Virus record (IMG/VR): IMGVR_UViG_3300033273_000437
Location: 1 to 57,898 of that record
Strand: one strand, 5' to 3'
Source: a virus
Taxonomy: Duplodnaviria; Caudoviricetes
DNA: 57,898 bases
A program made the translations under genes and the position numbers. Below are positions 1 through 57,898 of the stretch, piece by piece (positions within the stretch are counted from its first letter, which is position 1; every line of letters begins with the position of its first letter). The notes under the pieces are model-generated. The model had not been told where the DNA came from. It did not search any database and saw only the letters and a list, made by a program, of their open reading frames with translations.

Positions 1-1677
1 CGTCTTTATGCAATAGAAGTCAATGGTACGGTTCTAACTGGGTATACAGACTTAGACCCTGCTAACATTGACAGCCTCGTAGACTCCCCCACTAATTACG
101 GCACTGATACAGGCGCTGGTGGTGAGGTGAGGGGGAATTATTGCACGTTGAATCCGCTGGACCTTACTACATCTACTACGACATTCTCTAACGGAAATTT
201 AGATATTACGTCAACGGGTCAGTCTAAAGCTCTTGCGTCGTTTACTCCTCCGAGCGGTAAATGGTATGCAGAAGTCACATTGGGTTCTATCGTTGTTAAC
301 TCTTGGATTGGCTTGTATGGAACAGCAGCTTCAAGTGCTGCATCCTGCATTTACGGAATTAACGGTCATGGGTTTTACTCCACAGGGTTCGGCTCCACGA
401 CGAGTGGAGTTTCAGGATCAGGAGTTGCAGGAGACGTAATCGGTTTAGCACTTGATATTGACGCTGGAACATTAGAGTATTATAAAAATGGAGTATCTTT
501 AGGCACGGTCAGTAATATAACTTTTCCGGAAAGTTGGGCCATTGGTATGAACTGCAACGCATCTATTACCAATGCCTGGTCGTGGAACTTCGGCCAACGC
601 CCCTGGGCTTATCCATCAAGCGTTCCCAGCGGCTACAAAGCACTCTGCACGCAGAACCTCCCCACCCCAGTAGTCGCACAGCCTTCTACGGTGATGGATG
701 TTGCAACTGATACTGGTGCAAATATCCTCACTGCTACTAAAGCACTATGTGGAGGTAATGCAAACTTCCTGTGGATTAAAGATCGTGCCAATAACTCCAC
801 AAATCATCACTTGATTGATGTTCTTCGTGATCCTCAGTTAGATGGAACACCGTTCCTTGCTTCTAACAGCACAGATGATGAGACAACGCTTGGTAGTTAT
901 TCAGCCCCATCTGGCAGTAGCGTTGGTTGGGGCTGGTACGCCGGAGACACCACTGCTACTTACGGTCCTGTCGGCTCTGGTGCCGATAACGAAAGCGCAC
1001 TATACAGCATCACTTCTAGTGTGAGGGCTAATCCGTCTGCGGGGTTCTCGATTGTTAGTTATACCGGCAACGGTTCTACAGGTTCTGTTGGACATGGGTT
1101 AAATGCTACACCTCAGTGGATTGTCGTTAAAAACAGGACAAGTGCCGCTCATTGGTATGTTGACCATGTTGGACTATCTAGTGGCAAAGCACTAAATTTA
1201 AGCTCCACTGAGGCGGAATTTACGCCTGGAACTGCAGGTATTACGGCTCGTTCGAGCACTACATTTTCACTTGGAAGTTCTCGAAACGAAACTAATGCTT
1301 CAGGTAATAATTACATCGCCTACTGCTTTGCACCTGTCGAAGGCTATAGCGCGTTTGGTTCGTACACCGGCAATGGGTCATCTGATGGTCCGTTTGTGTA
1401 TACCGGGTTTAGGCCGAGGTGGATTTTAATAAAAGCAACTAGCGTTACTGGCTCTTGGGCTATTTGGGATACATCAAGAGATTCCTACAACGTTATGGAT
1501 AGCGTTTTATTTCCAAATTTAAGCAATGCCGAAACCTCCGCCAGCACTGTTTATGTTGATGCACTCAGCAATGGGTTTAAATTAAAAAATACTAATACTG
1601 CCTTAAATCAAAGCAGTAAATCTTACATATATGCCTGTTTTAGTGAGCACCCCTTCAAAACCGCCCGCGCACGCTAA
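1..1677 (+). CDS. Tail fibre / receptor-binding protein, C-terminal part (SPRY-like plus repeated SYTGNG modules); 5' truncated
   Basis: Frame 1 is open from base 1 (RLYAIEVNG...DSPTNYG...RGNYCTLNPL). SGKWYAEV, GDVIGLALD and YTGNG..GHGL / GFRPRW motifs are typical of marine phage fibres. Confidence 0.8.
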   Translation, partial: RLYAIEVNGTVLTGYTDLDPANIDSLVDSPTNYGTDTGAGGEVRGNYCTLNPLDLTTSTTTFSNGNLDITSTGQSKALASFTPPSGKWYAEVTLGSIVVNSWIGLYGTAASSAASCIYGINGHGFYSTGFGSTTSGVSGSGVAGDVIGLALDIDAGTLEYYKNGVSLGTVSNITFPESWAIGMNCNASITNAWSWNFGQRPWAYPSSVPSGYKALCTQNLPTPVVAQPSTVMDVATDTGANILTATKALCGGNANFLWIKDRANNSTNHHLIDVLRDPQLDGTPFLASNSTDDETTLGSYSAPSGSSVGWGWYAGDTTATYGPVGSGADNESALYSITSSVRANPSAGFSIVSYTGNGSTGSVGHGLNATPQWIVVKNRTSAAHWYVDHVGLSSGKALNLSSTEAEFTPGTAGITARSSTTFSLGSSRNETNASGNNYIAYCFAPVEGYSAFGSYTGNGSSDGPFVYTGFRPRWILIKATSVTGSWAIWDTSRDSYNVMDSVLFPNLSNAETSASTVYVDALSNGFKLKNTNTALNQSSKSYIYACFSEHPFKTARAR

Positions 1678-1790
1678 CACCATTAGTGAACAAGTCTTCT
1701 GGGTTGACTTGAACTATTTGGAGACCCCGGAAGGTTGCCCCAAGCCAATACGTCTCTACTCGCTAAAATCTAGTTATCCGGATCTGTAAA

Positions 1791-2357
1791 ATGCTTGTTT
1801 TAGACGGTAAGCCTTTACGCTACGACAAAGGTTTTGTCCATAACGGGGTCCAGTACCCACCCAACTGGCTTCGTTGTGTTTCTTGGGAAGAGAAAGCCGC
1901 TATCGGTATTGAAGAAGTCCCTGACCCCCCAACTTGGGACCAGCGATTTGCGTGGGGTTATCTCGAAGATGGTTCCCTAAACTACAAGGACCACGAGCAG
2001 CTCAAGGAAACTTGGACATCTCAAGTCAAGCAAACAGCTGCCTCCTTACTCGCCCCCACGGATTGGTACATCATCCGCCGCGCCGACTCCGGTGACGCTG
2101 TCCCTCAAGAAGTCCTTGATGCTAGGGCTGAAATCAGGGAGTACAGCAATAGGATGGAAGTGGCAATCGGGGCAACTCAGGATTCTGCTGAACTAGCCGC
2201 CTATGTAACCAGCCCGATGTTTAATGTCTGGAGTTTCGAGCAAGAACTAGCTGTTAACCCACCTGTCGAGACTGATCTGTTTTCCGGTGAAGACACGATC
2301 CAATTCACAGGAGGTGTTACTTCCGCTGGCGTAACTACTGATTCAGTTTTCCTCTGA
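1791..2357 (+). CDS. Tail fibre-associated protein / fibre assembly chaperone
   Basis: QYPPNWL...DQRF and LLAPTDWYIIR motifs; directly follows the fibre gene. Confidence 0.6.
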   Translation: MLVLDGKPLRYDKGFVHNGVQYPPNWLRCVSWEEKAAIGIEEVPDPPTWDQRFAWGYLEDGSLNYKDHEQLKETWTSQVKQTAASLLAPTDWYIIRRADSGDAVPQEVLDARAEIREYSNRMEVAIGATQDSAELAAYVTSPMFNVWSFEQELAVNPPVETDLFSGEDTIQFTGGVTSAGVTTDSVFL

Positions 2358-2789
2358 TCAGCTCACGCTGGAGTTAGCAACGGCCACAACTGTGATCCTG
2401 GTCCCGCTCTCAACGTAATACGCCAATAAATCAACTGCGCTGGCTGTCTGTGTGGCATTGAGAGCGGTTCCACCAGCGAAGTTCCAGTAACTCCCCCAGG
2501 TAAGAGAATAAGGAGTACCCGCACTTTGTGTGATTGTGATCACACCGCTTTGACCTGCGGTTAGGTTGGTGGGATTGGCTATTTGTGTACCCTCAGTGAG
2601 AGTAAGACTGAAATTATTAGCGTTTGCAAAGTTAGGAGTCACTACCCCGGAGCTAGAGCTAAGGGCTTCGGGGGTCCCACGTTGGGCCTTTGTATAACTT
2701 TGAGTAGTATTAGTGGCTGCTAGGTTGTCGACCGTAACTGTCTTGTTGCTGGTCGTAATTTGATCGACCTTGACTGTTCCGTATGCCAT
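2358..2789 (-). CDS. Virion structural / fibre-like protein
   Basis: NNFSLTL..NPTN..GQSGVITITQ..W motif; T/S/G rich. Confidence 0.6.
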   Translation of the reverse strand: MAYGTVKVDQITTSNKTVTVDNLAATNTTQSYTKAQRGTPEALSSSSGVVTPNFANANNFSLTLTEGTQIANPTNLTAGQSGVITITQSAGTPYSLTWGSYWNFAGGTALNATQTASAVDLLAYYVESGTRITVVAVANSSVS

Positions 2790-3109
2790 CAGAGATTACT
2801 CACTGTCCAGGTGGAGTTTGCAGGTACCTCAACGGTGTATCCGTTGGCAATCTCCACATCGCCAATAGATAACCCATTGTATCCAGAGGTCATATTCACA
2901 TTTGAATCAATGACTTGTTTGGACTGGAGGATGGGACCAGAGATACCTCCACCCCCAATCTCAACAATCGAGGCAACACCACTCACCTCCTTGCGGGTGT
3001 AAAGCCGCCCATCGGTCGTGTTGATTGCCAACTCGCCCAGGGAGAGCTGCGATGTGGTGGGGACTTTCCCCCCGACTGCACTTCGCTTTATGCGAATGGT
3101 GTTTGCCAT
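2789..3109 (-). CDS. Fibre-like protein with Mtd/hyaluronidase-type N-terminal anchor domain
   Basis: IRIKRS...P...L..GELAINTTDGRLY motif. Confidence 0.65.
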   Translation of the reverse strand: MANTIRIKRSAVGGKVPTTSQLSLGELAINTTDGRLYTRKEVSGVASIVEIGGGGISGPILQSKQVIDSNVNMTSGYNGLSIGDVEIANGYTVEVPANSTWTVSNL

Positions 3110-3112
3110 GAC

Positions 3113-4030
3113 TTAAAACGTGCCCCCGTCGAGAGTGACGTTATCGATGGTGTTGTTGGCACCAGTAATTGCCACGTTTGACATCACCCGAGATGCGTTC
3201 AGCACCTGAGTGTTGGCAATCATGAATGTGCCACTGTTGGTGATGTTGATCGCCTGGTTAAACGTCCACGCACTAGTGGCGCTGTACCAAGTGATCTCTT
3301 TGTTCGTGGCTCCAGCCAAGGTCAAGCCACCACCGTTGGCGGTGACGTCGGTCGGAGTAGCGGTGTCACCAAGCAGGAGGTTCTTGTCCTCCACTCGGAC
3401 CTCTGTCGAGGACAGCGTTGTCAGGGTGCCATTAACGGTCAAGTCCCCTGTCACCACAAGGTCATTGCCGATGGTGACGTCGTTCGGCAGACCAACAGTG
3501 ATCGTGGTGCCAGTGTTGCTGACTTCCACTTCATTGGCAGTGCCCTGGACGGTCATCGACCCACCCAGGCTCAGGGTCGCACCATTAACCGTGATGTCGC
3601 TGTTGGACAGCGAGCTATTAGGGATGCCAGATAGTGCAACTTCACCAGTGGTGGTGTTGTAAGTGACGCCAGACCCAGTGGTAGCGCTAATTGCTGCTCG
3701 GGCGCGGGTGTCTGTGTAGTACAGGTTGTTGGCACCTTCGCCAACGTCATCGGTGTCCAGGCCAACAATCGTGGCTGCACTAAAGGTCAGCGTGCCGGTG
3801 AACGTCTTGTCACCTGCGATGGTCTGAGTGCCACCCAGGTTGGCGTAGGCACCAGCGCCTGCAATTGCGACCACACTGGTCGCCACACCAGAACCGTTAT
3901 CGCCATAGCCGTAGTACAGCGTGTTATCGCTGGCTACTTCGTTGTATGCAAGCTCACCACTCTTGAGCGATGTCGGTGCGCCTGCACTGCCGCTACTTGC
4001 GCGGCGTTTGATTTTAAAAGTTACTGCCAT
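3113..4030 (-). CDS. Tail fibre-like protein with Mtd-type N-terminus
   Basis: KIKRR...GELAYNE, NLYYTDTRARAAIS, GDLTVNGT and a terminal DGGTF motif. Confidence 0.7.
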   Translation of the reverse strand: MAVTFKIKRRASSGSAGAPTSLKSGELAYNEVASDNTLYYGYGDNGSGVATSVVAIAGAGAYANLGGTQTIAGDKTFTGTLTFSAATIVGLDTDDVGEGANNLYYTDTRARAAISATTGSGVTYNTTTGEVALSGIPNSSLSNSDITVNGATLSLGGSMTVQGTANEVEVSNTGTTITVGLPNDVTIGNDLVVTGDLTVNGTLTTLSSTEVRVEDKNLLLGDTATPTDVTANGGGLTLAGATNKEITWYSATSAWTFNQAINITNSGTFMIANTQVLNASRVMSNVAITGANNTIDNVTLDGGTF

Positions 4031-4320
4031 TAGAAGGCACCTCCATACAGGGTCAGATCATCATCTAGAACGTCAGTCGGCGTGAATACCGATCCGTTCC
4101 ATTCCAGAACTTTTCCTTGGTCCCCTGATGTCAGGGCATCAATTGCAGCGGTATCCATAAAAGAACTACCGGCAAATGAGGGGCCTTGCGGTCCCGTTGC
4201 CGCTACAGAAACAACATTCGTCGAAGGAGAACGTGTAACTGTAACTTGATTGTCGGTCTCTGTTACTCGAACAACGCTAGACAGCGCCGGAGTTACCTGA
4301 ACTTTCGCTTCGTTACTCAT
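4030..4320 (-). CDS. Small virion structural protein
   Basis: GPQGP linker, VLEWNG, C-terminal GGAF; start/stop coupled with neighbours. Confidence 0.55.
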   Translation of the reverse strand: MSNEAKVQVTPALSSVVRVTETDNQVTVTRSPSTNVVSVAATGPQGPSFAGSSFMDTAAIDALTSGDQGKVLEWNGSVFTPTDVLDDDLTLYGGAF

Positions 4321-4658
4321 TACACTCCAGTAAATCCAGGGTCAAACAGAGCCCTACCTTGCAGCAAATAGTACTTATCACCACCAGGCTCGGTGATCAT
4401 TACGTCGTACTGGCTCTCCTCAGTGATAGCAGCGGTTGTGGACGCAGCTAACTTAATCCTGAATTTGCCAATTGACTGATCAACCCAGCTCGTGATGAAA
4501 GTCGCAACTGTTGCAGTATTAAGGCGATTGACTAGCTTTCCTGCAACTGAGTAGCCAGCCATATTCACACCATTACCGTTGGAATCCTTGTACTGGAGAT
4601 CCAGTGAGAAGGTTGCCCCTTGGTGAATAGTAATGTCGTAATTACCCGGCTCAATCAC
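4320..4658 (-). CDS. Beta-sandwich virion/baseplate adaptor protein
   Basis: YDITIHQGATF...YDVMI...LLQG motif, common in phage fibre adaptors. Confidence 0.6.
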   Translation of the reverse strand: MIEPGNYDITIHQGATFSLDLQYKDSNGNGVNMAGYSVAGKLVNRLNTATVATFITSWVDQSIGKFRIKLAASTTAAITEESQYDVMITEPGGDKYYLLQGRALFDPGFTGV

Positions 4659-4734
4659 AGTTATAAAAGCCAGTCTTCGTATTCAGTTTAAGATATCTGA
4701 TCGATTATATTGGGTAAAAGAGCACTTTCATAGC

Positions 4735-5016
4735 GTGGAACCTGTACTTCCGCTGAGCTTAGTGCTCAGTGTCGTGGGTGGGGCTGCTTCGGCATTCCTA
4801 ACACTTGGACGCAAATTCGAGACTATTGATCAAAAGCATCAAAACCACATCCATCTAGTAGATCAACGTATGGATGCAATTGAGTTGCGTCTGGCAAAGG
4901 ATTACGTTGACAAGGAAGATTTGGGAATGATCCTTAAGCGTTTGGATGACCGCATCGACAGGATGGACTATAAGTTGGATCAAATTCTTATTGGGTACAA
5001 TAAAAACGCAAAGTAG
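4735..5016 (+). CDS. Membrane-anchored coiled-coil protein of the lysis region
   Basis: N-terminal hydrophobic helix, then RLAKDYV..ED...RMDYKLD coiled coil. Confidence 0.55.
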   Translation: MEPVLPLSLVLSVVGGAASAFLTLGRKFETIDQKHQNHIHLVDQRMDAIELRLAKDYVDKEDLGMILKRLDDRIDRMDYKLDQILIGYNKNAK

Positions 5017-5028
5017 TTTTTACTTGTC

Positions 5029-5181
5029 ATGGGTATCGTTGAATCCCCAATTTTCTGGGTAGTGCTTGCTGCCGTGTCGGAGATTCTGGCGCTGATTCCT
5101 AACGAGAAGCTGAAATCCAACTCTATTTTTCAACTGCTTGTTGCTGGACTGAACGCTGTCCTGAAGGATCGAAAAAAGTAA
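5029..5181 (+). CDS. Holin-like 50-aa membrane protein (not in the ORF track)
   Basis: MGIVESPIFWVVLAAVSEILALIPNEKLKSNSIFQLLVAGLNAVLKDRKK*; hydrophobic; upstream of the endolysin. Confidence 0.65.
   Translation: MGIVESPIFWVVLAAVSEILALIPNEKLKSNSIFQLLVAGLNAVLKDRKK
5172..5178 (+). other. -1 ribosomal frameshift heptamer A_AAA_AAG
   Basis: CGA AAA AAG TAA ends the holin-like ORF; the -1 frame is open from here to 5459. Confidence 0.6.
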
Positions 5182-5249
5182 ATTGGCCTCCGGATGGTGA
5201 GATCCTATGGTCTTATCACTCACGATCCGTCTGGGAAGATATTCGCCGG

Positions 5250-5459
5250 ATGATTCGTGCTCAGAAGTTTTATAAGACTCTTCCGTCCAAGATTAAGCGG
5301 GCCGAACAGGAATGGCTTGACAGCCAGCCAACACCCAATACACCCAAAGCTCGGTTTATTGAGCATCCCCCTGATGGTTCAGAGGCTCAACAACTTTTGG
5401 GTGGTGCCCTGCAAGCTAAATATGAATTTTTAGACGATGACAACCTTCCCGGCGGGTAA
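5250..5459 (+). CDS. Hypothetical; probably the -1 frame extension of the holin-like ORF
   Basis: Frame is open from the slippery site through ATG 5250 to the stop at 5459. Confidence 0.55.
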   Translation: MIRAQKFYKTLPSKIKRAEQEWLDSQPTPNTPKARFIEHPPDGSEAQQLLGGALQAKYEFLDDDNLPGG

Positions 5460-6606
5460 GCTCGCTGACTTTTTCCGTTTTTACGACCCAAGCAACAAAC
5501 AGCATGTTGCGGCAGTCCTTAGGCTTCAAGATGACCTTGAAGAGACGGACCCCAGGCTTGTCTGTGATGATGCGGAATGGGTGAAGCTTTTTCGCACGCC
5601 CCTAGAGCAGCAGCCAGTCTCGGAGAAAGTTGATAACAGCTGGGGAGGTATCGTCACAGCTGCTCGTAACGCAGGGGCTAAGTTTCCTGAACTACTGGCC
5701 GCTCAGTGGGCACTTGAGAGCGGTTTTGGTAAGTACCCCTCAGGCACATGGAATTACTGGGGAGTCAAAGGCGGTGGACGCCGTCCGGAAATTACCTGTA
5801 CTCGTAAAGAAACTACTGAGTACATCAATGGTGAATGGATTACGACTTGCGCTTGGTTTAAGAACTTCGCCAGCATTGAAGAAGGGGCAAGCTACGTCGT
5901 AAACCGTTGGTACAAAGATTTTGAGCGCCACAAGGGTGTTAATCGGGCAAACAGCCGCGATCAGGCAGCGCACCTTCTTGTAGAAGAAGGGTACGCAACT
6001 GACCCTAAATATGCTGACAAGCTTATTGACCTTATGGATCAATATAGTCAGCCGCTATCTGCTCAAGATGGTTTAAGCGTTGAGTTACAGGTTCCTTATT
6101 TATCTCAGATTGATTCGGACACAGATCAAGGATTTCGCATGTGCTTCGCTAGCTCCTGCGCTATGGCCCTCGATTATTTGTGCCCTGGTGTCCTTAAAGG
6201 TCATAAGGATGATTTCTACCTTGAGAGGGTAAACGAATACGGCGATACGACCGATCCTTATGCCCAGCTTTACGCTTTAGAAAGTTTTGGACTTGAAGCT
6301 AATTTCCGTCAAGACTTAACGCTCGCCGATGTTAAAGATCAGTTGACCAAGGGATACCCAGTTCCAATTGGAGTACTTCATCAAGGCCCTAGTTCAGCAC
6401 CGGTTGGTGGTGGACATTGGATTACTCTTGTTGGTTTTGACGAAGATGGCTTAATCGTCAACGATCCCAATGGCGAGATGGATGTGCTCAACGGTTCATA
6501 CGTTAATCACACCAATGGTGACCACATCAGGTATTCCTATCAAAACCTTTTGCCACGCTGGTGTGTTGAAGGTGAGGGTTCTGGATGGGGAATTATTATC
6601 AAGTAA
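5437..6606 (+). CDS. Endolysin: glucosaminidase (GH73-like) domain plus C39-like cysteine peptidase domain
   Basis: AQWALESGFG, NYWGVK, GYATDPKYA; then VPYLSQ, CFASSCAM, GHWITLVG, NDP. Confidence 0.85.
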   Translation: MTTFPAGKLADFFRFYDPSNKQHVAAVLRLQDDLEETDPRLVCDDAEWVKLFRTPLEQQPVSEKVDNSWGGIVTAARNAGAKFPELLAAQWALESGFGKYPSGTWNYWGVKGGGRRPEITCTRKETTEYINGEWITTCAWFKNFASIEEGASYVVNRWYKDFERHKGVNRANSRDQAAHLLVEEGYATDPKYADKLIDLMDQYSQPLSAQDGLSVELQVPYLSQIDSDTDQGFRMCFASSCAMALDYLCPGVLKGHKDDFYLERVNEYGDTTDPYAQLYALESFGLEANFRQDLTLADVKDQLTKGYPVPIGVLHQGPSSAPVGGGHWITLVGFDEDGLIVNDPNGEMDVLNGSYVNHTNGDHIRYSYQNLLPRWCVEGEGSGWGIIIK

Positions 6607-6608
6607 TC

Positions 6609-6779
6609 ATGGCACTACTAATTGCCTGGACCTTGTCCTGTAGTCAGTATCGAGGCGCTATTCAACGTCTATACGCTGATCCTTATTTCCAACAGCCTCA
6701 ATATCATCAGCAAAGACGAGAACTACATGAGTTCTTCAAATCCAAGACTTGGCCCGAATGCCTAGAGGTAGAAGCTTAG
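6609..6779 (+). CDS. Small hypothetical protein, possibly lysis accessory
   Basis: MALLIAWTLSC..., directly after the endolysin. Confidence 0.4.
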   Translation: MALLIAWTLSCSQYRGAIQRLYADPYFQQPQYHQQRRELHEFFKSKTWPECLEVEA

Positions 6780-6786
6780 TAAATCG

Positions 6787-6939
6787 ATGGCTAAAAGTAT
6801 TTCCGGTATTAACTTTGTAAAAGGGGCTCCTAAACGCACTCGTATAGGTGACGGACGAAGAGTCCGGTCGCACACAGCCACTGGCCGGACTAAACGTTCG
6901 AGCAACCGTAAGGTCTATCGAGGTCAAGGAAAGCGTTAG
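6787..6939 (+). CDS. Small basic 50-aa protein ending YRGQGKR (not in the ORF track)
   Basis: MAKSISGINFVKGAPKRTRIGDG...RKVYRGQGKR*; resembles recurrent marine-phage basic peptides. Confidence 0.6.
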   Translation: MAKSISGINFVKGAPKRTRIGDGRRVRSHTATGRTKRSSNRKVYRGQGKR

Positions 6940-7133
6940 CTTTCATCCTTAAACCGCTTCCATCCAGTTGCAAGCGCATAGATCTCTGGGTTGGCCTCTA
7001 GTGGAGCCATCTCAGAGAATCCACGTTTCCAACCATGGGACTTCATTACCTCTTCCACTTCGTCTCGAATCTCATTGAGATCGTCGAGAGTACCAGTAAA
7101 GCGGAATCTAACGTACTTAACCTTTTCACCCAT
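6936..7133 (-). CDS. Hypothetical protein
   Basis: MGEKVKYVRFRF...; start overlaps the end of the upstream gene. Confidence 0.5.
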   Translation of the reverse strand: MGEKVKYVRFRFTGTLDDLNEIRDEVEEVMKSHGWKRGFSEMAPLEANPEIYALATGWKRFKDES

Positions 7134-7470
7134 GGCGCACGATGTCTTTGCCGTAAATTTCTTTATGCAGCTCAATAGCTGTGTCTAGGCTCTGACGAGC
7201 TTTCACCAGATCAGCTAACTGCTGCTCCGGATTACCCTTGTGTTTGTGTGGGTAACGACTCACATATTTTACAGCGTTTATTGTTACGAACTGAAGCAAT
7301 CCTTCAGCGCCATACATAGTCTTCGCGACATCGTATGGAGATACGCCTTTTTTGTAGTGTGCAGGATTGGCTACTTTATCCTGCTCAAAAGAGAGGCCCG
7401 TAACCAAAAGGTCCGGGCTCTCCATACCATCTTGGGGAATAAACATTTGAGTGCCACATTTGACACTCAA
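7126..7470 (-). CDS. DUF3310 / SaV-like phage protein
   Basis: NPAHY...NAVKYVSRY.HK...DL.KA motif. Confidence 0.7.
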   Translation of the reverse strand: MSVKCGTQMFIPQDGMESPDLLVTGLSFEQDKVANPAHYKKGVSPYDVAKTMYGAEGLLQFVTINAVKYVSRYPHKHKGNPEQQLADLVKARQSLDTAIELHKEIYGKDIVRHG

Positions 7471-7479
7471 ACTTACCTA

Positions 7480-7599
7480 TTACTTAGCCGAGTTTTTACG
7501 CTCGTACACGACGCCTCTGTAGCAGAGGGAGACGTGCTGAGCGGCTTTAATCCGCTCTTCGCGGACTTGCTTACGGCGGATCAATTCGAGAACGTTCAT
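7480..7599 (-). CDS. DUF4278-type 39-aa peptide
   Basis: MNVLELIRRKQ...LCYRGVVYE; L-x-YRGV-x-Y signature; preceded by the riboswitch. Confidence 0.75.
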   Translation of the reverse strand: MNVLELIRRKQVREERIKAAQHVSLCYRGVVYERKNSAK

Positions 7600-7618
7600 G
7601 GTTAGTACCAACAGAGTA

Positions 7619-7667
7619 TTCGCCCCCGTTGCATGGCGAACACGGACTGCAGCCTCTCGGCCCAACG
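7619..7667 (-). ncRNA. Glutamine-II (Downstream-peptide) riboswitch
   Basis: Minus strand CGTTG-GGCC GAGA GGCT-GCAGTCCGTG-TTCGCC-ATG-CAACG-GG-GGCGAA: P1 CGTTG/CAACG, GNRA-capped P2, TTCGCC/GGCGAA pseudoknot; 20 nt from the DUF4278 ATG. Confidence 0.8.
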
Positions 7668-7674
7668 TGTCCTC

Positions 7675-7694
7675 ATATTAGTAGCAATTAATAC
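7675..7694 (-). promoter_or_regulatory. NtcA box abutting a -10 element
   Basis: GTA-N8-TAC at 7681-7694 (GTAGCAATTAATAC), immediately upstream of TAATAT (7675-7680, minus strand). Confidence 0.65.
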
Positions 7695-7804
7695 TGTTTG
7701 CCTCAATACACAACGCTGCCTAGTATTCCGAGGCCTACAGCAGCACTTGTAAATTCTCTTGTAAAGTCTCATTAAGACCCTTTCTCCTGCAACGACAGGA
7801 ACAC

Positions 7805-7848
7805 GCATGGCATGCAGGGGGTCAGGAGTTCGAGTCTCCTTGGCTCCA
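7805..7848 (+). mobile_element. attP core: 3' half of tRNA-Ala(GGC)
   Basis: GCATGGCATGC anticodon arm, AGGAG TTCGAGT CTCCT T-arm, TGGCTCCA acceptor 3' strand; no 5' half; adjacent to the integrase. Confidence 0.85.
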
Positions 7849-7875
7849 TTTTCAAATCCACTGCGTTGCAAAGGA

Positions 7876-7912
7876 TCTCGGGGACACCATCAGGTGACTC
7901 CGGGATTTTTTC
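7876..7912 (+). terminator. Intrinsic terminator after the tRNA fragment
   Basis: ATCTCGGGGACACC-ATCA-GGTGACTCCGGGAT hairpin followed by a T-run. Confidence 0.55.
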
Positions 7913-8022
7913 TGTCTTGCGTGAGATAGGGGCATCCTGAAGAGGATAGAGGCTGCAACTGAGATCTATTGCGCTGCAGGCAATCTCATCCTACTTTGGA
8001 CACTCTGATGCCTTGTAAACAA

Positions 8023-9120
8023 ATGGGTAGACCCAATAGCAAGGAAAACTGGGTCTTAAAAAATGCTGTCCTATCTGAGATGGGCAGTAATTTCCGGATA
8101 CGACTGACTTCTCAGAGTCCTGTCTTCCAGATCCGCGCCCTCTGTCCATTTCCGGATGGTAAACACGCTAAGAGCAGCGGGATCTACTCGACGGAGCCGG
8201 GGGCTGTTGACCGGGCCTTCAAGCTGTGCCTTCATCTGGACGAGAACCCCAACGCCCTGGTGAAGGAGAAGGAGGCTGGAACAAAGCCAGGGTTCACGGC
8301 CTGGAGAGCCCTCTCTATGGAGCTGGAAGCCCACCTGCGGAAGCTGGGCATACAGATGACGCACCCCGACTACTGGAGGCATGCCAGTGCTCTGGCGAAG
8401 CTCAGAGGTGAAGTTGAGATCGCCAAGGTCGAGCGCTGGGTGGAAGAGTCTGCGGAGAACTCCAGGGAACGGACTAGGCGACTCGTGACCTGCAGCCGCT
8501 TGATCGAAATCGGTCTTGATATTGATCGGAACTGGATGGACCGGATTAAGTCGTGCAATAAATACAGCCCAAGTCAGGCAGTTGAACCTCGTTCCCTGCC
8601 ATCAGATGATCAAGTCGAAGTCTTTATTGACGGACTCAAAAACCGGGGTTGGCAAGTTGTGTTCGGCTACATCGCAACCTGGGGGCTTCGGAACCACGAA
8701 CCCTTTCGACTCCATAGCCAGCCCGATAGCGAAGGCTTGATCGAAATCTCAAATAATTCAAAGACTGGATTCCACGTTGTTACGCCTGCACACCCTGAGT
8801 GGATTGATCGTTGGAACCTCAGAGACTTCAAGTTGCCGGGGCATGACCCCTCAGCAACGCACGTTGAGCTAGGGCGAAGAGTCACCAAGTACATGGCACG
8901 TCACAGGCATCTTGCTACCTGGCGAGAGGATCCGAAGACCTATGACCTTCGACACGCCTGGGCTGCCCGTGTCCACACGCACCCGAGCTACAGCCATATC
9001 GAAGTCAGTGTGGCTGCAGAAATGATGGGCCACTCAGAGAAAGTCCACAAAGCGACCTATCTGAGGTGGACTGCAAAAGAAGATCTCAAGAGGCGTCTCC
9101 GTCAAAAGTTGGCGGCATAA
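8023..9120 (+). CDS. int: Tyrosine recombinase (integrase)
   Basis: GLRNHE (R), SKTG (K), LRHAWA (degenerate H-x-x-R), MGHS (H), TY (Y); start uncertain (7969/8008/8023). Confidence 0.88.
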   Translation: MGRPNSKENWVLKNAVLSEMGSNFRIRLTSQSPVFQIRALCPFPDGKHAKSSGIYSTEPGAVDRAFKLCLHLDENPNALVKEKEAGTKPGFTAWRALSMELEAHLRKLGIQMTHPDYWRHASALAKLRGEVEIAKVERWVEESAENSRERTRRLVTCSRLIEIGLDIDRNWMDRIKSCNKYSPSQAVEPRSLPSDDQVEVFIDGLKNRGWQVVFGYIATWGLRNHEPFRLHSQPDSEGLIEISNNSKTGFHVVTPAHPEWIDRWNLRDFKLPGHDPSATHVELGRRVTKYMARHRHLATWREDPKTYDLRHAWAARVHTHPSYSHIEVSVAAEMMGHSEKVHKATYLRWTAKEDLKRRLRQKLAA

Positions 9121-9250
9121 GTCCTGGGTCTGTTCTGGTGGAGACGATCTGACATGCACGCTTGTAGAACATATTGTCACGTTTGAAATCAGGCAGGGTT
9201 TCAAAATAATCTTTGATTTTTTGCCAGTTGCTGTAAGTGGTTTCGTTCAT
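9086..9250 (-). CDS. Small hypothetical protein, 54 aa (not in the ORF track)
   Basis: MNETTYSNWQKIKDYFE...DNMFYKRACQIV; cyanophage-like NWxKIK..FYKRA pattern. Confidence 0.55.
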   Translation of the reverse strand: MNETTYSNWQKIKDYFETLPDFKRDNMFYKRACQIVSTRTDPGLMPPTFDGDAS

Positions 9251-9423
9251 GGACCTATTAACTTAATAATTTTTAAGTTAATGAAAACACATTTGCTCTT
9301 GTTCTGTATTCGCGATCAGCAAACAAAAGGCCAGCTGAGTTCAACATCTCCCTGCCATAGATCTGGGTCTATGGGGTTACGCCTCACATGCTCTTTGAAA
9401 AGCTTCGGAAAGCTCGATGTCCA

Positions 9424-11793
9424 TCAGGTGTCACTGATCGGAGCAAACATCGCTTCTTCAGAGAACGGTTTGGCTTTGCGATCAGGGTCGATCCCAGCGA
9501 TCAGACACTTGTCGGAATCGCAAGGTGCCGGTCCTGCTTCGATCAAGAGGCCAGTATCGTGCTGGAGAAGTGCCTTAAAGAAGTCATGATTTTTCTCCCG
9601 ACGCTTTACCTCTGCCTGCAACCCCAAGTACTCATACTTAGAGATGGGCTCAAAGGGCAGGCGGGGGAAGGTGGCATTGGCATCGAACCGGGCCAACAGG
9701 GCTGCGGAGATGTAACCCTTGTCGTTTTCGATAGCGTCGTAAATCAGATCCGACAGCTCTTCGATTTCATCCTCTCGGTACTCGATAGTGGCCGAGGTGT
9801 TGTGAGCAGTGTAGTGGGTCTGCACCTGCATATAGAAATCGAATTGAGCTGCAGCTGAGATTCTGCTGATGTCAACGTCATCGCAACCTTCGATGTCTGC
9901 CCAGCTAACCGAAGTGGGAATCTCCACCAACCATTCGGTGCAACGAGGATCAAAGGGGTTGTCGAGGAGACGACCTTCCTCATCCTTGTCCGACTGAGAA
10001 GGAACAACGGAGTAGCCGTAGTCCAAGCAAGCCAGGGCAACCGGATCATCTTTGCGGAAAGTGATGCGACGGATAAAGCGTTGCGACTTGGGAGGGTGCC
10101 AACCAGAAGATGCACCGGTCAAGAGACTCTTAGTCCCAGCCGGTTGAACAGTCGTAGTCCGGTTGGGTACGTTCAGACCGTGCTTGTCGCAGTACTCCTT
10201 TACTGTCGACTCAACAACCAAACGCCACCGCTTCAAGTAAGCGGTTTCAGTCATGCGGAAGGCTTTTCCTTCCTCAGTATCTGGTCGACCAACCACAAAC
10301 CACTTCAGCCAGTCAGCCCCAAAGGCGTGGACAAAGAAATCAAACAGACCAGTGAAGCTCACCCCAATGATCGGGTCTAGTTCACGGCTCTCCTGATAAC
10401 GGGGTACATCAAACCTGTGATGTAAAAGAGCCGCAGCCGTAAGAGCACCAGCTCGAAAGGCCTTCTCTTGCGCCTCATAATCCTGAGGATCAATCCGGTT
10501 GAGGTGAATTTCGGAAAGGTTGCAGTGGAAGTCAGTGCCAAGGATTTCGCCGCAAGGATTCAGGCCATAACGATTCATCCGATGACGGCGCTCTTGGTGA
10601 TCCATCGGAAGCCCATCTGCATCCCGCATGCAGAGGTAAGCAGCGGCTACATCTCTGCCGTCATTGCAGTAGAGGTCAATGAACGCTTTACGCTTCTCAT
10701 CTGAATCCAGAATGTCGGCGTTAGAACGTGCAATCGCCTCAGGTGCAAATTGGATTGCCCCTTCCCCTGAATGGAACTGCTTGGTGACAGCCTGCACTAC
10801 CTCTTGGCGAGAAGGTTTGGTGTGATAAACCCTGGTGTGGTTAGCCATCCGCAGCGCATCCCTATCGGGGTCAATGCGCCAGGCACCATCCTCACCTTGC
10901 TGCCACAGGTTGTCTTTTGCCGATGCTGCAGCTTCATCATCACTGTTGAACTGCCGCATACCCGCACTGCGTCGGATATTTCCAGCCACGACAACAGTTG
11001 CCGCTTCATCAATCAGGAGACAACACTCGACTGAGGTCAGACGCCGTCCCAAAGCTCCATTGAGAATCTTGGCGATCTTGTGAAACAGATCCTCCAACTT
11101 GATGGGGTTGGATGTCCCACCGAATCCTTTGAGCTTTTGACCTGCAGGGCGCACGCTACTGAGGTCCACATTGACGTGGACAGCCTGAAGCCAGTCAAAT
11201 TCAACAGCTGTTGATGCCTTAAGGATTGCCTGATAAGCATCTACCCATCCACGGCGGCTATCACCCACTTTGATTGTGACCGTGTTGCCGCGATAGTTGA
11301 CAAAAGTATTGTCGTGACGGTCTTCTGGCGAAGCAGTCCCAACACCCTCAGAGATATGAACGGTCAGGCTGTTGCGAATAGTCGGCAGGTTTTTGATCAT
11401 CCGCTCTTCGATGATCGCACCAGTGCCGGAGCCCATCATTGCTAGGTCCATCATCAGACCAAAGGCTTCCCAGTCCACTAGCTCGGTGGAAGTGCAGTTA
11501 TAGGCTCCTGAAAAGTTTTTCGAGTCCTTAATCCAGTCGGTTCCACCAACCCACAACCAGCGACCTGAGGGCAGCATCTGCTTCTGTTCAAGCATGGATG
11601 CAACCAGTTCGGTCTCCTCCTCAGTGAACTTTCCAAGTTCGCTAAGGCCAGTGATAACTCGGTCAACTACTTCACTAAAGGATTCACGGGTTCCATCTTC
11701 TTTTTGACGGCTATATGTCCGATAAAACACCGGGTTGGCGGCGGGCGCAGTGGCCACAAATTCAGAGTTCAAGGGCGAGCGTAGAGCGATCAA
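9424..11793 (-). CDS. nrdJ: Class II (adenosylcobalamin-dependent) ribonucleotide reductase
   Basis: VFYRTYSR, PSGRWLW, AYNC, AGNIRRSA, NPCGEI, TTVQPAGT and C-terminal CDSDKC. Confidence 0.93.
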   Translation of the reverse strand: MIALRSPLNSEFVATAPAANPVFYRTYSRQKEDGTRESFSEVVDRVITGLSELGKFTEEETELVASMLEQKQMLPSGRWLWVGGTDWIKDSKNFSGAYNCTSTELVDWEAFGLMMDLAMMGSGTGAIIEERMIKNLPTIRNSLTVHISEGVGTASPEDRHDNTFVNYRGNTVTIKVGDSRRGWVDAYQAILKASTAVEFDWLQAVHVNVDLSSVRPAGQKLKGFGGTSNPIKLEDLFHKIAKILNGALGRRLTSVECCLLIDEAATVVVAGNIRRSAGMRQFNSDDEAAASAKDNLWQQGEDGAWRIDPDRDALRMANHTRVYHTKPSRQEVVQAVTKQFHSGEGAIQFAPEAIARSNADILDSDEKRKAFIDLYCNDGRDVAAAYLCMRDADGLPMDHQERRHRMNRYGLNPCGEILGTDFHCNLSEIHLNRIDPQDYEAQEKAFRAGALTAAALLHHRFDVPRYQESRELDPIIGVSFTGLFDFFVHAFGADWLKWFVVGRPDTEEGKAFRMTETAYLKRWRLVVESTVKEYCDKHGLNVPNRTTTVQPAGTKSLLTGASSGWHPPKSQRFIRRITFRKDDPVALACLDYGYSVVPSQSDKDEEGRLLDNPFDPRCTEWLVEIPTSVSWADIEGCDDVDISRISAAAQFDFYMQVQTHYTAHNTSATIEYREDEIEELSDLIYDAIENDKGYISAALLARFDANATFPRLPFEPISKYEYLGLQAEVKRREKNHDFFKALLQHDTGLLIEAGPAPCDSDKCLIAGIDPDRKAKPFSEEAMFAPISDT

Positions 11794-11876
11794 TTTCCAC
11801 AGTGCAGCTCATTAAGCGTAACCAGAAAAGGATGAGTGTCTAGGTCGTTCTGGTTACGATACATGTAAAAAATTCC

Positions 11877-12050
11877 GTGATTGAGCAGCTCTTTGACGAG
11901 AAAGGAATCGTCTACTACAAAGTCGCCTTTCCTGATGGAATCCTGTCCTATACAAGCTGCTGTTGGATGGGCGATATCCTGTTAAAACGCTGGGATGAGC
12001 AAAAGCTGGCGATCAATTATCGCGGTGAGAGCTTGAGTAGTCTTTCCTGA
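11877..12050 (+). CDS. Small hypothetical protein
   Basis: GTG-start 57-aa ORF read by hand. Confidence 0.3.
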   Translation: MIEQLFDEKGIVYYKVAFPDGILSYTSCCWMGDILLKRWDEQKLAINYRGESLSSLS

Positions 12051-12174
12051 ACATCAACTATTTGAAGCTCAAGCACAACCTTCGCTCCGCTGCTTAAATT
12101 AGGTCGCCTCCAAAGCTCCATCAAAGTTTTAAGCTGCTTTGATAAAAGCTTGTGTTGATCGGTTTCCATACAAC

Positions 12175-12339
12175 ATGGCAAAAAGAACGTGGACAGTTCC
12201 CATCGATGAAGAAGGCATTATTTCTTTCCCAGATGATCTACTTGAAGCTTTGGGCTGGGAAGAAGGGACTGTATTGTCTTGGGACGTTAAGGATGACGGG
12301 GTAGTTGTCCTGAAAGCTACGGATTCTTCAGCCGATTAA
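12175..12339 (+). CDS. AbrB/MazE-like DNA-binding protein
   Basis: GIISFPDDLLEALGWEEGTVLSW signature. Confidence 0.75.
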   Translation: MAKRTWTVPIDEEGIISFPDDLLEALGWEEGTVLSWDVKDDGVVVLKATDSSAD

Positions 12340-12478
12340 TATAAGACTGAGCTTGGAAGAGAGTCCTGAAATAATGACGATCTCCAGCGATAAAGCAGTA
12401 ATAAGCAGCAGCATCTCCCACAGGATAGGCGATCTCATAAATCTTGTATCCTTCATGTTCGTAGTAAGTCCTCGCCAT
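12317..12478 (-). CDS. Small hypothetical protein, 53 aa
   Basis: MARTYYEHEGYKIYEIAYP...; overlaps the dcd stop, co-oriented. Confidence 0.45.
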   Translation of the reverse strand: MARTYYEHEGYKIYEIAYPVGDAAAYYCFIAGDRHYFRTLFQAQSYINRLKNP

Positions 12479-12965
12479 CGCGGGCCATTGCTACACGACT
12501 ATCTCCAAAGTAGCGTCCGGAATATGGATGCTCTGCGTTCTCCATGTACTCGAAGAACGTGAGCTGACCAATTCTCAGTCCTGGATAAATAGGAATATGG
12601 CCAAACTGAAGTGTGTTTTTCAGCTCTAAGGTAAGTCTGCCCTCATAGCCACAATCAACCAGGCCAGCGAGACTGTGGTTCAGACCTTCGCGTGCTCTGC
12701 TGCTTACAAGGTGCAGATGAGCTTCGATGTTATCTGGAATATGAAAGTATTCGATTGTTTCTCCCAGCACAAAGCAGCCAGGGGGCATTAAGCAAGGGTT
12801 CTCCTCGCTGTACTCATCGAGATTGATCTGTTTAAATCCATTCTCGGTTTCAACCAGTGCGTTCGAGCCGAGATGCACGTCATAGCTACAGGGCTGAACG
12901 CATTCCGGATGAAAGGGAACAATCATCCCTTGGCGACCAAGTTCTGCAATGCGGCGGTCAATCAA
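12453..12965 (-). CDS. dcd: dCTP deaminase
   Basis: VQPCSYDVHLG, SSRAREGL, GLVDCGYEGRLTLEL, RIGQL. Confidence 0.9.
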   Translation of the reverse strand: MIDRRIAELGRQGMIVPFHPECVQPCSYDVHLGSNALVETENGFKQINLDEYSEENPCLMPPGCFVLGETIEYFHIPDNIEAHLHLVSSRAREGLNHSLAGLVDCGYEGRLTLELKNTLQFGHIPIYPGLRIGQLTFFEYMENAEHPYSGRYFGDSRVAMARDGEDLLRT

Positions 12966-13164
12966 AACGTCTGTAGCGATTGGGTTTTTTGCCTCTCCAC
13001 TGCCTCCTTGATTGTTTCTTGGAGTGATACCAGTCGAGAAAATACTGGGCGTCGTCGATTAGGCGATGCAACAAGCCCATGGGAAGTTGCTCAACAATCT
13101 CGTCGAGCTTCTTTTTGTAGTCTTCCTTGGACAAGGTCTTGACCTGATCCAGTCAAAGTTAACG

Positions 13165-14991
13165 TCATTTGGCGGACCAGTCCCTCCCAGCGCCAGGTTC
13201 AGCCACGATCGGAACATTGGTCAGGCAAACCTCGTAGGCAGCGGACTCCATGCACTCCTTCAAAACAACTTGTGCTTCATCCTTATCCGCTTCAGGTACT
13301 TCCATCACCGCCTCATCGTGAACATTTGCAACAAGTTTCCACTCAGGCCTGACAGATAGATAGTTCTCCCAAAGCAGCGCCAGAGCTGCCTTCATGCAAT
13401 CACCGCCAGTACCCTGCACCTGTGTGTTGAGGCGGGTGGTGTACTTGTCGGATCCTCCTGGTCCCTGAGTAAGTAAGCGCCGTCTACCCATCAGTGTGAA
13501 GACTGGTCCGGTGGTGTTTCCTTGTGTACGTTGCCATCCAACTAATTGGGGGAATGCCGACTTCCACTGGGATAACTTCTCTTCGGCTTCTTCAGGTGTG
13601 AGGAACAACCCTGCGGCTGCAGCCTGAGTCCGGATGGATTTTGCGCCACTTCCAAATAACGCCCCAAAATTGTACGTTTTGGCATCTCTGCGCTGATCTT
13701 TCGTCACCTCACTCTCATCAATGCCGTTCATCAGGGCAGCAGTTCGGGTATGTAGGTCTGCACCCTCCTGATAAGCCTGACTCATGCGCTCCTCGCCACT
13801 GCACTCAGCAGCAATTCGCAGCTCCAGCTGAGAGTAATCAGCGATAACCAAAACATGACCCGGCGATGCAACGAAGCCCTGCCGGTACTCCTTGTCGCGT
13901 TTAATTTGCTGAAGATTCGGCTCAGCGCAACTAACTCTTCCGGTGTCGGTGCCCAGCTGGCGGTAGTTCGCACGGATACGGTTGTCGTTGTATTGCTGGG
14001 CATGACCAATCATTTTTTCGACCTGTGAGCAGGCCGTCTTCAATTCTTTGAACGCCAAGTAGTCCCGTATCAGCTCATGGTCAGGGGCTAAGAAAGCAAG
14101 AGCTGTTTTGTCCAGGCTGCTATCGACTGGAATCCCTGCTGCCACAAGCGCTGGCTGTAGCTGAGCTACTGATCCAAGGTTGAACCCTTTGACCTTGTTC
14201 TTGCCCTTGCCATAGAAGTCTGGATGCACCATGACCTGCCCGGTTTCAGGGCTTCGGTACTGGTCTAGGACTCCTAGTGCCTCCAGTTTCTTTACGACAT
14301 GGAGGCAGGCCGCATCTCGCTCTGCACACTTGTCGTGTAGAAGCTTGGTGTAGTGATCCACATCCAGCAAAAAGCCGTTGTGCTTCATTGAGGCAAAGGC
14401 AGGTAACGCTCGGCACTCCAACCTGAAAATGTGGCTTAGCTCTTCCTTACGCAGCTTTTGCTTGAGGACTTCATACAACGGGAAGCAGATGGATACGTCA
14501 CGAGCGGCGTATTCAAGCTGGGCCTGACTGAACGGGCCTTCATGCCCAATAAACGACTTCTGTAGCTCCTCTTTTTCCTCCATTAGGAGCCCTAGGTGCC
14601 TTGCGACTAATACACCAAGGCTGTTTTTGACCTTCATGCCCAGGTTTAAGAGCTTCCCTGCGATCATCGTGTCGAGCAGCATTCCCCTTAAGGGAAGGCC
14701 ATTCGCTTCAAGAAAGACCCACTCAAAAGCAAGGTTCTGGCCCAATTTGATGATGTACTCACTGGCCAGAAGGGGTGCCAGTTCTTTGATAGCGGACCCT
14801 ATGCCAGCGACATCAAAGACGAAGACCTGCTCCGCAGTACCCAACTGAATCAGAAGGATTCGGTCGTGCTGTGGTGAAAGCCCAGTCGTCTCAATATCGA
14901 GTCCGAGCATTGGCAGCGAGCTAAGCAGCTTGACTGCGCTCTTCACTTCGGATCCATGCTCGACATACACCAATGATGGATTCAAGCTCAT
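13165..14991 (-). CDS. polA: Family A DNA polymerase (3'-5' exonuclease plus polymerase)
   Basis: DIETTG exo I, TGRVSC.EPNLQQI, ADYSQLELR, KTYNFG, NVHDE; likely start MSLNP at 14991. Confidence 0.93.
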   Translation of the reverse strand: MSLNPSLVYVEHGSEVKSAVKLLSSLPMLGLDIETTGLSPQHDRILLIQLGTAEQVFVFDVAGIGSAIKELAPLLASEYIIKLGQNLAFEWVFLEANGLPLRGMLLDTMIAGKLLNLGMKVKNSLGVLVARHLGLLMEEKEELQKSFIGHEGPFSQAQLEYAARDVSICFPLYEVLKQKLRKEELSHIFRLECRALPAFASMKHNGFLLDVDHYTKLLHDKCAERDAACLHVVKKLEALGVLDQYRSPETGQVMVHPDFYGKGKNKVKGFNLGSVAQLQPALVAAGIPVDSSLDKTALAFLAPDHELIRDYLAFKELKTACSQVEKMIGHAQQYNDNRIRANYRQLGTDTGRVSCAEPNLQQIKRDKEYRQGFVASPGHVLVIADYSQLELRIAAECSGEERMSQAYQEGADLHTRTAALMNGIDESEVTKDQRRDAKTYNFGALFGSGAKSIRTQAAAAGLFLTPEEAEEKLSQWKSAFPQLVGWQRTQGNTTGPVFTLMGRRRLLTQGPGGSDKYTTRLNTQVQGTGGDCMKAALALLWENYLSVRPEWKLVANVHDEAVMEVPEADKDEAQVVLKECMESAAYEVCLTNVPIVAEPGAGRDWSAK

Positions 14992-15154
14992 CGAGGTTGT
15001 CAGGGGTGAGAGAGACAGAGAGTTCCTTCCCGTCGACGTGGTCAATGACGTTGAGGGTCAGGTCATTGGAACAGGACGCGGTGATTCCGAATGTGTTCTT
15101 GGGGTTGGAGCTGCTCTCTCCGAAAAAGCTTCCAGGTTCAGTCCAAGTCTGCAT
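14921..15154 (-). CDS. Hypothetical protein
   Basis: 77-aa ORF between the primase-helicase and polA, co-oriented. Confidence 0.5.
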   Translation of the reverse strand: MQTWTEPGSFFGESSSNPKNTFGITASCSNDLTLNVIDHVDGKELSVSLTPDNLDELESIIGVCRAWIRSEERSQAA

Positions 15155-15263
15155 CTTGATGGGGTCGTCAGGGTGAGTGTATCCAGGCCGGTACGGAAGT
15201 CAATCCTATTTGGTCTAGTCGGCATGTCTTAAACCAAATAACACGCAGCGGCCTGTACGCAAG

Positions 15264-17894
15264 CTACAAAACATCGTCCCAAGTTGGACGACGCATAGGT
15301 GGTCGGTTGGGTGTCCCCATTTGGACGTCTTCCCTACTCCCCTCAAAACTTGTCCCATTAAGCAGATCGCTCTCTGTGACTGGGTTCTTTAATGGGACAG
15401 CATTTTGGTTGTCCCATTTAGGATCGGTGCACCTACTTGCACTTGTCCGGTCTTGAACGGTCTCAAAATTAGAACTGTGTAATTCGTCACATTCTTGGGT
15501 TGTCCCATTAGCTGTCCCATTAGCTGTCCCATTAGGTTGTCCCATTAAAGAGCCCTGTCCCTCACTGGGTTTTTGATTTTTGGGACAAACCTCATCAAGA
15601 CACTCTCCCCGCGAGGCAGAAAGAAGTGCCTCAAACAACACAATTCCATCCGCTGTTTTCGCGATGTAAGAGTTCTGGAGACGGCCCCTGTCTCTCGTCT
15701 GCTCCTCCGAAACGACAGAGGCAATCAGCTCTCTCTTCTCCAGTCGCTGTAACGACTTCCGGATGGCCGAGTCAGAGGCCTTGCGTCCCCCATCGGCATT
15801 GATCCTGGTAGTCAGCTCCTCGCGCCGTAGGGCCTTACCGGCTTCTGTGCATTCCCGGATGATCGAGTGGACGCGGTCGTACACAGACACGCTTCCGCCT
15901 GGACGAATCCTTTGGCTGGGGGTGAAGTCCTCCAGATCCATCGTGAAGTCTTCATGCAGGTAGGTGATTAAGCAGTCGTTCTCTCTCTGGTTACGGCTCT
16001 TCCCAATGACGATTTTGCGACGACGGAAGGTGTCTTCACCCCACTCGTCGGCCTCCATTTCCGCGTCAGTGGGCTTTGATATCCCCCATGTCTCCGAGAC
16101 GGCATCACGGATCGATGAGTGGCCTCTGAAGCCCCCCTGCTTGTTGTTGTGGTGGATGATGACAAAGGTGCATTTGGGGAATGCCGTTCCGTTGTTGGCC
16201 TCCAACCAATAGAGAGGAGAGGACACGATCTGTTTGTTCCCATCCACGGTGGGCTGACTCGCCGCCAAAGAGTCGATGACGACCAGCGCTGGCTTCAGCT
16301 TTTTGATCTTGGAGGCAAGCCTCTGGAGGTGACGCAGCCGGAAGTCATGAAAGACATGGAACCAGGGCTCGTTCTGAATCCCTTGCGCTTCAAGCTGCTC
16401 TTCAAGTGTTTCCAGCGATTGGTCTGCGTTGCACCAAAGAACAGGCCCTGACATCACGGGCATCAGAGCACCTCTGACCATGAAGGGGATGCCCTTACCG
16501 ATGTGCTTCGCAAGCACCTGACAGGCAAGTGACTTACCACAACCACCATCGCCGTGCAGAAGCACAGTGGAGGGACGCTTCAGCACATCAGGTATCAACC
16601 AGTCCGTACCCGTAATCAGGGCCTGCCGAGCCTTGTAATCGAGAGTGTCACCGGAGCGTTTGTAGTCTTCGTCGTCTTGGAGAAGTAGCCTGATTTGATC
16701 GGCGTCCTTCCTGACTCCGTAGTCATTCGCCAGCTGCAGCAATTCAAGGTCTTGCTCAGCCGGGTTGGGGAACTTCTCGATGATGCCCCGAGCCACCTGC
16801 AACAAAGAGGGGCCATCGATTGGGTCGTACTTCTTGACCTCCTGAGTCTTCTGAACCTCTTTGAAGTCCTCTGGGTAGCGAACCCCTACAACCTCGGCGA
16901 TCTCTTGTAGGTATCCCTGTAGTGCGACAGGTGGAGGATCCCCTGCATTGATGTCACGTTCACGCAACGCATGAAGGAGCTTGAGGGCATCACCCCCGAT
17001 CTCCTCTTTGTGGCAATACCAGTTGAGGTTCTTCCAGACGGTGAACGACTTACCACTGTTGCTGTCATGGAACGGACAGCCTCCAACCATCGTTCCCTTC
17101 TCTCCGTTCTCAATCGTCAGGGGCTGGTACTCCCATACCTCTGAGTTGTAGATGCGGTCAAAACCGTCTTCTGTGGCAAGCAGCTTCTCCAGCAGGCCAC
17201 CCTCCATCCAGAAGTGCCGACGCATTTGCCGATAGCTGAAATCGGTGCTGGCGTCCTGTTTCTCCAGGTATGACTGCGGCAGGAAGGAGTGAACCTCAGG
17301 GGCTTTGCTCGACACCGATGCCGACATCATGAAGTCGACAAGCCAACCGGGGGCCTGAGCGACAGCACCGTCGTTGTAGTCGATCCACTCGTAAGGCTTT
17401 TGCGTGTCCGGATGCTTCGAGCCAGGAATCACCGAGTAGCAGCCGTTGTACCGAACGCAGACCTCTTCATCGGTGCCTTTCAGTTCAGGAACGAACTGGG
17501 CCTTAGTGAAGGTGGTGAAAGAGGGCCGGACACCATCCGGAATCTTGTACAACAGCTGCCTCCTACCAGGCCTACCTCTCCACGACATGGTCCCCGGCTT
17601 ATCGATTTCAGGCCAGTCGTCACCTAAGATCTCTTTGAAAAATCCCTCAGCCTTCGGGCCGTCAATGTCGACTGCGACGAGTCCGTTGCTGGCGTCGCCT
17701 GTAACGACACCAAGGCCGGTTTGCCGATGTCTACGGCTATTGATCTTGCCGAGGGTCTTCTCTGTGTCCAAAGGATCAGTAGAAGTTCCCTGCCCAAAGG
17801 CGTCTTTACCTCTGACCAGTACCCACTTCCAATCTTCGGGCAGCAGCTTTCGACGCAGCTGCTCGTCGGCAGCCATTTGGGGAGACAGGTCCAT
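15264..17894 (-). CDS. Bifunctional Prim-Pol primase / RecA-like (AAA_25) helicase with Zn finger and C-terminal wHTH
   Basis: LVAVDIDG, PGSKHP, CPFH...C, GDGGCGKS (Walker A), VVIDS (Walker B), IHHNNK. Confidence 0.88.
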   Translation of the reverse strand: MDLSPQMAADEQLRRKLLPEDWKWVLVRGKDAFGQGTSTDPLDTEKTLGKINSRRHRQTGLGVVTGDASNGLVAVDIDGPKAEGFFKEILGDDWPEIDKPGTMSWRGRPGRRQLLYKIPDGVRPSFTTFTKAQFVPELKGTDEEVCVRYNGCYSVIPGSKHPDTQKPYEWIDYNDGAVAQAPGWLVDFMMSASVSSKAPEVHSFLPQSYLEKQDASTDFSYRQMRRHFWMEGGLLEKLLATEDGFDRIYNSEVWEYQPLTIENGEKGTMVGGCPFHDSNSGKSFTVWKNLNWYCHKEEIGGDALKLLHALRERDINAGDPPPVALQGYLQEIAEVVGVRYPEDFKEVQKTQEVKKYDPIDGPSLLQVARGIIEKFPNPAEQDLELLQLANDYGVRKDADQIRLLLQDDEDYKRSGDTLDYKARQALITGTDWLIPDVLKRPSTVLLHGDGGCGKSLACQVLAKHIGKGIPFMVRGALMPVMSGPVLWCNADQSLETLEEQLEAQGIQNEPWFHVFHDFRLRHLQRLASKIKKLKPALVVIDSLAASQPTVDGNKQIVSSPLYWLEANNGTAFPKCTFVIIHHNNKQGGFRGHSSIRDAVSETWGISKPTDAEMEADEWGEDTFRRRKIVIGKSRNQRENDCLITYLHEDFTMDLEDFTPSQRIRPGGSVSVYDRVHSIIRECTEAGKALRREELTTRINADGGRKASDSAIRKSLQRLEKRELIASVVSEEQTRDRGRLQNSYIAKTADGIVLFEALLSASRGECLDEVCPKNQKPSEGQGSLMGQPNGTANGTANGTTQECDELHSSNFETVQDRTSASRCTDPKWDNQNAVPLKNPVTESDLLNGTSFEGSREDVQMGTPNRPPMRRPTWDDVL
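15351..15587. repeat. Iteron cluster TGTCCCATT(A), putative replication origin
   Basis: Direct copies at 15351, 15410, 15501, 15513, 15525, 15538; inverted copy at 15390 and partial inverted copy at 15580. Confidence 0.75.
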
Positions 17895-18042
17895 GGGAGA
17901 GGCGCATCCTTACCAGTTCAAGGTACCGATGCTGTCCATTCCTGGATGAAAAGTCTGGATTCTTCGGCTCATGGGGTACTTCCAATATTGAGCTTTCCTG
18001 ACTATGGTCCGTGTATCCGGTTCGGGAGGATGACATAACCAG

Positions 18043-18792
18043 ATGAAATTGAGGACACTTCCCCCATCTCCCCCTCGTGAAGTCGTAAGTGGCGCTGAGC
18101 TAGAGACCTTGATGGACACCGGAGCCATCGGGTTTGCAAAGTGGCTTTGCCGGGTTATGGATCACAACAGCTGGTCTCACCCCCAGCTCGTGGCCCTTTG
18201 CAAGCACTGCACTGGTGGAAGGGCCTGGTTGCACAGCAGTCAGATTGCAGGCCTAAGACAGGCACGCCTCAAGAGTCCCGGCCCAAGAAGCTTTGTGGCT
18301 TTGGAGTACCTGTTCAGAGCCATAGACGACTTTCAGCAGAATGGATTATTAAACGAAGGGGAAGTCTTTTTCACCGGCAACTTTGCAGAACTAGTCAAAG
18401 ACGCGCAGATCATGCGCGATGAGGAAGGAAACCCCACCTCTCTTGGCTACTTAATCGAGGTGTTTACGGGATTGAGACCCGTCCCAATTGACCTAACGAA
18501 GGCTGAATTCTCTCCAGATCAAGCAAAGACCATTAGTGATAACACTGGACGACTAGTGAGAAAGCTAATGGCTGTCGAGGATCTGGATCCAATCGCTGAC
18601 GCCTATTCCTTAGCCTCCAAGTTTCCTGGCAACGCTCAGACCTGCAAACGTTTCGCTGAACTCATCAGAGGCTCAGGTGAATGGGAATACGAAACGATCG
18701 AAAGCAATGTCGGAAAGCTCGTGAAGTTTTTGAAAGATCAGTTTGGCTATGACCGGACTGTCAATGAGCTTTTGGAGCAACTAAGCAAATAG
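18043..18792 (+). CDS. Putative XRE/lambda-repressor-like regulator
   Basis: WSHPQL...LHSSQIAGLR HTH-like segment; divergent from the replication genes; start may be 18112. Confidence 0.5.
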   Translation: MKLRTLPPSPPREVVSGAELETLMDTGAIGFAKWLCRVMDHNSWSHPQLVALCKHCTGGRAWLHSSQIAGLRQARLKSPGPRSFVALEYLFRAIDDFQQNGLLNEGEVFFTGNFAELVKDAQIMRDEEGNPTSLGYLIEVFTGLRPVPIDLTKAEFSPDQAKTISDNTGRLVRKLMAVEDLDPIADAYSLASKFPGNAQTCKRFAELIRGSGEWEYETIESNVGKLVKFLKDQFGYDRTVNELLEQLSK

Positions 18793-18857
18793 TTCGTCCA
18801 GCAGGGGTTGCGCTGATTGTTCATCCTCATTAGGATGCAACCATTCGCATCCACCCC

Positions 18858-19139
18858 ATGCCGTCACAGCGGTATCCGGAGGCGAAGCAGCGAAGGACTC
18901 TCTGGCTAACAGAGCACTCCTTCCAGTTCCTGTCTGGACTAGCTAGACGCTCAGGCCTCTCCCCTTCGGAAAAGCTCGAACGTCTTCTTCGCCAGCTGGA
19001 AGCTCTAACCAGCACACACAACACGCAAAACAATGCCTTTAACGACCACCCGCCGAGCACAAAACAGCAAAAGCTCCGAGAGCTTCCTGCCAACAGCACT
19101 CCGGACTCGACTGGAGAAGGACAAGAAGCAGGCAGCTGA
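18858..19139 (+). CDS. Ribbon-helix-helix (CopG-like) protein
   Basis: RRTLWLT...L..LARRSGLSPSEKLERLLR. Confidence 0.55.
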   Translation: MPSQRYPEAKQRRTLWLTEHSFQFLSGLARRSGLSPSEKLERLLRQLEALTSTHNTQNNAFNDHPPSTKQQKLRELPANSTPDSTGEGQEAGS

Positions 19140-19698
19140 ACGGGCTGCAGCCTCAAGCGGTTACGTCGCCACCCCTAAAGATGGGGAAAGCGTCGAACTG
19201 CGGGTTATGTCTACTTGCCGTTGGGGGTATGAGGTCTGGTACGACTACCAGGACGACGACGGCCAAAATCGCCGTGGTTGTGCCCGCTGGGACGCTGAGG
19301 CTCTGATGGAGAACGGCTTTGACGAGCCGCCTGCTGAGGAGATTCCTGAAGGTTGCGCCACCTTTAGGGATGGCTCCCCACTGATCAAGACCTATATGGC
19401 CATGGTCGTGTGGAACTACAAGGAAGAGCGTTTCCAGATCTGGAGTTTCAATCAGGTCTCACTCCGTGAGCAGTTCACTAAGGCCTGCGAGAACCCTCGC
19501 TACGGCGATCCTCGTGGTTACGACTTCGAGTGGAGCCGTACTGGCAAAGAACTGCAAACGGTTCACAACCTGTTGGCACTTCCCCCCGAGCCGGTCGCCG
19601 ATGAAATCGCCGAGGCCTACAACGACTTCGAGTGTGATCTGAAGGCGTACTGCATGGGCGCACCTGGAGAAGAAATCTTCGGCAAGTCCAAGGATTGA
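19033..19698 (+). CDS. Putative single-stranded DNA-binding protein
   Basis: GYEVW, MVVWNY..ERFQIW, YGDPRGYD motifs; acidic C-terminus; precedes the exonuclease. Confidence 0.55.
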   Translation: MPLTTTRRAQNSKSSESFLPTALRTRLEKDKKQAAERAAASSGYVATPKDGESVELRVMSTCRWGYEVWYDYQDDDGQNRRGCARWDAEALMENGFDEPPAEEIPEGCATFRDGSPLIKTYMAMVVWNYKEERFQIWSFNQVSLREQFTKACENPRYGDPRGYDFEWSRTGKELQTVHNLLALPPEPVADEIAEAYNDFECDLKAYCMGAPGEEIFGKSKD

Positions 19699-19751
19699 TA
19701 TCTCTATCTAGATGGGGGCCTTGAGCCCCCTTCAACTGCACTGGAACAGTC

Positions 19752-20456
19752 ATGCGTCTGCGGTCCATTCCCAAGTACGAAGCTGTCCGGACCGTCCTTG
19801 ACGGTCATCGCGTTTACGCGACTCCTCTCGGCCTAAAACCCAGTGTCACCACGGTCCTTCGTGATGACAAGAAGTTCGATAGTTGGCGTAAGTACAAAGG
19901 AAAGGCTGCAGACGAAATACTGCAACGTGCATCGGAGCGCGGTACCTGGACCCATGACGGCGCAGAGCACTTCCTGACTACAGGAAAGCATCCACCGTTT
20001 CACTTCAGTTACCAGCCGTTCTACAACTCATTGCGTCCTTTTCTGGAAACAATTGAGCAGACCCTTCTTTTGGAAGGAGCTGTGTGGAACAGCGACAACT
20101 ACGCAGGTGCCTGCGACTGCATTGCCTACATGCCGGGTGATGGGGATCAACCGACATTGATCGATTTCAAGACAGCTACTAAGCCTGTCACGGGATCGAA
20201 ATTGTATGGCTATGAGTTGCAGGTCGCCGCGTACATCAAGGCTGCCAACTTCGTGTATGGCCGCCAAGGACTTTGCATCAAGAAAGGCTTGATCGCTGTG
20301 GCCATGCCCAACAAGCCATTTCAACTTCACGAGCTTGGCCGAAACGACATTAACCAGCTCTACTGCCACTTCTTGGAGAAGTTAGAAGACTGGCAGATCA
20401 AGAATCCATTGCCGAATAACTTCCATCAGCCAATGTCTAGCTGTTTCCGTAGCTAG
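19752..20456 (+). CDS. PD-(D/E)XK exonuclease
   Basis: PSVTTVL, RGTWTH, YAGACD, LIDFKT, QVAAY. Confidence 0.85.
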   Translation: MRLRSIPKYEAVRTVLDGHRVYATPLGLKPSVTTVLRDDKKFDSWRKYKGKAADEILQRASERGTWTHDGAEHFLTTGKHPPFHFSYQPFYNSLRPFLETIEQTLLLEGAVWNSDNYAGACDCIAYMPGDGDQPTLIDFKTATKPVTGSKLYGYELQVAAYIKAANFVYGRQGLCIKKGLIAVAMPNKPFQLHELGRNDINQLYCHFLEKLEDWQIKNPLPNNFHQPMSSCFRS

Positions 20457-20475
20457 AGATATGGCATAGTTAACA

Positions 20476-20781
20476 ATGACCAGAAGAATATCCGAGTTCT
20501 TTCACTTTGATCTGCTTGAAGAGCAGCACAAGTGGTCAATCGACCAAATAGCTTTCTTTTATCAGACGTCGGAAGAAGAGGTAATTATTGCACTAGCTAA
20601 AGCTAATGAACGATACGCCGACAACCCTCTCTCGATTAATTACCGCGACCCAGACAGCGACTGCGACGGATCTTGCAGCCAGGACTTACTTACGCCGCCA
20701 TGTGGGGATGTTCAGTGTCCTCCAGGGGAAGGTGGGGCTGAGGGATGCCCGGTTGTGGCTTCTGGGGGCTGCCCTCCTTGA
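20476..20781 (+). CDS. Hypothetical protein
   Basis: ORF track; overlaps the alternative ORF 20606-20827. Confidence 0.4.
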   Translation: MTRRISEFFHFDLLEEQHKWSIDQIAFFYQTSEEEVIIALAKANERYADNPLSINYRDPDSDCDGSCSQDLLTPPCGDVQCPPGEGGAEGCPVVASGGCPP

Positions 20782-20904
20782 CCTTCACAGTCAAGCCTCC
20801 GGCCTCCCCCAGGAATCCGATAGCTAGGACTCGACGTTCACCGTCAACGTCAACGAAGTCATAGCTACCGCGATCCGTTTTCAAATCGTGTTTGGCTTTT
20901 TCAA

Positions 20905-21171
20905 ATGTCTAGCACCGCTCGACAGACCTCGTCCACAAGTAAACCGAGTCGCTCCCCCGGTCATGTTTACAGGATTGGACAGCGTGTAAAACGCCGCCAG
21001 TCCATCTCCAGTCAAATGACGTTTGGCACCCCCAGAGAGGGGACCATTGTCGACTTGACCTGGACAAAAACAAAGGCAGGGGCCACATACCCCACCTATG
21101 CCGTCAAGTTCGACCACTCTGACGTGATCGATCAGAGGGTCCACCAGATGCGGATTTTGGTACTGGACTGA
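20905..21171 (+). CDS. Hypothetical SH3/KOW-like small protein
   Basis: YRIGQRV...GTIVD...YAVKFD pattern. Confidence 0.55.
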   Translation: MSSTARQTSSTSKPSRSPGHVYRIGQRVKRRQSISSQMTFGTPREGTIVDLTWTKTKAGATYPTYAVKFDHSDVIDQRVHQMRILVLD

Positions 21172-21225
21172 TGTGGCAACTCGACACTGACCATACGAAC
21201 ACCTTTGTTAGTTACGACGAATTAG

Positions 21226-21915
21226 ATGACCACACTTCCTCCAGGCCTGAAAGAAACCCCAGAAGACGGTGGGATTGCTTTAGATCGACCAGTAACGCTT
21301 GGGCATATCACCCCTCAAGCAGAAAAACTAATCGTCAAATGTGCTCGCGTTTCCAATAGGAAGAACGAGGACAACTGGGAGACGGGACCCAAGCTCATCA
21401 AATACCTGATCGATCACAAGCATTGGAGCCCCTTCGAGCTTGTGTTCATGTGCGTCCGGGTGGAGACGACTCTCGATGTGGCCTCGCAAGCCACACGACA
21501 TAGATCCTTCGCATTTCAGCAGTTTTCCTGTCGCTACGCCAAAACCCAGAAGGCTCAGGTTCCTGAATTTCGCTCACAGGACACCAAGAACCGACAGAAC
21601 AGCTGGGACAACCTCACGGATCTGGAGCAGGGCGAAGCACAAGCCATGGCCCAAGACGTTATTGACCATGCCTACGAGACCTATGAGCAGCTCCTACAGC
21701 AAGGATTGGCCAAGGAAACAGCAAGGCGAATCCTCCCAGTCTGTACGCCCACAACGTACTGGATGGCTGGATCGGCTCGTTCTTTTATTCATTACATACA
21801 AGTTCGAGCACACCCCGACACACAGAAGGAACACCGCATGGTGGCAGAGGAGATAAAGAAGATCTTCTGCTCTCAGTTTCCCTTCACTGCCGAGGCCTTG
21901 GGATGGACAAGCTGA
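21226..21915 (+). CDS. thyX: FAD-dependent thymidylate synthase
   Basis: HWSPFE, RHRSF-x-x-Q-x-S-x-RY, ETARRILP, TQKEHR. Confidence 0.93.
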   Translation: MTTLPPGLKETPEDGGIALDRPVTLGHITPQAEKLIVKCARVSNRKNEDNWETGPKLIKYLIDHKHWSPFELVFMCVRVETTLDVASQATRHRSFAFQQFSCRYAKTQKAQVPEFRSQDTKNRQNSWDNLTDLEQGEAQAMAQDVIDHAYETYEQLLQQGLAKETARRILPVCTPTTYWMAGSARSFIHYIQVRAHPDTQKEHRMVAEEIKKIFCSQFPFTAEALGWTS

Positions 21916-22295
21916 ATGACGAACTCCGCAATGTAAGCGATCCTTATATCCTGAACGTTGATATACGCCCCCGTCCAGCCAGTCGCCCACGCTTCTCAAG
22001 TAAGGGTCAGGTCTACTCCGACCCTTCCTACAAGGACTGGCTAAGCGACTTTCAGCAGATCGTCATTAGAGAATGGCCCTATGAGGTTTTAACCACCATT
22101 TCCCACATAGAGATCATTTTCAACGGCCCTACCAAACGAGGAGATCTCGATAATTATCTGAAAGCCGTCCTCGATGGACTTGTATATGCACGAGTTTTGA
22201 AGAACGATAACCTCGCAGTGTTGTCATCTATACAAACGAGTTTCATTCATCAGAAAGAATCTGATCCCTGGATCTTCATCAAGATTTATCCGTAG
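21903..22295 (+). CDS. rusA: RusA Holliday junction resolvase
   Basis: SRPRF and GDLDNYLKAVLDGL...ND motifs. Confidence 0.85.
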   Translation: MDKLNDELRNVSDPYILNVDIRPRPASRPRFSSKGQVYSDPSYKDWLSDFQQIVIREWPYEVLTTISHIEIIFNGPTKRGDLDNYLKAVLDGLVYARVLKNDNLAVLSSIQTSFIHQKESDPWIFIKIYP

Positions 22296-22322
22296 GTATC
22301 GTGAAGGTAAGCCAACTAAATA

Positions 22323-22829
22323 GTGATGCTGAAAGCACAATCGTCAGACGATTTGCTTTACAACCTTCACGAAATAAGGCCACGCGATGCAGTAAGAAGC
22401 TTCCGCAAATCAATCATTCATGACTATCCTGGCAAGCGGTGTGCTTACTGCGGAATGCCAGCTCATTCTTGGACGCTAGATCACATAATCCCAAAATCAA
22501 AAGGCGGGCCTACGCGACGTTGGAACCTTTTACGTTGTTGTGCTCGTTGTAACGGAAATAAGAGCAATACAGACCTACTTCCCTGGTATCGGCCTCAAAT
22601 ATTTTGGACCGAAGACAGAGAAAATACTGTTTTCACTTGGATGCGGGACAATGCATCCATGGACGCGATGTTAGTTTTGGAAGAAGCTCTCCGCGAAGGT
22701 GTAATTGACACGGATGCATTGGCCGATGTTTGCGAGGCGACAAGACCCAGTAACCCTACAGAAAACTTCTGGGACACTTATTGCAGGCTATATCCCAACG
22801 ATCCCGGGTGCTTGATATACGACGTCTAA
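22323..22829 (+). CDS. HNH endonuclease
   Basis: CAYCG...TLDHIIPKSKGG...NL..CC..CNGNK. Confidence 0.88.
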   Translation: MMLKAQSSDDLLYNLHEIRPRDAVRSFRKSIIHDYPGKRCAYCGMPAHSWTLDHIIPKSKGGPTRRWNLLRCCARCNGNKSNTDLLPWYRPQIFWTEDRENTVFTWMRDNASMDAMLVLEEALREGVIDTDALADVCEATRPSNPTENFWDTYCRLYPNDPGCLIYDV

Positions 22830-22919
22830 CCATGGTGCCTGAAGAACTGCTTATTATCGGCGGTGCATTGACGTGGGGTTTTTTCCTGTTTATTCTGGCT
22901 CTATAGATGAAGAATTAAC

Positions 22920-23660
22920 TTGCCACAGACAGGTCAGTTTTATATCTATTGCTATTTAGATGAGGCTCTAGAACCCTACTACATCGGCAAAGGTAAGGGT
23001 TATAGGGCTTGGACTAAGCACACCACAGTAGAAGTCCCACCTGAAGATAGGATTATAATCGTGATGGACGGTCTCGATGAGGAGACCGCTCTTAGGTGCG
23101 AGAAGACGTGCATCGACTTCTACGGTCGTGAGAAGGATGGAGGCACATTGAAGAATGTGCATCCAGGTGGAACTATCGGTTTCCCTACAGGGGAAGAACA
23201 CCATCTTTTCGGTAAATCCGGTTTTGAACATCCTGTATGTGGGATGACAGGCCCTATGCAAGGACGCACAGGCTCGAAGCATCCGTCCTACGGAACTACA
23301 GGAGCACTAAAAGGGCGAACAGGAGCAAAGCACCCTACAAGTAAGAAGTACCGGCTGACTTCTCCTACTGGAGAAAACTTTGAAATCCATGGCCTGTCAG
23401 CCTTTTGCTGTGAACACGGATTAAATCCGACTTATATGAGCGCCGTTGCTCATGGCAGAATGAGCGACCACAAAGGCTGGAAGTGCGAGTTGTTAGAAAC
23501 TAAACTGCGTATCGCCACTTCGCCGTCAGGAGAACGGTTTGAGGTGCGAAATCTCAGTGAGTTTTGTAAGAAACACGGTCTCAGACCCTCTGGAATGACC
23601 AACGTTTCTATCGGCAGAGCCAAGACTCATAAGGGTTGGAGATACGAAAATATCACTTAA
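22920..23660 (+). CDS. Free-standing GIY-YIG-like homing endonuclease with C-terminal repeated DNA-binding modules
   Basis: YIYCY..PYYIGKG..R; G-x-x-HP repeats; two SPxGE...FC..HGL...HKGW repeats. Confidence 0.75.
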   Translation: MPQTGQFYIYCYLDEALEPYYIGKGKGYRAWTKHTTVEVPPEDRIIIVMDGLDEETALRCEKTCIDFYGREKDGGTLKNVHPGGTIGFPTGEEHHLFGKSGFEHPVCGMTGPMQGRTGSKHPSYGTTGALKGRTGAKHPTSKKYRLTSPTGENFEIHGLSAFCCEHGLNPTYMSAVAHGRMSDHKGWKCELLETKLRIATSPSGERFEVRNLSEFCKKHGLRPSGMTNVSIGRAKTHKGWRYENIT

Positions 23661-23700
23661 AAAGCCAAATCTATGTTTCTAGGTATGTATATTTAATTAT

Positions 23701-23786
23701 GCGGGGACATAGTAAGTATATAAATCATATTTAACTATCTAATAGTTATTAGCTAAGAGTTAGGAAAGTAATAATTAGGTCCCCGC
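23701..23786. repeat. Inverted repeat GCGGGGAC / GTCCCCGC around an AT-rich spacer
   Basis: Arms at 23701-23708 and 23779-23786. Confidence 0.6.
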
Positions 23787-23892
23787 TATTTATTACTTAA
23801 CAGATTGTTGCTTGATATTGACGGATCGGGGGGTTTCATGGTATTTCGCGGGCGCTGCGCGGTTCCTTTATTGGGTCCGACTGGCTGGAGAG

Positions 23893-23950
23893 TGTGCCAA
23901 TCAAATAGGTGGCACAGAATATGGTGTCCTGTCCTGAAATGGATTAGAAA
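23893..23950 (+). promoter_or_regulatory. Putative early promoter/operator
   Basis: TGTGCCA-N9-TGGCACA-type palindrome (23893-23916), then TGTCCTGTCC and a TAGAAA -10-like hexamer. Confidence 0.4.
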
Positions 23951-24318
23951 GGGTTCAACCAAACGAGGTCAGCCCAAACGACTCAACCAAGACGCCACAA
24001 AACGGCGACATAAGGCACGCGGAACCCGCGCAGTTAGTCCGATTCTCCCGACCTTATGGGAACCACGGAGAGACGACGGCGACAGGTCCACACGGTCTAG
24101 ACCAACTGGTAGCAAGTGCTGGCAGGTTTAGAGGGCAAAACGTAGGCGCGCCGTATGGGCAGCTGATTTTATCATCCCGGATCTGTCAGGAACTACTAGA
24201 GGTTGGACTTTCAATAAATAATATTTAGGACTGCAATTTACGCGATAGGTGTGGTGTATCTCAACAGCACTGAAACGTATCTAATGCGGGCCAGGGTAAC
24301 TAATCATCCCTTCAGATT

Positions 24319-24428
24319 TAGCGCAAGCTGTATCTAACAGAAAGGAGTGAATAGATAGGTTTTCTCGGTGTATATCAGCAGATTAAATCTATCTTTTCAC
24401 AATCAGGTTCAAATCCTGTCTTGCGTTA
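24319..24428 (+). ncRNA. tRNA-like element with an elongated central arm
   Basis: 9-bp closing stem, small D-like hairpin, long arm and T-arm CAGG-TTCAAAT-CCTG. Confidence 0.5.
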
Positions 24429-24493
24429 TTGCCACTTTTTAGTGGCACTTTTTCTCTCTCTCACCTTACAAGCTGTGCATCCAGCATCTCATC

Positions 24494-25240
24494 ATGAACT
24501 TCACACAATTTCTCAATTTCTCTCACGGCAATGCAAAGCTCAAGAAGAGACTAATCTTTTCTCTTCCGGCAGGTAAGACATGTCCTGGCGCTTTATTCTG
24601 TAAGTCTTTTGCTGTTGTTCAGCCAGACGGAAAGCGTAGGATTCAAGATGGCAAAGACACAAAGTTTCGTTGCTTTGCTGCATCTTCTGAGGTTCAATAT
24701 GACGCAGTTTATAACTTGAGAGCTACAAATATGGAGTTGTTGATGCAGTCAGTTATCAACGGTTCAATGGCTGATCTTATCGATGCAAGTATTCAGCATC
24801 ATAGACGCAAGAATGAGAAGCTGGTTCGTATTCATGAAAGTGGAGATATGTTCTCCCTGGGCTATCTATTGGCCTGGATCGAAGTTGCAAAGCGCAATCC
24901 AGATATGATCTTTTACTGTTTCAGTAAGTCTCTGGATCTTTTCTTGGGTCTTGAATTGCCTAGCAATTTCTACCTAACTGCATCTAAAGGTGGAAAGTTT
25001 GATTATCTGATTGACGAGGGTCATTTCCCTCGTTATTCCGTTGTGGTCAAGACTGAAGAAGAAGCAGCCGCTTTAGGTCTTGAGATTGATCACGATGACA
25101 GCCACTGTTTAGGTGACAAACCCTTTGCACTTCTTGTGCATGGGACTCAACCTAAAGGTTCTGATTGGGGTAAAGCTATCTTTACCCGTCGTAAAGCTGG
25201 CAAGTTCACAGGCTATAGCTCTAAAAAAGCTGCTGTCTGA
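24494..25240 (+). CDS. Gp88-like phage protein
   Basis: GNAKL, FSLPAG.TCP..C..CFA, RIHESGDMF motifs. Confidence 0.65.
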   Translation: MNFTQFLNFSHGNAKLKKRLIFSLPAGKTCPGALFCKSFAVVQPDGKRRIQDGKDTKFRCFAASSEVQYDAVYNLRATNMELLMQSVINGSMADLIDASIQHHRRKNEKLVRIHESGDMFSLGYLLAWIEVAKRNPDMIFYCFSKSLDLFLGLELPSNFYLTASKGGKFDYLIDEGHFPRYSVVVKTEEEAAALGLEIDHDDSHCLGDKPFALLVHGTQPKGSDWGKAIFTRRKAGKFTGYSSKKAAV

Positions 25241-25300
25241 TGTTCTTGTCTGGACCAGTACAACTCTTTCACCTCATCCCAATTACTTTTTTTCCATCTC

Positions 25301-25522
25301 ATGGCTAACAAAATGCAATTCCAAGTTACACAAATTGAATTTGATTTTGATGATTCTGCTTCTTATGACAAGGAGCCAGGATATTTCCAATCAATTATTG
25401 ATGAAACACTAGAAGGAGTATGGGAAGCAGATGATGAAGATGATCTCATCGAAGAGATTACATGTGCAACGGGTTGGTGCATTAAATCTATTAAGTATGA
25501 CCACGTTCTTTCAAGCTTTTAA
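25301..25522 (+). CDS. Early hypothetical protein
   Basis: Acidic; WEADDEDDLIEEIT..TGWCI motif. Confidence 0.65.
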   Translation: MANKMQFQVTQIEFDFDDSASYDKEPGYFQSIIDETLEGVWEADDEDDLIEEITCATGWCIKSIKYDHVLSSF

Positions 25523-25529
25523 TCCAGCC

Positions 25530-25766
25530 ATGTTTAACATCATCGATTCACGATCTGGCGCTGTTGTTGCTGTTGCTTCAGACTTCACATCTGCGAAACG
25601 TGAGGCATCTAAGTATCGCCGCGCTCAGTACATCAAAGACTGGCAATTAGTAAAGATCAAGAAACAGAAAGAAGCCCCAATACGTGTGTATCACGACGAC
25701 TCAGGTTGTTGTGATGCACTGCGTGATCGCAGATCTGAACTTTACGGAGCAGCTAATTGGCGATGA
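25530..25766 (+). CDS. Early hypothetical protein
   Basis: In-frame ATG just after the previous stop. Confidence 0.5.
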   Translation: MFNIIDSRSGAVVAVASDFTSAKREASKYRRAQYIKDWQLVKIKKQKEAPIRVYHDDSGCCDALRDRRSELYGAANWR

Positions 25767-25960
25767 TTCACATCACTCCCAAATCTTCAAAAGCAAAGAA
25801 TCGTCTTGCTAATCAGATGAATAACGATCCACGAATGGTGATTGAACAGGTCAACGACACTCACATCTTTGCAGTGTCTGTATCTGGTTCTTATTGCTGT
25901 TGGATTCAACACTCAAACGATCCACATTTTGAATACCTACACACACTTCCTGAGCTATGA
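25763..25960 (+). CDS. Early hypothetical protein
   Basis: TPKSSKAKNRLAN.M motif; ATGA coupling. Confidence 0.6.
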   Translation: MIHITPKSSKAKNRLANQMNNDPRMVIEQVNDTHIFAVSVSGSYCCWIQHSNDPHFEYLHTLPEL

Positions 25961-26304
25961 AAGTCCGCGTTTATTACAACCTCACAAAGCACATCTGGAG
26001 TGTGCAGAAGCATGTTCCAGGTAAGGGTTGGAGAGTTGCAGGACATCTCCCACGTCTTGCACTCAATAACGTCCAAACTGTAGTTAATGCCTACGGCCAG
26101 CAACGAACAAGGACAGAGGGTAAGAAGTACGTTCACGCCTTTTTAGAAGGTGAGATCTGTACATCTGCCTTTTCTGTTACTCCTTCCCACAGACGCATCA
26201 CATACAACCCACAACGTGACAACACGTTTGTGTGGAAGCACAACGGCGAGGAGTTCACATCTTCTCATCAGGTTGTCTTAACCGACAACGCATACGCTCT
26301 CTGA
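25957..26304 (+). CDS. Conserved phage hypothetical protein
   Basis: VRVYYNL..WS...KYVHAF..G...ITYNP motif. Confidence 0.65.
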   Translation: MKVRVYYNLTKHIWSVQKHVPGKGWRVAGHLPRLALNNVQTVVNAYGQQRTRTEGKKYVHAFLEGEICTSAFSVTPSHRRITYNPQRDNTFVWKHNGEEFTSSHQVVLTDNAYAL

Positions 26305-26323
26305 TTCTTTTCTCTCTCTCACC

Positions 26324-26737
26324 ATGACAATCTCCACTCGCTCAAAGCGTCAAGCCGCTACTAAAAAACGCGTTAAATTCACCACAAAGGCAGCAAAATC
26401 CGTGGCAGAATCCTGGACCGAAGAACAGTACGAACGCGAACTGTCGATCTACCTTGATCGCAAAAAGCTTTTTGCTGACATCGAGGCTGAGGTTAAAGGT
26501 CGCATGGCACAACTTGTTCAATACATGAATGCCCATGAGATTCAGTCTGCTTCATTGGATGATCAACAGGTAGTCATCACTCGTCGTAAGGTTTGGTCTT
26601 ATAGCGACGAATGTCGCCGTGAACTTGAAAAGGTCAAGAATGCACAGCGTCAAGAACAAGAAGATGGCAGAGCCACATTCAGTGAATCCGTCTACCTGAC
26701 TGTCAAGCCCACCAGCAACAGAGAGGTGGAAGCATGA
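26324..26737 (+). CDS. Early hypothetical coiled-coil protein
   Basis: ORF track; CT-rich leader directly before the ATG. Confidence 0.6.
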   Translation: MTISTRSKRQAATKKRVKFTTKAAKSVAESWTEEQYERELSIYLDRKKLFADIEAEVKGRMAQLVQYMNAHEIQSASLDDQQVVITRRKVWSYSDECRRELEKVKNAQRQEQEDGRATFSESVYLTVKPTSNREVEA

Positions 26738-26857
26738 CCAAACAACAAAAGATCTTCGGATTCTCCACCCTCCTGGTCTGTTTGGGTGTTCTCTTCCTTA
26801 CGCCTTGGCCGACTGCTGATGCGGTCTTCTCTACCCACGCTTCTCCACCACTCAACT

Positions 26858-27115
26858 ATGAAAACCTACAAGTTCAGAACGCTAATTCACAATGAAAACG
26901 GACGTGACATTCCGTCCTCTTGGTTCTTCGTTATTGCTGCTTCAAAAGATGAGGCACAGGAACTAGCACTTAATTACATCAGGGATCTCAATGAGCACAA
27001 TGAACGTCTTCATTCGTTCTTCAAAAGAGACACCTTTTACTCAGGTGCAACCTTTGAATACGTTCTCCCATACGGCCACTTGAACACTTCTGCAATCAAC
27101 TATGAACCTGCATGA
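26858..27115 (+). CDS. Early hypothetical protein
   Basis: MKTYKF...IAASKDEAQELA. Confidence 0.55.
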   Translation: MKTYKFRTLIHNENGRDIPSSWFFVIAASKDEAQELALNYIRDLNEHNERLHSFFKRDTFYSGATFEYVLPYGHLNTSAINYEPA

Positions 27116-27312
27116 TCTTGTCATCCGCGCTCGTGACCTTTCGATTCTGGAGAATCGTGCTCAGTGGATATGCCTTCATCCGCAAGGCTTTCACTACATA
27201 ACAAAGGATCCTGATCCCTCCCGTGTCGTAACGGTTGTCAGACCTCGTTAATTAACGCCCAACACTGGCCTGGGCAGGATGCCAGACCTTTTCATCTCTC
27301 TCACCTAAAACA

Positions 27313-27585
27313 ATGACCACGTCCGTCACCACCACCAAGTTCAGCGCCGACAAGATTGTCTGGCCTGCACACACTCTTATCTCAAATTACGCTCTCAAAC
27401 ATGCCATCATCGAGTTCCTGGACAACAACCCTGAAGGTGTAAGGAACTGCGATGTAGGTAGAGCGATTGGATACAACGACTCTCGTCAGTGGTTCAGCTT
27501 CGGATTGCTTGAATCCTTGATCAAGGAAGCGAAGGTCGAGAAATGCTCGATCAATGGCAATACTCTCTACTTCTCTGTGGGTTGA
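27313..27585 (+). CDS. Winged-helix-like small protein
   Basis: AIIEFL..NPEGV...DVGRAIG...LESLIKE.KVEK pattern. Confidence 0.55.
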   Translation: MTTSVTTTKFSADKIVWPAHTLISNYALKHAIIEFLDNNPEGVRNCDVGRAIGYNDSRQWFSFGLLESLIKEAKVEKCSINGNTLYFSVG

Positions 27586-27703
27586 ATCATGAATAACTTA
27601 ATTGAACCCGAACCATCCCGTATTGCGGTGGTTATCTCGGAGACATCGATAACTTGTACAACAACTTGTACAACACACACACTCTCTCTTCACCCGATTG
27701 ACC

Positions 27704-27856
27704 ATGACTATTGATCATCTCGAAATGCTTACTCGACGTGAGCAATTGATGGAAGACATCATTGCAATTATGAGTGACTACGACTCCAGGGAATCATCTG
27801 ATTCGTTAATCGCAGACTTATGCGATGCCGTCTGTAAAAACTTTCCTAACACCTGA
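27704..27856 (+). CDS. Small hypothetical protein, 50 aa
   Basis: REQLMEDI...LCDAVCKNFP; CT-rich leader. Confidence 0.55.
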   Translation: MTIDHLEMLTRREQLMEDIIAIMSDYDSRESSDSLIADLCDAVCKNFPNT

Positions 27857-27863
27857 TTGATCT

Positions 27864-27998
27864 ATGACTGACCTATTACGAGCACGCTACGAGGAGTACA
27901 TCGCAAACTTTGATCCCTCTCCTCAGAACTACGGCGACGACTACAGCACACCCCCAGATTTTGAAACCTGGGTTATCGAACAGGAGGAAGAAGAATGA
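27864..27998 (+). CDS. Small acidic hypothetical protein, 44 aa
   Basis: Read by hand; ATGA-coupled to the next ORF. Confidence 0.45.
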   Translation: MTDLLRARYEEYIANFDPSPQNYGDDYSTPPDFETWVIEQEEEE

Positions 27999-28318
27999 CT
28001 CCCAAACCACCAGTCGAATACTCACGCATCACACGATCTGTTGAACTCAAGGACTATGTAATCGGTGGCAACTCTGATTATTGGCTTGAAGTCACACAGT
28101 GGGAAAACGGTGAGGGTTTCGATCTTCACTTAAGTCGTGATGCACAGTGGCTTTCACTGTCTTGGGAAGAATACAGTGCAATGCTGGCAGCACTTGGTGA
28201 TTGGGTTGAACAACCCGCTGATGTTTGCCCGCACATCGCCACAACAACTGACGGCAGTAATTACTGCAAACTTGGCCTAAAAACTCTTCTTAATTACGCA
28301 GGAGAATCTTTGAAATGA
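27995..28318 (+). CDS. Hypothetical protein
   Basis: EVTQWENGEGFD motif; coupled operon. Confidence 0.6.
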   Translation: MTPKPPVEYSRITRSVELKDYVIGGNSDYWLEVTQWENGEGFDLHLSRDAQWLSLSWEEYSAMLAALGDWVEQPADVCPHIATTTDGSNYCKLGLKTLLNYAGESLK

Positions 28319-28521
28319 GCTACACGCATTATTTTGATGTGCGAATTGCTAATCATTTTCAATCGGACGTAGAAGATTTTGAGGAGGCACTTAAATCTTG
28401 GGCTAAGACGTTCGAGGATGCTTCAGCACTGCGTTCCCACTTGTTGAGTTCTGATGAGGCAACCGGATCGATTTTTGCAGGAATTGAGTTTTCTGAAACT
28501 ATTCAGGAGGCTGAACAGTGA
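28315..28521 (+). CDS. Hypothetical protein
   Basis: ATGA coupling to the previous ORF. Confidence 0.5.
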   Translation: MSYTHYFDVRIANHFQSDVEDFEEALKSWAKTFEDASALRSHLLSSDEATGSIFAGIEFSETIQEAEQ

Positions 28522-28763
28522 AATCAAATCAGGACAAGAGAGCTGATTTCAAGCGTCTGCTCATCCCACGGCTGAAGAAAGCAGTCAAAGCCATCAAGCT
28601 GATTGGCAATCTCTCAGCCAGTCAATATGCCTACACAGAAGGCGAAGCGGAGAAAGTCGTCCAGGCACTCCGTCTTGCAACCGACCAGATCGAGGCAAGA
28701 TTCTTTAAGAAGGATGCGCCCCTGGTCGCTATCCAATTCGATCACACCGAGGCCGACTCATGA
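28518..28763 (+). CDS. Conserved hypothetical protein
   Basis: KR..FKRL...R..KA...I.LIGNL...Y.YTE motif. Confidence 0.6.
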   Translation: MKSNQDKRADFKRLLIPRLKKAVKAIKLIGNLSASQYAYTEGEAEKVVQALRLATDQIEARFFKKDAPLVAIQFDHTEADS

Positions 28764-28960
28764 CCACCTATGCAGCAACAATTGACTTCCTTCATCAAGG
28801 AGTCTTGGAGGAGACGCAGATCACTCTTAAAGCCGATGATCTGGAATCCGCCCAATTGCAAGCTCTTCGTCTATGCACTGAGGCGAACCGTGTATGCGAC
28901 CTTGCCAAGTCTGATTATTCATTCTTCGGACTTGTCAATGCCAGCATCATCGACAACTAG
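28760..28960 (+). CDS. Hypothetical protein
   Basis: ATGA coupling. Confidence 0.5.
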   Translation: MTTYAATIDFLHQGVLEETQITLKADDLESAQLQALRLCTEANRVCDLAKSDYSFFGLVNASIIDN

Positions 28961-28965
28961 CCAAT

Positions 28966-28992
28966 AAAAAACCCCGGATCTCACCCCGGGGT
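28966..28992 (-). terminator. Hairpin with flanking A-run (minus-strand or bidirectional terminator)
   Basis: AAAAA-ACCCCGG-ATCTCACC-CCGGGGT. Confidence 0.5.
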
Positions 28993-29153
28993 CGTATCTC
29001 TCTCACCTTCCAACCGCTTCGTAGCGGACGGTTGGTGAGCCCAAATTCTAACTCAGTGTCTACAGACACCATTTCCATACTGGACAGGACAGCCTTTTCC
29101 GCTTATCTTGTCTAGGACAGGCACTTCGCCTCGTATCTCTCTCACTCAAAACC

Positions 29154-30221
29154 ATGCAAGCAATCACCCAAGCCGACACCGTCAGCACCCAGTACGCCCG
29201 TGAAAAGGCAGCCCTTGTCTATGGCCGCTACAAGCAGAACGGCTACTCGGTCAATCCACTTGTCTCCCAGGCTGGCGGCACCTTGATCACAGACCGCGTC
29301 TCCGCTTCAGAAGCCTTTCAGTTGGCTGGCGCTGACTTCAAGGTCAAGAAGACCGTCGTCAACTATGTCCACGACGATGAGCAGCGCATGTCCAAGGATC
29401 ACTGCGCCATTGTCCGAGAGGACACCGGAGATTGCCTGGGGATCATGGGCAAAAGCTACACCCCAGTCCAGAACGACGCTCTGATCCTGATGTTCGACTA
29501 CCTGCGGGAGAACGTCGAGATCGACAACATCCTGACCATTCGTCAGGGAAGGAAGGTCTTCGTCTCCGCTCGCTGCGACATCGAGGGTGAAGTCACCTCA
29601 GGCGACAAGGTGCGCCGCTACCTCCACGCCTTCAACTCCTTCGATGGCTCCTCTGCATTCGGTGTCTTCTTCTCCGACATCCGTCTGCTGTGCGCCAACC
29701 AGATCAACTACCTCTGCAACAAGGGTGCCCGCCATGCCAAGTCAGAAGGTGCTGCTTTGGTGATGCGTCACACCCGCAGTGTCAAAGCCTTTGCTCGGGC
29801 CTTGCCCCAGCTGATCAATGTCGAGCAGCAGAAGTTCGAGACGGATCTCAGCAAGCTTCGTCCCCTGACGACGCTCAAGCTCACTGCTGACAACGCACGT
29901 CAAGTCCTGGAGCACACTTATGCCGACTACCTCGCTCGTCCTATTAAGGATAAAGACACCGGGGCAAAGCGTCCGCGTCTGCTCTCTGACCTTCCCCAAG
30001 TCGATCGCATCCGCTCGCATTACAGCGGCGAGACAGGCTTTGGCGTTGAACGTGGCACTGCCTGGGGACTCTTCCAGGCCATCACTCAGTACGAAACTCA
30101 CGATGCTGGCCGACTCAAGAGCGATGTAGAGCGTGCCCGTACCCGCCTGGAATCTCTCTGGGGTGGCGCTGGTGCCAAACGCATTGAGAAAGCCCGCGAA
30201 GCACTCCTGGCTCTCGTCTGA
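29154..30221 (+). CDS. DUF932 family phage/plasmid protein
   Basis: YTPVQN, NSFDGSS, IRLLCANQ, RHT, GTAWGLFQAITQY. Confidence 0.85.
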   Translation: MQAITQADTVSTQYAREKAALVYGRYKQNGYSVNPLVSQAGGTLITDRVSASEAFQLAGADFKVKKTVVNYVHDDEQRMSKDHCAIVREDTGDCLGIMGKSYTPVQNDALILMFDYLRENVEIDNILTIRQGRKVFVSARCDIEGEVTSGDKVRRYLHAFNSFDGSSAFGVFFSDIRLLCANQINYLCNKGARHAKSEGAALVMRHTRSVKAFARALPQLINVEQQKFETDLSKLRPLTTLKLTADNARQVLEHTYADYLARPIKDKDTGAKRPRLLSDLPQVDRIRSHYSGETGFGVERGTAWGLFQAITQYETHDAGRLKSDVERARTRLESLWGGAGAKRIEKAREALLALV

Positions 30222-30224
30222 TCC

Positions 30225-30432
30225 GCTGGCGGGCGGGGTAGTTCCTAGCACCCCAAATGCGTCCTCCGCAGTGAAGCCTGCAACTGCTCGGGTCAAGCGG
30301 TTGGTGAGGTGCAGCGCGGAACTGCACCTTCAGGCCTCTCCTAAGCAAAAGCGGTCCCATCGAGGACTCCGGTGATTCCATCATGAATAGGGCCGGAAGT
30401 AAGGACGCTGCCGTAAGTCCAGCCCCCTTTTT
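30225..30432 (+). ncRNA. Candidate multibranch structured RNA
   Basis: At least seven mutually compatible helices in about 210 nt, ending in a T-run. Confidence 0.55.
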
Positions 30433-30463
30433 GTTCTTATTCCTCTCTCTCCATCGCCAACTG

Positions 30464-30664
30464 ATGACACTCCGATACATCGAGGACGTTCCTGCTGGTA
30501 CTCCCATCCACCTCGGATCCAAAGGCGGTGAGTACTTCTTCAGTCCGACCGGGCAAAAGATCTACATCTCTCGCGCTCCCAAACCAGCTCGAACACCCAG
30601 ACGCTTCAGGCCCAGGCGTGGTGCCTTCCTCCGCTTCACAGAAAACCAATCCTCAAACGTATGA
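30464..30664 (+). CDS. Small basic protein with a GxxGG-Y adaptor-like motif
   Basis: HLGSKGGEYFFSPTGQKIY resembles the PBCV basic adaptor motif. Confidence 0.55.
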   Translation: MTLRYIEDVPAGTPIHLGSKGGEYFFSPTGQKIYISRAPKPARTPRRFRPRRGAFLRFTENQSSNV

Positions 30665-30930
30665 ACCTCACACAACGCCAGATCTACGAACGCACCTTCA
30701 CAAACAACCTCCAACCCCAACAACCCGTTGACTTCACGAAGCTTCTACACCGCAAGCCTGAAAAGCTTGATGTTGATAAGGACAGTATTGTCAATCTCAA
30801 GAGGTGGGCAATCCAACGCTTCAACGACACCAAAAAAGAGCGAGACTTGCAGTACCAGCTCTGCACGATGCACTTTTGGGATGGTTACATCAGTGCCATC
30901 ACTGAAATCCTTGAGATGGAGGACCAATGA
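30661..30930 (+). CDS. Hypothetical protein
   Basis: FWDGYI.A..ILEME; ATGA coupling. Confidence 0.55.
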   Translation: MNLTQRQIYERTFTNNLQPQQPVDFTKLLHRKPEKLDVDKDSIVNLKRWAIQRFNDTKKERDLQYQLCTMHFWDGYISAITEILEMEDQ

Positions 30931-31118
30931 AAAAGGACACCTACCTTTTCCTCGGATTCTTTTTCGAGGCACTCAAGCCTCACGCGACCGCTCTTCTTGA
31001 CGCTGCAATTGACATTGCTGATGCGGCTGTTTCGGCTTCCACCAGAATGGAAGTTCGGTCTGCCGAATGTGCGTCATCAATAGATGCACCTAAAGTGTAA
31101 ACGCGATGACAATGTCAG

Positions 31119-31259
31119 ATGCTCGTTTATTCAGTAGAAGATCTAAACAATGTTTGGGTCGCAGAGCGGGTCATTGAGCTACTCGATGACTCACGCAGTG
31201 AGGATGCCAAAGCCATTGCTAAAGAATGGGGCATGGACATGGACGACAGTAATCTTTAG
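31119..31259 (+). CDS. Small hypothetical protein, 46 aa
   Basis: Read by hand (MLVYSVEDLNNVWVAERV...). Confidence 0.4.
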   Translation: MLVYSVEDLNNVWVAERVIELLDDSRSEDAKAIAKEWGMDMDDSNL

Positions 31260-31307
31260 GAACTGTTAAGTTCATCTCAGGAAGGGCATAGGTAACACCT
31301 GCCAACC

Positions 31308-31339
31308 GACCGGGTTAGGGAGACCTACCCGGTCTTTTT
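31308..31339 (+). terminator. Intrinsic terminator ending the early region
   Basis: GACCGGG...CCCGGTC stem followed by TTTTT. Confidence 0.75.
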
Positions 31340-31563
31340 CGTGCAAAACTAGGTAAACGCATTCGGGTCATGCGTCTCCTACTTGTTTGTCTAAAAGGCT
31401 TATGTAGAGCACTTGGTTATCAGCTCGTGCCACTCCCTGTAGTCCCAAATAGACCACCTTCGGTGTCCCCCTACAAGCATGTTGAGGTGTACGACAACGA
31501 TTGGTATGACTAGGTTTCCTTTAATGCCGACTTAAATTATTGGAGCTACATTGAGGATCGACG

Positions 31564-31749
31564 ATGAGATCCAAGATGTTCGCACCAGCCCTCATGATCA
31601 AGATCACGGAACCCTCTGGAGAGCTTTACGAGATCAAGGCAATCAGCGATGAAGAGGTGCTTTCCGCGAACAAAAACTTCATCGCCAAGGATCTTCCTTT
31701 TCGTGTTTGTCGTCCCGGATACTGTTCACGTATTCAGAATGCTGCTTGA
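31564..31749 (+). CDS. Hypothetical protein
   Basis: ORF track. Confidence 0.45.
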   Translation: MRSKMFAPALMIKITEPSGELYEIKAISDEEVLSANKNFIAKDLPFRVCRPGYCSRIQNAA

Positions 31750-31780
31750 CGCGCTTAGATGGGATATGTACCCCTACAAA

Positions 31781-32189
31781 TATGGAGTACGTCACAGACT
31801 GCGCGGTACCGCTCTCACTCATACCCCTTGAGTATCGGCACCCCTTAGCGCAGCAATTTGAAGAGATTGATGAGGATGGGGATCTCATTCGCAGTTATGA
31901 CGAATGGGGGCTTGCCTCTGTCATGACTTACGCCTACACCCGCAAGGTGGCAACTAAGTCTGAATATGGTCAGATGGAGGAGGTTATAGGTGCCTGTCTG
32001 GAAGAGTCCAGACACAGCCGTACCGAGAACAAGGAATTGTTCCAAATGATCAAACGTGGGATTAAATCAGGAAATGAGCAAGCGGTTCTGCCATTTGCAA
32101 AGGTTCTGACCTCTCGGATCGGTTGCGCCCTGGCTGAGCAGCACGGGGGTATGCCCGATGACGATGAGGACTTCGATGAGGAAGATTGA
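31781..32189 (+). CDS. Hypothetical acidic protein
   Basis: ORF track; likely start MEYVTD. Confidence 0.55.
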
Positions 32190-32388
32190 AACCAGCGTCA
32201 ATGATCAACTACGTTTTGCTCAAGTTGTAAAAGAACTTGAGAAGCTTGATCACGATAAATTGTTGGAAGCTTCAAAGAATTTAGCCAGATTGGCGTTTCT
32301 GATGCAACCTGCAGCTATGCGCTGGGCAGCATTTGAAGCAGCACAAAATCTAGGTAATTGCTATGGAACGACCCAAGGAATTGAATGA
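32176..32388 (+). CDS. Small two-helix protein, possibly NblA-like
   Basis: TSVNDQLRF...LEKLDHDKLLE...LAR; weak resemblance only. Confidence 0.35.
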   Translation: MRKIETSVNDQLRFAQVVKELEKLDHDKLLEASKNLARLAFLMQPAAMRWAAFEAAQNLGNCYGTTQGIE

Positions 32389-32791
32389 GCGTCAAATCCT
32401 GGCCGCGCAGGCTCTTGCTGCTGGTTTTACTTGGCGTGATGCAGCTAAACGGGCAAAGTGCTCGACCGAAGGGATTCGGGCTTGGAAACAGCTTGAAGAA
32501 TTCAATAACGCGATCTGGGGTTATCAGCAGGAAATCTTTCACCGCTCCTTTGGAGTGACTTCAGAAGCGTTGCCTGACGCTATCCGAAAGCTGAGGGAGA
32601 TTATCGATACTGAGGATCCTGACGTTGGAGTCAACGTTAAAGTTCAGGCAATCAAGATCTTGATCGATTCCGCTCACAAACAGTATGAAGCGCGGACGAT
32701 TGAACGTCGCCTAGAACAGCTGGAAGCAAATGCCCAACGCGAAGCTCTTATCCCGGTTAGAGAGGTTAGAGAAATTACAGAAGCAGCGTGA
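32363..32791 (+). CDS. terS: Terminase small subunit
   Basis: HTH (LNERQILAAQ.LAAG...AAKRA...W) overlapping the large subunit start. Confidence 0.75.
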   Translation: MERPKELNERQILAAQALAAGFTWRDAAKRAKCSTEGIRAWKQLEEFNNAIWGYQQEIFHRSFGVTSEALPDAIRKLREIIDTEDPDVGVNVKVQAIKILIDSAHKQYEARTIERRLEQLEANAQREALIPVREVREITEAA

Positions 32792-34142
32792 GAAGGAGGC
32801 TGCTAATCAACGTCTCACCAGCACGGGTGTTGGATTTAAGCCTAAGTTTCCAACAGCAGATAACTGGAAAGACTTTGCGCCTCTGACCTGGATTCGGACA
32901 TCAGGCAGCGTCAAACCTTTTCAGCCCTTTGATATTCAGAAGAAGTTAATAGAATCGATATGTTCTCACCAGTACACGATCGTCCTCAAAAGCCGTCAGG
33001 TCGGCGCATCTGAGACGGTCTGCTCCTATCTGCTGTGCAGGGCACTCACAGAGCCGGGTTTCGCTGCTGTTGTCTTCTCCAAGACAGCTACTGACTCAGG
33101 AGCATTAGGTAAACGGATCCGAGCCCAGGCCGCCAGCATCGAGAACTCAGGCATCGAGTTCACAACCGAGTCCAACAGTGAACTGTCGTTCAAGGGTCTC
33201 GGGACGATCTACTTCCTCCCTGCTACTCCCCGAGCCGCCCGTGGTATCCCTTCTGTTTCCGTTGTGGTGCTCGATGAAGCCGCTTTCCTGGACGGAGCAG
33301 ACGAGATCTACACCGCAGCACAGCCGACGATGGCAACGCTCGGAGAGAAGGCCAAGCTCATACTTCTGTCCACCCCGAATGGGATGGGCAATATGTTCGC
33401 CAACCTCTGGCACGGAGAAGACGACGGATGGAACCGCTTTCGCATTCATTACTCAGATATTCCGATCTATGCGGCGGATCCTGATTGGGCGCAGAAGACT
33501 AAGGACAAGGCAAAGCTCACGGAGCGTTCTTGGAGGCAGGAGTATGAGATGGACTTCGTCGCCTCCGATGCCCAGGTCTTCCCCCCGGAATTGGTAGAGA
33601 AAGCCTGCCATGGAAACTGCATCGAGTCCGGTCTGATCAACCGGGACTACATCATGGCGATCGACCCAGCTGGTGGTGGCGATGATTATTGGTGTTCAGT
33701 TGTCTTAGACATAACGACTACGCCTTACAGGGTCGTCAACATGTTCCGCGTCAGATACAAGTCTTCCGACTGGTGTATCAAACAGATTATTGAGCAGGCT
33801 GAGAACTTCAGCCCCTCGAAGGTGATCGTTGAAAAGAACGGTGTGGGAGCTGTCGTATCTGAGATTCTTTCCAAGGCCCTGGCCAAATACATGGTCGAGC
33901 CTTACAACACCAACCGTCCTAACAAAATCTCAAATACAGACCGTATTACTTATTTCCTGGAGCGTGAAGAGCTGCTCCTGCCTAGAGATCCCTTCTATCA
34001 AGAGCTTTTGATGTTCCGCCAACTCCAGACAGGTGATCGCCAGGCAGGGGATGGCGCTCATGATGATTCCGTGATGGCACTTGCTCTCGCACTCTCAGTA
34101 GTTGCTACAACTCCAACGACTGATTGGTTGGATCTCATCTAA
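32730..34142 (+). CDS. terL: Terminase large subunit
   Basis: KSRQVGAS (Walker A), VLDEAAF (Walker B), STPNG, RQEY, IDPA, HDDSVMALALA. Confidence 0.93.
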   Translation: MPNAKLLSRLERLEKLQKQREKEAANQRLTSTGVGFKPKFPTADNWKDFAPLTWIRTSGSVKPFQPFDIQKKLIESICSHQYTIVLKSRQVGASETVCSYLLCRALTEPGFAAVVFSKTATDSGALGKRIRAQAASIENSGIEFTTESNSELSFKGLGTIYFLPATPRAARGIPSVSVVVLDEAAFLDGADEIYTAAQPTMATLGEKAKLILLSTPNGMGNMFANLWHGEDDGWNRFRIHYSDIPIYAADPDWAQKTKDKAKLTERSWRQEYEMDFVASDAQVFPPELVEKACHGNCIESGLINRDYIMAIDPAGGGDDYWCSVVLDITTTPYRVVNMFRVRYKSSDWCIKQIIEQAENFSPSKVIVEKNGVGAVVSEILSKALAKYMVEPYNTNRPNKISNTDRITYFLEREELLLPRDPFYQELLMFRQLQTGDRQAGDGAHDDSVMALALALSVVATTPTTDWLDLI

Positions 34143-34360
34143 TGGAAGTCGACCTGAGTGCTTACAACAGCTCTAATCCTGCATACAGAAAGAGGATGAA
34201 AGAGTGCCTCAACGACTCTGTTTCAGAGTACTCAGACGAGGACAACTTTAAGGACATCTTCTATGAGGATCTGGGTACCTCCTTAAAAGAACTGCACCGG
34301 TACCACCAGGAGAAAGCTTCTGCTCTTAAGGGTTTGCTTATCAAGCTCGGTTATCAATAG
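34142..34360 (+). CDS. Hypothetical protein
   Basis: TAATG coupling after terL. Confidence 0.55.
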   Translation: MEVDLSAYNSSNPAYRKRMKECLNDSVSEYSDEDNFKDIFYEDLGTSLKELHRYHQEKASALKGLLIKLGYQ

Positions 34361-34400
34361 ATGATTGTTAGATTGGAGTTAATGAGTTAAGGCTGAAACT

Positions 34401-36197
34401 TTGCCGGAAACTTCGGAAACTCCTGAATTGAAAATGGACTCTGATATCCGTGCTGATGGTGTTCTGGTTAACGCCATCTCAGGCCTTGGCACAAAGAAGG
34501 ATAAAAGCGAGTATTACAACCTGCGTAACCCTCGCTTGCTAGGCGAGGCCGAGCTTGAGGCTCTGTATTACGACCCTCTTTGTCGTCGTCTAGTCGACAT
34601 CTATTCAGAAGCTGCTGTTACTGAAAAGCCGACCATCAAACTTGGTGAGGAAACTGAAGATTACGACGGCATCATTAAAGCTTTTGAAAACTACCTGGAG
34701 GAAATTGACTTTTACTTCTACATCGAAGAAACGCTCAAACTACAGCGAATCTATGGAGGAGCTGCACTATTTCTGGTCCTGGATGACGGGCTTGAGCCTA
34801 GTGAGCCTGTTATTCCTGAGCGTGTTCGGGGCATTGCTGACCTCGTCCCGCTCTCCCGACGAGAAATTGTTCCCAACGATTACAACTACCTCAACTACAG
34901 GAACCCCGAGCTTTACAGAATCTCCACCAGCAAAAGTGTTCAACAGGAGAACGACCTCAACTATCTGCTCGTCCACTCCAGTCGAGTACTGCGAATTGAC
35001 GGACTATTTCTCCCCTGGCGGCAACGCCTTGTAAATGAAGGCTGGGGACTTTCTTATCTCCAACCGTTCTTCGACGTATGGAAGCGGTATCGCGGAGCCA
35101 CTGATGGCATGGCCACGATGCTCAACGAGATGGATTTATTTGTCCACAAAATTCCTGGGCTCGCTAGTAAGGTCACAGCGGGCAACGAGAAGGCTCTCAA
35201 GACACGTCTCGAAGCCAATGCACTTGCTAGGTCGTTATATGGCGGGATGGCACTGGACACTGAGGAAGAAGTCTCATTTGCGTCTCGTTCTTTGGGTGGA
35301 GCCCAGGACATCTTTGATCGCTTGGTAGACGATCTGGTCGCAGCTGCCGACATGCCCAAGACGTTGCTCTTTGGAACTTCTCCTGCAGGTGGCCTTTCCG
35401 AGTCTGGTAAATACGAGGACAAAGCCTGGGCAGCCTCTGTAGAGCGTTATCAAACTCACTCTCTTCGTCGTGGTCTGAATCAGTTCTTCCAGCTGATCCT
35501 GTCCATGCCTCAAGGACCAACCCAAGGCAACATCCCTGATGAGTGGAGCGTCTACTTCCCGCCCTACTTCTCTGAGTCAGACAGCGACAAGGCAGAGCTT
35601 CGTAAGTCTGTAGCTGATACAGACAAGCTTTACGTCGACATGGGAGTTCTCACACCCCTTGAGATCCGTAAAGCTCGTTTCTCTGGCACTGAGTACAGCA
35701 TTGAAACGGTTCTTCAGGAGGAGGAAGAAGAGCGTCTCCAACTCAAGGCTCAATTAGAGCAGGAGTCGATGATTCAGGGCTACATCGGACAGCAAGCTGC
35801 ACTGGAGCAAGCTCAGCAACCCGTTGAAGAACCCACCCCTGAGCCAACTGAAGTAACTGATGCAGAGGATATCGTTCATATGAACGGTCTTCCCCTTGCA
35901 CTGGGTAAAAGCAACGGACTATTCCGGGTTGGACATCTTCTACATGCAGACGGTCAGCGTAATGATGCTGAGCAGGAAGTTCTTGTCGGAAATCGTTTCA
36001 ATGACAGGAAGATTTATCGCAGCCATTATGTTGAAGACGGCATAATTAAGTCAGGACCACTGCTTTTGGGGTTCTACTCCTCTCGTTCCGCAAATAAGGC
36101 TTTTCAGACTTTCGCTAACGGGAAACAAGTCGGTGGGATTGAACAGCTTCAGGAAGCCGATATCGAACATCTGAAAACCTCGTTCGACTACCCGTGA
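34401..36197 (+). CDS. Portal protein (DUF1073-like) with C-terminal extension
   Basis: RIYGGA, VHSSRVL, WGLS, AADMPKTLLFGTSP.G. Confidence 0.85.
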   Translation: MPETSETPELKMDSDIRADGVLVNAISGLGTKKDKSEYYNLRNPRLLGEAELEALYYDPLCRRLVDIYSEAAVTEKPTIKLGEETEDYDGIIKAFENYLEEIDFYFYIEETLKLQRIYGGAALFLVLDDGLEPSEPVIPERVRGIADLVPLSRREIVPNDYNYLNYRNPELYRISTSKSVQQENDLNYLLVHSSRVLRIDGLFLPWRQRLVNEGWGLSYLQPFFDVWKRYRGATDGMATMLNEMDLFVHKIPGLASKVTAGNEKALKTRLEANALARSLYGGMALDTEEEVSFASRSLGGAQDIFDRLVDDLVAAADMPKTLLFGTSPAGGLSESGKYEDKAWAASVERYQTHSLRRGLNQFFQLILSMPQGPTQGNIPDEWSVYFPPYFSESDSDKAELRKSVADTDKLYVDMGVLTPLEIRKARFSGTEYSIETVLQEEEEERLQLKAQLEQESMIQGYIGQQAALEQAQQPVEEPTPEPTEVTDAEDIVHMNGLPLALGKSNGLFRVGHLLHADGQRNDAEQEVLVGNRFNDRKIYRSHYVEDGIIKSGPLLLGFYSSRSANKAFQTFANGKQVGGIEQLQEADIEHLKTSFDYP

Positions 36198-39022
36198 CTA
36201 AGCGATCCGAAGAAAAAGACCTTTACTTAGCCGCTCTGCGAGGTGACGCTAAAGCCCAGCGTGCCTGTACTGAACGAGGCAAGGCGTGCGGTGGACGTTG
36301 TATCCCCAAGCATTGGAACTGCCGCATCAAAGGGGAGGGAGATACACCTCCCACACGCGGCAATGCTGTTCAGCTCTCTGCTGAGCAGAAAGCAAAAATT
36401 CGGAAAGCTCGTCAACAACGACGTATCCGAAGCGGCTTAAAGGTAGCAGGAACGATCGCTGGGGTTGCAGGAGCCGCTGCTGGTGCAGCCGCACTTGCAC
36501 GAAAAAATCCGCAGGCCATGCGTCGAGCTGCTTCCAAGGCAGGTTTAGGCGCGAACTTCGCGGGTATGGTTTCCAACATCCCTGGGCCTGTAGGTTCTGC
36601 AGCGGCTGTTGCGAACTTGGGACTCGGGGCCTTTCAAGCTGGTGCTACGGCGGGAGCAAGTCTTGGTTCTAATCGCCGGGGTGTTGCTCGTCTACGACAA
36701 CTGAAAACATCAATCGCAGCTAGAGAGAAGGTGATTCGACGCACCGAAGCTCGTGTCGCGGATCTCAAAGGCACAAGAAATTCCTTTGAGGTCGCTAAGA
36801 CTCAGCTTTTAGGTCGAATGGGAGATTCCGGATCTAAAGCTCAACAACGAACTCTTAAAAGTCTTACTTCAGCTATCAACAGGAAGAATGGCGAAATAGC
36901 TACTGCTCAAGCCAAACTCTCAGCATTGATTCGACGTAATGCAAGTCTTACGCGTGGCATGAGAAAGATTGAAGGCCTGTTAGGTGGTCAATACAACACA
37001 GCTGAAAAGATCTACAAGAGTGTAGAGCAAACAAACCAAAGATTTAGAGCTGGCCGTCGTCAAACTAGTGCGATTCGCCCAAAAGGGCGTAGAGGACCTA
37101 AACCTGACCGACGCTCTTGGCAGGAACGCTTCGGGATGGACGAGGCCGAGCGTGAGGACAAGAAGTGCGGCAACTCTGGTATCCCGGACAACACCAAATG
37201 CACAAAGAAGAACACCGCACGCACGATCGCCAAGGCAGCAGCAGGCGCTGCTCTGGTTGTAGGCGGTGCAGCTGCTTTGAGGAGCCGTCGCCGGGTCGGA
37301 AGTAAATTTCGCCAGACCGGGTTGACGCCTTACCAAAAGGAACAGCTCAAGAAGATGCGAGCTAAAGGCACAGGTAAGTACGGCGCTCGTGGATGGAGAA
37401 AGACTGGCCGAAGTTTCCGCCCTGATATTGAGGCGATTCAGGGGGACGCTGAAGGAAAAAAGTTCAGTAAGACGGTGACCAACCCCAAGACGGGTCGAAA
37501 ACGCACCATCAAATACGGAGCTAAGGGGTACAGCATTGCCCCTGGTACCAAGAAAGGAGACCGGTATTGCGCTCGCAGCTTTGGGGATATGAAGTCCCAC
37601 GGGAAGGACTGCTCTGGCAAGGATCGCAACACGCCACTGTGTCTATCTAGGGCTAAGTGGAAGTGTTCCGGTAAGTCATCCCGTAAAGATGCAGGAGAGA
37701 AGCGCCGGGGAAAGCCCTGCGGAGCTAGTTACATCTCCAAGTCCAAAGAGTGCCGTATCCAAAAGGGGTCAGGATGGAGTAAAGTGGCTGCCGTAGCGGG
37801 TATTGCTGCAGTAGCAGCAGGAGGTTATGCCTTGTCCCAAAGAAATCCCGACAGGGACCGAAAACCCAGGTTGTCTCCAGCCGAACGGAAAGCAGCTCGA
37901 TTAGCTCGTCAGGACCGAATGTCCGAAGAGCAGGCCAGGAGGATTACTAACGAGGCCATTAAGGATGGAAAGGTGTGGGATGTTCAGGAGAAGATAAATC
38001 AGCGGCGTAAAGCTCAGATTGATGCACAGTGCGGAGGTGGCCTGGGAAAGATTCAAGCCCCAGCTAAGTTCGACGCGATGGTTCGCCAGCCGCGTTGTCA
38101 AGTTGGGGAAGGAGCTTATGGCACTTATTTTGTTCACACTTCCGGTAAATACGGAGTTAAGGTTTTCCGCAACGGTGATGAGGACGATGTCGAAAAGGAG
38201 TTTGACCTTCTAGATCGCGCTCGATCTGCTGGTGTCAATGTCCCCCGACCCTTAGCTCAAAACGCTGTATTAGACGAGGACGGGTATACGAAGTCTCAAA
38301 CGTTAGTCCTTGAACACATGAGAGGTTACAAGGAGGCGGCGAAACTGTACCCCAGTGGTGGAGATAACTTAAGCAAAGCACCTCTAATTGTTCAGGTTAA
38401 AGCCCTTAGGGAGTTCAGAAAGCTCAATGTAGAGGGTTTAGCGCACGGCGATATTCATGGTGGCAACATTCTTGTCAATCCTAGTTCCAAGAAGGTGGCA
38501 CTAATTGATTTTGGATACGCCACAGAAATTGATGATGTAACGCACCCACAGCACGGAAGAAGTGGTGTGGAAACATTGATGGATGATCTGCATAACGTAA
38601 GGCGTTTTGTAGGTGCTAACACCGAATTTTTGGAAGAAAAATCTCAGCCTATTCTGCAGAACATTAGAAAGAATGCTGAGAACTACCACCGTGACTGGGA
38701 TAAGTTTGAGGTATCTGTCAAACGATATTACGATTTTGTAGAAGCTGAGCTTCTTTACGACGAACGTAAGCCAAGGTCTAGGTTTGTAAGAAGTGCTGAT
38801 CAATTACGCATCCCTGATCTAACACGACGCATTCTTACTGCTAATAGAGATTCTCAGCAGAGGCGGCTGATGGTTCAACTTATGAACGAGATGCCAAGTA
38901 GGGCAGAGATCATGGCTAAAAACATTGGTGTTAAGAAACAGCGTTTATTCCTGGCTCTCAAGCCTGAAAGAGACCAATTAGCAGCACGGATTAAGGCGCA
39001 GCCATTTGGCACCCCTCTCTAA
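36194..39022 (+). CDS. Modular head-associated protein: three Cys modules, Gly/Ala helices, YCARS domain, C-terminal protein-kinase-fold domain
   Basis: CGGRCIP, CGNSGIP, CGASYIS modules; YCARS...WKC; GEGAYG, VKVF, HGDIHGGN, DFG. Confidence 0.8.
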   Translation: MTKRSEEKDLYLAALRGDAKAQRACTERGKACGGRCIPKHWNCRIKGEGDTPPTRGNAVQLSAEQKAKIRKARQQRRIRSGLKVAGTIAGVAGAAAGAAALARKNPQAMRRAASKAGLGANFAGMVSNIPGPVGSAAAVANLGLGAFQAGATAGASLGSNRRGVARLRQLKTSIAAREKVIRRTEARVADLKGTRNSFEVAKTQLLGRMGDSGSKAQQRTLKSLTSAINRKNGEIATAQAKLSALIRRNASLTRGMRKIEGLLGGQYNTAEKIYKSVEQTNQRFRAGRRQTSAIRPKGRRGPKPDRRSWQERFGMDEAEREDKKCGNSGIPDNTKCTKKNTARTIAKAAAGAALVVGGAAALRSRRRVGSKFRQTGLTPYQKEQLKKMRAKGTGKYGARGWRKTGRSFRPDIEAIQGDAEGKKFSKTVTNPKTGRKRTIKYGAKGYSIAPGTKKGDRYCARSFGDMKSHGKDCSGKDRNTPLCLSRAKWKCSGKSSRKDAGEKRRGKPCGASYISKSKECRIQKGSGWSKVAAVAGIAAVAAGGYALSQRNPDRDRKPRLSPAERKAARLARQDRMSEEQARRITNEAIKDGKVWDVQEKINQRRKAQIDAQCGGGLGKIQAPAKFDAMVRQPRCQVGEGAYGTYFVHTSGKYGVKVFRNGDEDDVEKEFDLLDRARSAGVNVPRPLAQNAVLDEDGYTKSQTLVLEHMRGYKEAAKLYPSGGDNLSKAPLIVQVKALREFRKLNVEGLAHGDIHGGNILVNPSSKKVALIDFGYATEIDDVTHPQHGRSGVETLMDDLHNVRRFVGANTEFLEEKSQPILQNIRKNAENYHRDWDKFEVSVKRYYDFVEAELLYDERKPRSRFVRSADQLRIPDLTRRILTANRDSQQRRLMVQLMNEMPSRAEIMAKNIGVKKQRLFLALKPERDQLAARIKAQPFGTPL

Positions 39023-39032
39023 TACTTCATAG

Positions 39033-39893
39033 ATGGAAGAACTCATTGAGGAATACAATGCTGCCCTGAAGAACCAAGAGCAGCAGACAATTGATATTGT
39101 TAATAAATCTCTAGACCGAGCCTTCAATCGTCTTCTTCGCCGTACCTATTCCCAGATACGAAGCGGTCAATTTCAGACTGCAGAGAGAAACGCTCGGACT
39201 TTGGAGCTGATTCCTCCGCTTCTGCCTGATCGTTCAGACGAATACTTACTTGCGTTTCGACGCCTGTTATCTCGGTCAACAACTTTTGGGTTAGATCTAG
39301 CTGCACAGCTATCGAAGTCTGTAACAAGTTCTCAAGTCGCTGTAACCATCCCAGTAGAAGCAGTAACAGCAGCAGCGAGACAAGCGAGAGGATACCTAGA
39401 GCGACATGGACGAACATTTGCAACTACGTCTGCAGAAGTGTTAGCGCAGGGAATCGCTGAAGGACGTCCCACTGACGAGATTACGCAGGATCTCAAACGG
39501 CGTCTGAACGTCACTAAATCCCGTGCTGAAGTCATTGTAAGAACCGAATCACTGCGGGCTCACAATGAGGCCTCCCGTAATTACTACACTCAAAACGGTA
39601 TTGATCTTGTGATGTATTTCGCCACATCTGATGATCGATCATGCCCCTATTGCACAGCCCATGCAGGCAACGTTTTCAAGAGAAATGCAATTACTGTACC
39701 CCGTCATCCTCGCTGCCGGTGTTATCTCGCTCCTTACAGTGACAATGTATTTGACATCGATCCAGAATATGACGTGATGAGGAAAAAGCACCGTCAAGAA
39801 GTTCTGAGTTACGCTAGGTCTAAAGGCGTGGATTTAAGTTACGGTCCTGCCTCGTTTGAAGAATTAGCCCCCACCCCGACGAGGGAGACATGA
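39033..39893 (+). CDS. MuF / SPP1 gp7-like minor head protein
   Basis: RAEVIVRTE, DDRSCPYC, PRHPRCRC. Confidence 0.9.
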   Translation: MEELIEEYNAALKNQEQQTIDIVNKSLDRAFNRLLRRTYSQIRSGQFQTAERNARTLELIPPLLPDRSDEYLLAFRRLLSRSTTFGLDLAAQLSKSVTSSQVAVTIPVEAVTAAARQARGYLERHGRTFATTSAEVLAQGIAEGRPTDEITQDLKRRLNVTKSRAEVIVRTESLRAHNEASRNYYTQNGIDLVMYFATSDDRSCPYCTAHAGNVFKRNAITVPRHPRCRCYLAPYSDNVFDIDPEYDVMRKKHRQEVLSYARSKGVDLSYGPASFEELAPTPTRET

Positions 39894-40648
39894 GTAAAAA
39901 GCCTGGCTTGTACGCCAACATTCACGCTAAACGCAAGCGCGGTGAGAAAATGCGTAAGCCTGGTGAGGAGGGTGCTCCCTCCGCACAGGACTTCAAGGAT
40001 GCAGCTAAGACGGCCAAGAAAAAGAAGGGAGCCAAGCGCGAGGATCCTGGTCGCAAGATGTACGACAAGGATAGCTGCAAGATGTGCGACGGAGGCAAAA
40101 AGCCTTGTCGCTGTGGCAAAGCAGATATGGGCCGCAAGGGTCCTTACGCTGATGGCTGTGGATACAACAAGGATTCTGTCGCTGCGGAGTTCAACAGCAT
40201 TCTGACCAACGACGCCGAGCGCTCCGACAAGCCCTGTGGTAATTCCTACATTCCTCAACACGCTAAGTGCCATCACGGCAGTATCCGTGGCCGTGCAGGA
40301 CAGGGTGCAAAACTAGGCTCGAAGATTGGCGCTGGTGTGGGCGCTGTCCAGGGAGCAGCTCTTGGTTCGATTGCTGGTCCTGGCGGCGCTCTTGCTGGTG
40401 CTGGACTTGGTGCAGTTGGTGGTGCAGTTGGTGGCGCTCTGCAAGGTGGATTTATTGGTGGTGTTGTTGGCGCAGCCGAAAAAGGCGGATCTAGAAACAA
40501 ACGTTACCAGTCAAGAGCAAAAAAGATCAAACAAAACTATAAAAAGGCCTATCACACTGGTAAAGCAAAAGGCCTCTCACGCAAAAAGATGCAGGAGATT
40601 GACCAGAAATATGCAATGCAATTCGCCCGTGCCGCCGATCGTCGCTAA
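39890..40648 (+). CDS. Basic head-associated protein with Cys module and glycine zipper
   Basis: GLYANIHAKRKR N-terminus, RSDKPCGNSYIPQHAKC, long GxxxG zipper. Confidence 0.75.
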   Translation: MSKKPGLYANIHAKRKRGEKMRKPGEEGAPSAQDFKDAAKTAKKKKGAKREDPGRKMYDKDSCKMCDGGKKPCRCGKADMGRKGPYADGCGYNKDSVAAEFNSILTNDAERSDKPCGNSYIPQHAKCHHGSIRGRAGQGAKLGSKIGAGVGAVQGAALGSIAGPGGALAGAGLGAVGGAVGGALQGGFIGGVVGAAEKGGSRNKRYQSRAKKIKQNYKKAYHTGKAKGLSRKKMQEIDQKYAMQFARAADRR

Positions 40649-40650
40649 TT

Positions 40651-41733
40651 ATGTATTCTCCTGATGTGTTTGATGACAGCATTGACCAATTTAATGCTGC
40701 GATTATCAATAACACCGAGCGTGCGGACAAGCCCTGCGGTAACTCCTACATCCCTCAAAACGCTAAGTGCAGCAAGGGAGCTGGACAACCTGCAAAGAAG
40801 GCTGGAGCTAATAGCCCTGAAAAATGGGGCGGAGAGTCAGTAAACGCAAAAGGGGGTTACGCAAAGTTCCTCAAGAAGAAAGGCATCGACCCAAGCAAGT
40901 TGGGAGCAAATAGCCCTAAGGCAGAGAAGCTTGCACAGGAGTATTACAAAACCCCTGCAGGTAAGGCTGAGTTACAGAAAAGTGGTGAAGCTCAGTATGC
41001 AGCACTCTCTGACAAGCAAAAAGAGAAACTTATTCGCCAGCAGGCTAAGCCCATCCTGAGAAACACATCGCGTCAGACAATTAAACAGGCCCTTGAACGT
41101 AACAAGGGCAAAACAAGTGTTGAACACCGCACTATGGAAAAGGCAGCGAAGCGCGAATTGTTTAACCGCAATGTCCGTAACGTGGCTGCCATGGGTTTGT
41201 ACGGTGTAGCCGCCGGTTCGCTTCTTAGTTCTGCGCTTAAAAAACGTCGCCGCTTTGATGCCGCTCGACTCGACAGAAAACTGAATTGTGGTACGGGTAG
41301 TAAACAGTGTGGTAATGCGTGTATTCCTAAAAGAAATAAGTGTCGAGCATCTTGGAATAAGCCGGTAAAGGCTGCTGCCTTCACTGCTGGTGCAGCTAGT
41401 TTGGGTTTGGTAGGCACAGCTTTCCTTCATAGGCGCTCAGGCATGCGGCAGGCAGCTCGCCAAGTTATTGAGCCAGTAACACAAGCAGGTTTTGCGGCTG
41501 GCAATTTGGCAAGGGGTAATCAGGCAGGGGCCATGAAAAACATGGCAAATGTGATTAGCACAAGCAAAGGTGCAGGTAAAAATCTCAAGTTCATTGCCAG
41601 GGGTTATGGAAGAGATCTTAAGTCCGCTCTTGAGCTTGGTAAAAACCGCTATTTCAAGGCTCGTCACCATAAAAGAGCCAAAGGTGGTCGAGTCCCTGGA
41701 CTGATTTACGACGGAGATTCAGCGTGCAGCTAA
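40651..41733 (+). CDS. Basic head-associated protein with two Cys modules
   Basis: RADKPCGNSYIPQNAKC and CGTGSKQCGNACIPKRNKC; two hydrophobic helices. Confidence 0.75.
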   Translation: MYSPDVFDDSIDQFNAAIINNTERADKPCGNSYIPQNAKCSKGAGQPAKKAGANSPEKWGGESVNAKGGYAKFLKKKGIDPSKLGANSPKAEKLAQEYYKTPAGKAELQKSGEAQYAALSDKQKEKLIRQQAKPILRNTSRQTIKQALERNKGKTSVEHRTMEKAAKRELFNRNVRNVAAMGLYGVAAGSLLSSALKKRRRFDAARLDRKLNCGTGSKQCGNACIPKRNKCRASWNKPVKAAAFTAGAASLGLVGTAFLHRRSGMRQAARQVIEPVTQAGFAAGNLARGNQAGAMKNMANVISTSKGAGKNLKFIARGYGRDLKSALELGKNRYFKARHHKRAKGGRVPGLIYDGDSACS

Positions 41734-42224
41734 GCACATCACGCACTGACAAGAAGTGCGGTGCTTCCTACATCCCTAACACCGCTAAGTGCTCCAAAGG
41801 CTCCGGCGCTGGCACTGCTGTTAAAGCAGTTGCTGCCGCTGGGGTCATTGCTGGTGGAGCAGCTGCACTGAAACGGCGCTCGCCGGGCACTGTTACCAGG
41901 ATCAAGATGACGCCCACCCTTAGCCTGAGAGCTGAACGGGCAACGGCAGCAGGAATGCGCCGCCATAAGGCAGCTGTCATTAGAGGCAAGCGCCGTCACA
42001 ACGTGGCAGTGAAGGCCGCGCTATCTAAAGGTCAACGTCGCCATAAGGCTGCGATCCTCAAAGCACGACGTAAGTACGAGCCAGGTTTCATGAAGAAGAA
42101 GAGCAAGCGTCCCCTGGGCAGTTATCGCTTGGGTTCTTTTTACAAAGACGGCACTCCTAAAACCAAGAGCGTTCGTGATCGCGTAGCCAAGATCATGGAC
42201 GCATATAGGAAGAAGGGTTACTGA
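41724..42224 (+). CDS. Basic protein with Cys module and Ala/Gly helix
   Basis: RTDKKCGASYIPNTAKC, AVAAAGVIAGGAAAL, three G-x-RRH-x-x-A repeats. Confidence 0.7.
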   Translation: MQLSTSRTDKKCGASYIPNTAKCSKGSGAGTAVKAVAAAGVIAGGAAALKRRSPGTVTRIKMTPTLSLRAERATAAGMRRHKAAVIRGKRRHNVAVKAALSKGQRRHKAAILKARRKYEPGFMKKKSKRPLGSYRLGSFYKDGTPKTKSVRDRVAKIMDAYRKKGY

Positions 42225-42310
42225 TGCAACCCGTCGTTGTTTTCGGTGTCGCGTGGATGCTGGGGCTTTTGGGCGTCACCATTTATATGACCCAAATCAT
42301 GCCGCGCTGA
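42224..42310 (+). CDS. 28-aa single-TM peptide
   Basis: MQPVVVFGVAWMLGLLGVTIYMTQIMPR*; TGATG coupling. Confidence 0.4.
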   Translation: MQPVVVFGVAWMLGLLGVTIYMTQIMPR

Positions 42311-42343
42311 TATCTGCTAAGTAGGTCTAACTGATTCAGTTAT

Positions 42344-42802
42344 GTGACTTGCATCAGCACACATGCTTCCCACCGGGGGGCAAAGGGTGAGCACCTGTTT
42401 GAGGGTTATTTCCTTGACCAGGGAATCTTCATATCTGCACCTAAGCACGATCTACACCGCATCGATTACGTCGTGGAGTGGAAAGAGCAATTGGTGCGCG
42501 TCAATGTGAAGACTCTGCACTGGGACCCTAAAAACAAGGTTTTCAAAGCAGAAACAAGGACCAGTTGTCCTGGAGGCAACAGGCCATACACCCCTGACGA
42601 GATTGATTACTTCGGTGTCGTCTCATTGGAACACGATCTTATTTGGATGGTTCCATTGTCCGCAGTTAAGGGTACTTCCCTTAGTTGGCACCCGCCAGAA
42701 AAGAATCACAGGAAACGTTATGACTCCTTCAACTGGGATCCTTACCTCATAAATAAAGGGTCAACAACAGTTTTTGATACTAATAAGGTTAAACTTAGTT
42801 AG
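42344..42802 (+). CDS. PD-(D/E)XK endonuclease (PDDEXK_5-like, free-standing)
   Basis: RGAKGE, IDYVV, RVNVKT, Y...EIDYFGV. Confidence 0.75.
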   Translation: MTCISTHASHRGAKGEHLFEGYFLDQGIFISAPKHDLHRIDYVVEWKEQLVRVNVKTLHWDPKNKVFKAETRTSCPGGNRPYTPDEIDYFGVVSLEHDLIWMVPLSAVKGTSLSWHPPEKNHRKRYDSFNWDPYLINKGSTTVFDTNKVKLS

Positions 42803-42811
42803 TATCAGGGT

Positions 42812-44053
42812 ATGGAGACTGTCTCTCGCTACGATTACGGCCAGGTAACTAAATCCGAAATGACGGATGAAGGTTATCTAAAGGTCTGGTGTAAAGCCGC
42901 CCGTGTTGGCACTCAGCTTTATACACGGGGTGATGGAACGCAAGTTCGTGAGTATCGCCCTGAGGAAGAAGTAGCGAAGCCTGAGTCTCTAGCTTCCTTC
43001 GGTATGAAAGCAGTCACCATGGGCCATCCGCCCGTCCTGCTTGATTCCGGGAACACTAAAGTGCATCAGATCGGACATGCTGGTTCGCAGGTTCGTTATA
43101 ACGATGGATTCGTAGAAGTTGCTCTTCTCATTACTGATAAGAGCGCTATCGAACGTATCCAACGAGGTGATGCACAGGAAGTCAGTGCGGGATACCGCGT
43201 TGACTTTGATCCAACCCCTGGTGTTTCACCACTAGGTGTAAGTTACGACGGCGTCCAACGAAACATCCGCGTTAATCACATCGCTGTTGTTCCTAAAGGT
43301 CGTGCCGGTCGTGACGTTCGCCTAATCCTCGATTCATGTGATCGCAACGACGCGATTGCATGGACTGAAACCCCGTCGAATTCGCCCGTTATTTCCATGG
43401 CACGAATCACCCTCGACGGCCTGGATCTTGAACTTCCCGCAGAAACTGCAGGCGCGGTCCAATCCTTCGCTAAGGAGGCTGAGCGTGCCAAGGCTGACCT
43501 CCAGAGCAAGCTGGATTCTCAGGAAGAACAGATTCAAGCCGTAGTTATCGAGAACGAAGAAACTCTTGGCCGTCTTGATGCGGCTCTGGAGCGTATCGAA
43601 GAACTAGAAAAGCAAATCGCCGACTCTGCTGAAGCTGCAGAGAAGCGCGATGACGCTGCAGAAATCAATGAGGCCGTGAACGCACGCCTCGCCACCCTCG
43701 ACAAGTTCGCTCCAATCCTTCCGGAGGAGTACAAGTTTGATGGCGAGGATGAGCGCGGCATCATGGCTCTCGCATACGAAAACGTCTTTGAGAAGGCTCC
43801 TCGCGAAGACGCGACCAACGACTACCTCCTGGGTGTTCTGGACGGCGTTCTTGCTGCTATGGAAGACGTCGAAGAAGACGAAGAGGAAGTCCACCAGGAC
43901 TCCGAATTCCAGCCTGAGGAAGATGGCTCCAACGTCGCCGAGGTGCGTGCTGCTGTAGCTGCCATTTCTGGTGCCGAGAAGGTCGACAGCGCTTCCTCCT
44001 ACCGCGAGCACCTGCTGAACGGTTGGAAGTCCAATCTCACTGCTCACGTTTGA
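42812..44053 (+). CDS. DUF2213 prohead protease / scaffold protein
   Basis: EGYL, ARVG, EYRPEEEV, TMGHP, EVSAGY, NHIAVV..GRAG; acidic coiled-coil tail. Confidence 0.88.
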   Translation: METVSRYDYGQVTKSEMTDEGYLKVWCKAARVGTQLYTRGDGTQVREYRPEEEVAKPESLASFGMKAVTMGHPPVLLDSGNTKVHQIGHAGSQVRYNDGFVEVALLITDKSAIERIQRGDAQEVSAGYRVDFDPTPGVSPLGVSYDGVQRNIRVNHIAVVPKGRAGRDVRLILDSCDRNDAIAWTETPSNSPVISMARITLDGLDLELPAETAGAVQSFAKEAERAKADLQSKLDSQEEQIQAVVIENEETLGRLDAALERIEELEKQIADSAEAAEKRDDAAEINEAVNARLATLDKFAPILPEEYKFDGEDERGIMALAYENVFEKAPREDATNDYLLGVLDGVLAAMEDVEEDEEEVHQDSEFQPEEDGSNVAEVRAAVAAISGAEKVDSASSYREHLLNGWKSNLTAHV

Positions 44054-44068
44054 TAGGAGCACTAAGTA

Positions 44069-44680
44069 ATGGCTATTTCTTTTACCGACACCAACGTCTC
44101 TAACCCGGCTGGTGCCCAAGGCTCCTACCCCCTGGAGCTGACGGCTGGCCACGAAGGTTTGATTGCCGACCTGCAGGCTTATGTCTCCCGGTCGTACACC
44201 AATGAGTCCAGCGCCGTTATCCCTTACGGCCACGCTGTGATCATCGACAGCTCTGCTACTTCCGGTCTGGGTGCCAAGCTCCCTGCCGGTGCATCTGCTA
44301 CCGACGTTCTGGGCATCGCTGTTGACAGCAATGTCTTCGAGAACGTCTCCGGTACCTACACCCCAACCCCCACCAACAAGACTTCGGATGGCCGCATCGG
44401 CTACCCCGAGAAGCAAATGGTGAACGTCCTCAGCAAGGGCGTGATCTGGGTGTATGCCGTCGAAACCGTGGCTCTGGGCGATGCCGTTCGTCTGTTCCAC
44501 ACCGATTCCGCATCTGCATCTTCCAACAAGGGCTACAAAGGCCGTTTTGGTAAGACCGCCGAGGCCGGTAAGACCTTTGAAGTGACTGCTGGCGCTCGCT
44601 GGCTGAGCGCTGCTTCCGCTGGAAACATTGCTCTCCTGGAGATCGACATCCCGACTCTCAGCGTTTCCGCTGACACTTGA
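44069..44680 (+). CDS. Head decoration / cement protein
   Basis: Between scaffold and capsid; VNVLSKGVIWV motif; AGGAG RBS. Confidence 0.75.
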   Translation: MAISFTDTNVSNPAGAQGSYPLELTAGHEGLIADLQAYVSRSYTNESSAVIPYGHAVIIDSSATSGLGAKLPAGASATDVLGIAVDSNVFENVSGTYTPTPTNKTSDGRIGYPEKQMVNVLSKGVIWVYAVETVALGDAVRLFHTDSASASSNKGYKGRFGKTAEAGKTFEVTAGARWLSAASAGNIALLEIDIPTLSVSADT

Positions 44681-44694
44681 TAGGAGATCAACCA

Positions 44695-45603
44695 ATGTCT
44701 GAAATTCGCAATGACGACGTCGGTCTGTTTCTGGCTCGTGAGCTAGAGCAGGTCCTGGCCCGCACTTTTGAGGTCCAGTACGCCGACATCAAGTACTCCT
44801 CTGTGCTTCCTATCTCTACCGAGGTGGGTCCTGGCGCAGATAGCTTCACCTATCGCATCTTCGATGCACAGGGTCAGATGAAGCTGATTGCCGACAAGGC
44901 CAGCGATCTGCCCCGCGCTGACGTGCTGCGGAAGGAAGTCACCCATCAGGTTCGCAGCCTGGGTGCCTCCTTCGCTTACACCATCCAGGAAACCCGTGCC
45001 GCCGCCATGGTGCCCGGCATGAACCTGGAGCAACGCCGCGCTAACGCTGTGCGTCGTGCTTATGAGGAGAAAGTCCAGTCCATCGCCTACTTCGGTGACA
45101 CTGGCGTCTCCATGGACGGCTTCTTCAACAACGCCAACGTTGACAAGACCGTTCCCAGCAAGTGGTTCGATGATGCAACCATCACCACTGACGAGATGCT
45201 GGAGATCCTGAACGAGGCTCCCACCTCGATCGTCCAGGGCTCCAACATGAAGGAGACCCCGAACACGATGCTCGTCCCCTACGACGTGTATCGCATCATC
45301 TCCACCACTGCTCGTAGCACCACCTCCGACACCACTGTCCTGGAGTTCTTCCTGCGTACCAACCCGTTCATCCGCTCCATCGAGCCGATCAACGAGCTGG
45401 AGGCATCTAAGTCTTCTCTGAGCAAGGACCGGATCATCTGCTACGACCGCTCCCCCGAGAAGCTCCAACTGCACATCCCCCGCACCCTGGAGTTCCTTCC
45501 CCCTGTCCGCAACAACCTGGAATTCAGCGTTGCTGCTCACGCCCGTATCGGCGGTGTCGCTCTGTACTACCCCAAGAGCGTCCTGTACGTCGAGAAGGCC
45601 TGA
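44695..45603 (+). CDS. Major capsid protein (DUF2184-like)
   Basis: DLPRAD, YTIQE, AYFGD..G.FNN, GGVALYYP; AGGAG RBS before ATG 44695; strong codon bias. Confidence 0.9.
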   Translation: MSEIRNDDVGLFLARELEQVLARTFEVQYADIKYSSVLPISTEVGPGADSFTYRIFDAQGQMKLIADKASDLPRADVLRKEVTHQVRSLGASFAYTIQETRAAAMVPGMNLEQRRANAVRRAYEEKVQSIAYFGDTGVSMDGFFNNANVDKTVPSKWFDDATITTDEMLEILNEAPTSIVQGSNMKETPNTMLVPYDVYRIISTTARSTTSDTTVLEFFLRTNPFIRSIEPINELEASKSSLSKDRIICYDRSPEKLQLHIPRTLEFLPPVRNNLEFSVAAHARIGGVALYYPKSVLYVEKA

Positions 45604-45624
45604 TAAAAGATCTCTCCTCAGAAA

Positions 45625-46038
45625 ATGATTATCACCTACACCCCTCAACTGGAAAACCCTCCTCGGGATAAAGAAGTCACCCTTGGTTTCTCCATTATTG
45701 GAGCCAAGGCTGGCGGTACTCAGAGAATCCAGCTCAAATCAGGGGTCAACCGCGACGTTGACCCTGCTGACTGGGAGAAGATCAAGGAGATGCCTCTGGT
45801 GTCTGATCTTCTCGCTCTCGGAGCCCTGAAGGTGCAGGAAGACGTTGAGGTCGTCACCACTCCTGAGAAGGAAGTGTCTGGCGGCCTCGCAACCATGCCT
45901 GTGAAGGATGCTCTGGACGTCATTTATGACGCTTTTGATCTAGATCTCCTTAAAGAGTGGGATTACGCAGAGAATCGCGTTCGTATCAAGAACGCAATTG
46001 CTAAGCGAATCAAAGCAATCACTGAGGGCGAAGGCTGA
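45625..46038 (+). CDS. Head-associated hypothetical protein
   Basis: Position after the capsid gene; LKSGVN. Confidence 0.6.
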   Translation: MIITYTPQLENPPRDKEVTLGFSIIGAKAGGTQRIQLKSGVNRDVDPADWEKIKEMPLVSDLLALGALKVQEDVEVVTTPEKEVSGGLATMPVKDALDVIYDAFDLDLLKEWDYAENRVRIKNAIAKRIKAITEGEG

Positions 46039-46349
46039 TGACTGTTACCGCCACCACATTCGCTGCTCGTTTTCCTGAATTTGGGAATATCGAGACTGCT
46101 GTGGTGACGGCAACCATCGCTGAAGCAGGCAGACAATGTGACAGCGACGTATGGGGAGACCAGCATGATGATGCGGTCAATTACTTGACTGCTCATCTGC
46201 TTGCCATGCGTACTCAAGCAATTGGACAGCAGATTGGGGCCGTACCGGGTGGAGGTAGTACTCAGTATGGTCTCGCTGCTACTACATATGGTTCTGCATA
46301 TCGTTTTCTGCAGGAAAGCCTCGCTGAGTCCTCAGGTTTTGCATTCTGA
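46038..46349 (+). CDS. Head-tail connector (DUF4054-like)
   Basis: FAARFPEF, YLTAHLL, TTYG. Confidence 0.8.
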   Translation: MTVTATTFAARFPEFGNIETAVVTATIAEAGRQCDSDVWGDQHDDAVNYLTAHLLAMRTQAIGQQIGAVPGGGSTQYGLAATTYGSAYRFLQESLAESSGFAF

Positions 46350-46726
46350 TGGGAGCTTACGCACCCTTTGATAATGCTTCTGTGACGTTTAAGGTCTACA
46401 GCTCATTTGCTGTCGATTCTCGAACAGGAAACAGAGTCCCTGTGACTACAGATGAGAGCTATACAGCAAATATCCAGCTTCAGCCGAACAAAGCTGACCA
46501 AAAGCCGGGTATTGATGAAGGAGAAATGCTCTGTAAAGGGCGTTTACTTTCTCCTACTGAATTCAGTTCTAAAGTCAAAGTCGGCAGTATCTGTACCTGT
46601 ACCGTCAACGGCATTACGGGAACACTTCGTTTGACTGATTTAGGCAGCAACACGCTGACCTTTGCTCGGAACACACTTTTTCAAGAGTTTTCAGGAGTAT
46701 TTGAGCAGACAGGCAAAGGAGGCTAG
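46349..46726 (+). CDS. Putative head closure protein
   Basis: Synteny only. Confidence 0.55.
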   Translation: MGAYAPFDNASVTFKVYSSFAVDSRTGNRVPVTTDESYTANIQLQPNKADQKPGIDEGEMLCKGRLLSPTEFSSKVKVGSICTCTVNGITGTLRLTDLGSNTLTFARNTLFQEFSGVFEQTGKGG

Positions 46727-46728
46727 TT

Positions 46729-47100
46729 ATGGCAAGGCAGCAAAAGCTTGATACTGCAAAGTTTGAGCGTGCTGTTGCTGAGGCCACTCAAGCTCTTGTC
46801 AATCGCCTGTCCGCTGAGTACACCAGCGAAATATCTTCGGCTAAGTGGGATTGGGTTGACGGCCAAAAGCGAGACATCGTTGATACCGGACGTCTCCGCT
46901 CTAGTCAAACAGTTCGCCGTAAATCTGATACTGAATATGAAGTCAGTTGGCCAGTTGAATACGCTGCTCAGGTGCATGAAGGGGCCAAGTTAAAAGGTGG
47001 GGGTGAATGGCCTGCTAGACCATGGACCCGTACTGCATTAGAAAACGTGGACGCTAAAAGTTACTTTGAGACTATACTTAGGAGAGAGTTAAGTGGCTAG
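46729..47100 (+). CDS. HK97 gp10-like tail completion protein
   Basis: VDTGRLRSS, YAAQVHEG, ARPW. Confidence 0.8.
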   Translation: MARQQKLDTAKFERAVAEATQALVNRLSAEYTSEISSAKWDWVDGQKRDIVDTGRLRSSQTVRRKSDTEYEVSWPVEYAAQVHEGAKLKGGGEWPARPWTRTALENVDAKSYFETILRRELSG

Positions 47101-47494
47101 TGTATCCCAAGTACGCAGTTTAATTAACTCGGCAATTGGATCCAAATTAGGAACATATAATCTTCCTGACGGATCCACGTCCCCCGCCCTTTGGGTTCGG
47201 GGTCAGCAGCAAGTTCCCAAGGATTGGACAATCAGCGGCATCGAATGTGTCATTGATGAAGTCCCTGAAATGCGGAACCAGCCCACCTTCTCGCAATCGG
47301 TGATTCTGTCAACTCGTTGGCCGATCTATATCACCAGTTACGACACGGCTCAAACACTAGCCGAGGTGCGCGAGCTTCTCTTTCAGTGGTTCCCGGATAT
47401 CCAGGATCCTGTGCATGTTGCTCAGACCGACATCTCCTTTGAAACCCTGAAAGTATTTATCCCCGATTACTCGATTCAACCTGAGAGAGGCTAA
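47093..47494 (+). CDS. Putative tail terminator
   Basis: Synteny only. Confidence 0.55.
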   Translation: MASVSQVRSLINSAIGSKLGTYNLPDGSTSPALWVRGQQQVPKDWTISGIECVIDEVPEMRNQPTFSQSVILSTRWPIYITSYDTAQTLAEVRELLFQWFPDIQDPVHVAQTDISFETLKVFIPDYSIQPERG

Positions 47495-48063
47495 TGGCTA
47501 ATCTTCCTGGTGGTGCTTTTGCTAAGGGGCGGGACCGCATCGTGCGAGTCGCCAACCCCGGTGGCACCCGTAAAACCTGCACCGTATCCGGTGGCAACAT
47601 CACTCTGCCTACGGGCCTGACCTACAACTTCCTGAAGGGCGCAACCCGAGCTGAGTTCACCCCTGCTCCTAACTCCCAAGAATTCTTCCTGCTGGGCGAT
47701 AACGGCTGGCGAGATTCTGTGGGTGTTACCCAGGCCGGTGAGCTGGCATGCTCTGCCTTCTTCATTAACGACCTGGACAACAGCAACGTTCCCACGGACT
47801 CCATTGACCCCGCTCTGCAGCTGGTTCTGAACTCCGAATCCGATCCCGACGTGGAGATCTGGGTGGAGATGTTCACTTTCCTTGGCCTGGACACCTCCAG
47901 CAACTACAAGTATCACTGCCGCGCCTTCCAGGGTTCGATCGTGAACGTGTCTGAGGCTGCTCCTTCTGACGGCCTGATTGAGTACTCCTGGACCTTCCAG
48001 TCCCGAGGCGAAATCTGGGCAGGCATCTACGACGCTGGCACCTCCGCTCTGTCTGTGTACTGA
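47494..48063 (+). CDS. Major tail (tube) protein
   Basis: Synteny; DGLIEYSWTFQSRG; high-expression codon bias. Confidence 0.75.
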   Translation: MANLPGGAFAKGRDRIVRVANPGGTRKTCTVSGGNITLPTGLTYNFLKGATRAEFTPAPNSQEFFLLGDNGWRDSVGVTQAGELACSAFFINDLDNSNVPTDSIDPALQLVLNSESDPDVEIWVEMFTFLGLDTSSNYKYHCRAFQGSIVNVSEAAPSDGLIEYSWTFQSRGEIWAGIYDAGTSALSVY

Positions 48064-48290
48064 TGAATTACGAGTTGCTGGTCTCTGAAGACAAGCGCTC
48101 TTACTTCATTAACTGCCAAAGCAAAAACGGAATACTAAGAGTGGGGGCGGTTTTTATCGCCCCTTCTTCGTCTTCACCGATAAAACTTGTGGCTGAAAAT
48201 GGTGCTAAGTTGACGCTGACACTTCCACCTGAAGCAATTGGGCAGCCAATTGAAATGGTGGCTGTAGACACATCCTTTTTTATAGATTGA
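48063..48290 (+). CDS. Hypothetical protein
   Basis: TGATG coupling. Confidence 0.5.
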   Translation: MNYELLVSEDKRSYFINCQSKNGILRVGAVFIAPSSSSPIKLVAENGAKLTLTLPPEAIGQPIEMVAVDTSFFID

Positions 48291-48784
48291 TGAGCAAGTA
48301 CTCAGATCTGTTTTTCAAAGAAAAGGAATATTACGAGGTTGCTCCTTTTCGATTCCCTATTTACGAAGACCTCGTTGCAGGAGAGGCAGAGGGAGTAGAG
48401 AACATCGCCCGCAATCAAGCGCAGAACACTTACACCCTGCTAAAGATTGCAAAGCAAGTAGCCAAAAAGAAAAAGATCTCAGTCAAAGAGGCTCTCGATA
48501 TCCTTTCTGATACCGATAGCGATAACGAGGTTGTCTACGACTATGCCGAGGAACTGGCAGAAGTTCAGCGTTCTGGGAATAGCGTTGCAGAGCAACAGAT
48601 TGAGATGGTGACCTTGTTCATCCGCTATCGGGGTGAAATTCAGGATCCGGAGGGCAAGCTGGGCTGGATCACAGTCCCCGACTGGAAGCGAGAAGACACA
48701 CTCAATATGCCTACAAAGCTCATGAGTGACATTTTCGAGTTTGTCAACTGGGAACGTAATGGTTGGCCGGAGGAGGGAAAGTAA
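48290..48784 (+). CDS. Tail assembly chaperone (gpG-like)
   Basis: Ends GAG GGA AAG TAA; between the tube and tape measure genes. Confidence 0.8.
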   Translation: MSKYSDLFFKEKEYYEVAPFRFPIYEDLVAGEAEGVENIARNQAQNTYTLLKIAKQVAKKKKISVKEALDILSDTDSDNEVVYDYAEELAEVQRSGNSVAEQQIEMVTLFIRYRGEIQDPEGKLGWITVPDWKREDTLNMPTKLMSDIFEFVNWERNGWPEEGK

Positions 48785-49230
48785 CGCCGAGGGAACAGGA
48801 TCCAGAGGAGCTTATTAATTCTTATCAGACTTATCTAGCTTCTAAACCCCTCGACATACTCCACCTCTATCTACAACTTAGATGCACGCCTTATGGGGAA
48901 GACTACCCAAAGGAGGTGTTTCTTCGTACCCCAATGGGTTTGATTGGCTACGTTTTATCGACGTGGTATGACGAAGAAAAGCGCCGTGCAAACGTTAATT
49001 CGATAAGTACGGCTAAGTTATCTCAGATTGTCCTTTCTGTTGCTCATGCTTTTGGTGGGAGCAAAGAACCGAGTAGGACAAAGATATCTGACTTCTTGCC
49101 TTTTGAAATTGACGAGGACAAGGCTAAAGCAGAAGATATTACCAAACAGATATTGACTAAACTTATAAAGAGCGGTCGCATACCCACACACGTTGTAGCG
49201 GCACTTAATCAGCTTATAACCCCCGGATAA
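48775..49230 (+). CDS. gpT-like -1 frameshift extension (G_GGA_AAG at 48775-48781)
   Basis: Same heptamer as lambda G/T; -1 frame open to 49230. Confidence 0.82.
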   Translation, partial: GKVTPREQDPEELINSYQTYLASKPLDILHLYLQLRCTPYGEDYPKEVFLRTPMGLIGYVLSTWYDEEKRRANVNSISTAKLSQIVLSVAHAFGGSKEPSRTKISDFLPFEIDEDKAKAEDITKQILTKLIKSGRIPTHVVAALNQLITPG

Positions 49231-49233
49231 TCT

Positions 49234-52200
49234 GTGGCTTCTCTAGGCGACCTTACTCTCTTTATCAGTGCAGAAACTGATAGAGCCCAGAAGGATATTG
49301 AGGGCCTGGGCAAAGAGGCGGATAAGATTGTAGGACAGAAGCGTGAACTAGGCTTCAGCCTTAAGAATGCGCGGAATAGTATCCGGCAATTTAAACGGGA
49401 CCTGCAAAGTGCAGGAGAAGCTGCCAAATTGGCATTCAAGGTCGCCAAAATGGAGGGCTTCCTTGACGACGAGATTGAATCTGCCGAGACATTAGCTAAG
49501 ACCACAAAACGTATCGGCGTTGGGCTAAACGAAGCTAGAAAACCAGGCAAATTACTAAAAAGAACATTTGATGGTTTAGCTAGCTCAACTGTTGGTGTTG
49601 TAAATGGCCTCGCAAAGATTGGATTTGCGCTTTATGGCATTCAGCAGGTTACTGGTGTCCTAAAGCAGGCTTTTGGTGGATTCTTCAACGCCACGCTTGG
49701 ACAGAATATTCAGCTCAGGGAGCAGATCCTTAAGACGCAGACAGCCCTTGCATCAACCAATGATGTCTTTGCTGATGGCGTTCGTATTGATGAACCCCTA
49801 AAGGCCATTGAGGCTCTTACAGGAGCCATTGAAGACCGTATTGAGAGCATCCGTGAGCGGTCACTTGACCTTGCGGGTGTCACCAGTAGTCAGGTCATCG
49901 AAGTCTTCGGAATTACGGCTCAACAGATCGGTCAAATCGGTGGAAGCCTGAAGGATGCGGAAGACCTCGCTATCTCGTTCTCCGCTGCGCTGGGAACCTT
50001 CGGTATTCCGCTGTACCAGGCACGCCAGGAAGTTGGATCGATCTTGCGTGGAGATATCACGCAGGATTCCTACCTGGCAAAGGCGTTGGGCATTACACCT
50101 GACGATGTCAGTAAAGCCAAGAACAGCACAGAAGGGCTCGTTGCATTTCTTGAAAAGAAGCTGGAAGCGGCTGTGGCAGGTCAAGCCATTGCAGCTAAGA
50201 GCTTTAGTGGTGTTGTCTCTAACCTGGCTGACTTTCAGGAGCTGATCGGCCAGCGCTTTGGTGCTCCCCTGCTTGACCCACTACTTGCAGGACTGAATCA
50301 GGTTTACGCTCTCCTCGTCTCTGTAAAGGAGGAAGCATTTGGAGCAGCTACAGCACTTGGTGAAGGTCTAGCTAACGCCGCACGTTTTGTGGCTAGCGCC
50401 ACTGGTGCAAAAGCAAGTACAGCCGGAGTAAATCAAGGATCTCTTCAAGGCGCAGGTCAAAACGCCGAGATGGAGATTAGAAATCTGAGTGCCCGTATTG
50501 CGGCATTTGGGGTCGAGCTTCAAAACGTTGTAGCCAACATCTTGCTCCAACTGGGCGACATCATTGCCAAGATCGGGGCTGGAATAAAAGCACTGGCGAG
50601 TGCATTTGTTGGTCTCAATGTCGGTGTATTCAAATCACTTCTGAACACGTTTGAACTCCTCCTTGAGGTTGTAAGAAGTCTCGCACCGGCTTTTGCAGAC
50701 TTATTAAAGGTTTACGCGGGATTCTTAAATACACCACTAATCAAATACTTAGCTGAGCTTGGGGCTCAGTTCAAACTGCTTGAGGCAGTAGGTGTAACTT
50801 CTATCGTCAAGCTTGTCTTAGTCGGGAAAACACTGGCTGCATCATGGGCAGGTATTGTTGCTGCAATTAAGACAGGCCTTGCATTAATTAATGCGGCCAT
50901 TGCTAAAACACTTGGTTTTATAGGAACGGTATTTGCAGCAGCGGGTCAAACGGTCGCTGTTTTCGCTACCAAGCTTGCAGCAACGGTGCCAGCAGCTAGC
51001 GCTCTTGCTGTGGCACTCCAAAAGGTCGCAGCATCTGCCACAGCCTCCTCTGTAGGCATGAAGAAGGCTGGTATTAGCAGCAACTTTCTGGTCGGTGGAT
51101 TTAAAAAAGCTGCTGCGGCTGCCATCATATTCAACCTTAAGTTGATGGCCATTGTTGGCGTTATTGCGCTGGTTATCAAGGCCTACGGCGATTTCCGACG
51201 TTCCCAAGAACGTGCAGCGCAATCTGCCCGCGCAGACAATGCTTATAAGAGGCTTTCTACATCCCTAAAAGATGTCACTGACCAATCATCAAAAGCAGCT
51301 CAGGCGCAACGCGAGCTGGAGATGTCGATTCTTAGCGCTGCTGTCGCTGCTGATAAGAAACTATGGGTCGACGCATATGAGAAGGTAGAAAGACTCAATG
51401 CTGAGTACGAAGAGTTAAAGAAAAATGCTGACAAAGTTGATTCATTGACGTATGGAGGTATGGGTGCTATCAGCCAAGACCCAGGCCTTAAGAAACTACA
51501 ACTAGATAAAGCAATTGCTGAAAAAGAGAAGGCAGAAAAAGCATATCTTGATCGTCTAGCCAAGTATGAAGAAGTTCAGACTGCTGCAAATATAGATAAG
51601 GAAGTTGAAACCAGGTCTAAGCAGTTAGGTCAACTGAACGAGAAGCTTGCGAAGGCTCAGCTCGATCTTCAGCGCAGAGTCGCACAAGACAAATTCAATG
51701 CTGAGCAGGAACTTGCCCAAAAGCAACTTGAATATGCACGCGCCCTCGAACAGGAGCGGATTGAGCTTGCTGCAGATCGCAACAGAAAACTCATCGAAGG
51801 TGAAGAAGGTGCTTCTGCAGCAGCTTTGCAGGGTTTAGTTGAGTATGCAAAAACTCGCAACGAGCAAGAAGCTGACATTGAGAACAAACGCCATCAACGA
51901 GTACTTGCAGTCCAGCGATTGGAGAACGAGATTGAGAACTACAAGTTCCAGATTGGTCAACGTGTACTGGAGCTTAAGAAACAAGGCGCAAAGATCGATA
52001 AAGAGACAGCTGAATACGTCCAGAAGGTATATCAGCAGATAGCGTTACAGCGAACCAACACCGCTAATACAGAGGCTCAACAAGCCCAGAAAGCACTGCC
52101 TATGGCTGTGACTGGATCCGCGAGGGTTGGTAACACAGGCCGTAGTACTGGCCCTCATATCGATATCCGAGGTTCAAACGAAGCTTCCGTCCTTCGGGAT

Positions 52201-53964
52201 GCAATGAACCTTATTCGTGCGTGGCAAGAGCTAGATGTAGAGTATATTTATCTCTCCAACCTCAAAAAGCACGTTAAGGCCGTTTCCGATCCCGCTGTCT
52301 TAATGGATCTTCTCAGGCAGGAGATGGCTGTACACGGCAAGAGAGTTTCTAAAGGTACGCATGCAATTGATATTGCTGTCCCTGAAGGCACAGTAATTCC
52401 TGGTGCAACTGCTGTTTCTCAGGAACAGCACGGCGCAGCCGGGCATATGGCAACGATGAAGGGTAGTGGGAATAAAATCCTGCACCTGATGAATCCGGCC
52501 ACTGCTGCTGGATTAAACAAACCATCATCAACCAGCCTAGACAACGCCCTTAACGCTCCTACTTTCGAGCCACCTGATCTTTCCGCTTACGAAGAAGCAA
52601 AAAAAGCAACACAGGGGATCATTGAACAATTAGAGGATTCGCAGCAAAGGCTGTCAGCCCTTGCCAATGACCGAAAGCTCAAATCAGCATTAGATCAACT
52701 GGTACCTAAAGCTGCTGTTGAGCAGTATGAGGATGCGATCATCCGTGTAAGGCAGTTCGCTGAAGCCGTCAAAGAGGGTAACAACCCTGAGCAGGCTGAA
52801 ATCGTTGCCGACCTTGAGGCACGTCGTGTAATCGCAGCTCGTGAGCTGCAACAGTTCCTTGAAAGGAACGCAGAGATCTTTAAAGAAGATGCAGCTACAC
52901 GCGATGAGGTTGCAGCAAAAGCACGCACCTTATTTGACGAACGCGTAGCACAGTTCGACACTGAGAGGGATAAGCGCCTTGAGCTTCTCGCCATTGAACA
53001 AAATATCAATGCTGCAAGGCAGCTAGCGGCAGATACAAAATCTAATGCCCTGACCACCAATCAAGCGTTAGTCACAGGTGAAGCCAACCTCCTAGCAGGT
53101 GTTGAGTACAGCCCATTCGATCGCCGTCGTATCCAGGCGGAAGGCAACATTGAAGCTCGACGGATGCAAGAGGAGGATCGCCTTGGAGGTCCGCTAACCG
53201 GAGATGCTCTTGAGCGGTTCGAGCAATTTAAGGAACAAGAGCTTATTAACGCTGAAAAGATGGCGCAACTCGACGCCATGACAGAGAAATTCCAGCTTTT
53301 AGGTGACGTTGCAGCAGGCATTGGTAACTCCATCTCTACAGCCTTTACCCAAGGTTTCGCTGACATCCTCTCTGGCTCAGCATCTGTGCAAGAAGTCCTG
53401 GGCAACATGTTCAAGGGCATCGCTGATTCCTTTATGCAGATGGCGCAGAAGATCATCGCCGACATGATCAAGATGCTGATCTACAAGTCACTGCTCGGCC
53501 TGTTCGGAGGCGGCTCTAGCGAAGACAGTGGTAGTGGTCTGACAGGTCTGTTTGGAGGTTCTCCTGGTGGTAATGATTCGTTTGCCGGAGTACCAAACAA
53601 CATCCTCGACAGTGTTTTACAGAGTGCTAATGGCAACGTCTTGCGAGGTGGTTTCCAAGCCTTCGCTAAAGGTGGGATTGTAAAAGCTCCCACGCTGGGA
53701 CTAATTGGCGAAGGTGGAAAGAACGAAGCCGTTGTTCCTCTTCCTGACGGAAGGGCTATTCCAGTTGATTTCGGTAAGAAAGGAAAGATAGGTGGTGATA
53801 TTACTTCAAACGTGACAGTCAATATTGATCAATCTGGCGGATCTAAGACTGAAATGTCAGGGGATGAGGCAGGTAAGCTCGGGAAAGCTATCGATGTCGC
53901 GGTAAAACGGGTCATCATGGAAGAAAGAAGATCAGGCGGTTTGCTCCACAATGGCCGACGTTAA
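49234..53964 (+). CDS. Tape measure protein with an M23-like segment
   Basis: 1576 aa, Ala-rich helical; GNTGRSTGPH; C-terminal FAKGG..GEGG.EAVVPL. Confidence 0.9.
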   Translation: MASLGDLTLFISAETDRAQKDIEGLGKEADKIVGQKRELGFSLKNARNSIRQFKRDLQSAGEAAKLAFKVAKMEGFLDDEIESAETLAKTTKRIGVGLNEARKPGKLLKRTFDGLASSTVGVVNGLAKIGFALYGIQQVTGVLKQAFGGFFNATLGQNIQLREQILKTQTALASTNDVFADGVRIDEPLKAIEALTGAIEDRIESIRERSLDLAGVTSSQVIEVFGITAQQIGQIGGSLKDAEDLAISFSAALGTFGIPLYQARQEVGSILRGDITQDSYLAKALGITPDDVSKAKNSTEGLVAFLEKKLEAAVAGQAIAAKSFSGVVSNLADFQELIGQRFGAPLLDPLLAGLNQVYALLVSVKEEAFGAATALGEGLANAARFVASATGAKASTAGVNQGSLQGAGQNAEMEIRNLSARIAAFGVELQNVVANILLQLGDIIAKIGAGIKALASAFVGLNVGVFKSLLNTFELLLEVVRSLAPAFADLLKVYAGFLNTPLIKYLAELGAQFKLLEAVGVTSIVKLVLVGKTLAASWAGIVAAIKTGLALINAAIAKTLGFIGTVFAAAGQTVAVFATKLAATVPAASALAVALQKVAASATASSVGMKKAGISSNFLVGGFKKAAAAAIIFNLKLMAIVGVIALVIKAYGDFRRSQERAAQSARADNAYKRLSTSLKDVTDQSSKAAQAQRELEMSILSAAVAADKKLWVDAYEKVERLNAEYEELKKNADKVDSLTYGGMGAISQDPGLKKLQLDKAIAEKEKAEKAYLDRLAKYEEVQTAANIDKEVETRSKQLGQLNEKLAKAQLDLQRRVAQDKFNAEQELAQKQLEYARALEQERIELAADRNRKLIEGEEGASAAALQGLVEYAKTRNEQEADIENKRHQRVLAVQRLENEIENYKFQIGQRVLELKKQGAKIDKETAEYVQKVYQQIALQRTNTANTEAQQAQKALPMAVTGSARVGNTGRSTGPHIDIRGSNEASVLRDAMNLIRAWQELDVEYIYLSNLKKHVKAVSDPAVLMDLLRQEMAVHGKRVSKGTHAIDIAVPEGTVIPGATAVSQEQHGAAGHMATMKGSGNKILHLMNPATAAGLNKPSSTSLDNALNAPTFEPPDLSAYEEAKKATQGIIEQLEDSQQRLSALANDRKLKSALDQLVPKAAVEQYEDAIIRVRQFAEAVKEGNNPEQAEIVADLEARRVIAARELQQFLERNAEIFKEDAATRDEVAAKARTLFDERVAQFDTERDKRLELLAIEQNINAARQLAADTKSNALTTNQALVTGEANLLAGVEYSPFDRRRIQAEGNIEARRMQEEDRLGGPLTGDALERFEQFKEQELINAEKMAQLDAMTEKFQLLGDVAAGIGNSISTAFTQGFADILSGSASVQEVLGNMFKGIADSFMQMAQKIIADMIKMLIYKSLLGLFGGGSSEDSGSGLTGLFGGSPGGNDSFAGVPNNILDSVLQSANGNVLRGGFQAFAKGGIVKAPTLGLIGEGGKNEAVVPLPDGRAIPVDFGKKGKIGGDITSNVTVNIDQSGGSKTEMSGDEAGKLGKAIDVAVKRVIMEERRSGGLLHNGRR

Positions 53965-54337
53965 TTTCTCAATCGATCTCGTCAATAGTGTTCAGGAGAG
54001 CATGTCGCACCGCGTGCGAAGGTTCGGGTTTGGCGATGGCTACGAGCAGATTGCAGCTGATGGTGTCAACACTCGAATTGTTCAGTACGACATCACCACG
54101 AGGCCGTTGAAAGCAGCAGATGCCGATGTAATGCGTACTGCCTTGGATAAGGCCGCAGTCGGTGATTATCTTCTTTGCACTCTGACCCCTTATTCAACAA
54201 TCCAACGCCGTTACCGCCTTGTAGATAGCAGCTATCAACGGCAGTTCCTGGTACAAGCCAGCACTGCGCTTGCGACAACTCAAAGAGAGTCCTACGAGAT
54301 TTTTCAGTTCACCTTGATTGAGGCCAACGCAAACTAA
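53951..54337 (+). CDS. Minor tail protein (gpM-like)
   Basis: FGDGYEQ..DGVN motif. Confidence 0.8.
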   Translation: MADVNFSIDLVNSVQESMSHRVRRFGFGDGYEQIAADGVNTRIVQYDITTRPLKAADADVMRTALDKAAVGDYLLCTLTPYSTIQRRYRLVDSSYQRQFLVQASTALATTQRESYEIFQFTLIEANAN

Positions 54338-55170
54338 TGGGACGCCGCTCTGTTATTAACAAGTCAACGCTTAACCTCACAGCGCCTAATTACGCGGCGT
54401 TGTCAGAAGCTATCGACGACTTTCAAGATGAGGAGCGTCTATTTTATAAGAGGCGTGCTGAAGAACTATCTGAATATCCAGGCGTTGGCAACAAGACAAA
54501 AGCTGAGGTGGAGAAAGATTATGACGATCTTTTGGGTAATGATCCCTGGGATTACATGAAAGAATTCAATAATGCTAATAATAATGAAAAGAGCGACAGT
54601 GACCAGACTGATAGCACTACAGACATGAACGGAGATGACGCTGATAGTTTCTACATAGTCCTCCCCAATAAGCTAGCCAAAAGAGAGGATAATCCAGACG
54701 AAACTGATGGTTATGGCTCTAACGCAGACAAGTTTATCCTCTACAACCCTGGGACGGGGTATGCCGAAGTTGATTTGCTTTATACGAATATAGATTTTTT
54801 CAAGAAGAAAGGTAGCTCTGGTACTTTTGGTAACAACAATTATGGATCCGCTACAACGTACTACGAAGGCTTTGGTGAACTTCCAGTTCGGTACAAGGAC
54901 AACAATAAGATGGATGGCCGAATCGCTCACATGAAGCGTTTGATCGGTACTCTTTGGAATGAGCAGGTAAAGCCTTATTGGGACGACTACGAAGATGCTT
55001 TAGACGATTACAACCAATACGTCGGTGGTGGTGTTGATACTGATATCTATAGTGGGACTGTTCCGAGCGAAGACAGGCCTTGGGATGGACTAACAAATGA
55101 CTTTAATGGTTATAACCGTATTGATGAACTGCCCAGTGAAGTTATCAAAGAGGCAAGAGGTTACAACTAA
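54337..55170 (+). CDS. Acidic D/N/Y-rich hypothetical protein
   Basis: TAATG-coupled on both sides within the tail-tip operon. Confidence 0.65.
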   Translation: MGRRSVINKSTLNLTAPNYAALSEAIDDFQDEERLFYKRRAEELSEYPGVGNKTKAEVEKDYDDLLGNDPWDYMKEFNNANNNEKSDSDQTDSTTDMNGDDADSFYIVLPNKLAKREDNPDETDGYGSNADKFILYNPGTGYAEVDLLYTNIDFFKKKGSSGTFGNNNYGSATTYYEGFGELPVRYKDNNKMDGRIAHMKRLIGTLWNEQVKPYWDDYEDALDDYNQYVGGGVDTDIYSGTVPSEDRPWDGLTNDFNGYNRIDELPSEVIKEARGYN

Positions 55171-55841
55171 TGGCATTTAAAGAAGACGCTCTTATTTCGC
55201 TTTTCATTATCTCCGGTGAACGGGCTCACCAGGGTAATCTATTCGGTCGTATTAACATCGTTAGCCCTGAACAGAGCGGAGGGCAGACCGTCAAATACGT
55301 TAACGAGAAGCTTCAGGATGTCACATATTATCCCTCTCCGATTCAGTTCGGCGGTGTTGAGATATCTGGTAGCAACAAGCTTCCAACGCCAAAGGTTCGT
55401 TTTGCGAACGTAGACGGGGGTATGACCGACCTCAGCCGAGATTTTGATGATCTTATTGGATTTAGGCTTATCCGTATTAGAACTTACGGTAAATTCCTGT
55501 TGAAGATAGGCAACGATGTGGGTTCATCACCTGACATACATGCCCACTTCACTCCTGATACTTGGTATTTCAATCGCAAGATTGAAGAATCAAAACTTGG
55601 AGTTAGCTATGAACTTGCCTCTATCTTTGACGTCGAGGGTTTGAGCATCCCCAAGCGCCGCCTTTACACCAATTTCTGTCCCTTTGCTTATAGAGGACCC
55701 GACTGTAAGTATGGCGGCCCGGACGTACCTACAAATGGTGAGCCTGATGGATGCTCCAAGACTTTGGACGCTTGTCAGAAACACTTTGGTGCTCAAGGTG
55801 ACGATCTCAGATATGGAGGCTTCCCTACATCCCAGCGATAA
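55170..55841 (+). CDS. Minor tail protein (gpL-like, Fe-S cysteines)
   Basis: LPTPK, ELAS.FD, CPFAYRGPDC...C...C...YGGFP. Confidence 0.88.
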   Translation: MAFKEDALISLFIISGERAHQGNLFGRINIVSPEQSGGQTVKYVNEKLQDVTYYPSPIQFGGVEISGSNKLPTPKVRFANVDGGMTDLSRDFDDLIGFRLIRIRTYGKFLLKIGNDVGSSPDIHAHFTPDTWYFNRKIEESKLGVSYELASIFDVEGLSIPKRRLYTNFCPFAYRGPDCKYGGPDVPTNGEPDGCSKTLDACQKHFGAQGDDLRYGGFPTSQR

Positions 55842-56182
55842 TGTCTAAGAGACTGCACCAACAGATTGCGAAATTAGCACTGGATGCTTCTCCAGAAGAA
55901 GTCTGCGGTGTAGTTCAGGAGGGCAAAGCAATCAGGTGCGAAAATAAAGCAAGTGAACCTACTCAAGCCTTTTTAATCGATGCCACAACGTATTTAAAGT
56001 ACGTCCCGGACACGATATTTCACTCTCATCCAGTAGGCCTGTATGGCTTCAGTGAGCACGATATCGCTGTAGCCGCCAACATGGATTTGACCTCATATGT
56101 CTATGTGGTCGAAACTGACACATTAGAGAAGTGGTCAGCAGAAAAAGGAATCGAGGTATTCAAGAAGGTCTTAAACCGATGA
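55841..56182 (+). CDS. gpK-like JAB/MPN domain protein
   Basis: EEVCG, FHSHP, SEHD; no NlpC/P60 domain. Confidence 0.8.
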   Translation: MSKRLHQQIAKLALDASPEEVCGVVQEGKAIRCENKASEPTQAFLIDATTYLKYVPDTIFHSHPVGLYGFSEHDIAVAANMDLTSYVYVVETDTLEKWSAEKGIEVFKKVLNR

Positions 56183-57898
56183 TGAAGATCACTCTGGAAG
56201 GCGTAGCTGGTAAGCGTTTTGGTCGTGAGCACAATCTTGCTGTGCGTAATCCTAATGAGGCTCTCCGTGCTCTATGTCAGCTGATTCCAGGGTTCCGTGA
56301 GTTTCTGACCTGTGCTCATGAATACGGTATTTTCTTTCAAGTAATCACTAACAACCAGGATAAAGTTGACTACGAAGGACTTGGCCTAAATTGTACCAGT
56401 TTTTCTCTTGTCCCCGTCATTACTGGTGCCCTTAACTTTAGTTTTAAAAACCTAGGCCTGATCCTCGTCGGGGTCTTATTGGTCGCCATTTCTATGGGTG
56501 CCTTTGGTATCACTTACGGCGCGGTTGGAACAATCTCCTATGGCCTGAAAATGGCTGCATTCAGTCTTGGTATGGGGCTGATATTTACAGGAATCGCAGG
56601 GATCTTCGCACCAGGCGTTCCACAGGATGGAAAACAGGAAGGCCGAGAAGCTGATGACGCTGTCTTTGCTGGTGGACAATCAACTTCTAGTCAGGGAACT
56701 CCTATCCCTCTCCTGTACGGAGAGTTCCTTGTCCAAAATATGCCAGTTGTCTCTTCGTATATTGATGAGGAGCAGGGACACTTGCTGCATATTATCTCTG
56801 AAGGGCAGATTGAAGGACTTGCCACTGGTAAGGCTGAGCGTGACATTTATTTCAATGGTCTGCAGTCAGGAGCCAGTTCTGTAGACCTTATCAAGATTAC
56901 AGACGGAACCCAAACCTCCAGGGTTATCAACGATATCGATTCGGCAGGTTTTCACCTTGCTGTTGGGGTAACGCTTCAGCAATCCCCGGAAAATGACCCA
57001 AACCCTCAAGTTATTCGATCCTTCAACCAGCCCGATGCGGACAAACTACAGATAAGAATCCTTAGAGGGCCTTGTTATCAAGTCAAACAAAGCAGTCCCA
57101 AGAATGGTGGATCAGCTAGTACTAGCTATAGAGATTATGACGAAAAGCCTCATGACGATGTAGACCTTCCTGAAGAAGCTGAACAATTTCTTCGTTGGAA
57201 TATCAGGGTTCAGGATGCCAATGGAAACATTCTCTTCAACGAAGAGGTCAAGGATAAGTATTTAAAAGCCAGAAAAATATGGAAGATCAATGACAAAATT
57301 CCGGAAGTAGATATTTCTGGTGCAGCCATGCCTGTATCGATTTCGTTGATCAGGCTTGATAAGGGGGATATCCCCGATCCAGAAAGTCATGAGGGCGGAG
57401 CAAACCAATACTCATTCTCCTGGGTCAAAGGTGATGTACAGCTCGTTTCAGCAGATGTCTTCTGGGAAGAGAAGCTCGTATATCCCAACAGTGCACTGCT
57501 TGGCCTTCGCTACGACGTTGCTGAGTACACTCAAATGCCTTCAGTCCAGGCAAAATTCAAGGGCATCAAGGTTCCTACCCTCAATTCCAATCTGGTAGTT
57601 AGCTACGCATGGAGTGATAATCCCGCCTATATTCTGCTGGACCTTTTGACCAATCCACGCTACGGCTGTGGTTTGCGGGAGTACACAACCAAGCTCAAGG
57701 GAGACAAGGTTGTTGAGCCAGGTATTGCCCTAAACGACATTGACCTAGGCTCTTTTCGTAAAGCGGCCAAATACTGCGAAGATAAAAAGATCAAGTTCAA
57801 CGCGTATATCAGTCGCAAAGCCGATGCTCTTGATTTAATCCGGTCTGTCGCCTCGACATTCCAGGGTAGTCTTATTTATGCAGGTGGCTACATCTCAG
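56179..57898 (+). CDS. Fused gpI-like / gpJ-like tail tip protein; 3' truncated
   Basis: Frame open to the window end: gpI-like (KRFGR..EALRAL..PGF, QGTPIPLLYGE) runs into gpJ-like (ISEGQIEG, WSDNPAYILLDLLTNPRYG). Confidence 0.85.
   Translation, partial: MMKITLEGVAGKRFGREHNLAVRNPNEALRALCQLIPGFREFLTCAHEYGIFFQVITNNQDKVDYEGLGLNCTSFSLVPVITGALNFSFKNLGLILVGVLLVAISMGAFGITYGAVGTISYGLKMAAFSLGMGLIFTGIAGIFAPGVPQDGKQEGREADDAVFAGGQSTSSQGTPIPLLYGEFLVQNMPVVSSYIDEEQGHLLHIISEGQIEGLATGKAERDIYFNGLQSGASSVDLIKITDGTQTSRVINDIDSAGFHLAVGVTLQQSPENDPNPQVIRSFNQPDADKLQIRILRGPCYQVKQSSPKNGGSASTSYRDYDEKPHDDVDLPEEAEQFLRWNIRVQDANGNILFNEEVKDKYLKARKIWKINDKIPEVDISGAAMPVSISLIRLDKGDIPDPESHEGGANQYSFSWVKGDVQLVSADVFWEEKLVYPNSALLGLRYDVAEYTQMPSVQAKFKGIKVPTLNSNLVVSYAWSDNPAYILLDLLTNPRYGCGLREYTTKLKGDKVVEPGIALNDIDLGSFRKAAKYCEDKKIKFNAYISRKADALDLIRSVASTFQGSLIYAGGYIS

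Follow-up and report, generated by a model that had tools for sequence, protein, structure and literature searches.

A predicted programmed -1 ribosomal frameshift in a small membrane protein gene of cyanophage lysis-type cassettes

A 50-residue membrane protein encoded directly upstream of a phage endolysin gene is very probably produced together with a C-terminally extended form, by way of a programmed -1 ribosomal frameshift at the heptamer A_AAA_AAG (5172–5178), as judged by comparing the site and both reading frames across related sequences. A preliminary description of this DNA had proposed such a signal and had called the gene a holin-like lysis gene; the two parts of that proposal fared differently, as set out below.

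Results

Layout of the cassette and of the slip site

The window, by which we mean the whole stretch of 57,898 nucleotides analyzed, is a 57.9-kb viral record with siphovirus-type genes (large terminase, portal, protease, DNA polymerase, ribonucleotide reductase). Its tape measure protein comprises 1576 aa, and the closest match of its portal is that of Synechococcus phage S-CBS4 (37% identity). A plus-strand lysis-type cassette (4735–6606) lies 3' of minus-strand tail-fibre-like genes and contains the following features.

4735–5016, plus strand: cassette gene 1, encoding a 93-aa protein with a hydrophobic segment at its N-terminus, the rest being coiled-coil-like
5029–5181, plus strand: 0-frame ORF for a 50-aa small membrane protein, the short isoform
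5172–5178, plus strand: slippery heptamer A_AAA_AAG in X_XXY_YYZ phase
5178–5459, plus strand: -1 frame extension, 93 codons and a stop, hydrophilic, with a long predicted helix
5179–5181, plus strand: TAA, the 0-frame stop abutting the heptamer, which terminates the short isoform; a possible stimulator
5191–5201 with 5219–5229, plus strand: predicted interrupted 10-bp stem, 12 nt 3' of the heptamer
5250–5252, plus strand: ATG inside the -1 ORF, the gene-caller start of a 69-aa product (5250–5459)
5437–6606, plus strand: 389-aa endolysin with glucosaminidase and C39-like peptidase domains (phrog_10051, 1.3e-116; PF01832, 2.9e-16; PF13529, 7e-11)

The 50-aa ORF ends, as previously described, with CGA (5170–5172), AAA (5173–5175) and AAG (5176–5178) followed by TAA (5179–5181), placing the heptamer in phase. 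The -1 frame likewise runs into the ORF at 5250–5459 as had been claimed: after the heptamer it reads KKVNWPPDG and continues with no stop through ATG 5250 to TAA 5457–5459, giving a predicted fusion of 50 + 93 = 143 aa. This frame opens 23 codons ahead of the heptamer and runs to 5459 (95 codons counted from the site), and its end is overlapped by the endolysin start (5437) over 23 nt. Between its upstream stop and 5250 it contains no ATG, GTG or TTG, and the first 24 codons of the extension (5178–5249) are readable only after a shift. A blastn comparison of the cassette with phage records gave a single match, 86 nt long, to a lysozyme.

The heptamer alone is not beyond chance, as AAAAAAG occurs ten times in the window against 12.5 occurrences expected and GGGAAAG seven times against 9.0. 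Of the 17 occurrences of both heptamers, only two show the complete configuration, in which the heptamer lies in phase within a long ORF, the stop follows at once and the -1 ORF is long. The second of these, G_GGA_AAG TAA at 48775–48784, joins the overlapping ORFs 48287–48784 and 48763–49230, a pair that directly precedes the tape measure gene. This position is the classic site of the tail assembly chaperone frameshift, so that the signal architecture recurs within this genome at the one location where a frameshift would be expected. A tail assembly chaperone G/GT identity was considered for the cassette gene as well and was rejected, because the gene lies between minus-strand tail-fibre genes and the endolysin, while the chaperone position is taken by the pair at 48287–49230.

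Change of the constrained frame at the heptamer

Close-relative loci were gathered via the endolysin or the -1 product, and the cassette is retained in them. Among 31 rows, comprising the window and 30 loci, some of them duplicates, 23 carry A_AAA_AAG TAA and six carry G_GGA_AAG followed by TAG or TAA. One further locus (L026), read by eye, has A_AAA_AAG one codon before TGA, and another (L015), on a contig ending 40 nt upstream, has C_AAC_AAG with the -1 ORF kept.

Ratios of pN/pS were calculated on 22 distinct sequences, with L015, L019, L026 and duplicates left out. Upstream of the heptamer, pN/pS was 0.61 in the 0 frame vs 1.24 and 1.04 in the other two; in the 24 codons from the stop to the ATG position, it was 0.37 in the -1 frame vs 1.28 and 1.36. 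Over the same 24 codons, 23 of the third positions are variable in these 22 sequences, compared with 14 of the first and 12 of the second. With pN/pS being low in the 0 frame before the heptamer and in the -1 frame after it, we conclude that the frame under selection changes at the heptamer. In podovirus-type extensions, pN/pS was likewise lowest in the -1 frame (0.52 vs 0.83 and 1.09).

These values bear on the possibility that two separate genes are present, with the downstream ORF starting by itself, either from ATG 5250 or from a non-canonical codon ahead of it, and the heptamer being incidental in a lysine-rich end. Gene callers and the database give 66–72-aa products from an ATG, the ATG is kept in most close relatives, and in the window's clade it could yield an independent 69-aa product; moreover, small membrane proteins commonly end in basic residues, and the two terminal lysines ("KK") could reflect a protein-level constraint. 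However, purifying selection acts on the -1 frame of the 24 codons that precede the ATG, and the G_GGA_AAG clade, L017 and L022 all lack this ATG. Ile or Lys codons occupy its position in the G_GGA_AAG clade and in L017, and neither L017 nor L022 has a canonical start anywhere in the -1 ORF. Together with the start-less ORFs and the codon usage at the site described in the next section, these observations make two separate genes a very unlikely explanation, and they favor a frameshift.

Conservation of the signal in IMG/VR relatives

For a survey of IMG/VR, an alignment of the 0-frame protein only served as the query, to avoid selecting on the extension. The survey yielded 339 relatives, of which the best 80 were used, corresponding to 71 distinct sequences; this set partly overlaps the loci found via the endolysin or the -1 product. 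An in-phase canonical heptamer zero to one codon before the stop, with a -1 ORF of 40 codons or more behind it, was present in 67 of the 71 distinct sequences (best 80 of 339), with A_AAA_AAG in 52 and G_GGA_AAG in 15. Conservation of heptamer, stop and -1 ORF in homologues, which the preliminary description had named as a check, is thereby borne out. The median -1 ORF in the same 71 sequences spans 89 codons vs seven in the +1 frame. Among the 69 long -1 ORFs from these best 80, seven lack any ATG, GTG or TTG, and in 56 the first such codon comes at codon 10 or later, usually past a conserved PPDG motif.

Four sequences depart from the pattern. Two have a non-canonical site, TCA AAG TAG (L067) and G_GGG_AAG (L076), with a long homologous -1 ORF kept, and two (L108 and L114) have no extension. 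In the TCA AAG TAG site, A_AAG still stands beside the stop.

Pooling all sources gave 88 distinct heptamer-bearing sequences; since these were chosen for having the heptamer, its frequency is measured only by the 67 of 71 above. All 88 carry A_AAA_AAG or G_GGA_AAG, the latter in 22. The last codon of the heptamer is AAG in every one of the 88, and the 0-frame stop follows immediately in 63 and one codon further on in 25. The codon that supplies the first base of the heptamer encodes nine different residues across the pooled set. This variety, and the use of two heptamers at the same place, indicate that it is the nucleotides that are kept rather than an amino acid, which again speaks against two separate genes with an incidental heptamer.

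The two heptamer forms also bear on transcriptional slippage, in which RNA polymerase would add one A within the A run and the mRNA would encode the same fusion. A runs of six to nine are found at the site among relatives, and one extra A would give a protein identical to the product of a -1 ribosomal shift. Yet 22 of the 88 sites are G_GGA_AAG and contain no long homopolymer, and the run is invariably in phase with a G at its end, features that are relevant to ribosomes and not to a polymerase. Because transcriptional slippage does not explain the G_GGA_AAG sites, the constant phase or the terminal G, we consider it extremely unlikely, and a ribosomal shift remains our preferred reading. The one RNA run found, in the form of contigs, covers only 5385–5546 and not the slip site.

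The signal in cultured Synechococcus phages

In tblastn searches with the short protein, homologues were found only in Synechococcus phages and one Mediterranean fosmid phage, besides a weak Microviridae match (E = 1). The signal is present in seven cultured Synechococcus phages from three morphotype groups, with -1 ORFs of 54–92 codons. The siphoviruses S-CBS1, S-CBS3 and KBS-S-2A have A_AAA_AAG with the stop one codon later, S-EIVl has G_GGA_AAG with the stop one codon later, and the T7-like podoviruses 7B11-B, S-B28 and WH11-B have A_AAA_AAG TAA. In the siphovirus records a shorter gene is annotated that starts within the conserved region, in S-CBS1 at a TTG; in 7B11-B, S-B28 and WH11-B the extension ORF is unannotated.

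The slip site is absent in seven other cultured homologues, those of P60, S-SRP01, DSL-LC07, S-CBP1, S-CBP3, S-CBP4 and the fosmid phage MedDCM-S37-C6. The first six of these are more distant homologues of 65–76 aa that carry a hydrophilic tail in-frame.

In principle, the split between the two frames might be an artefact, arising from an error in assembly or homopolymer length or from a recent frameshift mutation in a decaying gene; homopolymer runs are error-prone, and one singleton database protein (P0057, see below) reads through as one ORF. DNA contigs from three studies span 4991–5700, however, and agree at the site, with the A run free of indels, so that the split in the window is not an assembly error. 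The same split recurs in the 67 of 71 distinct relatives (best 80 of 339) and in the seven cultured, finished phage genomes, and both frames are under constraint. Given this conservation across relatives, we regard an artefact as effectively refuted, with a negligible residual chance.

Slip-site strength and candidate stimulators

Both A_AAA_AAG and G_GGA_AAG are textbook bacterial -1 sites, the latter being the slip site of lambda G/GT. On A_AAA_AAG, slippage over AAG would be lowered by a tRNA-Lys(CUU), if present in the host. According to a 2016 recoding review, ribosomes shift very readily on A_AAA_AAG in E. coli, since its only tRNA-Lys forms a weak pairing with AAG (PMC5009743). A recent preprint gives a 14% shift for the dnaX site without its stimulators in a cell-free assay (10.1101/2025.10.02.679949).

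No stimulatory RNA structure was found family-wide, the RNAalifold consensus amounting to only -2.4 kcal/mol, and SD-like motifs at dnaX-like spacing (6–14 nt upstream) were present in just three of the 88 pooled sequences. Downstream folding is mildly better than in shuffled sequences (mean z of -1.0), with z at or below -2 in 15 of 88. Strong local hairpins occur in some clades, as in L110 and in the S-B28 record L125 (z of about -3.9).

In the window, the predicted stem formed by 5191–5201 and 5219–5229 is paired in 73% of cells across 18 relatives vs 24–42% in slid controls, and some covariation is seen; several base pairs of the stem, however, are disrupted in six to 11 of the 18, and the structure was derived from one of these sequences. 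The small hairpin GGAT-GGTGAG-ATCC that the preliminary description had noted downstream is indeed present, at 5192–5205, but as a stimulator it was rejected, having a stem of only 4 bp that is not conserved in relatives.

The one feature common to all heptamer-bearing sequences is a 0-frame stop at or beside the site. By analogy with "shifty stops", in which a stop codon lies next to a slip site, the adjacent stop could slow the ribosome.

Properties of the short protein and of the extension

The 50-aa protein has a clear hydrophobic segment (residues 6–24), a weaker amphipathic stretch (residues 30–46), too short for a clear second membrane helix, and a basic KDRKK C-terminus. In being small, with at least one hydrophobic segment and a charged C-terminus, it resembles a holin. 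It matches phrog_22542, a family of unknown function (E = 2.9e-11, profile positions 5–48 of 49). No holin family in Pfam, PHROGs or NCBIfam matched the 50-aa protein or the extension, NCBIfam gave nothing for the three small proteins, and a Pfam search with all 51 extensions returned scattered matches only, with E above 0.02. Atlas neighbours of the cassette small membrane protein are unnamed. The 93-aa protein at 4735–5016 matches phrog_12220, also of unknown function (E = 2.2e-13), and its nearest named Atlas cluster is a Mu-like releasin family at 0.92; this similarity is below the reliable level, so a releasin identity was not adopted and serves as a lead only.

The extension is modular: PPDG and, after it, a helix containing KFY make up a shared N-terminal module, behind which one of several C-terminal motifs is found. 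AlphaFold2, run on 51 sequences with window positions 5172–5456 as the query, confidently predicted a long helix at residues 20–51 and little else (mean pLDDT 73, pTM 0.35). A complex prediction of the extension (95 aa) with the N-terminal 80 residues of the endolysin gave no answer (score 0.00) and thus speaks neither for nor against an interaction.

Gene order and a possible link to the endolysin

In the window, the 50-aa gene adjoins the endolysin gene on its upstream side. Among 87 related loci, the flanks contain a homologue of the window-type endolysin in 47, and the fetched flanks contain a transmembrane/coiled-coil partner of 81–94 aa, corresponding to the 93-aa protein of the window, in 75. 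A homologue of the short protein lies beside an annotated lysozyme in S-CBS1, S-CBS3, P60, S-SRP01, DSL-LC07 and S-CBP3. In 7B11-B and WH11-B, the pair is flanked by the tail fibre region on one side and the small terminase on the other, the position of the holin in T7. Gene order, then, points to a role in lysis, which we consider probable. The label "holin-like lysis gene" of the preliminary description therefore stands as far as gene order goes, but no known holin family is matched.

Throughout the siphovirus group, the -1 ORF overlaps at its end the start of the next gene, which encodes a conserved N-terminal domain of about 55 aa ahead of varied catalytic domains. This arrangement suggests a link between the long isoform and the endolysin, either via binding or via termination and reinitiation. 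Translational coupling might even be the main purpose, with shifted ribosomes terminating and reinitiating at the endolysin start, thereby metering endolysin, and the extension peptide being secondary. Such a scheme would resemble an older frameshift model of MS2 lysis-gene expression. The -1 ORF ends 23 nt inside the endolysin gene in the window and overlaps the annotated lysozyme start in S-CBS1 and S-CBS3, and no SD-like motif is visible before ATG 5437. On the other hand, the amino-acid sequence of the extension is constrained and contains conserved modules, and the podovirus extension has no endolysin after it. As the main purpose, coupling is improbable in our view; it is compatible with a frameshift that yields a functional extended isoform, and both can be true.

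Fused forms in protein databases

A word-based search of 5.8 billion proteins with the -1 ORF returned 66–72-aa products only, and a search of this kind returned no longer relatives of the 50-aa protein, which is weak evidence. A profile search with the 50-aa protein among 1.84 billion representatives gave 250 matches, and the best 150 of these 250 are mostly 44–75 aa long. From the same best 150, 18 longer or atypical proteins were inspected, and two of them are single ORFs that run into a recognizable extension: P0057 (148 aa), with 51% identity over 76 aa to the -1 product of locus L115, and P0020 (101 aa). Both are singletons, and they may be genuine fusions or homopolymer-length errors. 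Several other inspected proteins resemble out-of-frame read-throughs. A scan of genome contigs found five MAG contigs with mixed labels, which are probably binned phage DNA.

Discussion

A model for two isoforms

Direct comparison shows that the site is conserved, that constraint is frame-specific on either side of it and that some -1 ORFs have no start; from these results we infer the remaining steps. Most ribosomes would read AAA AAG, meet the TAA and release the 50-aa membrane protein, while a minority would slip by -1 on both lysine codons, take GTA next and go on for 93 codons. The resulting 143-aa isoform would consist of the same membrane part and a hydrophilic, largely helical tail, with its reading frame ending over the endolysin start codon. 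The gene would be a member of the lysis cassette, most likely encoding a holin-type or holin-accessory membrane protein, and the slip rate would fix the ratio of short to long form. The long form might modulate hole formation or its timing, or might couple endolysin supply to hole formation. Taken as a whole, we consider this explanation, with a frameshift yielding two isoforms of a holin-type or accessory protein of the lysis cassette at a ratio set by the slip rate, to be likely. Its core, short and long isoforms from one gene, had been proposed in the preliminary description and is supported by the two conserved heptamer forms, the switch in constraint and the start-less -1 ORFs. That the long form acts specifically as an antiholin is doubtful.

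A broader and rather unlikely version extends the model to marine and freshwater cyanophages, both siphoviruses and T7-like podoviruses. In these phages, slippage on either heptamer would set a lysis clock through the ratio of a minimal holin to an extended isoform serving as antiholin or membrane tether, and in the siphoviruses the same ribosomes would meter endolysin.

Relation to known systems

To our knowledge, almost all known cases of programmed frameshifting in tailed phages concern tail assembly chaperones. The G/GT frameshift of these chaperones, reportedly described by Xu, Hendrix and Duda in 2004, likewise uses a heptamer at the 3' end of the first ORF to give a short and a C-terminally extended product. 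The proteins concerned there are tail chaperones, however, whereas here a small membrane protein of a lysis cassette is affected, in another gene family and another process.

Lambda S provides an analogy in logic only: its dual-start gene encodes the holin/antiholin pair S105/S107, the isoforms of which differ by two N-terminal residues. In both cases a single lysis gene would yield a pair of membrane proteins differing at one terminus, at a ratio set by translation, but here the difference would be a 93-residue C-terminal tail added by frameshifting and not by alternative starts.

The same heptamer, in the same phase and giving two products at a set ratio, operates in E. coli dnaX (tau/gamma) and in IS3-family OrfA/OrfAB, as described in the recoding review (PMC5009743). 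The dnaX site is flanked by an SD-like element upstream and a hairpin downstream, and shifting there shortens the protein; here, by contrast, we found no conserved stimulator, the 0-frame stop is immediately adjacent to the site, and a membrane protein would be lengthened.

The preliminary description had also held that frameshifting is unfamiliar in lysis genes. This is broadly right, the only precedents known to us being MS2 lysis-gene expression and a lactococcal phage lysin. In MS2, Kastelein in 1982 and Berkhout in 1987 are said to have traced lysis-gene expression to frameshifting or termination in the coat gene. The lactococcal phage lysin is reportedly encoded in two overlapping genes; there, too, a phage lysis function is spread over two frames, but it is the lysin enzyme itself that is so encoded. 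Expression of the MS2 lysis gene through out-of-frame ribosomes is also described elsewhere (PMC10885494). Such ribosomes end near the lysis-gene start, much as the -1 ORF here ends over the endolysin start. The MS2 shifts are rare and unprogrammed, however, and give no functional fusion, whereas both the site and the fused peptide are conserved here.

The part of the literature on phage and cyanophage frameshifting, holins and antiholins that was covered contained no description of this case, and the word "holin" is absent from the part of the 2016 recoding review that was covered (PMC5009743). The mechanism as such is an ordinary X_XXY_YYZ frameshift; what is new is its place, a membrane protein of a lysis cassette in short and extended forms. 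A lysis timer based on recoding, if real, would have no described counterpart.

Meaning for cyanophage biology

Two classic slip sites are conserved in a gene other than the tail chaperone, both in hundreds of cyanophage sequences and in cultured phages whose hosts can be grown. As cultured phage–host pairs exist, the frameshift is directly testable. If it is real, an unannotated protein of about 100–150 aa would be added to many cyanophage genomes, and the site would be a natural case of a bare heptamer with an adjacent stop that works in cyanobacteria without an obvious stimulator. It would also offer a handle on cyanophage lysis, a process that is poorly understood and relevant to carbon release in the ocean.

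Unannotated -1 ORFs and a single-ORF fusion

The finished genomes of three T7-like podoviruses carry, after the heptamer, a -1 ORF of 54–64 codons that lacks annotation:

L040 2129-2293, Synechococcus phage 7B11-B, -1 ORF after the heptamer
L042 2129-2323, Synechococcus phage S-B28, -1 ORF after the heptamer
L046 1629-1796, Synechococcus phage WH11-B, -1 ORF after the heptamer

In WH11-B and S-B28, this ORF runs into the beginning of the annotated gene that follows. P0057, a 148-aa singleton from a 47.9-kb contig, combines the short protein (the 50-aa 0-frame product) and the extension in a single ORF with three lysines at the junction; the two forms are fused in frame naturally, or else the A run has gained one base.

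Among genome contigs, the short protein matched only L134–L138, all from MAGs (labeled proteobacterium, Gammaproteobacteria, Dehalococcoidia, TMED88 and Hyphomonadaceae). They probably represent phage DNA that was binned into MAGs, and we rejected them as host evidence.

A modular endolysin domain adjoins the -1 ORF

The first ~55 endolysin residues, opening with the motif KL.DFF, are conserved (window 5437-5600; L062, a related locus, 1612-1780; further related loci), and in related phages at least two different catalytic domains lie behind them. This N-terminus is a modular domain, and its coding region is always positioned exactly at the end of the -1 ORF. A very basic ORF of 45–50 aa, ending in a conserved YRGQGKR, follows the endolysin and may be an additional cassette member:

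6787-6939, +, very basic ORF 3' of the endolysin
L062 2347-2484, its counterpart in a relative whose endolysin catalytic domain differs from that of the window

A second frameshift signal and a putative integrase

A further signal lies ahead of the tape measure gene:

48287-48784 and 48763-49230, ORF pair before the tape measure
48775-48784, G_GGA_AAG TAA, in-phase heptamer and stop that close the first ORF

The -1 frame at this site is open for 151 codons, and neither ORF had a PHROG match. This is the expected tail-assembly-chaperone frameshift, predicted from sequence; it shares with the lysis-gene site (A_AAA_AAG, 5172-5178) the layout of a heptamer plus immediate stop.

Elsewhere, one long ORF gave no Pfam or PHROG match at the thresholds used:

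7969-9120, +, 383-aa ORF

Judging by sequence resemblance alone, it could encode a tyrosine-recombinase-like integrase, which, if correct, would suggest a temperate lifestyle.

Follow-up and report, generated by a model that had tools for sequence, protein, structure and literature searches.

To our knowledge, how tailed phages select proteins for head loading and injection has been worked out in a few model phages only, and the locus studied here raises the question of whether a short cysteine module, shared by four genes around a MuF gene, marks proteins of this kind. In the window (the whole stretch of DNA that was analysed, 57,898 bases), a six-frame regex scan for CGxxxI[PS]xxxxC returned exactly seven matches, all inside these four ORFs in the portal-to-prohead-protease interval, and none elsewhere. 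The core CG of the modules has its first Cys at 36287, 37166, 37718, 40235, 40735, 41308 and 41757, and two copies are of a four-Cys type; all seven modules listed in the preliminary description were found in place, its positions 36266 and 41287 being those of the extra upstream Cys in the four-Cys copies. The corresponding degenerate DNA pattern was observed 7 times, against a mean of 0.34 and a maximum of 2 in 100 dinucleotide-preserving shuffles, which rules out a chance or low-complexity artefact. The genes of the region and their parts are the following.

34401..36197, + strand: portal protein, 598 aa, net charge -34 (PF06381, E 1.5e-57; phrog_146)
36194..39022, + strand: A_942, three-cassette protein, 942 aa, pI 10.5, net charge +100
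36266..36322, + strand: module 1, in A_942, four-Cys type (C-x6-CGGRCIPKHWNC)
36443..36499, + strand: uncharged Ala/Gly helix VAGTIAGVAGAAAGAAALA, then a basic tract; best 17-residue window with mean Kyte-Doolittle hydropathy 1.58
37166..37201, + strand: module 2 (CGNSGIPDNTKC), in A_942, after MDEAEREDKK
37235..37279, + strand: 15-residue Ala/Gly run AAAGAALVVGGAAAL, then RSRRR (translation read by eye)
37451..37687, + strand: 'YCARS' cargo domain, A_942 aa 420-498 (tblastn)
37718..37753, + strand: module 3 (CGASYISKSKEC; Ser instead of Pro), in A_942
37784..37840, + strand: uncharged Ala/Gly helix VAAVAGIAAVAAGGYALSQ; best 17-residue window with mean Kyte-Doolittle hydropathy 1.93
38102..38611, + strand: APH/Kdo/RIO-like kinase domain, A_942 aa 637-806 (Pfam, NCBIfam, motifs)
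39033..39893, + strand: stand-alone MuF minor head protein, 286 aa (PF04233, E 1.2e-13; phrog_115)
39890..40648, + strand: B_252, 252 aa, one module, pI 10.1, net charge +33, N-terminal PGLYANIHAKRKRG motif, long glycine zipper
40235..40270, + strand: module 4 (CGNSYIPQHAKC), in B_252
40325..40477, + strand: 51-residue uncharged Gly/Ala zipper of B_252
40651..41733, + strand: C_360, two-cassette protein, 360 aa, pI 10.3, net charge +44
40735..40770, + strand: module 5 (CGNSYIPQNAKC), in C_360, with no hydrophobic run after it
41287..41343, + strand: module 6, in C_360, four-Cys type (C-x6-CGNACIPKRNKC), modelled as a hairpin by AlphaFold2
41371..41430, + strand: uncharged helix AAAFTAGAASLGLVGTAFLH, in C_360, first of four predicted helices
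41724..42224, + strand: D_166, single cassette, 166 aa, pI 11.6, net charge +38
41757..41792, + strand: module 7 (CGASYIPNTAKC), in D_166
41817..41870, + strand: Ala/Gly helix of D_166, aa 32-49 (AlphaFold2 helix 33-47, low confidence)
42344..42802, + strand: PD-(D/E)XK endonuclease gene within the head module (PF11645, E 8e-11)
42812..44053, + strand: DUF2213 prohead protease with acidic C-terminal half (net charge -38; PF09979, E 1.4e-40; phrog_530)
44069..45603, + strand: cement protein and major capsid protein (PF22758, PF09950)

The four module ORFs flank MuF, with the portal on one side and the DUF2213 protease, cement and capsid genes on the other, and the net charge of their products sums to +215. 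The portal stop overlaps the GTG start of the A_942 gene (GTGA), and the MuF stop overlaps the start of the B_252 gene (ATGA). Because this phage encodes a 1576-aa tape measure protein, its tail is a long one.

The module itself is a loop of 12 residues, CGxxxI[P/S]xxxxC, closed by two invariant Cys. Residues flanking CG are conserved as well, namely R(-5), D/G/N(-3), K/L(-2) and K/P(-1), followed by the invariant C and G, and so are the Lys-rich flanks, the leader consensus of a cassette being (L)TPxxxRxD[K/L][K/P]. An RxD motif, which had been said to stand shortly before every copy, precedes five of the seven, whereas the first and third A_942 copies read TERGKA and EKRRGKP; in the copies that bear it, R is found at -5 and D at -3 (ERED, ERSD, ERAD, SRTD), with the second C_360 copy having its motif further upstream (RLD). 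Among 216 related modules, R(-5) was present in 46% and D/G/N(-3) in 92%. The D_166 module begins 11 residues from the protein start, an internal Met is found 10 residues upstream of module 2 in A_942, and a four-Cys module is also N-terminal in the portal-adjacent protein of relatives. A lipoprotein signal was ruled out by eye, as neither a hydrophobic leader nor a lipobox is seen ahead of the Cys.

An Ala/Gly helix had also been described after most modules. Within 70 aa, four of the seven do have an uncharged run of 17 residues or more behind them, and the other three do not: two of these are followed by 15-residue Ala/Gly runs, each interrupted by one Lys, and the first C_360 copy by none. 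In the wider family, such a helix follows 103 of 216 modules, compared to 56 of 318 random windows taken from the same proteins. The glycine zipper Pfam model (PF13441 and relatives) did not match B_252 at E<=0.1, while a precomputed PF13441 match is present in 4 of 78 homologues of C_360; residues 135-243 of B_252 have PHROG matches to large virion proteins.

With regard to what follows the modules, A_942 contains one recognised enzyme, the kinase, together with YCARS and a coiled-coil-like region. The kinase scores above the Pfam cut-offs for APH (47.7 bits, cut-off 23.2), Kdo (35.8, 21.3) and RIO1 (29.4, 22), and all its catalytic motifs are present (GEGAYG at aa 638, the Lys of VKV at 656, HGDIHGGN at 751 and DFG at 772), which places it among the small kinases of the APH/Kdo/RIO type. 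YCARS exists as a stand-alone gene in other marine phages, with 71-75% identity in S-TIM5-like cyanophages and Roseobacter phage CRP-212, and 44-55% in Vibrio phages (tblastn). The differing cargo of the preliminary description is therefore borne out for these two domains, while its coiled coil has weak SMC-like matches as its sole basis. B_252, C_360 and D_166 contain no domain recognised by Pfam or NCBIfam.

The profile search and cargo tabulation that the preliminary description had proposed revealed a real and widespread family. A module profile of 150 instances (the window's seven plus 143 of 169 available, two doubtful and 24 surplus instances being omitted) matched 781 cluster representatives at E<=1e-3 among 1.84 billion proteins. 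The module regex was present in 145 of 146 newly listed profile matches, at 1-8 copies each, and the module is carried by 78 of 78 C_360 homologues; redundant ORFs (>=85% identity over >=80%) were removed before counting, which reduced 214 to 159. No Pfam, NCBIfam or PHROG model covers the module, and the motif would merit a family model whatever its function. The relatives reach 3278 aa, with 2-8 modules, and carry very varied cargo. A Pfam scan of 35 long module proteins, out of 150 that were listed, found DnaJ (7), LRAT (4), DUF676 (4), ART-PolyVal (2), InPase (2), ADPrib_exo_Tox (2), APH (2) and LPD1 (1, and also in the module-bearing relative L113), as well as PolyA_pol, NUDIX, Pkinase, PI3_PI4_kinase, lipases (Lipase_3) and Tle3; esterases and RNase T are also seen in the family.

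In 138 of 212 called proteins, no more than 60 residues separate the first module Cys from the start; for a 118-kb phage, 15 module genes were listed, and in 11 of them this Cys is one of residues 11-17. Cassettes occur as separate genes, as tandem fusions and as fusions behind portal-MuF, and the same cargo may form an ORF of its own or a unit inside a longer protein; of 21 cases of the kinase unit, 8 are N-terminal and 13 internal. A module precedes every internal unit.

The proposed linkage of the module to head genes also held. Relatives of the window's head genes are present in 62 of 73 module-family loci in IMG/VR, a proportion that is not independent evidence because it reflects largely common descent within one clade, and the shared gene order is TerL, portal, module genes, MuF, module genes, protease, cement and capsid. 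In a 154-kb phage, module genes are located directly upstream of a MuF/pilot gene (phrog_220) and Neck1. In the 118-kb phage, five lie directly downstream of TerL, and several others are away from recognised head genes, one of them near a DNA ligase gene; on Thermosynechococcus MAG contigs no recognised head gene was found within 8 kb of module genes. The phage group bearing the module is probably cyanobacterial and marine. No cultured phage in a 50,697-record collection had a detectable module unit, and neither the head module (megablast) nor C_360 (tblastn) matched cultured phages; tblastn of B_252 and A_942 against these returned only the N-terminal PGLYANIHAKRKRG motif, YCARS and a RIO-like kinase with a weak match, and in no case the module. 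Judged by its portal, Synechococcus phage S-CBS4 is the closest isolate (37% identity), and its MuF is without modules.

Covariation of the Cys residues is strict. A Cys at +4 is accompanied by the upstream Cys in 193 of 193 modules, and the upstream Cys occurs in only 4 of the 441 modules without Cys(+4). The four-Cys type makes up about 30% of 634 modules, and the second pair is missing from the rest. His at +4 and His at +9 were found together in 58 modules (Cys0, His4, His9 and Cys11), where 18.7 would be expected; four-Cys modules thus have a C4-like ligand set and the His-pair modules a C2H2-like one, although many modules have no His at all and the His association may reflect lineage structure. 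The Cys covariation fits a second disulfide equally well as a Zn site. AlphaFold2 modelled the four-Cys module 6 of C_360 as a beta hairpin with a pLDDT of about 84; the D_166 model has a mean pLDDT of 57, and because its module falls below 50 it says nothing about the two-Cys fold. No match below E = 1 was obtained when the model of the C_360 C-terminal unit was searched against PDB folds, no match for A_942 against PDB by sequence, and no usable match for D_166 in the ESM Atlas. Prediction of a complex between MuF (38-row alignment) and module (150-row alignment) gave a score of 0.00 in two runs without controls, which favours neither side.

Thirteen MuF-fusion proteins offer a further view of the module. 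In three of these (P0229-P0231), portal, MuF, a module-like motif and cargo follow each other in sequence, the motif being recognised by the regex in all three and by the 150-instance profile in two (16.0 and 16.9 bits). Identity among the three stays high to about 40-60 residues beyond the motif and is lost from there on, the cargo being DUF3626, ART or GNAT-like; the motif is the last conserved element ahead of divergent cargo, at the MuF|cargo junction. The other ten are without a module, so the module is not needed for MuF-linked cargo. Among 224 module proteins searched with phmmer, none matched MuF or portal.

In our view, there is an even chance that the four ORFs encode head-loaded, co-ejected effector cassettes in which the module forms a constant boundary ahead of the cargo, and they are best read as a novel form of polyvalent or MuF-linked phage effectors. 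A cassette consists of a short leader, the Cys loop, often an Ala/Gly helix and a basic tract, and a variable cargo, which in the window is the coiled-coil-like region, YCARS, the kinase or helical domains. The proteins would be loaded into the procapsid, where their extreme positive charge would be in keeping with packing on DNA or on the acidic portal and scaffold, and would leave with the DNA; some cargo would then act early on the host, and the Ala/Gly helices might enter the membrane or attach to it. The module would most likely serve as a common docking handle in the procapsid or, about equally probably, as the recognition site for cutting off the leader or the upstream unit, and we infer that the DUF2213 protease is a candidate processing enzyme or docking partner. 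A bolder proposal, that leader and Cys clamp are a universal transferable head address sufficient for docking, cutting free and delivery with the DNA into the next host, seems doubtful to us; if true, effectors could be swapped at will and the address would be a natural portable protein-delivery tag. One point against the head-loaded effector reading is that, in a long-tailed phage such as this, channel formation is already the task of the tape measure protein.

Several known systems resemble these cassettes in part. The internal proteins of T4 are basic, have a short N-terminal signal, are loaded into the prohead and are injected with the DNA; in these and in Alt, the N-terminal capsid targeting sequence is cut by the prohead protease. 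By analogy, the signal candidate here would be a Cys-clamped loop, which unlike theirs is also internal; no sequence relation to the T4 internal proteins was found. Work by Zhang and colleagues in 2012 reportedly placed the pre-toxin modules of polymorphic toxins at the border between constant delivery parts and variable C-terminal cargo. The module may be comparable, being likewise located at a constant/variable border, but it differs in sequence and context, it also stands at the head of stand-alone genes, and it is repeated within one protein. Ejection (pilot) proteins of short-tailed phages (T7 gp14-16, P22 gp7/16/20, N4) have their genes in the structural region too; they are carried inside the virion and contain membrane-active helices, as is proposed for the proteins studied here. 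The present proteins, by contrast, belong to a long-tailed phage, have no homology to them, and are modular units with enzymatic cargo. Literature matches listed for glycine zipper with ejection protein, and for polyvalent with transmembrane, contained nothing relevant.

The closest parallels are in two classes already described, the polyvalent phage proteins (Iyer et al. 2017, PMC5512222) and the MuF-linked toxins of temperate phages (Jamet et al. 2017, PMC5576092). The earlier claim that the architecture had never been described thus stands for the module, of which we found no description in the literature, and not for the general class; the supplements of PMC5512222 (its 131 domains) could hold one, the word 'cysteine' being absent from its main text as available. 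In passages of that paper, which also mentions Alt and IPI, polyvalent proteins are portrayed as unrelated effector domains strung together, a feature that the module proteins may share, with head or packaging genes as neighbours, as here, and presumed delivery with the DNA; kinases are a described cargo class. ART-PolyVal, InPase and LPD1, Pfam families named for polyvalent proteins in parts of PMC5512222, are shared by module-bearing relatives, and the location between portal and prohead protease, flanking MuF, is of the polyvalent type. The four window proteins contain none of the hallmark domains ART-PolyVal, InPase and LPD at E<=0.1 and, unlike polyvalent proteins, no MPTase or other peptidase detectable by Pfam; the Cys module before each cargo, often with Ala/Gly helix and basic tract, and the many small separate genes are further differences. 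As for MuF-fused polymorphic toxins, extracts of PMC5576092 describe similarly variable toxin-like domains tied to the MuF head protein. Their pattern of conserved N-terminal part and variable C-terminal domain is found only in P0229-P0231, whereas MuF in the window stands alone and the cargo is on neighbouring genes.

Other explanations for the module have to be weighed against the head-loaded effector reading. That it is mainly a processing or release site appears unlikely. A cut by the prohead protease, or self-cleavage at the invariant Cys, just before CG, would remove a short leader, separate tandem cassettes and free the cargo from portal-MuF, packaging itself being due to charge or other protein parts. 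Such a role would agree with the conservation of residues to either side of the postulated cut, with the module ahead of every internal unit, and with its retention between MuF and cargo in the fusion proteins, whose cargo is tethered to portal-MuF in any case and would not need a packaging tag; the fusions, however, are only about 55-63% diverged, and retention could be recent history. [quoted passage not shown]

It is improbable that the proteins are unpackaged and act late, anchored in the membrane of the infected cell (in envelope remodelling, exclusion or lysis timing), merely encoded within the head operon. The uncharged Ala/Gly helices (17-51 residues, mean hydropathy 1.5-1.9) would suit this, as would the common lipid and envelope cargo families (LRAT, DUF676, Lipase_3, Tle3, PI3_PI4_kinase, Kdo-type kinase). 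Disulfides form outside the cytoplasm, and the covarying Cys pairs would suit a Cys loop acting as a periplasmic disulfide-closed N-terminal stub. Yet the helices have strongly basic stretches on either side (mean +4.4 ahead and +2.1 behind), which does not fit a signal anchor; moreover, in tandem proteins it would not be possible for every successive module to face the periplasm, roughly half of the modules are not followed by a helix of this kind, cargo of the cytoplasmic type is frequent (DnaJ, ART, NUDIX, RNase T, PolyA_pol), and in three proteins the module is covalently joined to portal-MuF. About as improbable is a chiefly structural role as internal head proteins neutralising and organising packaged DNA, with the module as a nucleic-acid zinc knuckle and enzymatic cargo secondary. 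Although the summed charge, the conserved Lys-rich flanks, the four-Cys type and the His pairs are compatible with it, the majority of modules lack the second Cys pair, many have no His, the H4/H9 association may be one of lineage, and the C-x6-C-x3-C-x6-C spacing matches no zinc knuckle that we know of; the cargo repertoire, furthermore, resembles effectors and not DNA-packing proteins.

Whatever its role, a single short motif marks where hundreds of distinct cargo proteins begin, among them kinases, ADP-ribosyltransferases, J-domains, lipid-active enzymes and nucleases. It is found in a large group of uncultured phages and in no fewer than three further large phage lineages, in most cases next to portal, MuF or terminase genes. 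Should it be the signal for loading or release, environmental viromes could readily be searched for a new class of candidate injected effectors, a run of hypothetical genes present in many head modules would be accounted for, and a testable tag would be at hand for bringing foreign proteins into capsids. Among 119 pattern loci, 39 carry an unrelated 126-aa family ('CGTMSIPSVTKCCLC') with head-gene matches in 0 of 39 and no PHROG in the one member tested, and seven further pattern loci contain no in-frame module. The PD-(D/E)XK endonuclease encoded among the head genes of the window is conserved in the nearest relatives.

The four module-bearing ORFs of 942, 252, 360 and 166 aa (A_942, B_252, C_360 and D_166, respectively) sit within a classical head module on the + strand of a linear IMG/VR virus record of 57,898 bases, with a CheckV completeness of 82%, and the region is arranged as follows.

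32730-34142, + strand, large terminase of the head module
34401-36197, + strand, portal (PF06381)
36194-39022, + strand, A_942, the 942-aa ORF
39033-39893, + strand, MuF (PF04233)
39890-40648, + strand, B_252, the 252-aa ORF
40651-41733, + strand, C_360, the 360-aa ORF
41724-42224, + strand, D_166, the 166-aa ORF
42344-42802, + strand, PD-(D/E)XK endonuclease gene (PF11645), after D_166 and before the prohead protease
42812-44053, + strand, DUF2213 prohead protease
after the protease, + strand, cement protein and major capsid protein

Further downstream come neck genes and the gene of a 1576-aa tape measure protein, and because of them we take the phage to have a long tail. The head-module genes are closely packed, as A_942 starts within the portal stop (GTGA) and B_252 within the MuF stop. 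The four module proteins have a pI of 10.1-11.6 and net charges of +100, +33, +44 and +38, and their neighbours are acidic, with net charges of -34 for the portal and -38 for the protease/scaffold. The PD-(D/E)XK endonuclease gene keeps its place in the head module of the nearest relatives (loci L004, L005, L030, L043, L055, L120 and L122).

The preliminary description had listed seven copies of a Cys-clamp module, CGxxxI[PS]xxxxC, and a six-frame regex search of the whole window returned exactly these seven (36266, 37166, 37718, 40235, 40735, 41287 and 41757), all in the four ORFs; at the DNA level, the pattern had 7 matches compared to 0.34 expected and to a maximum of 2 in 100 shuffles. The copies at 36266 and 41287 are of the four-Cys type, with an additional Cys seven residues upstream of the core Cys and another at +4. 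The Ala/Gly helix said to follow most copies was found in part, as an uncharged run of at least 17 residues lies within 70 residues of four of the seven copies, two others have 15-residue runs, and one has none. The two cargo assignments in the same description hold: the kinase gave a good APH/Kdo/RIO match with complete catalytic motifs, and the YCARS domain is conserved and occurs as a stand-alone gene in other marine phages; the genes of S-TIM5-like cyanomyoviruses and Roseobacter phage CRP-212, annotated as hypothetical, are 71-75% identical to it, and those of Vibrio phages 44-55%. The YCARS domain (window 37451-37687, A_942 aa 420-498) is Cys-rich and has no Pfam match. The N-terminal PGLYANIHAKRKRGEK motif of B_252 (window 39890-40024, aa 1-45) matches phrog_16028 with an E-value of 2.5e-19, and 123 phage records, most of them of T7-like cyanophages, pelagiphages and roseophages, have it as a short hypothetical gene of its own. 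In A_942, an in-frame ATG lies ten codons upstream of module 2 (window 37136-37165, MDEAEREDKKCG), with an AGGA, seen by eye, about 10 bases 5' of it; this internal Met could be what is left of an earlier start codon after a gene fusion, or could serve as an internal translation start.

The module is a real family. In a search biased towards homologues of C_360, run against an index of 5.8 billion proteins, all 78 homologues carried one to three module copies. The degenerate DNA pattern K-x-CG-x3-IP-x3-KC matched at least 119 IMG/VR stretches, and the 119 listed comprise 73 with the module family, 39 with a 126-aa protein, and 7 with neither. From the family loci we assembled 214 ORFs, reduced to 159 after removal of near-duplicates, with 216 module instances and the consensus R(-5) x [D/G/N] [K/L] [K/P] C G x [S/G] x I [P/S/A] x x x K C [R/T/S] K G, which is followed by an Ala/Gly-rich stretch and, in stand-alone module genes, immediately preceded by the opening M-x-LTPxxxRxD. 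A profile built from 150 instances matched 781 of 1.84 billion cluster representatives at E<=1e-3 and 179 at E<=1e-10, a lower bound because single-copy proteins mostly fail to reach significance with a profile of 44 positions. The best 150 of the 781 matches are 100-3278 aa long, and of the 146 that were new, 145 carry one to eight regex modules. No model in Pfam, NCBIfam or PHROG covers the module, and its motif strings were not found in the literature searched. The 126-aa protein, with K-x-CGTMSIPSVTKCCLC at residue 32, is probably unrelated, although the CG..IP....C core is common to both; it is abundant (L011, L018-L020, L038 and 34 other IMG/VR loci), its loci lack head-gene neighbours related to those of the window, and the one member tested had no PHROG match.

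The family is widespread, has varied cargo, and is linked to relatives of the window's head proteins, detected by phmmer, in 62 of the 73 family loci from the matches listed. Gene order in these loci is TerL, portal, module genes, MuF, module genes, protease, cement and capsid, and the counts per gene among the family loci listed are 45 for MuF, 35 for the portal and 32 for the protease; most of the 11 loci with no head match are short or from other phage types. The arrangement is thereby shown to be conserved across a large uncultured clade, but this is largely one evolutionary event; more independent evidence comes from other phage lineages. In a 154-kb phage, three module genes, one of them with LPD1 and DUF6496, are directly followed by a MuF/phrog_220 gene ("minor head protein and DNA pilot") and by Neck1. 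A complete 119-kb phage encodes a 1749-aa protein with five modules, and another module-bearing ORF, of 1209 aa, about 3.5 kb from a MuF-containing ORF. In a complete 118-kb phage, the profile search found 17 modules; a 35-kb stretch holds at least 15 module genes, five of them directly downstream of the large terminase, with the core Cys at residue 11-17 in 11 of the 15, and the cargo includes LRAT (twice) and RNase T. Weaker cases are some module genes of this phage that are located away from recognised head genes. One module protein of this phage (L137:9366-10370) has a weak eCIS_core match (E 1.5e-4, 22.3 bits against a cut-off of 22), a domain otherwise known from the cargo of extracellular contractile injection systems.

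Among longer MuF relatives, five were found, four with an intein-like insertion in MuF and a fifth in which portal and MuF are fused and MuF is followed by a module-like motif of the four-Cys type. The insertion in the former (P0225-P0228, 564-569 aa) is some 280 residues long and interrupts the conserved HPRC|RCY motif; as three of the four have a precomputed match to the intein family PF14890, these minor head proteins seem to carry an intein. A follow-up search on the fusion region returned 13 MuF-fusion proteins, and three of these (1313, 1224 and 1241 aa) are built of portal, MuF, motif, a Gly/Ala/Lys-rich linker and cargo. All three satisfy the module regex and have the covarying upstream Cys at -7, and the 150-instance profile matches two of them, weakly (16.9 and 16.0 bits). 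Portal and MuF both belong to the head, so that in these three proteins the motif and the cargo are physically joined to a head component. The three align well until about 40-60 residues past the motif, where conservation collapses into DUF3626, an ADP-ribosyltransferase or a weak GNAT-like match; the motif is the last constant element ahead of the variable part, and polymorphic toxins likewise place a constant element before a variable one. Ten of the 13 fusions have no module, which is therefore not obligatory for MuF fusions.

A Pfam scan of 35 long module proteins gave DnaJ (7), LRAT (4), DUF676 esterase (4), ART-PolyVal, InPase, ADPrib_exo_Tox and APH (2 each), several alpha/beta hydrolases, thioesterases and lipases, as well as PolyA_pol, NUDIX, LPD1, Pkinase, PI3_PI4_kinase, ABC1 and Tle3; further module proteins carry LRAT, HipA-like and DUF676 cargo, or DnaJ and LRAT. 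One cargo type is both a separate gene and an internal unit: in many relatives the kinase unit opens a separate ORF immediately before the protease gene, and A_942 has it as its third unit; of 21 cases, 8 have the unit at the N-terminus and 13 have it internally. ART-PolyVal, InPase and LPD1, common to both, tie the module family to the polyvalent proteins, for which Iyer et al. (2017, PMC5512222) infer that they are delivered along with the invading DNA and processed by metallopeptidases embedded in them. Unlike those proteins, the 35 scanned here have no peptidase among the Pfam families listed.

We see about an even chance that the module proteins are cargo cassettes, a variant of polyvalent and MuF-linked effectors, which would be loaded into the head and ejected together with the DNA, the Cys-clamp module marking a constant boundary ahead of variable cargo. 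The metal binding, sorting, prohead cutting and ejection put forward in the preliminary description are hypotheses, and we infer all functional statements on these proteins from sequence. Two less likely rivals are a reading as membrane proteins, favoured by the uncharged Ala/Gly runs, and one as DNA-packing or zinc-knuckle proteins, favoured by the basic charge and the paired cysteines; the variable cargo speaks against both, and the portal-MuF fusions against the former. For the module of a cargo cassette, the roles of docking handle and of processing or release site would be about equally likely. Many separate genes have the module at their very N-terminus, which agrees with either role; its retention at the junction of MuF and cargo, together with the conserved residues flanking the Cys, makes us lean towards release.

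Cys(+4) occurs in 193 of 634 distinct instances, always with an upstream Cys (153 at -7, 29 at -6), compared to an upstream Cys in only 4 of the 441 instances that lack it. This covariation shows that the two extra Cys function as a pair, for which a second disulfide and half of a zinc site are both candidates. His(+4) and His(+9) co-occur 58 times versus 18.7 expected, an excess for which lineage structure may account. From a 26-row alignment, AlphaFold2 modelled the four-Cys unit of C_360 (mean pLDDT 68.9) as a beta hairpin over the CG turn, with a pLDDT of about 84, and with four helices behind the hairpin; for D_166, with its two-Cys unit, no confident model was obtained.

With regard to hosts, the closest isolate by portal is the Synechococcus siphovirus S-CBS4 (37% identity), in which the module was not found. 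When 185,579 species genomes were scanned with a specific pattern, seven stretches matched, and the five with true modules all lie in MAG contigs (three from Thermosynechococcus and one each from a Cyanobacteriota and a Crocinitomicaceae bin); the 8 kb examined around the true modules showed no recognisable head gene. Lyngbya and Brasilonema are the named sources of related MuF fusions. Cyanobacterial hosts appear plausible for much of the module-bearing phage group. In one Thermosynechococcus MAG, a hot-spring cyanobacterium bin, two contigs of 43 and 33 kb (L131, L132 and L135) carry DnaJ and LRAT cargo behind modules, with a methyltransferase near the module genes.
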